From assembly GCA_040954595.2 (NCBI GenBank), contig CM082597.2:4407244-4471243 (forward strand): a stretch of 64,000 bases of DNA, in the 5' to 3' direction. Position 1 is the stretch's first letter; the number at the start of each line of letters is the position of its first letter. The translations under genes and the position numbers were made by a program. The DNA is from Balanoglossus misakiensis. Its lineage: Eukaryota > Animalia > Hemichordata. The notes under the pieces are model-generated. The model saw only the letters and a list, made by a program, of their open reading frames with translations, had not been told where the DNA came from and made no database searches. This document shows positions 1 to 64,000 of the stretch, piece after piece.

Positions 1-220
1 CTAAATTCCACTTAGAATATTGATATAAATTCTAGCAGCACCCTCGTGTGCTATTTCAGAAATCATCCACCATTTGCCAAGTAATTTGCTGTCCAAAACT
101 CTTGAAAATGAGTTTCTTATATTTATATACGTTTCTTGTATTTTTGAATGAAGAATGACTAACAAATGTATGAATCTTATAGTTACATAATTAGAAACAC
201 TATCCCCTTTCTGATTCTAG

Positions 221-1126
221 GTAAAGTTCTGGTCACAGCAGATTTCCTTTATCTTAGTTGGTATCATCATTGTCACCTCAATCCGAGGGTTGCTCATTAA
301 TTTAACCAAGGTAAGCCCTCTATATGGATAAAATTTGACTATGTATTTAACGTTTTATCACCTTTAATTAAATCAACTGCAGAATGAGAAACCAGAGTGA
401 TACAAAGGAGAAAAAAAATAGCCAAAAGTTAGAGTTACTGGGGCTTTAAATGCAGCCAACACTATCATGTTTAAAACCTAGCAAATGTATGCTTTAGTGT
501 AGAGACACTACAATAACTATTTCTATTCTGACATTTGCAGTTTTTCTATGCTATATCAAGCAGCAAGTCTTCCAGTGTAATTGTATTGGCATTGGCACAG
601 ATAATGGTGAGTATATCTTTAAAAATTAACATTAAAATTACACATTCACCTATACAAATTTAGCCAATGATGTAGCCACTTATAGATTTTCAGGAAACAA
701 GTTTACCCCTAAAACAGTTGTTTGAAGACTTTGACGCACCCTTTCACCATATTTGGGTATATGTTAATGATGTGATTTTTACTGTATACCTTTAACAATA
801 CGGAAAGTGCTATATTGAATTTGAAAACAGAATTATCATGAGGGGTATATAGAGTTGTAATATGGCATCCTTCAAATAGATTAATTTACTATCTGCAATG
901 CTCTCTCTTACAGGGAATGTACTTTGTATCCTCTGTGCTTCTGATCAGAATGAACATGCCACTAGAATACCGACGGATAATCACAGAGGTCCTCGGCGAT
1001 CTTCAATTTAATTTCTACCACCGATGGTTTGATGTCATCTTTCTTGTCAGCGCTCTCTCCAGCATTGGGTTCCTATATCTTGCCCATCAACAGACTCCCG
1101 AGAAACACATGACACCAGCTCCATGA
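221..1126 (+). CDS. GPR89: Golgi pH regulator (GPR89/GPHR), last three coding exons; 5' part lies left of the window
   Basis: GT-AG exons 221-310 ([30 protein letters not shown]), 541-606 ([22 protein letters not shown]) and 914-1126 ([50 protein letters not shown]...TGA) join in frame. They are near-identical to the recalled vertebrate GPR89 C-terminus. Confidence 0.96.
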
Positions 1127-1204
1127 CGACCAATCAGTGATGTTCAATTTAGTCACCTGACCATAACGGCCAATCAGTGATGTTTAATTTTTAGTCACCT
1201 GACA
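1127..1204 (+). repeat. Short tandem duplication (~40 bp x2) just after the GPR89 stop codon
   Basis: c(g/a)ccaatcagtgatgtt(c/t)aattt..agtcacctgac occurs twice in tandem. Confidence 0.8.
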
Positions 1205-4200
1205 GTATTCAAATAATCACTTTGAGGAGAGGCCATACACAATATCCCATTCCTTACACATTACACCTGTGGGATCTAAACATAGGGCAAATATTCTTAC
1301 TCTTGATGAATTTATCATTTTTTTCTCCGAAACTTTATGTATGAAAGTCTACTGTAGGTTCCATTTTTCTCATTTGCAATCTCGTTCTTCAATATCCACT
1401 TTCTGTATTCTTTGGATATATATTTTCTGTATTTTTGTCACATGATCAGATCTGGAAAATGTTGACGTGTTTTGCTTGAAGTACAATAGTTTCTGTCTTA
1501 TGTGTGCAATCCATGGCCATTGAATGTTATGCCATTCACCAATATGGCTCAATAGAGCATATCAAAGAGTACTGTATTATTTCGACGTTAAAATTGCAGA
1601 AAAAGAGTTTGTACATTGTGAACTACAATTACATCCACTAGGTGGTTGCTTCTTTTAGGAAGTTTCTCATCCACATTCACTTGAAATTTCTCATTCGGTG
1701 TTATAAAATAACAGGTGTAACTACATGAATGTGAACAAGATGCTTAGTAATATTTTTGTCATTGCATGCATTTATTCAGGTTGCTGACAGTAGATAAATG
1801 CAAGGGAATACAGTTTTGTGATATCAACGCACAAACCAAAGTAATCGGTAATCGGTAAAAATTAAGATTTTGATTAGAGTAATCAGAAAGTGGTGAAATC
1901 ATGTTGATAAATGAAAGATATTCGATTGATCTGACATGTTCTGTTAATTGAAAACTAATGTTCCAATTGCCAATCTCACAATTAATGGATAACCTTCACA
2001 ATCATTAATTACTATTACACTGTCGTGGATACTTATATTTTCAAGTGCCTGTAAGAATATACATTTCATTGATTGCATGAGTGACAGCAACATTTGCATG
2101 GTATAGGTCGCTTAGATAAGTTTATGAGCAAGAATGCACACAATTCTATACAGCCAATGTTCATTTATTTGTGTCTCTAATTTTGGGAATAAATCAATAT
2201 ATTTCACTGACCTCCCAGGTCTAACTGGCTGAGCTTTGCTTGTGTTTCTTTCTTGTAAGTTTGTGGAGTTTTGCTTGTCAGCTTCAACCATGCAAGGAAA
2301 GTTTGCTTTGTCTGATCCTATATAGGTGACAATAACTAAACTGATATGACATGAAAAACTCCAGAGCAAATTAACAGAGCACCTAAAGTAACCCAGACAA
2401 CAACTAAACCCTCAATTGGATTTGATTGAAATATAACTTTTATGTGTTGTCAATGACACGACCCCAAAGTTAAACTAAAAGTATTTGGGCGAATTGTGCT
2501 CACAAAGACATATGGATTATTCACATATAAAATTTATTTAATTACATAAGGTAGAAAAAAGAATATATCTTGTAAACATTCAGCCTATGTAACTGAAGAC
2601 GAGTAAGATTGTGGTGTAAGACTGTCACACCAACTCGCCGCCGGCCACCAGAAAATTCTTTTGTTGTGAACAATGACCTCTACACTGCGCGGGTAAACTC
2701 CCCTGAACAGAAAAAGCTACATTTGTACTATATCCGGTTCAACTGAGACTTCCTTGACAACCATTCACAAGGGTATTGAATCGGTCAACTAAAACCGGTA
2801 ACACCCAGAACCACTTCCCAAGATCACGCTGACATGCACCAAACTTGCTTCGGCGTTATATCCTGTTTGTGTGCGACAACCTGGGTAAATGTTAGAGTCA
2901 CATATGCCAGGACTTATGGGTTCTTTCAAAGAAGACAAGACTAGTGACTTTGCGTGGACGCCTGAAGACATATTGGTCTTGATAAATTACTCAGTAACTA
3001 CGTTAACCATTAACAAAACCATACTCATTCAGTCAGTCAATACTGTGGTGGGAGGGACTGTGGTCAGTCAAAAAAAGCCATGGTAACAACAAAAATATTA
3101 CATGCATTTTACACGTATACAAATATTTTGTTGATTATCTTAATATCTGGCATTTAATAAACATACTTTAGCAACAAACACAACAAACAGTCCTTATTGC
3201 AGAGACCAATAGAGAGAAATAATCATCACAATTCATAGCTATTTCCTCAATCGATTTCTCAGGAATGTCCTGCCCGTCCAGCTACAACACACGTAAGCTT
3301 AGAGTTGTTTGCATATGCATTTTTTGTATATGACAAGTCAAGTGGGCGACGCGCCTCTTTTCTACATGTGACGCTATAATAACGTTTGCATGCCGGTAGT
3401 TCGCCCTTTTGAATTCTGCCAGCGTCTGGTAGAGTCGACTTTTGTCACGGTAGGTGTTTTGCTGAGACTTGCAAGTGTTCAAACTTAAGGGGATCTACCC
3501 GGAGTTTGCGGTTAGATTTGATAAAATTATCCAACACGAACTGGTGTCTAATACTGTATAAAACATACTGTTAAAATGTTTCTTATATTAATTTATGCTA
3601 AAATACGTCCGACGTTTTTGAAGTCAGCGGGAAAACAAGTGTAACCATGACAGTATACCCACAACAATACAAGACCGTACCGGTCCATTGCCAATTTGTA
3701 TTCATGAACAGTACAACCTTTGCTTTGAACACTCCCAAATTGGTTCACATATATTGTGGCATATAAAGGTTAAAAAAAACCTGTCTACTACAGACAGGAA
3801 CTGAAACCAACAGGAACAATGTTAAGGGAAGGCAAGCTTTACTAGGTATAATAACTGTAGTCAGCAAAGTGAAAATGAAAGAGTTCAAAGCCATGCTAGT
3901 CAGTGACAGTTAAGGTATTCTGTATGCTTATGGACGTCTAAAACTACAAGTCCATTGCCGGCCTGTGACCACCCAATCAAGTGTTTTAATGTTGTCTGTA
4001 GCGTTCGGCCATCCTAGGACAGTGAACGAACGTCCGTGCTGGGACTCGGATTCCACAGGGCTAACGTCTATAATACCTATTGCAACAAATAATCTTATGA
4101 GGCCGCCAAATTTTCCTACAAATGGAAAACAACACCAAACGACCTGTTGTGTATAAGTTACATTTGATGTGTGACACAAGTTAAAATTCGTCCCAAAAGG

Positions 4201-6670
4201 TTGAAAAAGCCATGGTTTCAATTGCTTTCGTTTTGGACATGCACACGTTCGTTGGGCATCATGGTTACCGTGGTTACAGCTGAAAACATAATTCACGTGA
4301 CATACATGTACATGTTGATTGTTGTCGAAATTTGTAAACGTGGCAGCAGTACAGGTTGTACATGTATAACGGTATGTATAGTAAAACATTCCCTAGACTT
4401 TGCTGGCTAAGTCACATAATTTATAGGATTATTTCGAATCATCACAACTATTCAGAATTTCTTTCAATGTAACCTTTCCAGGGCCCTTAGCATGGATCCC
4501 CATTATCTATACAGATAGCCTGATTAAATTTCTGATGTGGAACTAATTGCATTTTCTGATACAAATGATATTTTCATTTAAAAAGCCACGCAATTTCGCT
4601 TTTAGTGCATTCTGATACACTGCCATATATTTGCATAAACAGAACAGCAAGCTTAAACGACACAGAGAATTTACAAAAATATAATCTTACATGCTATTTA
4701 AAACGTTGGTGTATTTTTTCATGAAATTAGATGTGAACTTTTGTATTTCATCACAATAAGAAACATTTTATTTGGGATGGGGTGGGGGGTTGCTGTGAAA
4801 ATTTTAATTTTGTGTCGTTGTTAATTTTAATATGTAGAGTTCACTAACAGAAGTACAGCGTAGAATGACGGAAATTGGCTAAGCTTGGGGGTATTTATAG
4901 TCCACGATCGTCATGTTAGATATCGTTTGATAGAAATATTCCGGATCACTTTTTTTTTGTTCCAACATGCTAAAGTAGTCCCATTTTGGTCCAAATTTTA
5001 ATTAAAGGTTTCATCGCTTCCTAGGAGTTGGTGGTATGTGAAAATACCATGGTCTTTGCAATTTAACGGCTTTTGCTGTACATGTTCACACATGCCATGC
5101 TGAATAATGTGTAAAGTATTCTGAAATACCTCTGTTGTTTGGCGTGTCAATAAAATTACAGAGACAGTCAAGCCACGCCAACTCTTTACTCACACAGGGG
5201 ACGCGTTCCAGTCAATTGGTTACTTAGTATCAGTACGCCAACGTTTCACAGTCGAAAGCCACCATGACCACATAAAAAATTATCTTTCTTTCATACCTCT
5301 TATAGTTTAATTTGAACTACATCAGAAGTAGTTAACGCGTAACAGCACTTGACAAAACAACTGTCTCAGTTCAGATTTCATACCCATCGTCATTTAACAA
5401 AGATCGAAAGAATTTAGCGAATGTAAATTTTAGCACCATGAGTAATTGAATATCAGTCGAAGTCATAAGCGACAGCTAATATTGCACAATTCTATGAACT
5501 GTTTGCGAAATCGCTATATGATCCACTGGTGCAGGTTGGTGATTTCCACCAGTGGAATTGTGAATCACTCGACATACCGAGGTTCCATATAGTGCAATGA
5601 TCGATATATTCGATGCATTGTATGCTAATGAGGCAAGTCAGCTGTTATCTGATCACCAGCATTAAGAGAACTCCTATCCCCATGACATCAGAAGCGTAAT
5701 ACGGAATAAAGACCAATTAGTTCAACCATAGCTTTTAATTTTATCAGCGTAATACATACACATCATTTGCACAGTAGCGATCACAGCGTTAGACGACTAA
5801 TTAGTATACTGCAGTTATGGAAACGCAGAACATTTCAATCGTATTATATATGCCTGTCACGTACCGGTTAGCCAGTCATTCACCAATACCCATTGTTGAA
5901 TTTCTGGGTGGAGCTTTGTTTTATTGGTCGTTTTAAATTCATCACACAGCCAATATCACCTTGCCTGCACAATGTAGTTCTGAATGAGGTCATTCAGGTC
6001 AGGCACTTCATTGCGACACAGGTATCAGGTACGACATGGCATGACAGTGAAGTATTGTCAGTTGGTCATTGACTTCGCGAGGCAGACGGATATTAGTCTG
6101 GTTAGCTTGCCCGTCTGACGTCATGCTTATAAAATAGCAACGGAAAACCTGAGAGGGGTTTAGTTACGTCAACTTAGTTGGACCTGTGAAGCATATATCC
6201 CACATCGCTGGGTGGTCAAACCATTGCCGGTCGTCGAGTAAAGCTGCAGATACATCCATATGAGCTGCGTAATGTTGGTATACTATAGAGAGGACAAGTA
6301 AATTAAATGAGTTTGAGACAAGAAACCATGAATACTTGAGAAATTGCCATAAGTTACAGACAGTGGCCCTTTAAAGAAGCGTTTTATAGATTGTACTCAC
6401 AAGTCAGGCTCTTGAAAAGCCTTGACTTGATAGCTTTCATTTCACACAGGAGTTTGCCTCGCTTCAAAATTACAGGATATGCATGTATACGTTCTTTGAA
6501 TTCAATATTTCCATTTCCGGTCTTGTAAATTTGACAATTTGAGTGATTAACTATTTATGTTATTTTCTCCTTTTCATATTTGCAAAAATATGTGAATATC
6601 TACTCTGTTCGTCCGTCAAATGTGATCCAAAACTAAATGCAGTAAGATCATACAGGAACATCGGGGGAAA

Positions 6671-9600
6671 ATGGCAAGCGTAGGCAAGGTGACTGAATTA
6701 GTTTGAGAATGTCATTTCTTGTGCGTCCTCCACAAATCCTTCAGGTTAAAGGGCGACGATCGTCTTATGCGCATGTGCCAAACCAGGGATGGTATACATG
6801 TACAGTAAATGCCATAAGGCAGTGTTCTCTCCCAACAATAGACAAGATGGCAGCGACCATATTCTCTGTCGGAGAACGGGGAAAGACAGCAAATTGGGTG
6901 AAAAGAAGAGACAAAACTAAATTCTACTTACGGTGCGCATGAGATACGGAAGGAAGCGAAGGCAGTCCGCTATTTAAAAAAGTCGAATGCAAAATTTCCA
7001 GAACGTTTGGATTGGACGTAATGATTTTACACACGAATGTATGCACATGCGCATGAGACGATCGTCGACCTATGATCTAAATGGACACAAGTACATGTAC
7101 GTGCGTGTAGTTTTTTTGCTACTGCAAATACATTCAATCCGACTTATTGCTTGCTCTACAATGTATTTGCACTGGCAAAGATTGGTGTACACGTATATGA
7201 AAACGGTTTAATAGTTATTCGTGTAAAATATGTAATAGAAAAACCTATTCGCATTTTTGGTAATCTGTTATAAGAGAACTGTCTGTTTCCATCGCAACGA
7301 GGTTTTTGTGACAGTTGCATAACTTAAAGCACGTTAGGAGGAGATAAGTAATACAACTAGAGTTGAATCATTCACTCAATCTGTGGGGCACACAATCTAC
7401 TTTCATTTGTGATACACCATCTGCTGTCAATCATACAATGCTTATTCGGGTTCTAATTTATCAGTAATATTACTCTGGCACGATCATATAGAGCGATCTC
7501 AAAGAGTAAAAGACCCTTCATAACCTTCCAACGTACTTATCCTTCAGGTGTCAGTTCTCATCATCAACGAGAACTGGGGTTTGGGTTATAGTGACGGGAT
7601 TCCCTCCGTCAATCGCTTAATTGCCAACATTCTTGGTCATATTGAAGTGGACCAGGTTTACTCGACGGTTCTGGAGTACAACGGGAAAGAGGAGGAGGAG
7701 GCGAGGAACGCACGCGTCAGCGTTCAGTCTCCACAACCGAAAGAGAGGAGATTCCGCGACCACATTTACCAGGAACCGAATCCAGACTGGCTTTACCTGC
7801 ACGACACCTTTTACCCGCAACTGAAAGAATTACAAGGTGACATCAAGTTCGTGTTCGGGTACTCCTTGACCACGGCAGAGGCAGCTGTGAAGATCAAACA
7901 AGATCTGTTCAGTGACGCAGCGCTATATTTAATCAACGTTTGGAATCCCGGTTCAATGAAAGCTGAAATTATCGGTTGGGATGACGAGGAGCTGGATCAG
8001 CGCAAGAAGGAAACAGCCAAATGGCTCCGAAACTCGCACGTGGTGTCGGTCGGAGAGAATGTCTATCAGCACTATTCGGCTAAACAACCCGGCTACGCCG
8101 AGGAAAGGCACTTTCTGCTTCAGCCTACCCAAGTCCCCGGGCAGGGTGTAACCAGAAAGTATGTGAGGCACAAACATGTCAATGAATTTAAACTTTTGAC
8201 GGTCTTTGAAAGTCAAAACATCCAGGACTACAAGGCCATCCGCAAGGACTACAAGGCCATCCGCAAGGCCATCCGCAAGGACTACAAGGCCATCCGCAAG
8301 GCCATCCGCAAGGACTACAAGGCCATCCGCGATGTCTTTTGCGACATGGTGAGCTACTTTAAAGGCACAAAGATTCGATGGGTGATGGTGGGAGACATCA
8401 GGGAAAAGGAGGATCACATCCGAAGAGTGCTCGACCTAGAAGACGAGTATCGCTTCGATCTCATACTAAAACCATGTTATTCTGTCGACGATCTCGATGA
8501 CTACCTGCTTGACTGCCACCTTGCACTCCCACGTCGTGATGCTCGAATCAGTGACCCGTTCGTGTGGCGTGCACTTTCGTTAGGCACGCCACTCGTGCTG
8601 CAGGTTCCATGCAACTCTGACTTCATCACCTTCATCGGGAACAAACTCGGAGACTATAAATCGGATCTGACGACCGCAGAGGACAACCCTGAGCAACTGG
8701 GCGAGAAGGTGAAGGATAAGATGGAAAATTACGACAATGCAGTTGATACAGCAGCAGCAATACGCACGATTATCAAAGAAATCTCAACTGAATCAAACGA
8801 TAAGCTTCGAGAAAAATTGATGGCACAGGTGAAACATGCTCCTAACGTCCCCTGGTCAACTCAAGGTAATTTTAAATGAGATCTGTGAGGGCATATATCT
8901 TTAATAACGTTTCATAAATGCTAGAGAGTAACATGCTAGAGTGTAGACATTTTAGCGTATTGATAGGGTCATCTGCAATTATCGAATAGTATGTAATCTC
9001 ATGTTTTATCAGTTACATTGATTCTCTTTAAAAATTATATCATGTTCTATTTTTGTGACTTTCAGAGGAAGGTTCTGAAGGATCTGATGTTAAAGATGAT
9101 AAAGCTGGTGCATTTCCATCGCGTAAGTTCTGGGTGTGACGAAAGTCTCAGGCAGACATAAAAGTGGAATTCCAATCCTGGGCCAATTTTATAACCCCTG
9201 AATGACCTTATCGTGTTTTGACGGTATGGCACTATACATAACTCGGCATTACATGCAACATTCACTCCTTTGTAACAGACACCATTCATTGTTTGGTTCT
9301 TGGATGAGTTGGTGTACAAATTCAATTGTATGGATGACTGTTCTAGAGTTTAAAACTCAAAATGGTTAACTCATACCAACACGGAATATTGTATTTGATG
9401 TTTATGACATCCCTTTAATCATATTCCCTTTTCACGTGATTTCCTCTTGTAGTTGAAAAAGGAGATGGTACAGAAATCAGTGGTGATGCCAAGTCTATGA
9501 GTCAAAGAAGCTTACCAGCTTTAGCAATAGGTATGTTACTTTGAAGCTTTCTTTCTCAACGCGACAGAAAATATCGTGAGATTATGCAACAAGATGAAAA

Positions 9601-11902
9601 TCAAGTGCCACCTAATCCAAAATGATTGCATCACTTGCTCAACGCATATAGTTCCTCCACACACCTTCTGGAAAGAGGTGGGATTCGTGTTTGGAGGGAC
9701 TATGCTCAATTTACTCCTTACTCCTATACAGCAGGATTCACGAACACTTGTGTAAATGGTGGATCAGATTTTTGTAAACAACTTTTACACGGCCAACCAA
9801 ATCTAAGACATTTTTGTGTTTCAATATGATCATCTGGTTTACATGAAGAATAAACTTTCGAACTGTATCTTATCTCATGGTTGAGAAGTATGTATTTAAA
9901 AAAAAACAATTATATCATGTTCTATTTCTGTGACTTTCAGAGCAAGGTCCTGAAGAATCTGATGTTACAGATGACAAAGCTGGTGCATTTTCATTGGGTG
10001 AGTAAACGTTGTTGGTGTGACGAAAGTCTCAGGCGGGTGTTGTACCGAAAGTCCAATCATGCAATGGGCAACTTTCATGACCCCTGAATGACCTTATAGC
10101 CTGGTGTCTTGTTGGTTTGACATCATACATTATTCATGATTACACCCAACATTTCATTCTTTGTTCTCGATGGAGTTAAAGTGTACAAATTCAATTGTAT
10201 AGTTGACTGTTCCACACTTTAATCTCAAAATGGTTAACTCATACCAACACGAGATATTGTGTTTAATGTGCATGTTATACCATTTTATGATAATTCCTTT
10301 ATTGTAATTTCCTCTTGTAATTGAAAAATGAATGGATATAGAAAGCAGCGTAGATGCCAAGTCCACGAGTCAAAGAAGCTCATTGGCTCTTGCAATAGGT
10401 ATGTTATTTCACATAGTCTCATGCAGGCGTTAAACTGGCATTCGATTCGTGTAATACGCAAACCTTTACTACTCAATATGGATCAATTTCGGGACAGTGG
10501 GCAAACAAGAGATGGCTCATCTACAGAATTGGGAAGAATTTACAAACACTTGTGTTTATGGTGGCTTATACCTGGAAATCTTCACTAACAGCTTTTAAAC
10601 GGCCAATCACATGCAAACCATTTTCGTATTTCAAGAGGATAGTCTGGTTTAAATGAAGAATATAATTCTCTAGCTGTATCCTATCTGGTTGAGCAGTAAA
10701 TTGAATTTTCTTTAAAAACAATTACATCACATTCTATTTTTGCGACTTTCAGAGGAAGGTTCTAAAGAATCTGACGTTACAGATGATAAAACTGGTGTAC
10801 TTTCTTCGGGTAAGTTTACAGGGATGACAAGTCTCAGGCGACGTAAAACTGAAATTCCAATCACGTATAATAGGCCACTTTCAAGACCCCTGACTGACCT
10901 TATATCAGGTGTTTTGTTAGTATGGCATCATACATCTTAATATTATATACAAAATTCACCGTTGTGTAACAGACAAAATTCAATATTTTGTTCTTGGATG
11001 AGTGAGTGTGTACACATTTATTCATTTGTGGGGTTGTTCAAGAGTTTAAAGTCAAAAGTGGTAAACTTGTACCAACAGAAAATATGACATTTACCTCTTA
11101 TGATATTACCTTTTATTATGACATTCCCTTTTCCTCTTGTAGTTGCTGAATGTTTGGATAAGGAAAGCAGTGTAGACTCGAAATCTGGGAGTCAACCAAG
11201 CACACTGGCTTTTGCAATAAGTATGTTAATTTAGATACATTTCTTGTCTAAGTCCCTGTCTGTCATCAACTAATGATGTCACACAATTTGGAAATGATAG
11301 AGGAGTATTTGATAATGTGCAATGTTATCAATCTGAAATGAAGTGATTGCATTTCGAATTTACGCTTGATTCTGCAATGTCGTGCCGAGAAACGTTTAGG
11401 ATGCATCACTGCCCGCAGATCAAATTGTTGTGATTGCTTTAGCTTGTAGAATTCTAACAAGACGCTGAAAATGAACACGCGCATCATGCAAAAGATGACT
11501 TTCGGTCGTTCAGTGAAACAACTTCAAGAATATTGAAACAGCAACTCCTAACCTTTCTCTGTTTTGTACCTTAGACGAAGGCGCCATGTCATCTGGACAG
11601 CGCAGACTTCAAGAAGAGAGGGGTCATCATGGCAGTTCAGGTATAATTAATTGTAGCGAGGACAACATTTCATGTGAGGTCTTTCATATGGTTGTGATTG
11701 CTAGTCTGTTTAAACCTGAGGCATGTTGGATGATTTTCTGAAATCTATGAGACAACATTTCAGATAAGAGAGAGTCAATCAATCAGTTCATTTGTTAGTT
11801 AGTTAGTTAGATTGTCTGTTCCTTCATCCATGTAATGTTCTTTCTTTCTTTCTTTCTCTTTCTTTCTTTCTTTCTTTTTCTCTCTCTCTCTCTCTCTCTT
11901 TC

Positions 11903-11978
<76 letters not shown>

Positions 11979-14816
11979 TGCCCTTTATGTAATTTTGCTA
12001 CAGATGATACCATTGATCTTCATATTACCTTGGGAGGTTGCATCCCAGAAGTAGGTCACACAGCGACAGAAGTGTCAGAAAGCTTATACAATATGGACCA
12101 ATCAAGCAAGGAAAACAACATGACTGTTAAAGAAATAGAGAAGCGTTACAGCCACACAAAGGTCAGTCCTCCAGAAAAGGGCTCCATAAAGTATAGCATA
12201 AAATGTGCTACACCTGACGCCTTGGCAAAACTGTGGAAATCCTACCAGAATGGCGAATTGCGTCACTTGGTTCAGCGGACCTTGGTGACTAAAAAGATGT
12301 TACAGAGAACACATGCGATGTCCATGACACTGAGAGTCAGCATTGACGACAGTGAATACAGAAAGTGTCTCCGAAAATTGAAAGGTAAGAAAATAAATAA
12401 ATTTAGCATAAAATCATATTTCAGTTATAGTAGGGAATTCACATGTGGCATGAAGTGCCCACTTTTTAAAAAAATGGTCTACGGGTGCATCCGATTAAGA
12501 AAATCTATTTTGCCTACGTACATGTCTTCTGTCTACTTGACTGTACACTGACATAGCAACCATGGAAAGGAAATACAATAACTAGTTTTCGAATCATGAG
12601 ATCAAATAATGTATCTAAAACAGTCTAGGAACAATGACACTTAAAGCTAAATGCTCTGACAGCAAACAACATAGCTTTGTTCGCATCATAACAGTAACTA
12701 TCAATTGGGTATATCAATTCTTGCTACCTTAAATATTTTTTTTCTACCTGGCTGAGAGTGAAAATCTCATATGGCCAACACAATATCAAGGGGGCATGTT
12801 AAGGAAGTTGAAGTTCATAAGCCAAAATGATGTTGGATCATTCTGTGACAACATGTGAAACAAGTTGAATATGCTAACTAAAAGACAGACATTTTTAACC
12901 AAAGAATGTTATGAAATACAGTTAACATTCATTTCTTCAAACTCTTACTAGTGAGTTGTTGACCCTTTTACCCTCAATACAATTATTATAATGGGATTTG
13001 ACCACCTAGCAAAAGTAAAACCTTCTTAAGGTGGCAAGAATTTTGTCCTGTCGTAGACCAAATGACAATGAAAGTAAGCATCTCTGTACTGGTACAATAC
13101 AGTGGTGGGTCTAATGCAGACTGGCTTGATATAAGTTCTGCAGGATATACGGTACATCCGTCAACATTATACCACTTGCATGTAAAAGTACCTTACTCAT
13201 CAGATATTTCCACTGTTGAAACATCAAGTTGAGATTGACCCACCATCCTTGTAGTTACATTAGCCCCAATATAATGATACTTGTTCAGATTATATACTTT
13301 TCAATGGAAAGTAGAACTTAAGGTATTATTTCTGACAGGTATGCCGAAGACTGATCTAACTGATTCAAGTGGTACAAGCACTGGTGACAGAGAAGAGATA
13401 ACAGGAGAACTTTCTGCTGAGCGGGAAGGCAAGAAAGAAAGAATTAGGGACGTCACAAGTGAAGTAGAAGTTCTTACCAAAGAGAAGAAAGATCTGTCCG
13501 AAAAATTGCGAGTACTGGAAGGCGAGAAAGAAAGTTACGGGGAGCAAATTTCGATCATCGAGACGAAAACAGAAACCATTAGCAAAGAGAAGGAATTGCT
13601 GTTAAGTAAGATTACTGACTTATCCGAGCAAGTGCGCACAATGAAGCCAAAGGTGGACTATATACACGGTAAGTCGGTTACAAATATAGGAAAAACCTAT
13701 CTGCCATATATCATAAATAAGACTAATTGTTATATATTAAAATCGTTGTACATGTTGAAATGCAATTAATGAATTTAGCAATCAAACAAGCACTCGACAG
13801 ATCAGTAGGTCAATATTAAAGCAGCACATCTCAGAAAACTGTGTAATAATACTGATAAAAACAATTCATCTTTTAGCTGTTTCAGTCTTCAAGCCATGTG
13901 TAGTAAGCGAAAATTGAATTGAAATCGTTGACATAACATAAACGTAGTGTACAAAACCTATTTATGTTGAATTCAGTATTTATTTTTTGTTTTTGCTCAA
14001 GACACCTTTGAAATGACTATTCTTGGCGGCCCAGGCAAGCATCCGGGACAGTTCAATCACCCAAGCGGGATAGCGGTCAATCAAGATGGAAACTTGGTCA
14101 TTGCTGATAAATCAAATCGCAGGGTCCAGGTTATAGGTTGGAACAACGTATTCAAACATGAATATGCACCCCAACCTAAGGACAAAGAGGTTTTCAGACC
14201 TAGGGATGTGGCCGTTTCTGTAAGAGGCACTTATTTTGTAACCGATCATGGGAAATGGCAAATCGTGGTCTGCAATGAAAAGAATGAGGTTGAGAATTCG
14301 TTTGGCGAGGACATAGACCCCTATGGCATAACTCTGACAAAGGATGACCATGTTCTTGTCAATGACCGTCACAAAGACAACATAAGAAAGTACACAAAAA
14401 AGGGAGAACTTGTTGCTATGTTTGGATCTAAAGGAAGTGGCCCACGCGAGTTCAATTTCCCATGGTCGGTTGTTGAAAACAGTAAGAAACAAATTCTTGT
14501 GTCTGATCAAAATAACCACAGAGTCCAAGTGCTTGAACCAGATGGAGCATTTGTGCTTTCCATGGGTTCGGAAGGCCATGGGGAAGGTGAATTGTACAAC
14601 CCATATGGGATCGATGTCGATGATAGCGACAATGTTTACGTGTGCGACAATGGCAACAGTAGAATTGTCAAATTTTCCCCGGAAGGTAAATTCGTCAGAT
14701 ACATCGGTGAAGGGAAGGTCAGTCCCAGGTATATTGTAGTTAATAAAGACAAAGGTCCTCTAAGAGTAGCGGTCACTGACTGGCAGGATAACTGCATCAA
14801 AGTGTTCATGGTGTGA
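6671..14816 (+). CDS. Multidomain protein: degenerate GT4-like glycosyltransferase + low-complexity linker + TRADD-N-like domain + coiled coil + NHL repeats (~1,080 aa)
   Basis: Exons: 6671-6688 (MASVGK, tentative start exon), 7548-8865, 9066-9122, 9453-9530, 9941-9997, 10753-10809, 11143-11220, 11575-11640, 12004-12384, 13339-13668, 14002-14816. All have canonical AG/GT ends and give one continuous frame to TGA at 14814-14816. AATAAA at 15534. Confidence 0.78.
6746..7075. mobile_element. MITE-like element with ~29-bp terminal inverted repeats (TTAA-AGG start, Kolobok-like)
   Basis: ttaaagggcgacgatcgtcttatgcgcatgtgc (6746-6778) pairs with gcacatgcgcatgagacgatcgtcgacct (7043-7071). Confidence 0.65.
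7548..8865 (+). CDS. Single 1.3-kb exon encoding a GT-B/GT4 (glycosyltransferase group 1)-like domain
   Basis: N-terminal VLIINENWGLGYSDGIPSVNRLIA, then EPNPDWLY, FVFGYSLTTAEAAVKIKQ, VVSVGENVYQHY and CHLALP...RALSLGTPLVL. These follow the motif order recalled for GT4-like domains of amphioxus and coral immune proteins. Acceptor ccttcag at 7541-7547, donor gtaat at 8866. Confidence 0.75.
8224..8330 (+). repeat. In-frame coding minisatellite (21-nt and 12-nt units; KDYKAIR/KAIR)
   Basis: Perfect aaggactacaaggccatccgc and aaggccatccgc units translate as DYKAIRKDYKAIRKAIRKDYKAIRKAIRKDYKAIR. Confidence 0.95.
9000..11230 (+). repeat. Three tandem copies of a ~810-875 bp unit, each with a 57-nt and a 78-nt micro-exon
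   Basis: 57-nt exons start at 9066, 9941 and 10753 (EEGSE.SDV.DDK.G). 78-nt exons start at 9453, 10321 and 11143. Intron sequences are also homologous between copies (e.g. gacgaaagtctcaggc, aaaatggttaactcataccaacac). Confidence 0.92.
10321..10398 (+). pseudogene. Pseudo-exon: inactivated second copy of the 78-nt linker exon
   Basis: The acceptor reads cctcttgtAA, where copies 1 and 3 have cctcttgtAG. The reading frame also contains TGA (tt gaa aaa TGA). Confidence 0.85.
11838..11979 (+). repeat. (TTTC)n/(TC)n polypyrimidine microsatellite
   Basis: Directly visible. It ends about 25 nt upstream of the acceptor at 12002-12003. Confidence 0.97.
12004..12384 (+). CDS. Exon encoding a TRADD-N-like domain
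   Basis: KGSIKYSIKCATPDALAKLWKSYQNGELRHLVQRTLVT...TLRVSIDDSEYRKC fits the recalled pattern GS....C.T..AL..LW..Y..G.L...L...LVT....L.V.I....Y..C seen in invertebrate death-domain and NLR proteins. Phase 1-1 exon. Confidence 0.65.
14002..14816 (+). CDS. Terminal exon: NHL-repeat six-bladed beta-propeller (TRIM2/3/71-like)
   Basis: Repeated NHL motifs: GQFNHPSGIAVNQDGNLVIADKSNRRVQV, FRPRDVAV, PYGITLT, EFNFPWSVVENSKKQILVSDQNNHRVQV, ELYNPYGIDVDDSDNVYVCDNGNSRIVKF. Confidence 0.93.
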
Positions 14817-16424
14817 GACAACGGCGCTTAACGACATGAGTGACGATTTGCATTTGTAGCATTTCATGGGGTTTATATCCAGACTGTACAGTTCAAAATT
14901 GTAGACAGATATTTTAAACAATGTGTGATTATTGAACTCTTGTAAGAAGTGACCGTCCAATACTGCATGAATTTGTTCGTCATGATATATTTGATAATGC
15001 TTAAGTGGGTATGTGTCCACACGTGTAAATACCGGTATATCCACTAGACTACACGGGAAGCGATGTACACAGTTTGATAGTTATTTTGGAAATGCTTGTG
15101 AGTTTTGCTGATGGATTTACCAGGTGCGCTATGAACGTAATGCATTGCCTGTCATGTAAATAATAACTGTTAGGCCATTTTGGCCCATGCTTGTAAACAT
15201 TGTGTTCTCTTGTATGGGAAATGCTGCATAGACTCAGTGCAGAAGTATTCTTGGATTTTGTTGAAAAGTCTATTCTGTGTTACCACTCTTGTATATGTTT
15301 TTTGTGCAAGACTTCTCATTGAGTACTGGTCTAACTTTCATTTATACTGTCATGTAAACGTCTTCTGACTGTTAAGAGTGTTTCAGTTGCTGTAAAATTT
15401 TGACTGTTATGGAGGAGACATGAGATTTATGACCCCTGAGAATGTAAATATTTCGAATTTGAAGATTGTTGAACTGCAGGCAAAAGAAGTGACAAAAGTG
15501 CCAACCTGGCAGTGAAATAAGAAAGTAATGTGAAATAAAAGGACATGCACATGCATGTGAATATGAAAGTATGGTATCATGTCATATATAAAGTATATCA
15601 ACATACATGTAATAACATTTGTGAGCAGAGTGAAAACAACAGAATGTTAATTGCAAACACATATGATAATACTGATGCTGATGAACTAACTCTTCTCAGA
15701 GCAATCTTCTTCTTGCTTCTGTGTAATTCACATTCTTTTAAGGTCATTCACCTGAGTTGATTATTACAAAAGTTTCATGTGGAAAAGTACTCGTGTGAGG
15801 GCGCTTGTGCATACATGTAGTTGCTGATATTGTCATGACTTAGGATCAAACGCTAAAAGTCCAATGATTTTGTCCACTGAGATTCTGTTACCATCTCCTT
15901 GTTAGACTCTGAAACCAGTTTGGTCAAAAGCGCGGTGTAATTCCCCAAAACGATCCATAGGCGTAGCAACGGGCAAAAAGGTATGGGTTCCCCATCTTCA
16001 GACTAAGTAAGGTTATCAATTGTGTGTATTCTTCGGAAGTTGTTCTCAATAGGATCCTTCGTGCGTTCAGTACAGTAAGGATATCAAACTCGGTTCTGTA
16101 TTTTCTCTCACTCCACATGCAAAGATTCGCCAATATGCAAATATACTTCAACTAAAATTTTACTATTCTGTGACTTACTGAGCAATCGTTACTTTATGAC
16201 ATCACTATTTGCAGCACCTATTAAAATGTTTTACAGAAATTGTTGATATATTAGTGTCATGTTTGCTCATATAAAAGATAAACGTCACCAGCTGCGGCCC
16301 ACGCCATTACTGCGTATAATGTCAGATGGCAGTGCGTTGCTCCATCATATATAAGTCATAACGCACACACATTTGATGGTCGTGCAGGAGGCACTGTTCA
16401 GATGGTATATTATCTCCCTACGCT

Positions 16425-18236
16425 ATGCGCACAGTCACCCGTTTCGCACTATGTGGTCTCATTGCCTTCGGCTATCTCTTCTGGACCTTGCTGCAAAAAC
16501 TCGTCATAAATCACCCGAAGAAGCCAAATATCATCTTTATCCTTGCAGATGATCTGGGTAAGGGTATAATATTGATGTCTAGTCTTTGATTTTGTGCGAA
16601 ATATGATTTCAATATCACTACCTTGTTATCGTTCATAAACTTGAGGAAGTATTCCATACGTTTAATGTTAGCTGAATGTCAACTATAGCACTGAAGTACA
16701 AAATAGTGAAAATAACACGTTGTTTCTTTGAATATGCATGCAATGTGATACATAACTGAATTGTGAGACTTTATTAAAGCAATTTCAAACTGACATCAGA
16801 AATAATGAATTTTTTTAAACGTCTAGAGAAGGTCAAGGAAGATTTGTCATTGTCTTTTCAAAACTTACGTTAACCGTAGTGGTGTGATATTGTCATCTCC
16901 TGAGTTGACCAAGAAATTGAATCATGTGTATCCTGATTGAGTTTATAAGTGAAATAAGAATGGTGACGACAATGCCTGTATGGGCAAATCGTTAATTCAA
17001 AGTCATAACTGCCACATCGTATGTGTATCGATAGTACACCCGTCATTCATGGTTTTATTTCAGTTTAATTTTCAAAATAATTCACGACGTGCATCATGAG
17101 TTGAATGGATAGTCATACAAGCTCTAGTATCACATCTCCTATAGACACAACGTGTAAAATCCTCCATTATTTCTCAGTAGCACAGGAAATAACCCTTAGG
17201 AATAAAAATAACTGAGGTAAATTTGACTCGTGAGTTGAAAAATAGGCAAATAATATCAAACAGCAAGTTGACATTGTTGACTATCATGTATTTGCATAAT
17301 GGCCATCAGTTACACCTGCCATGGTTTTGTTGTCATCACACTAATGCCACATGTCAGTTATATCTGGCGCGGTGTTTGCAGAATCCAGACTGAATAAATA
17401 CCGCATCTCAATGCTTAAACCTTTGCAGTCATGGAAACACATGAAACTGGAATCTCACAGAGGCTGCGAAAAATTCACTTTTGTCATTATTGACACATTA
17501 ATTATGTTTTATACATTTGTTCTTTTGATAGGATGGGGTGACATTGGTTACAATAATCCTTTCGTAATCAGTCCTAACATCGATTCTCTTGCCAGAGAGG
17601 GCATTATCTTAAACCAATCGTATGTTTCACAATCGTGTGGTCCGTAAGTATTAATTGTCGTCTGTAGATCTCTTTTTAGGTAGTACTATGTAACCACACA
17701 AAGAAAGGATGTTATGAATATTAGAAACAAGATTACTTTCATTACAGATCAAGAGCAGCTTTGATGACTGGTTACTATTCCTATCGTCTTGGATTCCAGG
17801 TACGTAAAAATCTATGATCTAGTTCTTTTGGTAGCAAATGATGTTATCAGAGAGAGAGGGAGAGATTTCCATCTGATATTATATTATGCTATACTGATGG
17901 AAGCATAATGGAATTAAACACAAAAATAGAATCTGAAAACACAGATAGTGAACACTTTTCAGCCATATAACTTTGGAAACTATCATTTTATTCTTGCAAG
18001 AGTTTTACCCACTGTCACCATATCATTCTCAGGCAGGTGGTCTATGGAATAGAATGCCATTTGGAGTGCCATTAAAGAATACACTACTTCCGAGGAAACT
18101 ACGCCAACTCGGCTATTCTACCTATATGGTGGGAAAGTAAGTATTGTGCAATGAACAAAACAAATGAAAGAATGAACTAAGAAATGAATGATTGAATGAG
18201 AGGTTGAGTGTATGTATGTATGTATGTATGTATGTA

Positions 18237-18267
<31 letters not shown>

Positions 18268-21200
18268 ATGTATGTATGTATGTATGTATGTATGTATGTA
18301 TGTATGTATGTACGGTATGTATCTATGGTACATGTATTAAATACCAAGTATTTGGGTAAGAAACACTTTCCTTGGTTAGTCTTTTTTAACCTCCAATCAA
18401 CAGATGGCATTTGGGATTTTGTAAGGCAGAATACCTTCCAACAAGGCGTGGTTTTGACAAGTTTTATGGCTACTATCTTGCTTCTGGTGATCACTTCACC
18501 CACAGAGGTGGTAAGTGCTTTGTTGGCAAGTTATATTAATCCTCCAGACTGAAATATCTACTCAATATTCAAGCCATAAGATGTAGATGTCCGATGAGGG
18601 ATGCTGCTCAATAGCAAACACTCCCATTAATTTGCATATGTCAGTTTCCCAACAACAGTGTACATATGTTCATTTTAACTTGGGTATTCCCTCATATTAT
18701 TTTCTACTTACTTAAAACTTAAGTCTTTATTTTCTTGCCTGCTTGCTTAATGTCATATTTTTAATACTGATGTTTCTGTAAACAGCCAGGTATCTTGACC
18801 TTCATGATGACCTTGATCCTGATTGGGGGCAGAACGGGACATACTCATCAGTGAGTAACAAATACACTTATTGACTCAAAGCAAAAGATCACATCTAGAG
18901 TATAAAGATTACAATGAAAACAAATTGACTCGTCAAGAAGGAACGTACTGACCATCAACCTAACAGAGTAAAAGGAAACATGTTGTATAATTTTGCAATT
19001 AAAAGCCACTTCAGGTCTATACTGCAATCAATGCTTTAGTTTATATAAAACCCTAAACTAAACAACTAACATATGTATTGAATCCATCTCTCAACACCCT
19101 TTATTACTTCGCAGTACCTGTTCACTGACAAGGCTGTGGAAATGATCAAGAATCACGACACAACCAAACCTTTCTTTTTATATCTTGCTTATCAAAATGT
19201 CCATTCCCCAATACAGGTAGGCAACTTAAGTACAATGTAATATGTTGTTCCATTAATTAAATAGTGAATTAAATTAAATTGAATTAAATTAATGTATTAA
19301 CTGGTATATTGTTTGATGCTCTACTATTATCTGACACAGCCAACAGATGCCATATTCGCACATTCACGTCTTTCAGTGTCCTTATTCGTGTAGTTTCTTT
19401 CATAAACACACATTTTGCTGTGATACTTGATAATAATGTGTTTCTCCTTTTTTAGGTTCCTCAAAAATATTATGACATGTATCCCTCAGTAAAGAATAAA
19501 ATTCGAAGGACAAAACTTGGTAAGAAAAATTAACAAACCCTTACTAATGTAATGTATCGGATTCTATTGTACAATATTTTTGGCAAACATGACAAATTAA
19601 TTATATTTCCTTGTCAAAATCCATTTACAGGTATGGTTACAGCCATGGATGATGGCATTGGAAAACTGGTAAACGCCTTAAAGCAAAACGGACTGTGGGA
19701 AAATACTTTGGTAGTATTTTCATCAGATGTAAGTTCATTATGCTAGCACCTAAAGTTGAAATGAATATGTGTGGGACAAAGCCACAGCAACCAGAGGTGT
19801 TGTTGCATTGATTTCCTTAGTCGTTTGAATTCTTGGGTCAACAATGTTTTGACTAACCATCAGTTACTTGAATGTTTTTAAAAGTATTTGAAACCTACAA
19901 ACCAATTTTTTGACACATCTGTTTACAAACATCAAGGTATGATGTATCAGCCCATGTTTTTAATTATATTTCATATCCTTGGTACAGAATGGCGCACCAC
20001 AGAACAACCTGTATGAGGGAAGCAATTGGCCACTTTTAGGCACAAAGCAGACACTGTTTGAAGGTGGCACCCGAGCTGTTGGATTTATTCATGGTAACAT
20101 GCTAGAAAAGACCGGATATATAAACGATGGGTCAGTATTATATCATCCAATTAGTTCATAGTGAGCCTTCACACAAGCATACTTTTAATTTTTCCATAGG
20201 TTATAGATACATTTGCTGTATTATACATAGTTCATACACGTAATTTGACTTGTTCATCTGGGTTTCATTCCAGATGATATAGCTACACAGTTGTCTATAC
20301 GAATTACATAAGACACTATACTATCATATGTTGTGAAATTCTTTCATATCATAGGATGGTTCATATTGTGGACTGGTACCCAACCCTTATGAGCGTTGCA
20401 GGTGGAAAGATTAAAGGTAGACTATATTTATGCAATAGTACAGTCATACAGATTATGCGCCTACGCAACCGGGATGATGACCATATTGTGATTTTATACT
20501 GCGTTGTGTTTACTCTACCACAATCTCATGGGCGCCATTTGTCAATCCACCCTACATACAGACACACCACACAAAGAAATAACTTAATTGCATACAGCAA
20601 TATAAAACATGGTTTACAATCAAATTGTATCCATACATGTATTATGTTCTGTATAATACTGCAGAGTAACTCAGAAATTGAGCAGTAATCCTGCAGATGT
20701 TTTAGTATACATTACATTAAATCAATCATCTGTCAAAACAGCGAACCTTACATACATACACATATACATACACATTAATACATATACCGGTACATACACG
20801 CACAGACCATTCCGAAGGACAAATTATCACATAAATAATATTCCTGGCATCCTTTCAGATAAAGAAATGGATGGCATTGATGTGTTTAATGCTTTATCTA
20901 CAAATGCACCATCACCAAGAAAAGAAGTGGTTTATAATATTATAAAGGAGTGGGATTTATCAGCGATTAGGTGAGGTTTACTCTTTAAGCTATTAGTGGT
21001 GGGATACACATAGTCATTAATCATTTATAATGTGACAATGGTTATTGACATACATGTAAATGTTCAGACTTTTTCATCATATTGATGGCAAGAATGTTTT
21101 ATCAATAAAAACATTCTAAAAGTACATCATATATGCAAAATTTGACAATTCTACAACCGGTGCTGGATTTGCCAACAGGTATGGTGACTTCAAGCTGCTT

Positions 21201-22080
21201 GTATTAGGTGGTTCTCGTGGCCTCCAAGGTATGTACAAATTAATATATCTAATCATGAATCTTTAGCAACAAAATTAAAGGAAAGTGGAATTCTGTCACA
21301 ATGTTTTCAAGATGTCTGAGTGAAAGCAACATCTAACATAGAAAACAATTCTATTCAAATTTAGGGGTTCATCAGAAAGTGCCATTTGACATAGCTGATA
21401 AATCTATTTCAATGGCACAGCATATAAATGCCCATTTGAAAGATCTTTGGAAATCAAAATATCCTGAGAACATGATAGTATAACACACATGTACCGGTAT
21501 ACTGTCAACGTCATCATCAAATTTGGTTTTATACTTTCAGCATGTTGGGCTCCACCACCGGAAGCACAAGGGAAGTATGGGAAAGAAACTTGTGTGAAAC
21601 ATGAACATGGTGAATATCTCTTCAACATAAAAGGTATTTACAGACATTAATCATTATTAGTAATACTATTTTCAGCAGAATCCTCATTATAGCTAGCAGT
21701 GTACTGACATTTGTTTTATAGAGAACACAAAAACCTGCCATATGATCAATATGACCACCTACAGTCTCATACATTGATTATGTCTAAAGATATTATTTGC
21801 AAATGGCAAATAATTAAATTTATATTCAGATATAAAGAATCATACATGATAAATCAATTCATCATAAGTTTGCTCTAATTCACAAAATATAATCATATCC
21901 ACAGACGACCCACAGGAACGATTCAACCTCGCCACAAAATTTCCCGACAAAGTAGCAGAGCTGAGAGAAAGACTGGCAGAAAAGGGACGACTAGCTGTGC
22001 CGGCCTTTAAGAGGTCAATGACGCGGATGGAAGCAAATCCAGACAACTTCGAGGGAGTCTGGTCCCCTGGCTGGTGCTGA
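16425..22080 (+). CDS. Arylsulfatase B-like sulfatase, copy 1 (15 exons)
   Basis: MRTVTRFALC...[18 protein letters not shown]; SCGPSRAALMTG (formylglycine motif); MVGKWHLG; QNVHSP; FSSDNG; NWPLLGTKQTLFEGGTR; ends WSPGWC-TGA. All introns are GT-AG and the frame is intact. TATA-like box ~16347, AATAAA 22161. Confidence 0.93.
18208..18310 (+). repeat. (TATG)n/(TG)n microsatellite, sulfatase 1 intron 4
   Basis: Directly visible. Confidence 0.97.
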
Positions 22081-23722
22081 CAATGTCAGCTGTTTGGATA
22101 ATCTTGTTTGATATGTATTGCCGTTTCTCAACAACTTTGTAAAGTTACAAACATGAGAAAAATAAAACAAAATTAAGGAAGTCCCAGACAAACTGTCTTG
22201 TTCCAGTCATTGAACGGGGATATCAAAACATCGAATCACGTGAAAGAATGATACACTAATTCTACATGTTAAAATTGCCACAAGTGTTGTCAACATCGAA
22301 CAAGCGATATACTTTGGGGAATATTAGTTAATCGCCATTGAAGTTTACAAAAGTAAAGTATTGAAGAGCTTTAATCTCTTACTATAGTGTCACATTAAAG
22401 TAGGGTATTATACAAATCTGCCTTAAGTGACGAACTAATAGTTTGATGCAAAATTCAACAAAGACCAAGTATGGAATAATGAATCGACATGACCAAGGAA
22501 GTCAGGAATGTTTCAGGTATAAGTGTTTACAAAACAGCTTTGCAGGCCATACAATCTGTTACAATCTCAAGGACCTGGTAAACCTGTTGACATAGTAAAA
22601 TGACTGCCCAAAGGAAATACAGAAATAAACGTTTGATCATGTATGATACATCCATGCACTCGTGGTACTTTCAAACAGTTATTTCATCCAACCCATTACC
22701 ACCCATAAAAGATAAAATACACAAACCACAATTATGCATGCTACTATCACAAAAACTGAAAAAAATGTCATATTACTTACAAGGTTGCTATGAAATTTTA
22801 TAAATGATTTTAAGTCAGGGCGCCACCACATGGTGAGATCAACTCTCTTATCACATAAATTTTAGAACATACGCTTATTTTAAGTCAGGGCGTCACCTAG
22901 TGGCAACGCCGACTCGATTTAAGCTCTTAATGGGCAGTCATTCTCCTGTAGAAAACATTCCAATAAGACTTGAACATAGAACAAATCTATGCCTGGTCTG
23001 TTACAATTGAAATTGAATAATTTAATGAGAATCTTGGAATACACTTCAAAGAGTGAACGTTAATTCACACGTGCGGTTTGAAAGTATTTTATCAATTCGG
23101 ACTTTCTCTGTAATTCTACCATATACCAGTATGTCATTAATTAAATCCACTATCCTGTAGATCAGAAATTTGGGTTATTGCCATAGATAAACCATTCTGA
23201 CAGTTTATAGAATCTCACACACCAAAACACATGGCATGATTTTGCATAACCCTCGTTCATTGTATTTATGGGAAAAGGGTCAGGCTAATTAATAACATGT
23301 GTCACTGGAGTGCCAGATTATTATTATACATGTACAGGTATGTTTGCTTTTATTTTATAATACTATTTGAATGAGCAGTTGTTGCCATTGATTTAACACA
23401 CTGCAATCAAGCTGTGATGCCATTTGTAACACTCAATGAATGCTTTATTGGTTTGTAAAAGTAAACTTTTCCTAAACTGTAATTTATCACCTTGCTCCAA
23501 TAATGTTTGAACGTATACTTTGCCTATGGATGTAATAAGATGCATCACATTTACCATGGGAACCCAGTAATGACACAGTTTCAATGTGTGTTCGTGTGTT
23601 GGCATGTCATTTCTTGGGGTGGGCGTGTCAGCTTAAAAGCTAATACCTATGATTTGTATCTTGGTGAAAAAGTCTCTCACCTAGTCGGAATCACTTCAAA
23701 GCAGCTCCCACTGTATAAAACG

Positions 23723-26700
23723 ATGCGCACAATTTCTCGTATTGGCCTTTGCATTTTGCTGGGTTCTGGATATCTGCTGTGGTCATGGCTTGGAAGAATG
23801 GGTCCCAAGTCCCCGACCAAACCGAATATTGTGTTTATTCTTGCTGACGATCTTGGTAAGGAGTATTTCTGTCACGTTTTGCTTACATGTATTACTACTT
23901 TCTGTAAAGCAATTCTGGTGCGCTAGAATCTGTTTAAAGGGACAAAGTCTCTCTCTCGCTGCCCATTTTTCCATTGATTATGTTTGATACAAGACACCAT
24001 TTATGTTATTCTACATGTGGATATCTAGTGAATCAATGTTTGACCACACACAACTTCCATCCCACTTGTAGATATGAGAGTGAAAAACTCACCAACATTA
24101 ATAATCGATCGCTACCGTTTATTCATTTTGGTGAGATTTTTATTCATCCAACCTTTTTAGTATTTTAGAGTAAACAATTGTGCTGATTCGCTTTGATTAT
24201 TACCCATCAAAGATCTTAATTGTTTAAGACCAAGATATAATTACCCAGTGTCAGTATCGACCTACATCTACTTCATTCGATGCATGCACGTATACCACAC
24301 TGTATACATAAATCTTGAAAAATTATGCAAATATCGGTAATCCAATTGACCAATCAGCAGAAGCCGTTACCTTGTGCTTAACAGTCACAGCTGTACCATT
24401 TAGAGAAGTTCAAACGTGGAGCCTCTGGTATGTCTGGAATTAACATACACAATCGTGAGCTGTCTGGTAAAACTGAGATAGTCTTTTTAATATCACACTA
24501 AATTCTTTCAGTAAGAAGTCAACAGCTTTTGAGTAGCAGCTGGCAGAAACATCACACTCTAGTTATTAGGTGCTGAAGTTGTAAACGAATCTCTGTGCTT
24601 TACTACCAATTTGTGATTAAATGCATGGTCGTAAAGGAATGTTTACGACCTCTCTGTATTGCCTTTCAATCATCACTAACACTTGTTTATAATACCAGAT
24701 AACTTGAAACATTGGAGTCTGCAGAATGAAGAAACTGTTAATGGTGTGATGAATTTATGTAATTTCTTGCTCTTTCTTTGACAAGTTACATCTGGATGCA
24801 AAATTGTACTTCATCATAAGCTAGTAAAATCATGGCTATGAAATAAACTGCACTTTTTAATTCTAGGCTGGAGTGATATTGGTTACAATAATCCCTATGT
24901 TATAAGTCCTACCTTAGATACACTGGCCAGAGAGGGCGTCATACTAAATCAATCATATGCCTCACAGTCCTGCAGTCCGTAAGTAATAGCATGCATCGTT
25001 TATGAACATTTCGGTGTACATTGCATAACAATGGCTATGTAACATGACCAATGAAGGGCCATCTCTGAGTTGCTTATTTATAACATTTGCGCAAACGTCT
25101 ATTGCTTGAATTCCATCTTATTTTCTTATCCTATCCTATCTTTGATTTAGATCAAGGTCAGCTTTAATGAGTGGATACTATTCTTATCGACTTGGGTTCC
25201 AGGTACATATATATAGAACAATTATGAAACTTGACATTTATTTGAAAAAAAATAATTGTATTGTTTTGCATGGTAAGATATTTGGTGGGGGGAGGTAACA
25301 TTCTTATAAAAATTTCTTTCTGTTAATCAGTCTGTTATTTACATACTAGGCAGGGGGAGTGCGATGCAAGATGCCTCGTGGATTACAACTTAATCTTACA
25401 CTACTGCCAAGAAAACTTCAACAACTAGGTTACACAACATATATGGTTGGAAAGTGAGTACATATCGCGTTAAATTCCCCCAAAACTCATAGTAGCATAG
25501 TTTGGATGTGCCTGGATACATAGTCAAATGTATTGAAGAAATTGAAGGTAAATATGCCATCTGGTTGAATGTTAAATATGTTAAATGGGCTAATATGTAT
25601 GAAAAACTCATAATAACGTTGCATTAACTTTCATTAAATAGATGGCATTTGGGATTTTGCAAAAAGGAGTACACACCAACCATGCGCGGTTTTGATAAGT
25701 TCTATGGTTACTATTTGGCCGGGGGAGATCACTTTACACATAGGTCACATCCAACCATTAGTAAGTAAGCACATTTTTATCTACTAGAAAAAGACCATTA
25801 AATTATAAATTTTCAAAATCTTGAGGAAAGTATCATAAATGCAAGCACTCTTTCTAAGTACCTCTCCACTATTGATTCCAAAGCAGATGGTGGACTTGAT
25901 CTTCACGACCAGTTTGAGACAGACTGGAATCAAAATGGGACGTATTCATCGGTAAGTAATAAACTATGACATTAAAAACCATATGTTGGCGGAATGTTTT
26001 GTGGAAAATTCTGTCTAAAGAAATATCCGAAACATGGACAGACTATACGTGAAATCTCCAGAGCTATTCCTGTCTGACACCGATCCATAGGCACCCTTAC
26101 AAATGGAAGTAGCAAGTTTATTTTCATAGTCCAACTAATAAATAACCTGTTCTGCTGGAAACACTATAGACAAATTGATCAGGCATGCTGGTAATAGTGC
26201 ATTACGAACTGTTACATTACAGTACTTGTACTCAGACAAAGCTGTGGATTTTATTGAAAATCATGACACATCCAAACCGTTATTCATGTACCTGGCCTAT
26301 CAAAGCATTCATTCTCCTCTGCAGGTAGGTGATTTACACAAATCATCATTTCATCATCAGTTTGTTTTGAGCGTTTACCGGTACATACTGGTATAAACAC
26401 AGATGTAACCATGTTATTGCAATACATCCCAACATTCTAATAAGATGCATGTAAGAACTGAACTATAATGTCTATTGTATGCAATTCATAGGTACCAAAA
26501 AAGTATTTTGATATGTATCCAAAGGTCAAGAACTTGAATCGAAGAATTTTACTAGGTAAGAATGCATTTTGATTCCCAAACACCACAATAAAAGGTACCA
26601 TAATCACAGAAGTGTGACAGAAGGGAACTGTATGCTTGTGTTTGTATATAAGGCTTACACTAATAGCTTCAAATTTCTATGACTATTCTAATCCTTTATG

Positions 26701-28712
26701 AAATCAACCACACAGTCTCCAACGTTATGGTAAAACATGATGTTCACAAGGTCTTTATGCACAATTCACAAGGCATTTAACTCCATTGAATGTAAATGCT
26801 GTTTTGACAACTGTCCGGTATACAGTGCTAAGCATTGAAGAATGAACACATAAAGGGCATTGGATAAAGGCCATGCACTACCTTAATTATAATTTTTTGA
26901 GGGTGTTAAAATCAAGTGTTTCTTATTTCTCTTGAAGGGATGATTACGGCCATGGATGAGGGTATTGCGAAGGTTGTAGAGGCTTTACGACAGAATGATC
27001 TGTGGAGAAATACTATATTGGTATTTATGTCTGATGTAAGTTCCCTGATATTTTGTTTTTGATGCTCCTAACACAACCAATAGTAAAATTGATGAGTTTG
27101 AGGACTTAAATTAAAACCAGAGGATTTTAAACGTGTCATGAAACATCTAAACAGTTTTTGACAACTTTCTCCTCCTCACCACCATCACCATCTTCACCAT
27201 CATCACAAGCCTATAAAGGCTTTCTTCCCATTGTTGCCATGGTTCCAGCTGATGCTACCATGGCAATCATGTTAAATCACCATACAACAACAAACCCTTG
27301 AATTTCTTGGCAGAATGGCGCACCACAGAATGAAAAATTCGAGGGTAACAACTGGCCCCTTCTGGGGACGAAACAGACGCTATATGAAGGCGGAACTCGT
27401 GTTGTTGGCTTCATTCACAGCAATAGACTTCAAAAAAAGAAATATACATACAATGGGTTTGCATATTATTTTTATATGTTTTGAAGGAATCCTAAACATA
27501 AGCTGACAAATCTATGTGTACATTCCTACAGATGTTTCAATTTTAACAGTACCACTGGGGCGTTCAATTTGGAAACAATGAAAACCAACACCACATGTAA
27601 TACATTAACATCATTATTAACACTTCCTCAGGACATAATGCAACATTTGTCTGTTGTTTCCCTTTCATGGTCAAGAATGATGCATATTGTCGATTGGTAT
27701 CCAACACTTGTGAAGGCTGCAGGTGGTAAAATATCAGGTATTAATCTTTTTGTCAAAGCCTCTATAATTTATACGTACTGGTACATGCATACATAAATAC
27801 ATACGCATATACACCCATCCACTCGTATTATATATTTGTTATCTTTCAAGATCGAGAAATGGATGGTGTAGACATGTGGAGAGCATTATCAACAAATGCA
27901 GCATCGCCAAGAAAAGAATTGGTATATAATATAATTGATGATTGGAATTTGGCGTCAATAAGGTAAACTCTGTTCTTATACTTACTGAAATTGAGGTGGG
28001 GGGGGGGAGAAGGAGGATGAAGAGACAATGAGACAGAATGACCATTTGACTGTCATGGATTTTTACAAAATGATCAGTCTGTTGGTTAGTTGCTTGATTG
28101 GTTTGTTTATTTCATTTTTGTTAGGTATGGTGATTTCAAATTAATGCAGGGTCCCAGCCCTCATCCAAATGATTGTAAGTAAACAAAATAAACTTTAAAT
28201 TTTGAGGAATACGAATCCAATAGCTCAAAACTGCATTATTTAAAGAGAGCGACCACATGGTTTTTGGACAATCCAAACACCCTTTTGCCTATACCGGTAT
28301 ATGGAAATATGTCAATTAAATGTGACTGCACACTTTTTTATTTTCAGTATGTTGGGTTCCACCACCTGAAACCGATGGAAAACTTGGTGAAAAAATCTGT
28401 ATGGACCCACATTCAGGAGATGTGCAACTGTTCAATCTAAAAGGTAGTTACAATCAAGTGTTATGCTATTTACCTATTATACCTAGAACCTTTATTCTGT
28501 ACATATTAACAATATCTGATTTTCACCTTTTCGCAGTTGACCCGTTGGAACAATTCAATCTTGCTGATGAAATGCCAGAAAAGGTGGCGGAATTAATGGC
28601 AAGACTAAAAGAACGTAGGAAGCAAGCTGTGCCAGCCTTCGAAAGATCTGAAGTATCGGAGGAGGCTGACCCGGAAAATTTTGGGGGTGTGTGGTCACCT
28701 GGTTGGTGCTAA
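23723..28712 (+). CDS. Arylsulfatase B-like sulfatase, copy 2 (15 exons)
   Basis: MRTISRIGLC...[13 protein letters not shown]; SCSPSRSALMSG; GKWHLG; SIHSP; MSDNG; NWPLLGTKQTLYEGGTR; WSPGWC-TAA. Same intron positions as copy 1. AATAAA 28949. Confidence 0.93.
23934..24150. mobile_element. Truncated copy of the foldback MITE (family A), sulfatase 2 intron 1
   Basis: ttaaagggacaaagtctctctctcgctgccc... matches the left arm of 40813-41167. Confidence 0.85.
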
Positions 28713-29130
28713 AAGACAAAGTTTTCCTGCATATATTTCTTTCTGGGCGAGGTTATGTCTAGTGTCACTCTGCGAGTTTAAATATTTAAAGATAAACTGA
28801 AATCAAATGATAAAAGCTCATGAACACATAGTTTTGAAAATTGTTTACCACAGGAGATGCAGGATATATTGTTTAGATATTATGTTATGTCATTTCTATA
28901 AATGTTTTCATCATGTCTGTTATTGTTGTTCAAATCATAGAAAACTTGAATAAAAATAGTGTACGAGTACATGTGATCATCATTCATTTCATCCTATATA
29001 AGCTGCATTAAAGCATATGGTAGCCACAGTGCCAATGACACTACTATTGCGAGCATGCGCATTATCTCTATCCACTTTGCACGCACAACTTTTTTTCAGT
29101 GCTAACTTAAACCTCAGTGTGCACTGCACG

Positions 29131-32100
29131 ATGCGTGTTGCTCTCCAAGTAGCCATATGTAGCTTTCTAGCATCTGGATACCTCTTATGGCTGTTTGCCG
29201 GGAAATCAGAAGTCGCTTACACGGAGAAGCCTAGCATTGCAAAATCAGAGATCACTATGCCGGAAAAGCCACACATTGTCTATATTCTCGCTGATGATCT
29301 TGGTAAGTGTATGGCTTTACAATTATATGATCATTTTCTCTGCAAAATACATCATTGACAGTGACCCATTTAGTATACCACATTTGTGAAAGAATCATCT
29401 TGAGAATCACCTGGTAATAGCTTAGATTTCACTGGTCTCATTTCATTGTGAAAAACTGCAATTCTAACTATCTTTTACTGACAAACAAGGTCTAACAAAA
29501 ATGTCAGTGTAGTAATTTAGAATTCAATTGATTGATATAATATATGTTTCAATCATGAAATAGTCCCAATTGTGCTATAATTATTTGTGTACGACATGTA
29601 TGTCAGAAATATTTTGGTGAGTGTTTTTCAGCCAAAGACATCATAAACACGCGTAAAAAGTTGCCTTTCTCAAGAGTAACAGCTCAGGAGCGTGTTTTAT
29701 AAAATACCATGAGTAACAACATGAAGATGTCAGCCTATTTATATCCTGTCTGTAGTACAGAGCCTTTGCATGCAGCTAGCAATCTTGATCAATATTGACA
29801 AGTCTACTGCAAGTCAAATGCATGTTATGTACAATCACGTTCATTCATAAATATGTGTCTACTGTAGAAAGCATTCTATACACACAAAAGAAAATGATTC
29901 AAAGCCAAGTCACATAGACCATCAGCCATTTGATAAATGTCACGGATGATACACAGAGTCCAATGTAAAAATGATATTAATTCAGTATCTATTGAATTCC
30001 GATATACCAGCTGTTGTGTTGCAGTATTTAATCAGATAACGAGGAGGAAATATCATATAAAATTGTTTGCCTATATTGTTTAGCTTTTGTAATCCACTTA
30101 CACTGTTAAGTCCTCTGCCCACCATTTTTGTTTGCTATACTGGTATAGTAGTCTGAATACTACATGTATAAAACACCATGATTATTTTGTGTCCCAATGT
30201 TGATATCTGTAGGTATTCACCTATTTTCACATTGAGAATTTGTCATATTACTTCATGTTTCATTTGGAAGAACTGGTTTTGGATAACGTGTTTGCAAAAG
30301 TTTAGTCACCCGATCATTCGCAAACATTTTGTATTGTTTACTTTGCACGAATCTTTCAATATTCAATGCAACTAAAGTTAAAAAATCTATAAGTGTCGGC
30401 TCGTATTAAAAATATGATACAGGCATGTACCGATTTCAACGTCATATGGTGAATTCTGTCATGGTCCTGTGAAATAGCACACAATGACACGTGTTTATCA
30501 TAAGCACCAATAGGATTTAAAGTTCAGCCATTCTGTGATGATTAAATCACTGTGTTTGCCTTCCACGGGGTGTCACGGTGTTTATTGAGTCAGGTAAATG
30601 TATGCCGCGAACGCTCGGTTCCTTTGATAAGTTATAAATGTAGACACGATGCAAGGCCAAAGGAATGCATTGTCACATAGCCGTTTGCGAGTTTGTCTGC
30701 CGGTGAATTAGGACACCCTCACCGGTTTGGGCCTATTGATACGCCTATTGTATGCTTTACAAGTTTTACAAGCTGTCACTAGACCTGTCCAAGCATTCCC
30801 ACAGTATGTTTAAACTAACAACCTCTCGTTTCCAAAGGAAAAACATGCATCTATATCTTGAATTACAGTTACTGTATGCTAAACAATTGTTTTCCTTTAG
30901 GATGGAGTGATGTTGGTTACAACAATCCGTATATCATTAGTCCCACTATAGATGCACTCGCAAGAGAAGGGGTGATCCTTAACCAGTCCTATGTGTTCCA
31001 GTCATGCTCCCCGTAAGTAATTAAATACACAGTGTTAAAGAGTTAATCTTCATAAGATGATGACCAAATGGCTTTGAATGAGAACAACTTAGTTACACTA
31101 AACAAAGACCCCTTGTTTCTCAACAAGGTCTTTAACAATTAGTAGATTCAAACAGCAAACGAATCTCAATTTCAGATCTAGAGCCTCTTTGATGAGTGGA
31201 TATTACTCCTATCGCCTTGGAGTGCAGGTACGTATCCATCTTATTTTCAACTCACATGAAAAATAGATGTAATTCATTGCAGCATTGCATTTAATAAATA
31301 ACTCAGAGCAATGCACTTTGGCGACTGACTGCCAAGCAATCAAGCCTGAATGGAAATCTTTCAAAATTTTTATTTCCAACATAACCATGTGACAGACAGA
31401 AATCTATGAAAGCATGTCTCGTGATGATACTCTCGTATATGTTTACTTCTATTTCCTGAGATAAGACAATCCGAACCAATTGATGTTACCCAACAATGCC
31501 TCTGGAATCGCTTCTACCAGTTGACAATCAGTGAGGTCATCCACGTGTTGACTGAATAATGAACATCTGTATAAATTTGATTTCAGACAGGGGGTATGTG
31601 GCAAAGGCTACCACAAGGAGTTCCATTGAATTTTACACTGTTGCCAAGGAAACTGAAACAACTCGGATATTCAACTTATATGGTTGGAAAGTAAGAATGA
31701 ATGAATGAATGAATCAATGAATGAACTTGGGAAAGAGAGAACTAAAGAGCGAACACAATAGTATTAACAAATCACTGATTTGTCCATTTATATTTTGAAG
31801 GATGGGTCATTGGGTAGGTGGTTGTAGGGTAGGTTGGTTGACTAATTGCTCAATCCATATCTGTAGCATATGTAAATTTGAGGTGACTGTATACCTTTAA
31901 TTAGCCAGTAGCCAGTCAACATAAATGCAGAACTGCTATTCACAGCTTGTTTGATTGCAGCATTGTGTACTCATTGAGATGTATACTCACTCTCCTAATT
32001 ACCACAACTGTAACACATAATTTGTTTTGGTTTATCATTAAATCAACAGATGGCATTTGGGATTTTGCAAAAAGGAATACACACCAAACGGACGAGGCTT

Positions 32101-34756
32101 TGACCAGTTTTATGGATATTATCTTCCTTCTGGTGATCACTACACACATATGGCTTGTACGTACACTTTTAATTTTGTTTGAAAAGTCATATGCATATTT
32201 CTTTCTCCTATAGAGACAGGATGCATTAAAGGTACACGGTCACCTCTTATTAACATATGCCAACATATGGTTAAAGGGTGTGTCTAAGACTTTGAATGGC
32301 CAAAAATGGCGTTTTTCTAAAAACTAAATCATTGATTTTCTCCATTTATTTTCTATTTTCAGCTGGGTTTCTTGACCTGCATGACAACTACGTTCCAGAC
32401 TGGAGTCAGAATGGAACGTATTCATCGGTGAGTAATGTAGCATAAATGTTTTTAGAATTGTAATTAATGATATAAATTCAAAAGTATTATTATCTTAAGA
32501 TTGGTAATGTACCGCACTACTATCACAATTAAATTTAAAGTTAATACTCTGTGTTGTTTATTTGTTGTGACTGAGTCCATTGATGCATTGTAGGACTGTC
32601 AAACACAATTTTAATCCAAAACATTTTAATGACTACCATTAAATCATACATTCGAGGCTGATACGAATATGTACCATCCTCGTGAGCGTACGATTCAGCT
32701 ATGATAAAGAAATTATGCAGACTACTCATGTGCTCCATTTTGTAGTTAATCAATGGTGTAATCTTATGTCTCATCCTAATTATATTGATGAGTTCTATAT
32801 ATTCTTCTGTTGCAGTACCTGTTCAGTGATAAGGCCGTGGAATATATCAATAATCATGACAATAGCAAGCCCATGTTTTTGTACCTTGCTTATCAAAGTG
32901 TTCATTCTCCCTTACAGGTAAATAAAATGGGCAGTTTTCATCTCAGCAGAACATTATGAAACTCTTTCCGAGCAAAACAACTGCCCCTTTCCCTGCTTTT
33001 GGGCTATCAAACTTTAAATCATTCGAGATATTGAGCTTGCTGACATTGTAGCATTTTCTATCTTCTATAACAGGTTCCACAAAAATATTATGATATGTAT
33101 CCCCTTGTAAAGAATGAAAATCGAAGGATAATAATGGGTAGGAACAATACAATTTTACTGCCTAAAAGGAATATACTTGTGTCTATTGGTCATATTGTCT
33201 GAAGTCAATATTTCACAAAAACATTTAAATGGTGGGTGTGTTGTCCTAGCTATGGGTGTGTACATGCAAGGCATAGGACATACTTGCTGGCAAGTCAAAG
33301 CAGCCACAAAGTATAACTGATATAATCTAAATCATTGAAGAAAATGAAGTAGTTAAATTTACTTTGATATGATGTGTATTAGTCTCCATGAACAATGGTA
33401 ACAATGTCAGGGTGTGTTCATAAACAAAATAAGTCACATATGTAGTTCAGACAATGCTATTTGTTGTATTATATACATATACTAATATATTAAACGTATA
33501 TGTTTAAAGCTCAGGTGTTTTCCACAGAAAAGTTAATTAATATACATGTACTGTATATCATTTACAGGTATGATAACAGCCATGGATGATGGCATTGCAA
33601 AAGTTGTGAGATCGTTGAAGCGGAATGGAATGTGGAGAAATACTTTGCTGGTGTTTTCGTCAGATGTAAGTTCAATTATTTGCTATGTTTAAAGGCACAG
33701 TAACTCAACCTTTGGGCTATTTTCTCAGCATTGATGTGTATATCAACTATGGTTTCTTGTTTGACCTGGTGAAACAATAATAATTGCTGAATTTTTGGCT
33801 TTTCAACACAGCCATCTTGTAGTAATCAGCATTGTTATTGTTGAATTCTCCCTACCTTAAATAGGGTTTTGCTACCTAGGTGAGTGATAAAACTCTCACA
33901 TGGTCAAGATGGCTGATTTTTGCCATGTTTAAGAAATGGGAGTTCATAAGCTAAAGTGATATTCAGTCATTCTGATACTTTGTAACAGAAAAAAAAAGTG
34001 AAAAAAGTTGATTGACTTTAATATGTCAACTACAAAGCCAGAAATGTTTGACCAAAGGAAGTCATGAAATACAGTAAACATATTTCTTCTATCTCTTACT
34101 GCAGTGAGTTGTTGACTTTTTACCCAGAATGCATTATTATGTAATTTGACCCCCTTGCACACAGTGAAAACCTATTTAAGGCAGACAGAATTGAATTCAA
34201 GTCCGGATCTGTCTTCTGCTTTTTTTTATACAGAATGGGGCACCGCAGAATGAGAGGTATGAGGGAAATAATTGGCCGCTGCTGGGAACAAAAAAGACTT
34301 TATTCGAAGGTGGCACCCGAGCTGTGGGATTTATCAATGGCAACATTCTTCCTAAGAAAGGGTACACATATAATGGGTGTGTATCAAACCAGTTTATGAA
34401 AATTAAAATAAAATAAGCATTTTTGGGAGGGGGTCACTTTTTACAGCTGAAAATTCCTGAATACAAAATCACCAATCAGTGTTCACCCCAGGAATTTCTG
34501 ATAGCATAACTGCTTATATCCATAACAATGTAAACAATTGTTATGTTAATTAAGTTCTATTGTCTTCTAAAATTAAGAAGTAGTGGCCACTGTGCTTTAA
34601 TTGCTCTGGGGAGACCACTACTGATGAAATACACCATTTTATACCAGTATGTATGTACATGTACAATATCCACCAAAACCAACAACCACCAAAATCACCA
34701 CCCACGCCGCCGCCACCACAAAAACCAACAACACCACCACCCACGTCGCCACCAAA

Positions 34757-34787
<31 letters not shown>

Positions 34788-37700
34788 TGGAACAAAAGTA
34801 ACAGTTTCTGGCATGTTAAACACTTTCACCCCAAGTTGCCCGAGTAGAGGTCCAACTTTGCCATATGAAACAATAGATACATTAGATTAAAGACAAATCA
34901 TGGTGGTGAAATAGACCCCTTGCTATATGTTGATTGCACACACAATACATCAGTGTACTGTATATCATGGTACAAAATGTCCTAAAGTGGTGGGAAGGGG
35001 GGGGGGTCAGGTTTTACAATGTCGGACAAGGGGGAGGGTCACATCTTAGAGTCAAGGTGTACGCAGAATTACCCCGGCCCACCCCCTGTAAATACTGTAG
35101 GCTCCCTAACAAAAAAATTTAGTTTAATTATCTTGACATATTTCACCCCACAGATTGATTCACATTGTTGACTGGTATGCTACATTTGTGAGGCTGGCTG
35201 GTGGGAAAAATAAAGGTACATCATAAACCAGTTTTTGCTGGCTTGTAATTGAAGCCCCTTTATAGCATTTTACTCCCATGTCTACCTGTGTCTTGTATAG
35301 CTGTATGACAAGTCAACAAGAATAACCACTGTTATTGATGAACATGAATTCAAGTCCAGACATGAATTAAATCTTTCTTCAAAAATAAGAATGCTGATAT
35401 CTACAAAATGAGTCTGTTTTATTGAACATATTTTTCTTTCACAAAATAAAATAAAATGAAACAAAATAATTCAAATAAAAGTATCTGATGAACCAGACAT
35501 TAAAAAGCAAACCAGCCCATGGCAAAGTGACCATGTCCTTCATACTAGTTTCATTGATCAGTTATGAAAAATGTGTTAAGATAGCAAACTGCCATTAAAG
35601 TACTTTTGTGTTTTTTTTCCTCAGATCCAGAAATGGATGGCATTGATGTGTGGAACGCCTTGTCTATGAATTTACCTTCACCAAGAAAAGAATTTATATA
35701 TAACATCTTGGAGAAGTGGGATCTGGCAGCAATTAGGTATAACTGCACATTACAATTGGTATAAAGTCCCATTAACCCATGTCACATATCCTCCCACCAC
35801 CTTTAAGATATCATAGCCAGAGTTGGTGTTTCACACACTTCACAACCCTAACATATTGTGGACAGCAATTATCCTATTCTCTGTCCCAGTAACTTTCCTA
35901 TGTGTGTGTGTGCATCCCTCTCTCTGACCCAATGACTTTCCATGAAGTTGTATTATGTAGCATGGTGTATCCTATAGTTTAACTCAACTGCAAATTACAC
36001 AGAAGGTATACTGCAGATTAGGCTTAAAATTAAAACTAAATAAACAAATGTTTGAGTGGAGCGTCTGTATTAAGTACCAAGAGTGGATCTATTTCCTGCC
36101 CATTTTATGCAACTGAGAATGCTTAAAATGTATGTCTTATCATAATATACCTATTTTCTTTCACAAAACTGCCTTATATTATTGCAAATAATTTTTAGAG
36201 TAAAGCTGAGATATATGTTTCTCTTTACTACAGGGTTGGGAATTACAAGTTGCACACAATAGGTGGTCCACGAGGCAGTGAAGGTATGTCAACAAAGGGT
36301 TAGAACTGCACAATGTAACTAGTCAGCAAAATTATGGATGTTTGTTCATTATCAACATTGTCGTGTTGAAGGATAAAAATGAGGTCTGAGGAGCAAGACT
36401 ATTATATATAGCTATACTGAATTACTACCAGAGACAATTAATGCCTTCTTTGGACAAACACCAACTTTAAATTCGACTGTGAGCGCAGCGATCTGATGGG
36501 GTCTAAAATGAGCCAAGTACAGTTCTCAACACATAAAAATGAAGGATGAATACCCCCCCCCCCCTGAGGTTTTGCACTGATCCGAGTTATCAGATCCCGT
36601 GAGGAGTACGGTGCCCAGAGTGCAAAAACCTCAAGATGGCCTCTTTTTGTATACAACTGTAGGCTACATATAACACGGCAGTCACAGAACCCGAGAACTG
36701 AGTTGATTAATTCCACGGCTATGATTAAAAAAGGAGTTTCTGACACCAAAGGAAACGTGGCATCAATCAGATTCAATTATTTCAACCTATCCCCAATATT
36801 GTAACGAAAGCTCGCGCGGTCGGCCTTGAAGCTGGCGGTATGACTAGACGCGGAACCGAACGCGTACGGGCCCCTCACAACGAGCCGTTCAGAAGGAACA
36901 CAGCGAAAACAAGCCCGCCAGGCGAAATTTCGACAACGTGAGGACCGCTCATGACCTAGCTATCGATAGGCCATGGGTTGCCTATCCAGGAGTGAGCACA
37001 GACCGCTGTCAACTACGACGCGCGGCGTGTGGGAGTGAGGAGACGAGAAATTAGGCAAAAGAGTCGCAGCGCCGAGTTTACGCTCCTCTCAGCACGACAG
37101 CAATGAAAATCTGTCCTCAAGCCTCGCCTGTGCTAGGCTTATCACGTGATCCAGAACGCACTCCTGATAGGCTAATGATATCACCAACCAAGAACGTGAT
37201 GGAAAATTCCCCCAGAATGTTTCACAGGTTACCCTTAGCTACGACTCCATAGCAACACTAATGTAGGGTCATAGAAAACACCATATGAAACTGGACAAGT
37301 GTTGAATAACACTTCCAAAAAGGCATAATATCTGTAACTTTTGATTTCAGTATTTTTCTTCTGTGCCGAAGACAGTTCCTTGTTCTGCTTCTTACATGTT
37401 CATTTGTCAATCATTCAGTCAATATATGCATCACTAGCAATGATAACATATCTCCTTGAAATTACTCTTACATTTCTAGCTTGTTGGGCTCCACCACCTG
37501 AAGTTGATGGAAAATATGGAAACGGTTCCTGTATTCCACATGGTAAAGATGTGTTTCTTTTCAATCTAAAAGGTAAGACTGAGTTTCATTCATTCATTCA
37601 TTCATTCATTCATTCATTCAGTTATAGATAACAAATACCGATAAAATAGCCTAAAGTTACAGGGCAACATCTTGCGTTGATAACTTTTTACACGTACTGA

Positions 37701-37972
37701 TTTAATAGGCCTAGAACTAATATTTTCCCGCCCAAACGACATATTTTCCCGCCCAAACGACACTATCGCTATCATCATGCATTGTTCTCTTTGCAGATGA
37801 CCCATTGGAACAACATAACCTAGCGAGCAAAATGCCCGAAAAAGTGAATCAGCTTATAAATAGAATCGAAGAAGAGGCAGAAAAGGGCGTCCCTGCTTTC
37901 GAGAAGTCTGCACTAACCACCATGGCGAATCCTGAAAATTTTGGTGGTGTTTTTTCACCGGGTTGGTGCTGA
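29131..37972 (+). CDS. Arylsulfatase B-like sulfatase, copy 3 (15 exons)
   Basis: MRVALQVAIC...KPHIVYILADDLG; SCSPSRASLMSG; GKWHLG; SVHSP; SSDNG; NWPLLGTKKTLFEGGTR; FSPGWC-TGA. TATA ~28995, AATAAA 38150. Confidence 0.93.
34675..34787 (+). repeat. (CCA/CAT)n-rich low-complexity tract, sulfatase 3 intron 10
   Basis: Degenerate trinucleotide repeat. Confidence 0.85.
34816..34912. mobile_element. Degenerate copy of the small piggyBac-like MITE (family B)
   Basis: ttaaacactttcacccc...agaggtccaactttgccata...catggtggtgaa resembles 48800-48892. Confidence 0.65.
36800..37260. mobile_element. GC/CpG-rich insertion in sulfatase 3 intron 13, possibly an LTR fragment
   Basis: Abrupt rise in GC and CpG, beginning TGTAACG. 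This intron is much longer than the matching introns in the other three copies. No target-site duplication found. Confidence 0.35.
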
Positions 37973-38666
37973 CGAAATAGTTCCTTAGATATCCGACCGT
38001 ATTTGATTTAGTACATGTAGGCCTAATACTACCATAGGCAGTCTATGATACTACCTACACCCAGATAAGGGGGGGGGGGGATTTTGCTGTACTTATTTGT
38101 TATTGACTAAAAGACTGCACACTTGTTGATCATAGTGTATTTTACTTTTAATAAACGATTGGTTGTAACTGATTTGTTGACTGACTGACTGATTGATTGT
38201 TGTTTACTTGTTTTTGTTTGTTTGAACGCCCAAATACGCAGAGACCGGTAGGCGGCGCTCGACTCGAAACCATTTCAAAACAGCTTCTGAGTACATGTAC
38301 CAACTTTTCATTTAAAACCTGATCAGCTGTGCTTCAGATATACAGACCGCAGTCAGACACGTATACACTGGCAGACGATACATTTTGTGCCTTAACAGAT
38401 CGTCATCATGCAAAAGTGGCATTCCAAATTCATAAAAACCTGATAAATGTCATGATTCTGAAATATTTATTTAAGTACTCTCCTTTTTTTCTTAGTTTGT
38501 TGGTAGGTATACGTACCAGGTGGGTGGTTTGGCCGGTGTTTGCGAATGTAGGTAGGTAGGAAGTAGGTAGGCAGGTAGACGCTATAAGTTCAGAATATTG
38601 TTAGTTTTCGGTGTGGAAGATGCTATAGAAACAGTAATTTCACAGGACAAAGAAATCGTGGAGAGT

Positions 38667-38745
38667 TAACCCTTTCGCCCCAGTTCCCTCTTCAGAGGTC
38701 CGACCCTGCCATAGAAAACAATGGGTTCAAACTGAACCATGGTTT
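38667..38745. mobile_element. Partial copy of MITE family B
   Basis: ttaaccctttcgccccagttccctct...agaggtcc...actgaaccatgg matches 48800-48892. Confidence 0.75.
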
Positions 38746-39711
38746 TGACGAACAGATGGCACTACGCCGTTTCTAAAATTAGCGCGATAGATTACAGGAT
38801 TTAGAATTATTATTCAGCTGAACAATAGCATACTATAATAGAAAGAGTGATTACAATAAACCGATTATAACCCCTACACAATGTGTTTGGAATGACGTTT
38901 GAATAACAGTTGAAGTTCCTGCGAGAAAAAAAAACACAATTTCCTTCTATCACTATCGCTCCCTAATCAATCACCATTTTATGTGTAATGGAAAAAAATA
39001 CCCAACTACCAATGTCATTACTAACAAGAAGGCTACATACTCACACGTCACAATCTTATTAGATGCTGCCTCATTAAGTCGAAATCTAAGTGACAAGTTG
39101 TCAGAAATTGGACTGCATCATCGTTATCTCTTATATATATATATTGTTGACGTCACGTAAACAGAAATACACCTTGCAGAAAGGGAAGTGCGAAACCACT
39201 GTTTACTTTGCATGGCGTTCCTTAATTAGATCAATTACGTGTCTTAACACCTTGTCATACAGGATACATAGAGAATTACCAATACATTTGATAACTGAGA
39301 TGGAAGATAATAAAATTCGTATTTTTTCTGTATGTGAGCAGAATGTTGTTGATGAAAAAAAACTGAAACAACTAAATATTAATTAGTGAGATTTTCGAAT
39401 AAATGCAACGTGGCAAATCTTTGCCAGACAAACAAATATGAGCTTGATCACATGACACACCTGTCGCCGTTGCTGCTGAAAATACTTTTAATATGATCAC
39501 GGTTACGTGAAACATTTGTCGGCGTTGTTTTAGACTGAAAATAATTTAAAAGCGTCCGGTTAATATCAGTACTTTTAATCAATCACTGCGTTAAGTTTTC
39601 CGCTTATAGGCGCAAATCTATCACAAAAGTCGACTTACAGCGCGAGTGTCTTCTCCACAAACAGTATCAATAGTTTCTCTGCTCTGGGTATGACCAGCTC
39701 CTCTATACACC

Positions 39712-41804
39712 ATGGATGCGGTTAAACACTTAGTTATGTGCTATTTATCCGTCTCCATATTTTTCCTGTCGCCATCGCTGGGAAAATCTCAGAAGAAACA
39801 GCCACACATCGTGTTTATTCTCGCCGATGATCTAGGTAAGAGTTTTCAACAATTATGTTCAACATCCCCCGCCCAACATACCAATAATCCTAGTCTTTGT
39901 TTTACTGTTTTATTTTGTTATCACATTGTTTATGTCTCAAACAATGCTACAGTCACGGTGATGTGTATATTAAACGGACAAAGTCTCTCTCTCGCTGCCC
40001 CTTTTCCATTAATTATGTTTGATACAAGACACCGTTTATGTTATTCTACATGTGTATATGTAGTGAATCAACGTTCGACCACACACAACTTCCACCCCGC
40101 TTGTAGACACGAGAGTGAAAAACTCGCCAAAATGAATAATCGGTCTTTACCGTTTATTTATTCATTCAGACTAAAACTTCTTTTTTGCTTGTATCATTAA
40201 TAAAGGATGGAGTGACGTGGGTTTCCACAACCCCTACGTTAAGACCCCCCACATAGATGCACTTGCCAGAGAGGGCGTCATCCTCAATCAATCATATGTG
40301 TCACAGTCATGTGGTCCGTGAGTAACCATGACAATACTTGTGATGTGCCAAGCCCGGATGCACACATACGCAACAATCTCGTGGTAGTAAAACTTTTCAC
40401 TGTCACCAACCGGTTACAATAAAAGTACCATTCACAAATGTGTTTGTCCTATGTGACATGAGAATGCTCTCCCTTATAAACTGTCTATAGCTACGCGAGA
40501 TCTCGTAGGTTCTCGCGGATTTTTGAAAAGGGCCTATCAGATTCCAACATTTTACAATGTTTTCATTTCAGATCTAGAGCAGCACTGATGTCTGGATACT
40601 ATTCTTATCGCCTGGGGTTTCAGGTGATTATCTTTTTGTAGTGACGTCATGCCACACAGCCCCTGTCTAATGATACAATCCATTTATCTGCTACAGCTTG
40701 CACAGACAGGGGATCTAGAACTAAAACAATCACCGGGCATTAACCACCCTTCATCTGACAATGTGACCATCTGTTTGGGGATTACGATAGATTGCGCCTC
40801 GAAAATCAAATCTTAAAGGGACAAAGTTTCTCTCTCGCTGCCCTTTTTCCATTAATTATATTTGATAAGAGACAACGTTTGTTATTCTACATGTGGATAT
40901 ATAGTGAATGAACATTCAACCACACACAACTTCCACCCGTCTTATAGACAGGAGAGTGAAAAAAACTCGCCAAAATGAATAATCGTTCTTTACCATTTAT
41001 TCATTTTGGGCGAGTTTTAACTCTCATATCATACAAGTGGGAAGGAAGTTTTGTGTGGTTGAACGTTGATTCACTATATATCCACATGTACATTAACATA
41101 AACAGTGTCTTGTATCAAACATAATTAATGGGAAAAGGTCAGCGAGAGAGAGACTTTGTCCCTTTAAAGATTCTCTCATATTTTGCTCAAGGAAGACTTT
41201 AGGAAAATGTCTCTTTAAATTGAGATTAAACATTAGTGCACCTCTCAAAATTTTGAATAAAAGAAAACTTGTCTCAATTTTTCTCAAATTCGATAATCAA
41301 AATGGCGCCGATCTCTGTGTCTTATCTATGAAAATTTGAAAAACAACAAGGTGAACACCCAGTTATCTTATTTGCTTTCAATAATTGGAAGGATTATCGT
41401 TTTTTTCTAAAAAATCTGTCCCCATCACGCGTTTTACCTGAAGACTTGAAGGAGTGGTTTTGCCCACTAGTTGAAGTAGGTAAGCGTTGAGCTAAGATCC
41501 GCCCAGGGTGAAGTCGTGCTACTAAGCCATTGCACTAGAAAGTAAGTAGTCGTTCTGAGTTTGGGGGCGCTCTGTACAGAAATTTGACACATGCAGGCAA
41601 TGTTGTAAGCCGTCCCAGTTGTGACATCTGACTACTGTCGTATTTGTTATATCATCCCAGGCAGGAGGGGCGCACCGGGAAATGCCTGTCGGATTATCGT
41701 TAGATCACACTCTGCTGCCTGCAAAACTACAGCATCTTGGTTACACAACATATATGGTTGGAAAGTAAGTAAAACAGTGTATGCGGTGTATGCCGTGCAA
41801 AGTG

Positions 41805-41843
<39 letters not shown>

Positions 41844-44800
41844 ATGTATGTATGTATGTATGTATGTATGTATGTATGTATGTATGTATGTATGTATGTA
41901 TGTATGTATGTATGTATGTATGTATGTATGTATGTATGTATGTATGTATGTATGTATGTATGTATGTATGTATGTATGTATCGCATATTGGCATTGAACA
42001 TAGTTGATAAAGAAATGTGAGAAGGATGATTTTGTTTATAAAGGAAATAAACCATTTACTCTAACAGGTGGCATTTAGGGCATTGCAAAAAGGAATATAC
42101 ACCAAATAAGCGTGGATTTCATCACTTCTACGGTTACTACCTCGCTGCTGGCGATTACTACACACATTTCGTGGGTAAGTACGTGATTAACGCTTTCGTT
42201 TTGTTTGTCCTGGCGACTATGAATAATATTTCTGCTAAAACATCAAAGCATTTCTATTCAGTATGCTCTGCGAAAGAGTAGGACGATTGTTCGAAATGTC
42301 ACCACCAGCGTACCAAATGCGTCTATGAAAACTTTGTCGGTGTAATAAAACGCTTTCAAAGTAAGTCGTCATGTTATTTGAAATAAGCCAACTCTCTTAA
42401 AATCAGTGATAAATCTTTGACTATTTTTTTTATAAATGTCGAGTTTGGTCTCATAGTTGTACTAAGCACCTTACTTCCATGTCTGTCAATTTTTCTCTAC
42501 CCAGGTAATGGCCTTGACCTCCACGATAATTTCGACCCCGACTGGAGTGAAAATGGAACGTATTCGTCTGTAAGTGAAATTTCTCGTTGCTATTTTGCTT
42601 GAGTTTAATATACGCTTGCAACATGTTTAGCAATAAATAATGCCAGTTGTGTCTGTAGCCCTAGCACCATCAACGAAGCTAGATAATTTTGCTACTACGT
42701 TTGACGTTAACAAACCTAGTGAATAGGCTCAATACTCCGTTTTCGAGATCCGGAACGAGATTCTCGAACAGGGCGTGAGTATAGTTCAAAACGAGGCTGA
42801 GGGTGAAACAACGCATGGCGAGTTGTTCGCTGAGTGATCGTGAAAGCAGCTTGCACCACGGGCGTCATGGAACGATAAAGTGTATTGATAATAATAAACT
42901 TACATGTATCAGTCACCGAACGCCTACTCTCAGTCTGTGTGCACAGTACATGCATGCTCACCCTCAGCCTAGTTTTCGTATGTCTCGCGAGAATCTCGTA
43001 ACTCGGGTCTACCCACTAACCTCCTCCGAGCAATCTGATCACAGGGGGTGCATGGTTTAGTCAACACTTCGAATTAGAAATTGTCTCCGATACTAGTATG
43101 ACCATGCTTATTCACGTTTAGTTTCTGAGTGATCATAGAAGACATGTATAAACAAATGCAAATACATTTTATGTTTACAGGAGTTGTACACCGGCAAGGC
43201 TGTTGATTTTATTGACAACCACGACAAAAGCAAGCCGATGTTTATGTACGTTGCTCATCAGAATATCCACAGTCCCTTAATGGTAGGTTATCAGCGTATA
43301 TTGTCGAATCAAATGTCATACGAACACTAAGTCAGAATTAGTTACAAGTACACAAACAAAAAGAGAATTGGAACCTGTCAACCATTGAACCATCGCTAAG
43401 GGGAGAACCATTTGATTCCTGGGGGGGGGGGGGGGCTTGGTTATGTCAGCAGTTTTTTCCGCCACTGTTATATCATTTTCTATTGCCAATCCTACTTTTT
43501 CATCAAGGCATATACAGTAAAACTGTCTAAACCAAACCCTGTCAGCTGGTATGTATTGCCTATAATTATTGTTTGTAACAATGTCTGGGGACCTCTTTTA
43601 TTTTCACCCTAGGTTCCAGAAAAGTACCTTCGAAAGTATAGATCAGTTAAGGATAAAAATCGGAGAACAATGCTTGGTATGTCTTACACAGCTAGCTTTA
43701 AGCCCCAATATTGCCACTTTTAGTCAATTGCTTGTGGATTCTAATATATATTTATAACAATTGTAAGTAATTATAATCAAAGCCTAATCAATCTAGATTG
43801 TTTGTGCCACATACACTTGCAGGTATGCTGACGGCTATGGACCATGGAATTGGTAAACTAGTTAAGCATCTAAAGCGAAGAAAGATGTGGGAAAATACAT
43901 TGCTGGTATTCTCAACTGATGTAAGTGCTGTGCACTTTATTCTAGCATGATTGTACAGTATAAATTGTATAACACAAAGTCAGAAGTCCATCAGAGCTAA
44001 CATTCATTCACACCACCTATACATGTACTACGGCGTGTTGTATAAATAATGACTCATGGAAGTTGGGCATGTTTTAGGTCATATTGCATCCTTATTATAA
44101 TCATCAATGCTTTCCACACAACCACAACCATGCAAATAAGGCGGTGATCCTAGTAAGACAGGCAGACATATTTGTCACATTCTCAACTGCTTCCCCCACC
44201 ATCACCACCACCACCACCACCACCATCACCATCATCACCAACGCCTTCATAATCATCGATAAATTCTTCGCTATCAAATGACGTCAGACGCGCTCAGGCG
44301 GCAGTTACGTTCGCATTCAAATTTCCAGATGACGGGCAACTTCAGCAACGTGGACTTACGTGGTGCAGACAAAGACTGTGCAGACGAAATGCAATGAGGC
44401 TGATGAGGCAACATCCCCGATACATGTTATGTGTCTGGCGGTTCTAAAGTAAAAACATACTCGGGGAAAAACTTTTACTGGATGCCGAAATATTTCTTGC
44501 CCGTCATCTGGAAATGACTTCGCCATGGGACACATTGCCAGATCACGTGATTGATAGTAAAGAATACCATTTATTTGAAACAGAACGGAGGAGTACAGCA
44601 TGACGACGTACCAGGGAGCAACTGGCCACTCTTTGGCGAGAAACAGTCATTGTATGAAGGTTCTACGCGGGCCGTTAGTTTCATACACGGCAGTATGCTT
44701 GAACAAACCGGCCATGTATATGACGGGTTTGTATAATTCTATTCTATATTTAATTTTCTTTGGCGAAGGACTCGAAATAGACAAAACCGATACCAAAATG

Positions 44801-46782
44801 CCTATGACCGTCTGTCACATGATTATGGGAAGAAGACATATAATTATCTTTCTTACCCTTTCAGACTGGTCCATATAGTTGATTGGTACCCAACTCTTGT
44901 CACAGCTGCCGGAGGAAGGGTTTTTGGTAATGTATTTGTTAGACTCTCTCACAGCCCACGATTCGCTACAAGGCTCTTCACTGACGTTTGGCAAGGGAGA
45001 AGCACCGTTTGGTGTTGTGTAGCGAACCTCTCGCCGGGCACACATGCAATCAGTCCATAAGCCTGCATGGACGACGAGAGGGGATGTGAGAGAGTCTATG
45101 TATTGATAATTTGTGTGCCAAGCACAAACAATATTGTTGGGTAAACACATGTGACGTGTAGGAGGGAAATGGGGAGAGGGTGGGGGATAGACAGACAGAG
45201 AGAGAGACAAAGACAGACAAAGAGAGAGAGACAGGACGTGTAAACTTGAAAACGACAGTTCTGTTTGAGTCGAGATGTCGTGTGACAAAGCTCTGACTTC
45301 CCATGCGATTTTCTGTCACGTTACCAGATAACAAGATGGATGGTATTGATGTTTGGCGAGCGTTGTCTACAAACACGGAATCACCGAGAACGGAATTTAT
45401 TTACAACATTATACCCGAGTGGCAAGTAGCAGCAATCAGGTACTTTGGAATGAATTATTCCTTCATTGTACTATATTTTATTTATTTATTGCTCGTATTT
45501 TCATGTATCTCTGTGTTGTATATAAAATCAGTGGTAATACTTACGTATATAACATAACATAACTTTAATTCATATTGTCCTAAGTATATAAAATCAGTGG
45601 TGATATTTACAAAGCATTCGACACGTAAATGTTTTATTTTCTGTCAATAAAGTTGGAGATTTTTTGTCTGACGATCGTTTCAGTCAACAGAATGCAACTC
45701 TTATACATCCATACAAACACATACACTTTTTATGGTTGTGGTGTATCCTACTATTAAAATAAAACATATCTTGTCTTATTTTTCTTCAGGAAAGGGGATT
45801 ACAAGTTAATTAACGGTTCAACACGTCACAAGCTATGTAGGTTTATGTCAAATAGGTGAATTGTAACATGGGGATTATTGAAAAGATTTCTGTTGATTCC
45901 TACAGGCGAAAATCTTAGAGACATAATATGAACACCTAGATTTTGTGTTGTTGATTGTAAAGGTTTAAATATGTTTCAAGCGTCATTGTTTGCTATTAGT
46001 TAAAGGCAATCAAAATATTTGCTTTAAAACGACCTTCTTGTACTCATACAACATTAACTGAACCAGATCTCTGATATTCTAAAATTTCAAATGCAAACTG
46101 TAGACACAAATATGCAAATTGCAAACTTCCGTGTTACTCTATTCCCTGTTTCCGGTTCCAGCATGTTGGTTCCCCCCACCGGAAGTCGGAAAGAAGTATG
46201 GAAAGAAGTCCTGCAGAACAAAGGATCCAGATGGTGTTCAACTGTTCAATTTAAAAGGTAATCAGACCACGAATTTTCTATATATGCAGTTAATTATGGG
46301 TCAACTCTATTTGGATTGTGGTGTTTGTCAAAGCTAGGGAAGGCCATCAACATTTTACCCGCAAAGGTGGCAATTTGATAAAAGATACATTATATTCAAA
46401 TATGTAATCGAGGCCTTACAGTATACTCTGATTCACGGTCACACATTTAACCGGAGCTGTAATTAGAGTCAAACCTGTGTTAATGGCCACCTGTATATAG
46501 TGGCCACTTTGGTACAGTCCCCTTTGTTTAGTGCCCGTGATTTACATGATAAAAATCAGCCCAACCATTTCCATTCTCTTTTCAATGCACATATTTCTAC
46601 CAACAGATGACCCTTTGGAAAAGTTTAACCTGGCTGAAGAAATGCCTGATAAAGTTAGGGAACTGAACGCGATACTGGCAGAAAAGAGTCGCGAAGTTGT
46701 GCCAGCTTTTGACAAGGAGCATAAATTGGAAGCGGCCAAGCCAAGAAACCGCGGAAATGTCTGGAATTACGGATGGTGTTAA
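39712..46782 (+). CDS. Arylsulfatase B-like sulfatase, copy 4 (15 exons; most divergent)
   Basis: [42 protein letters not shown]; [12 protein letters not shown]; GKWHLG; NIHSP; STDNG; [17 protein letters not shown]; WNYGWC-TAA. AATAAA 47089. Confidence 0.93.
39970..40166. mobile_element. Truncated copy of MITE family A, sulfatase 4 intron 1
   Basis: ttaaacggacaaagtctctctctcgctgcccc... matches the left arm of 40813-41167. Confidence 0.85.
40813..41167. mobile_element. Full-length foldback (palindromic) MITE, family A, TTAA target-site duplication, Kolobok-like termini
   Basis: TTAA-agggacaaagtttctctctcgctg ... cagcgagagagagactttgtccct-TTAA. The two ~170-bp arms are inverted repeats over almost their whole length. 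Confidence 0.9.
41802..41980 (+). repeat. (TG)n(TATG)n microsatellite, sulfatase 4 intron 4
   Basis: Directly visible. Confidence 0.97.
42717..43018. mobile_element. MITE-like element with imperfect inverted ends, sulfatase 4 intron 6
   Basis: tagtgaataggctc...cgagattctcg...aaaacgaggctgagggtga pairs with tcaccctcagcctagtttt...cgagaatctcg...gggtctacccacta. Confidence 0.65.
44321..44515. mobile_element. MITE-like element with a perfect 19-bp inverted repeat, sulfatase 4 intron 9
   Basis: atttccagatgacgggcaa (44321-44339) / ttgcccgtcatctggaaat (44497-44515). Confidence 0.7.
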
Positions 46783-47326
46783 CCAGTGACAGTGTACCAT
46801 CAGCCATGCTTCGTCACATCAGTATCACCTGGCCTTCACAGTGTCAAACTGTGTCGGTCAAAAGTTACAGTTACTGTTTGAAGCAACGCTTCAGATTATT
46901 TGTCAGACAATGGTGATGACGCTTACAAATTAATATCCTTGAGGTCTAATATGGGAAATTGCGCCCTCTCTAATAGTATACAGGGGGCATCCATTCGTGT
47001 AGAAATATTGCAATTACGGTAAAAAATGTTGACCTGAAATTTATTGTACGAACTCTTGTTAACAGTGTTTCACTGTACAACCGTTGTAAATAAATGCATG
47101 CGAGGTTAATTATAATATTACTGAATATTCGATTAATATTTCTTTGCCACTATAATTATCAGCATAGGTGTATATAGATTATTGCACACTTGGTTGTATG
47201 GGGAGCGCCAAGCCTACTCGTACCCTCCAACCAGAGTACAGTGTACTGTCTTTTGAAAAGGCATTTCTGTAGAATTTACACTGTTGTCAACTTTCAATGG
47301 AGCAATAAAATCGGATTAACATCTAA

Positions 47327-47402
47327 CTGCCCCTTTTCCATCAATTATGTTTGATGCAAGACAGCGTTAATGTTATTCTACATGTGGATATATAGAGAAT
47401 CA
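47327..47402. mobile_element. Internal fragment of MITE family A
   Basis: ctgccccttttccatcaattatgtttgatgcaagacagcg...ctacatgtggatatatag. Confidence 0.75.
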
Positions 47403-48237
47403 TGACGTGGTAGGTTTCACTTGGGAAGTTCCCCTTTGGGTACCTTGTCAGTATTTTATCATTCGAAAATTAAATCCAACAAATTAAAATGCATTGTTTT
47501 CATAATGTTATATCTGGAATGCCAATTCAGTAGCACTTTACTGCCTGAAGGGCTATCATGAGAGGCGCCTCCAAAAGATCACACGGGTCATCTTGGGAAA
47601 CCCGTCCACGAATGGAATTTATTCAGTGTTCCATGCGTCTCAAAATCATTTTCGATTCGGGGATACTGCCTTTTCATTGTAATATTAGAGAGGTATAATC
47701 ATGATAATTCTTTTCATTTCGTTCTGGTGGTGACAATTTTTCTTTGTCGGAGTAACGTCATGTCGACACAGGACACCACTGTCAACTCTGCCTTCATCTG
47801 TTATCAGCAAACTACCCCATTGTAAAACAGTGTTTACTAACCTGGTGCATTAAAACAATCAACGCCCACACGCACAGCTTGCTAATTACCTATACGAGAC
47901 TAATAATTTAGACTCAGGTAATTCGGTGAGAAGTACCGTGTCCAGAGCAAGTCTGTGCGGGCATTGATTGTGATCGACTCTCATCTCAGCCTGGTGTGGA
48001 GGCATCGCCGTTAGAACTTAGACACACAGCCCTGCCACGCAGAGCTACTCTCATTTTTGCTCGAACCTCGTTCGTCACCAAAACCTAGACGGAACGGGAG
48101 ATTCACTCGACCATTTGGTGACGGCAGCTCCAGGATAGAAAGGTTTCTTGCGACTCTCATTTCGGCGCGCGCACCGTGTAAAACATGCCTGCAGCTACCG
48201 ACGACAACAAGGGGAGTACGAACTGACGACGTATATT

Positions 48238-48269
48238 GTGACGTCACTGACAGGACCACTAGAGGGCGC
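48238..48269 (+). promoter_or_regulatory. CRE palindrome plus a consensus CTCF motif
   Basis: GTGACGTCAC (48238-48247) and CCACTAGAGGGCGC (48256-48269), in a CpG-rich patch between convergent genes. Confidence 0.5.
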
Positions 48270-48531
48270 TGTGATAAGGTGACGTGTACATACACAAATA
48301 CAGGTCGACAGATGTTGATACGACACACATTTGCCCCTGGTGTGAACACACAAACATGACACACATCACAACTCTGAACACGAAAGTTGCAAAACCCAGA
48401 ATCATTATACATAGTTTTCTCTGTTTATTTAAAACTTGCTTGTGACAGATTGTTCTATAAATCAATACATCTTGCCTTGATAGTGTAACAAAACATTACA
48501 TGATTGCCTTTCTGTTAAAATTAAAAAAAAG

Positions 48532-48657
48532 GGTTCATGACAGTTACCCCCTGGGTATTCACTCCCCAATGTCAGGTATGGAACGAGGGGTCAGACATCT
48601 GTATGGTTAGTGAACACGTCTTGTGGGCAAATCCCCAGGGGGTGACTGTCCTAGAAC
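48532..48657. mobile_element. Small inverted-repeat element
   Basis: gttcatgacagttaccccctggg pairs with cccaggggggtgactgtcctagaac. Confidence 0.5.
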
Positions 48658-48799
48658 AAAAAATACCCCTGTTCTACACACCTTTTGAATAGTACCAAAG
48701 AAATCACCATCAAGTAAATGCATACAAATTCGAATGCCAGAGTAAACCGCTAAACATGCCGTGTTAGTCAAAGAATACTCTTGAAATTGTGATAGAACC

Positions 48800-48892
48800 T
48801 TAACCCTTTCACCCCCAGTTCCCTCTTTAGAGGTCCAACTTTACCATAAGAATCAATGGGGTTGGACTGAACCATGGTGGTGAAAGGGTTAA
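48800..48892. mobile_element. Complete ~85-bp piggyBac-like MITE (family B)
   Basis: TTAA-CCCTTTCACC ... GGTGAAAGGG-TTAA. TTAA duplication with CCC/GGG termini is typical of piggyBac. Confidence 0.85.
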
Positions 48893-51056
48893 ATAGCTGA
48901 TAAGTACTCTATTCTACAGACTTGAATCATAAGTCTTCTTGGCTTCTGACAACAGTGTAGTGTGTTTAACTACATTTTACAATGGGTTTGTTCCATCGAT
49001 AGTCAAGTATTAACCTTCAGAGTTCGAGAAAAATGCTCAATAACCAATTCTACTTTTTCATTTCATTGTGAAGGCTACATGTATATTCAAGTTCATTGTA
49101 CACCATTATTTTAAACATACAAGAAACTAAAAGACAATGACATTAAGATTTTTACCATAAAGAAAAGCTCAAGGCACAGTATTCATTATACAGTGATTAT
49201 TATGGTACCAATGGAAATTTTTTTACAAGGCTATGAAAACTGAAATTTTCACTAATCGATCATGATAAATCTTGATACTTGTAATAGGCCGACGTTCATG
49301 AAACAGTAAAATGATCTTCCAAAATAAGAAACAAACTTATGAAATATCTTTCGAAAACGAAAAGACTAAAATCTTCAAACAACTGATGGGAAAACAACAA
49401 CTGCGCTGAGTAACAATGTGATATATTGTATAATGGTTATTTGTATATGGTCTGCGGCACTTTAACTGTGATCAGTTAGTAACTCTTGGTACTGTACAAT
49501 AAAAACGCACTCATAATTCGGCAAAATAAAATGTCATTATGCTAAAAGAATGGCATAGCATCCAATATTTCCTCTCAATAATACAGATGAAATATGTGTA
49601 AAATAAAATGAGTTAAACTTTCTTACATATTTTCACACAAATAATTATTTACATTTATTTTACAACATTGTATCTAAAATTTATCATTTATCGTTTAAAT
49701 TCTCCAGATTAAGTCTCCAATCCACACAAGGTACACACTCACACAGCTTGGTGCAGAACTACACTAGACTATACTATATATGTTATGTGCTCACTACTCC
49801 ACATCTAGGATTTAAAGGGACCCCCCTTAATTAAGAACACGTTCCGTATTTCAGGTACATGAATATTCACCATTGTATCACTACAATTAAATTTGAATAA
49901 TACTGGATCATCACTTGGACAGATTATGGACCAACTGAAACTGGAAAAATGTTGCATCATTAACAATAATTAACCCTGTATTTAAAAAAAATGTTTACAA
50001 TAATTATATCTCCAATTTGTCAATTTTAGTACTATTAAATAAACAAGTTTGAAATTAAAAATATTTGTTTATAAAACTTACCTAAATGCATCATATTTGG
50101 CATTTTCATTTTCTAGTTTATCCTCTCATAATTTCTGCAAAACTGATTTAAGTTCTGATTGGTTGTAAACATGTCCATCATGTTGCCATTATAACAAAGG
50201 GGAGACTTGTAACATTTGTTCTCTTAATAAATTATGCAAAATAGGCCAAGATCACCCAACCGCATGGGAGCAAAGTTTACAGTTGCCGCATGTACCCAAC
50301 CTTCTATAGGGTATAATTTGGTAAGAAAAATCCTGTGTATCTGTGCCTGCTACGGGTATAAACACATGTGCAGAGAAGTCTAACCCCTAATCTATCACTG
50401 CAGGAATCAATCAATCTACAAATTACTGTCGCACAGAAACTGCATAGAAAAAATGCTTCTATCATTCATGATGAGATGTGTATGTATGTGATTCAGTTTG
50501 TTTTAAGAACATTTGGTACCACTTCTAGTTGCACTCTACTAAAATTAAAACATTTACGAGAAAAATAAAGACGTTCTTCCTCTGCCTTTGGCGAATTACT
50601 AAACTTCTATCAGTTTTAAATGCATGTAGACAATGTTTTCATATGATATTTCATTGTTACTTTGATACATTGGGCTAAATATCACCATGTATCATAATTC
50701 AAAAATGCCTTGTACAGATGGAATATGGGACAAGAAACAAAGTATTGATAGCAATGACCTCTGAAATACTATACTTCAACTGACAACACACAAGTACACA
50801 GCTCACATACATGTTCAGGTACAGAGTATAAGTACAAAACACTTTTAAATTTCTGTACTTGGAAAAAGGACGGGTTATTTCCTGAACATTCTACGAAGGA
50901 ATGAAGGTGAGACTGTAAAGATAAAAAAGTGATATCGTTTTCATGTAAATACAAAAGATATTGCTTCCTTGCAGAGCAAGCAATCCATCACTGAAAGATT
51001 TTCGAGTTAAAAATATATGATTTCTCTTTACATTTGCTGTAAATACTTCTACAAAA

Positions 51057-58013
<6,957 letters not shown>

Positions 58014-59299
58014 CTGTAAGGATATTGAAAACAAAGAATTAGGATTATTTCTTTATGCCTTCTCAATGGTGTGATACATTTACATGTAGTTTCCTTTCAA
58101 AGCAAACAAATCAACAATATACTAACTGCAAAAGTTCCTCCTTATGTGAGGAAATTTTAACACCCCTTTGTCAATTCCTGGAAATTTCTCATGTCGCTTT
58201 CAAAGTGGCAATGTCTTAAGTCATTACCGCATCCTTGACACCATACATGTAGGAACTGAATGATAATGTAATTTGCATGCCCAGTGTATCAGTGTTTACA
58301 GTGCGAGGCCTTACACATGATATAGACTAAATACAAATATTTTTTTTTCTCTCTCTCTCTGTTAACAAGTTTCATCAATTCTCCGTCTTCTTTTCTCGTT
58401 TTATTTTCTCTCTATCTCTCCCTCTCTTACTTGCTCCTTCTTTGTGAAAAAGAACTTATAAATTCTAACCGAAATTTAAATTAAGTGTTTTTGCCGCATT
58501 TAGACATAAATTTTTAATTCATTAAAAGGTTAATTGTTGCGGCAAGTCTTCCCAATACACAGTCGGTGTAATATGAGATGTGATGAATGAATATTGAGAT
58601 CTACAAGACAATTGTTTGTGTGTTCATCTTGAAGCAATACTACATTATGAATGTAATTTTTCCTGAGGGTTCAATGTTTACTGCTGGAATGATTATTAGT
58701 TATTCACAATGTCACATCCTATAGGATTGCTTTATTTTGACTCTCTGAGAATGTATGCATAACCATGATTTCACAAACCTTACACCTGAACCAAGACATC
58801 GTCACATGTGATCAGTACATTGACCACTCAGACTCCCTATCACAAAACTGTTGCTATGCAACCGAACCAAAGATCTAGCAAAGTCGCTACAAAGAAAATG
58901 TCGCCACGCAACCCCCCAGCTCTGACCTCTGAAGAATCATCCTCCAGAATGAAAAGATGACGAATTCAGGATTGTCTTGAAGACAATGGCGCCAGTCAAG
59001 CATGAACACTGGGTGAAATTGTATCTGCAGGTGTGTAATTCTACTGGTTTTAATAAAGGCATACATCACAATATAATATGTATGTATGCTTAGAATTCCT
59101 CTTCAGACTTCTGTCGTTATGTTGAAAACTTGAAATCTACACTGTATTAGAAATGTACACAAAGGCCACATACACGTATGCAGTGTACATGTAATATACA
59201 TGTACATCTTGTGGGAACTTCCTCTGAAGTTACATAAGAGATATTACTAAAAATAGAAGCTTTTCAAACACACTCAAGGCTTATTTCATTAAAAATTGT

Positions 59300-59534
59300 T
59301 ACAAAGTAACAACCACATTGTTTTCAATTATGTACATTGTAGCAGTTACACTACAGTGTAATACAAAGTAACAACCACAACCTTTGCAATGATGTACATT
59401 GTAGCAGTTACACTACAGTGTAATACAAAGTAACAACCACATTGTTTGCAATGATGTACATTGCATCAGTTACACTACAGTGTAATACAAAGTAACAACC
59501 ACATCCTTTGCAATGATGTACATTGTAGCAGTTA
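59300..59534. repeat. 62-bp minisatellite, ~3.8 copies
   Basis: acaaagtaacaaccaca...atgtacattgtagcagttacactacagtgtaat starts at 59301, 59363, 59425 and 59487. Confidence 0.95.
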
Positions 59535-60211
59535 GATTATTTGTCTAGTTTTCAGACCCACAGCTGAGGGATGACATCTACATTTTAAAGTGACCTGTAG
59601 AAGCATTATTACCAGGGTTCTCAAGTCATGTAGTAATGTTTCAAACCCCTAGCAAAAATACTGTGCTGTATGTGAGCAATTCAACTTTGCCCATCAGATA
59701 AACGTTCAAGACAAATGGGGCTACTTACAACTGGATCTGATGAATAGCTCACACTCAATTGTCCATATCAAAGTAATATACTTCCAATACACGGTGAGAT
59801 TTTTATACGTACACAAATTACGTAAAATGGATGCAAAACACACACCTGAAAGAGTTATGCTACCATAACAATCTTCATGACAAATAGGCAATTACAATGT
59901 TTACATAGAGCAATTTCCACATGAAATATTTACATACAACTAACAGTAAATGCTTGGGGCATACATTTTAAAGGCACTTGGCTGTATACTGATTACAGAG
60001 ATTTTATTTTAATAACTATACTGAAAGTCTTTATTCATAAGTCTTTATTCACAGAATATATTGCTATATGGCTGGGTACCCTTCTAATTAGCTTTCGTGA
60101 ATATTTCCAAGGCGTCAGATTACAATTGCCACATAAAGGTAAACCAAGCTTCCATAGGTTAATATGCAATCATGACTGATCGATCAATAAGTGTGTCTAT
60201 CTATCCTTATC

Positions 60212-60213
<2 letters not shown>

Positions 60214-60243
<30 letters not shown>

Positions 60244-60281
60244 TGTATGTATGTATGTATGTATGTATGTATGTATGTATG
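60214..60281 (+). repeat. (TATG)n microsatellite
   Basis: Directly visible. Confidence 0.95.
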
Positions 60282-62065
60282 TACGTATCTATTTAACTAT
60301 ATATCTATATACATATATATCTTCTTCAATATAATATTTCTCAACAACACACAAAATCATAGAAGATCACTCATTAGGAACATATACTTCATTTCCTGCC
60401 TTTGAGTGACCTCCTCTCCCATGTGGTTCTGAGTCGTGTGCATCAACAAAAGATCGAAGACGTCACTCATCATTAGTGGAAAAAAAACAAAATACCGGAA
60501 AATGCACTGCACATGACACAAGATGCATTCACATTAGGGGAATGAAAGGTTCCTGCCTGTTATCTAGTGGTACACAACACAAGCCATTAGGACACCAAGG
60601 CTGATTTGATCATTGTTTGCGAAAAATCTTATCTCGGCTAATCCAATTACTGTCAGATTCAGCAGATAAATTACATTAACCTTGAGACCCTCAGTGATTC
60701 TTATCAGATCAATGGTAATGTACATTTACCTCAAATGTGAAACGACAAACACTGATGTCTAAACCACTTGACGATATCTTGAGCATCAAAACATTTGTGC
60801 AGTGTGATGTATACAACAAACACAACTTTTTATACCAATCACAATTTGCCAAGAAAGTAATAAATGAGGGGCTTTGTCCCTTTAAAGGCTTTTTAGAATT
60901 TGTGGTTGGTGTTTTTCTGTCCAAATGGTGAACAGGGAGTTATGAGAGAGACCTTAGAAATAAACAAGTACATTTATCTTGCTCATTATCCAGGAGAGTC
61001 TCAGTATAAATTGGCTGGGTAATTTCTTGTTTTTGTCTCTGGATAATTCTGAAGCTTATAATAGAAACAATGATGGAAAGGATCGCAGATAATAACTGGC
61101 TTCTTTTCTCATAAAGGTCGAATTTAAGGTCGTCATTTCCGATACTCAAATTTGATTAAATTTGGGGAGGGAGTTCATAATCAACAATTTGGTCATGTCT
61201 TCAAGATCACCTGCACAATAAACTGTTGCCAAAAGCGATTTCCTGCTCTAACTAGTCCTAATAACGCAGCCAGGGTTATGAGACACGGCAGTTTACCATT
61301 CCAATGTTCCTCTCGAAAACTTGGCAACAGCTAGTGGAGTTTATGTTATTGTTCCTCATCATGGCAACCAGCAGCGAACAACACAAGCAAACAAGGTAGG
61401 TATTTGCTGATCTGTCTGGCATTTTATGGGAGTTACAACGACTTCACAAACATCTGGTTTTTAGCAAACATGGCTTTTTTTCTGTGATTGAACCATGCTC
61501 TTAGTATACTAATTACTATGCTACAAATGGACATGTACCTGTAATAGGTTACAATATTTAAGCATTGTTAGGGCAATTGTTAGGATTTTATCAATAAATA
61601 CACAGTCCAGGGCAACCACTTTGTTCTCTCCAGGAATTTTCATGACGCATCTGCTAATTTACTAATTATAGGGGCATCTACATGTACATGTAATATCTTC
61701 CCCAACAGTTTCAATAAATATTAAAATGGATGTCTGGTTTGCCAAATAATAACACCATTCTCAAAAAGTGTGCAGCGATCCTTAGCAAGTAAAAATTCAC
61801 TTCACTTTTACATGCAACATTACATTTGTATTTGCCACAGAAGCCTTGCAACCATGAACACTGAACATCAAGAGTTAGACATTACAGCTTTACAACAGTC
61901 GCAAGGAAAGATTCAGTTGGGATTGGGTAGTTTGGAATCTGACAAAATTGACATGCTTGACATATCTCTGCTTGCAGAACATGATTTCATCAAATCCATC
62001 GACATTCATGATTCATTCTCAATTGATTTTTCATTGTAAGCCAACTTCAATAGGTACAAACATGT

Positions 62066-62260
62066 TATGTTCCAACAATTAATTATACAATAATCACAGT
62101 TACATGTATGAATGAGATTAAAACAATATCCCTTAATTGCATGTTAACATAACTAATTTAAAAAGCTAATTACACATGTTCCAACAATTAACTGTCTCAG
62201 AAATCACAGCTATAGGGAGGAAATTAAAACAATATCCCTTAATTGCATGTTAACAATAAC
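62066..62260. repeat. ~108-bp tandem duplication
   Basis: atgttccaacaattaa...aatcacag...attaaaacaatatcccttaattgcatgttaaca occurs twice. Confidence 0.85.
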
Positions 62261-64000
62261 ATCACAAATTCAAAAAGCATTTGTATTGAATACTGCAAGA
62301 TTGACTTCACTTTGAATGTATTAACTGTTGCTATGACAAGATATTTAGACGTGTGTGTTGGGTATAGTGTGGTTTGTGTGGGTACTGCATTCAAATTGAC
62401 TTCAATGGTATTTCTCGTATGCTCTGTTTCACAGGTGTCATCCTATGTAGTTTTAAAGCTTGATGCATTAGTACAGGTCACAAGTCAGATGTCACAACGT
62501 CACTACGAGGATTCTAGATAACAACGATTCAATACAACTATCAGATTATAGATGAGACAAATTGGACACAACAAATAAATAAATACACACTGCTGATCTA
62601 ATCACTCCAAACATTGCCAATGACACTTGGAACATTAAAAACATGATTACATAAATGACCGCAAAATCAAATATTGCCTATTGTTGTAAATAACGTCATA
62701 CCAGCCAGCATATTCACCAGATAAAACTAAGTGGTATTTTGTAGGTGTAGTCTGGCTGGACGTTTATTCACACTCCACATAATGTAAATCAGTGGTGGCC
62801 TATTTTTCAACTCGTAAAATCGTACACATAAAACGTAAGATATGTCGCACACTTGCTACATGTACATGTCAAACCTCCTCAAGGAAATGTAGCTAAATAT
62901 ACATCCTCCCCTTAGACACAATTATAAATGGATAAACCATTTAATAATGGGGGGAGGGGAGGGGGAAGCTGGATGAGCAAATCTATTAAAGCACAATCTA
63001 CCCCCCCCCCCCCCCCTCTAAATCTTTTTTCTCTACAATATACAGAACCTGATATAATCATAAGCAACAGAAATTCTTTATCGTCACAAACCACTTTAAG
63101 GTGATAAGGTTTTTTAACATGTGCATTTTTTTGCTCTTGTTGGAAAGAATCCAAACACACTGATTACTATATGTGCAAATATCACAACTCACCTGTTTCC
63201 TATAGGATTTTTACAACCTGGCATTTTAAAAATATTCAAACCTCTTTAGCTCAATTTTTGATCCATTTACTCATAATATTGTGGAATTATACACTGGGCA
63301 TTCAAGCCACCCTTTCCTCAGAATTCAGTAGTCCCAACATTTATGAGAAATTGTCATAAATCTGTCAAAATTCTCGCAAAATGAATAAGTAGGTTTTAGT
63401 CGTTTAAAAATCAATATCTACATACACAGCCTCCACACCTGGTCTCGAACATTAAATCGGGAAATTTCGAGAATTTTGGACCCATACATAGGAGTTAAGA
63501 CATTTAAATTGTATCTGTACATTCATACCAAACTTAGACTCTATGGATTTCAAATCACGCAACTGACTCAACCTAATTTCGGAGAAGACTTAGTCTGGAT
63601 ATTGTCACAAGTTTGATAAGGGGTACGGTAAGTTAAGCTGTAAGGGTAAACAGTGGGGGTTACACAAACATACCAGAGGATAACTTATTGCATCCTAGCT
63701 AAAATAACCACCTCTCAATATCGCGATCCCGAATGACCTTTGCCTCAGAAAACATATTTGAGTTTGTTGTCCTTCCAGATTAAACTGTTCTTGACCTGTT
63801 AGCTAAAGGAGTGGATGGGTGCATCTGATAATTTTGTTTTTGATAAACAATTATGTGCTAACAAACAACGATTCTATTGTTCGTCCCTATTGTAATGCCC
63901 TGGGCAATGTCGTCGCCCCTTTAAAACGTACACATTTTCCAATTCTGAGCAAAAGCTTATTTGGTGTGGTAGACTTGATGATGTCAAACTAACCCACTAA

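What the first reader, a model, noticed from the sequence alone, without database searches (positions are those of the whole stretch)
6671..14816. Unusual immune-type architecture: pseudo-glycosyltransferase + TRADD-N-like + coiled coil + NHL propeller
Seen: exons splice into one ~1,080-aa frame with four separable domains and no signal peptide, RING/B-box or NACHT domain. Known: GT group-1 domains are fused to NLRs in the coral Acropora, TRADD-N-like domains act as adaptors in invertebrate death-domain and STAND proteins, and coiled coil + NHL forms the dimerisation and ligand/RNA-binding half of TRIM-NHL proteins. Inference: this is a TRIM-NHL-like chassis whose RING/B-box is replaced by NLR-type effector and adaptor modules, i.e. 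a candidate cytosolic sensor of a lineage-specific immune system. I do not know of a characterised protein with this combination.
Basis: partly seen in the sequence, partly recalled or inferred. Interest (0 to 1): 0.82.

Follow-up and report, generated by a model that had tools for sequence, protein, structure and literature searches.

The report
Dead sugar-transferase sensor with NHL tail
A gene whose closest relatives are in acorn worms is predicted to join a sugar-transferase domain that has lost its active-site residues to a switch domain, a coiled coil and a propeller that likely binds RNA or another polyanion; it belongs to an already described, expanded family of likely intracellular immune sensors, in which the dead enzyme and the swappable propeller are the new details.

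Summary
Observation confirmed from DNA: eleven AG/GT exons give 1,084 codons without a stop: GT4-conflict (Pfam PF20706), acidic mini-exon linker, TRADD-like_N (PF20694), coiled coil, six-bladed NHL. No RNA run was listed, so splicing is unshown. It is not unique: 20 of 119 GT-exon relatives share GT+TRADD-N+NHL (all 18 named are Ptychodera or Glandiceps), and Kaur 2021 describes GT4-TRADD-N proteins and lists GT4+TRADD-N+beta-propeller in amphioxus. 'Pseudo' holds: both EX7E glutamates, both histidines and the Gly-Arg pair are absent in all 44 rows of one GT clade, which holds every TRADD-N-followed GT found; that paper treats GT4 as an active effector. The NHL top face is basic-aromatic, conserved within this gene's subgroup, hypervariable between paralogues, and NHL and GT trees disagree (tail swapping). 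So this is a GT4-TRADD-N chassis with a sensor tail rather than a TRIM-NHL that lost its RING; no NLR module. Best reading: a non-catalytic, likely dimeric cytosolic sensor that signals in trans. The scan noted the same dead chassis with other tails elsewhere in this genome. New variant of a known kind.

The parts
6671..6688 (+). Predicted first coding exon (6 codons, phase-0 donor)
   Evidence: one of 7 candidates; N-termini of relatives match in length
7548..8865 (+). Exon 2: whole GT4-conflict (GT-B) domain, catalytic residues absent
   Evidence: Pfam PF20706; AF2 pLDDT 90 and Foldseek to WaaG, HepE, BshA, PglA; motif loss
8231..8330 (+). Perfect 33-bp x3 tandem repeat adding about 29 in-frame residues in the vestigial donor-binding helix; absent from the relatives shown
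9066..11640 (+). Acidic, Ser/Gly-rich linker built from phase-1 mini-exons: 9066-9122, 9453-9530, 9941-9997, 10753-10809, 11143-11220, 11575-11640; a two-exon unit triplicated with its introns (69-74% DNA identity)
10321..10398 (+). Dead copy of the 78-nt mini-exon (acceptor reads AA, in-frame stop)
12004..12384 (+). Exon 9: TRADD-N-like domain; the Gly-Ser turn is present
   Evidence: Pfam PF20694; AF2 pLDDT 95.5, Foldseek 1f3v TRADD-N rank 2, E 0.008, highest query TM 0.60
13339..13668 (+). Exon 10: coiled coil
14002..14816 (+). Exon 11: six-bladed NHL propeller and stop codon
   Evidence: Pfam NHL; best solved relatives Thin, TRIM71, TRIM2/3; six blade motifs
15534..15539 (+). First AATAAA after the stop, candidate polyadenylation signal
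   Evidence: consensus match only

Best explanation
The gene is predicted to encode a soluble, likely dimeric intracellular sensor of the GT4-TRADD-N family in which the GT4 domain lacks its catalytic residues, the NHL propeller likely binds the ligand (probably RNA or another polyanion), and the TRADD-N domain would pass the signal to partner proteins. Shown: the frame, four domains, loss of the GT active-site residues across a whole clade, a basic-aromatic NHL top face that is fixed within this subgroup and different between paralogues, and NHL/GT tree conflict. Inferred: dimerisation through the coiled coil, ligand binding on the top face, switching by TRADD-N (model of Kaur 2021), and output in trans, because the protein has no enzyme or death domain of its own; the dead GT fold would serve as scaffold or decoy.
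For: Domains. Family: 20 of 119 GT-exon relatives have GT+TRADD-N+NHL, two more found from the NHL side; the 18 named of the 20 are Ptychodera flava (13) or Glandiceps talaboti (5). Dead GT: both EX7E glutamates missing in 21 of 21 GT-TRADD-N-NHL domains including the window's; against 27 intact rows, Gly21, His111, His137, Gly226, Arg227, Glu339 and Glu347 equivalents are kept in 0 of 44 rows of the clade (SH-aLRT 100) while fold residues are kept; the intact motif aligns with that of BshA, and EX7E mutants lose activity in a GT4 enzyme (PMC12856342 passages). NHL top face: 5 Lys/Arg, 3 His, 5 aromatic and 1 acidic among 24 positions; 12-20 of 24 identical in 7 close relatives against 1-4 of 13-24 in 14 distant paralogues; 0.67 against 0.46 for other variable positions, permutation p 0.016. 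A positive top face is the RNA site in Brat (PMC4015489 passages). Tail swapping: NHLs of dead-GT proteins are rejected as one clade (AU p 0.003). One dead-clade relative carries a DED (P0036), and intact GT4 relatives are fused to NACHT-LRR, CARD, Death, DED, Roc-COR.
Against: No expression, induction, binding or knock-out data. The immune role rests on domain context and on one computational paper. This gene's own NHL is conserved (52-61% to five relatives), which fits a fixed host ligand as well as a microbial one. Only 1 of 6 pre-proline positions is Arg, against 4 of 6 in the TRIM71 chain aligned, so TRIM71-type RNA recognition is not met. The top-face positions were picked by motif, not from a model, and the close relatives are related, so p 0.016 is generous. 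The structural TRADD-N match is weak: E 0.008 and Z 6.0, tied with unrelated ferredoxin-like folds.
Confidence: 0.55

Rival explanations
1. A domesticated, non-immune RNA regulator: this conserved subgroup would bind host mRNAs through the NHL like Brat or NHL-2, with the dead GT and TRADD-N as a scaffold.
For: NHL is the best conserved part (52-61% against 32-36% for GT), short branches for this subgroup in the NHL tree, conserved basic-aromatic face, one copy in this window, best solved relatives are TRIM-NHL proteins.
Against: The subgroup itself has at least 8 Ptychodera paralogues, some lacking the tail or the GT in their models; the wider family diversifies exactly on the ligand face.
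Confidence: 0.2
2. The dead GT4 is itself the sensor or an integrated decoy: it would bind a glycan, a nucleotide sugar or a pathogen inhibitor aimed at the active GT4 paralogues, and the NHL would be the output or localisation module.
For: The GT-B fold is kept with high confidence across a 44-row clade with long branches; active GT4-conflict paralogues exist in the same taxa.
Against: The donor-binding residues are all gone and no new invariant polar residue replaces them in the pocket; in this copy a repeat is inserted into the donor-binding helix.
Confidence: 0.12
3. One reading: a TRIM-NHL gene whose RING/B-box half was replaced by NLR-type effector and adaptor modules.
For: Coiled coil plus NHL is the TRIM-NHL tail; solved TRIM-NHL propellers are the best PDB sequence matches; TRADD-N+propeller proteins in corals are named trim71/brat by annotators. 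The NHL exon may ultimately derive from a TRIM-NHL gene.
Against: GT+TRADD-N is the constant part and tails vary; no filamin domain, no NACHT; nearest NHLs are family members and the 4 sampled TRIM/filamin-NHL rows group apart (small sample, not shown to be acorn-worm TRIMs).
Confidence: 0.08
4. The gene model is wrong or the copy is decaying: GT-TRADD-N and NHL exons belong to separate or truncated transcripts.
For: No RNA support here; 13 of 119 relatives are GT+TRADD-N without NHL in their models; a dead mini-exon and a perfect repeat insertion are present.
Against: 1,084 open codons, uniform phase-1 introns, and 22 relatives annotated as single proteins with the same order.
Confidence: 0.05

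Closest known systems
Metazoan GT4-GTase + TRADD-N (DEDD2 clade) proteins of cnidarians, cephalochordates and hemichordates (Kaur et al. 2021, PMC8195603), e.g. [quoted passage not shown]
   Same: GT4 before TRADD-N, variable repeat tail, lineage-specific expansion, TRADD-N between two globular domains.
   Different: The paper treats GT4 as a likely active effector and names LRRs as the usual tail; the word NHL did not occur in its main text or in source files 4 and 6. Here the GT lacks the catalytic residues and the tail is coiled coil + NHL. The propeller type and motif state of the amphioxus protein were not checked.
Uncharacterised Ptychodera flava and Glandiceps talaboti RefSeq proteins (P0003, P0005, P0006, P0135, P0167; P0007 = XP_078000408.1)
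   Same: Same domain order, same shortened dead motif, NHL 52-61% identical, colinear.
   Different: Linker and coiled coil only 5-21% identical; no repeat insertion in the GT; annotated only as uncharacterised or myosin-like.
TRIM-NHL proteins (Brat, TRIM71/LIN-41, Thin/Abba, TRIM2/3)
   Same: Coiled coil followed by a six-bladed NHL propeller with a basic-aromatic top face.
   Different: No RING, B-box or filamin domain; top-face residues differ from TRIM71.
GT4-NACHT-LRR proteins of corals and amphioxus (coral case recalled, not read; P0085 seen)
   Same: GT4-conflict domain at the N-terminus of an immune-type protein.
   Different: Those found here keep EX7E and carry a STAND NTPase; the window protein has neither.

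Membership tests
GT4-TRADD-N proteins (Kaur 2021) | GT4-conflict domain | tested here: met
   PF20706 47.2 bits, cut-off 26; GT-B fold, GT4 enzymes on top
GT4-TRADD-N proteins (Kaur 2021) | TRADD-N domain after the GT4, between globular domains | tested here: met
   PF20694 26.7 bits, cut-off 23.7; 1f3v rank 2; structure alone is weak
GT4-TRADD-N proteins (Kaur 2021) | TRADD-N of the DEDD2 clade | not tested
   No TRADD-N tree with reference clades was built; the paper assigns GT4-linked ones to that clade
GT4-TRADD-N proteins (Kaur 2021) | Lineage-specific expansion with variable tails | tested here: met
   (in Ptychodera and Glandiceps; the window's own genome is not held)
Active GT4 retaining glycosyltransferases | EX7E motif | tested here: not met
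   Arg at both positions in the window; 0 of 44 in the clade
Active GT4 retaining glycosyltransferases | Gly loop, conserved His, Arg/Lys phosphate-binding pair | tested here: not met
   Gly21, His111, His137, Arg227 equivalents 0 of 44; Lys232 equivalent 8 of 44, Gln in the window; roles from a GT4 model in bioRxiv 2026.03.06.709245 passages and recall
Active GT4 retaining glycosyltransferases | Sugar transfer activity | not testable with these tools
   needs an assay
TRIM-NHL | RING and B-box | tested here: not met
   no pattern in the model; no Pfam hit in the four large exons
TRIM-NHL | Coiled coil plus six-bladed NHL | tested here: met
TRIM-NHL | RNA-binding electropositive top face | tested here: inconclusive
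   basic-aromatic by residue count but not the TRIM71 pattern; no model of the propeller was made
NLR / STAND | NACHT or NB-ARC NTPase | tested here: not met
   no Walker A, no Pfam hit

The most novel reading that the evidence does not exclude
Acorn worms run a modular intracellular receptor network on a pseudo-glycosyltransferase-TRADD-N chassis: phase-1 tail exons are swapped to give sensor versions (NHL propellers with diversified ligand faces, this one fixed on a conserved ligand such as RNA) that pair through the chassis with death-domain-tailed executor versions, a sensor/helper scheme like plant paired NLRs but with no NTPase.
Probability: 0.2. Interest if true: 0.78.

Novelty: new variant of a known kind. 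Interest (0 to 1): 0.42.

Why it matters
It corrects how a described family probably works: in the acorn-worm clade the GT4 next to TRADD-N cannot be the glycosylating effector that was proposed, so a whole expanded clade of pseudo-enzymes must act by binding. NHL propellers are known mainly as RNA readers in development; their ligand face being diversified across paralogues points to use as an immune receptor repertoire in a deuterostome without adaptive immunity. The architecture itself is not a surprise.

Tried and rejected
No whole genome is held, so paralogues in this genome could not be counted. No RNA holder was listed. A near-length search with the GT exon found nothing; the longer-length search and the profile-free scan did. 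A predicted complex of the GT and TRADD-N domains gave no verdict (scores 0.38, 0.00, 0.00; alignments not used). The wide structural search did not single out TRADD-N. P0053 matched only the repeat insert and was dropped from the GT alignment. Pfam found no TRADD-N among the rows shown for 32 further relatives with one or both glutamates (only the best 5 families were shown for 9 of them), and my TRADD-N profile was seeded from this clade, so divergent TRADD-N domains on active GTs may be missed. Paper searches with no hit: TRADD-N+glycosyltransferase+NHL, GT4-conflict, hemichordate+NHL+glycosyltransferase+immune; the phrase 'inactive glycosyltransferase' did not occur in the 8 papers listed; one search listed nothing relevant. 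No second copy of these exons lies elsewhere in the window.

Full report
Gene model. The region holds one plus-strand gene of eleven predicted coding exons with AG/GT borders; all nine introns after exon 2 are phase 1 and the joined frame is 1,084 codons with no stop. Each domain sits on its own exon: GT4-conflict on exon 2, TRADD-like_N on exon 9, a coiled coil on exon 10 and NHL on exon 11. Between GT and TRADD-N lies a 131-residue acidic linker (29 Asp/Glu, 13 Lys/Arg) built from mini-exons that arose by triplication of a two-exon unit with its introns (69-74% DNA identity); one copy is dead. There is no hydrophobic segment, RING pattern or Walker A motif. No RNA run was listed and no genome is held, so the splicing is supported only by the sequence and by relatives: five align colinearly to exons 2, 9 and 11. 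In relatives, 5 of 6 isoform pairs compared differ only by a block inside the GT-TRADD-N linker, which suggests alternative use of such mini-exons.

Folds. The GT exon models at pLDDT 90 as a two-lobed GT-B fold whose best solved matches are GT4 enzymes WaaG, HepE, BshA and PglA. Exon 9 models at pLDDT 95.5; TRADD-N (1f3v) is rank 2 with the highest query TM-score (0.60) but E 0.008, and in the wide search it is tied at Z 6.0 with other ferredoxin-like folds. The assignment therefore rests mainly on Pfam. The NHL exon's best solved relatives are Thin, TRIM71 and TRIM2/3.

Family. A scan of 1.84 billion representatives with the GT exon gave 117 hits, and a longer-length search 3, 119 distinct proteins in all. 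With my own profiles, 20 of the 119 have GT+TRADD-N+NHL, 13 GT+TRADD-N only and 11 GT+NHL without a detected TRADD-N (which also counted 3 isoforms); two of the 20 have only partial propellers. Two more came from the NHL search. Of the 20, the 18 that I looked up or that came named are Ptychodera flava (13) or Glandiceps talaboti (5), so the window is likely from an acorn worm. Kaur et al. 2021 (PMC8195603; I saw the abstract, passages, part 7 of 17 of the text, and term searches in source files 4 and 6, of which file 4 is cut and only the first 30 of 1,690 GT4 places were shown) describe GT4 preceding TRADD-N in cnidarians, cephalochordates and hemichordates and list GT4+TRADD-N+beta-propeller (1,071 aa, amphioxus), TRADD-N+coiled coil+beta-propeller (6 rows), and GT4+TRADD-N with TPR, ankyrin, DED, LRR or Bcl-2 tails. 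They do not use the word NHL in the text or those two files, and they propose GT4 as an active effector; I saw no passage on inactive GT4 among the 12 of 25 shown.

The GT is a pseudo-enzyme by sequence. In an alignment of 107 near-complete GT domains from 105 of 118 relatives plus the window's, both EX7E glutamates are missing in all 34 domains that are followed by TRADD-N (21 with NHL, 13 without), whereas 31 of 62 domains from proteins with neither module keep both. In a tree of the 108 rows (quick search, motif columns included, midpoint root) a 44-row branch with SH-aLRT 100 holds all 34 plus 10 others that also lack the motif; the window groups with one Glandiceps and six Ptychodera rows. 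Against 27 rows chosen for an intact motif (3 more from another branch left out), the equivalents of the N-terminal Gly, two His, the Gly-Arg pair and both Glu are kept in 0 of 44, while fold residues are retained. The intact motif aligns with that of BshA; its importance is stated in passages of PMC12856342 and bioRxiv 2026.03.06.709245. This is probably one ancestral loss, not 44 events. In the window's copy a perfect 33-bp repeat adds about 29 residues in the former donor-binding helix; it may be an allele or an assembly artefact. Intact GT4 relatives are fused to NACHT-LRR, CARD, Death, DED, Roc-COR, TPR, ankyrin or IIGP domains. Whether the amphioxus and coral GT4+TRADD-N proteins are also dead was not tested.

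The tail behaves like a swappable receptor. The nearest NHL domains (53-62%) are all from this family; RING/B-box/filamin-NHL hits were about 31%. At 24 top-face positions picked by motif (top face as defined in PMC4015489 passages) the window has 5 Lys/Arg, 3 His, 5 aromatics and 1 acidic residue; 12-20 are identical in 7 close relatives but only 1-4 in 14 distant paralogues, whose whole domains are 24-40% identical. Among positions variable across paralogues, top-face ones are better kept in the close group than the rest (0.67 against 0.46, p 0.016, relatedness not corrected). In an NHL tree of 35 rows (two partial propellers left out) propellers of dead-GT proteins mix with those of proteins whose GT keeps one glutamate, and holding either set together is rejected (AU p 0.003 and 0.007). 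With uniform phase-1 introns this fits exchange of tail exons between chassis. The face does not reproduce the TRIM71 arginine pattern, so RNA is the likeliest ligand class but is unshown.

Mechanism. Best reading (0.55): a soluble, likely dimeric sensor in which the NHL top face binds the ligand, TRADD-N acts as the switch proposed by Kaur et al., and the dead GT is a scaffold or decoy; since no enzyme or death domain is present, output would be in trans. One dead-clade relative carries a DED and a second TRADD-N (P0036). Rivals are a domesticated mRNA regulator (0.2), GT as the sensing or decoy module (0.12), a remodelled TRIM-NHL (0.08) and a wrong or decaying model (0.05). All functional steps are inferred.

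Earlier scan notes. Two unreviewed reports on other pieces of this genome describe the same dead GT4/TRADD-N/coiled-coil front half with IFIT-like or ZU5-UPA-DED tails. I had found the motif loss before reading them; their tails I could not check, and they suggested the sensor/executor idea in the novel case.

Verdict. Real gene, correct domain calls, known family. New relative to what I could find in print (searches; subscription papers are not covered): the clade-wide loss of catalysis and the NHL tail with paralogue-specific ligand faces. New variant of a known kind; interest 0.42.

Noticed in passing
window 17345-40200, + strand: Several exons with an 'H/N-I-V-F/Y-I-L-A-D-D-L-G' sulfatase-type start (23504-23926, 29002-29358, 39694-40200) and a sulfatase-like end (28326-28712) suggest a tandem arylsulfatase cluster; the label is recalled from the motif, Pfam gave no hit on these single frames.
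   Followed up: partly
window 57325-57660, - strand: Exon of a TMEM145 N-terminal domain gene (PF21892, 78 bits).
   Followed up: partly
window 8231-8330: Perfect in-frame 33-bp x3 repeat in the dead donor-binding helix of the GT; not in the relatives shown; allele or assembly artefact unknown.
   Followed up: partly
P0008 (Ptychodera flava XP_070573493.1): One protein carries a dead GT4 before TRADD-N and a second GT4 that keeps one glutamate at its C-terminus, i.e. a GT as the swapped tail.
   Followed up: no
P0011, P0033, P0048, P0055, P0056, P0063, P0064, P0072, P0075, P0079, P0103: A second GT4+NHL group without detected TRADD-N whose motif reads mostly E/D-x6-E instead of E-x7-E; possibly active with altered donor binding.
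   Followed up: no
window 11838-11979: TTCT microsatellite (36 copies) directly before the TRADD-N exon acceptor.
   Followed up: no
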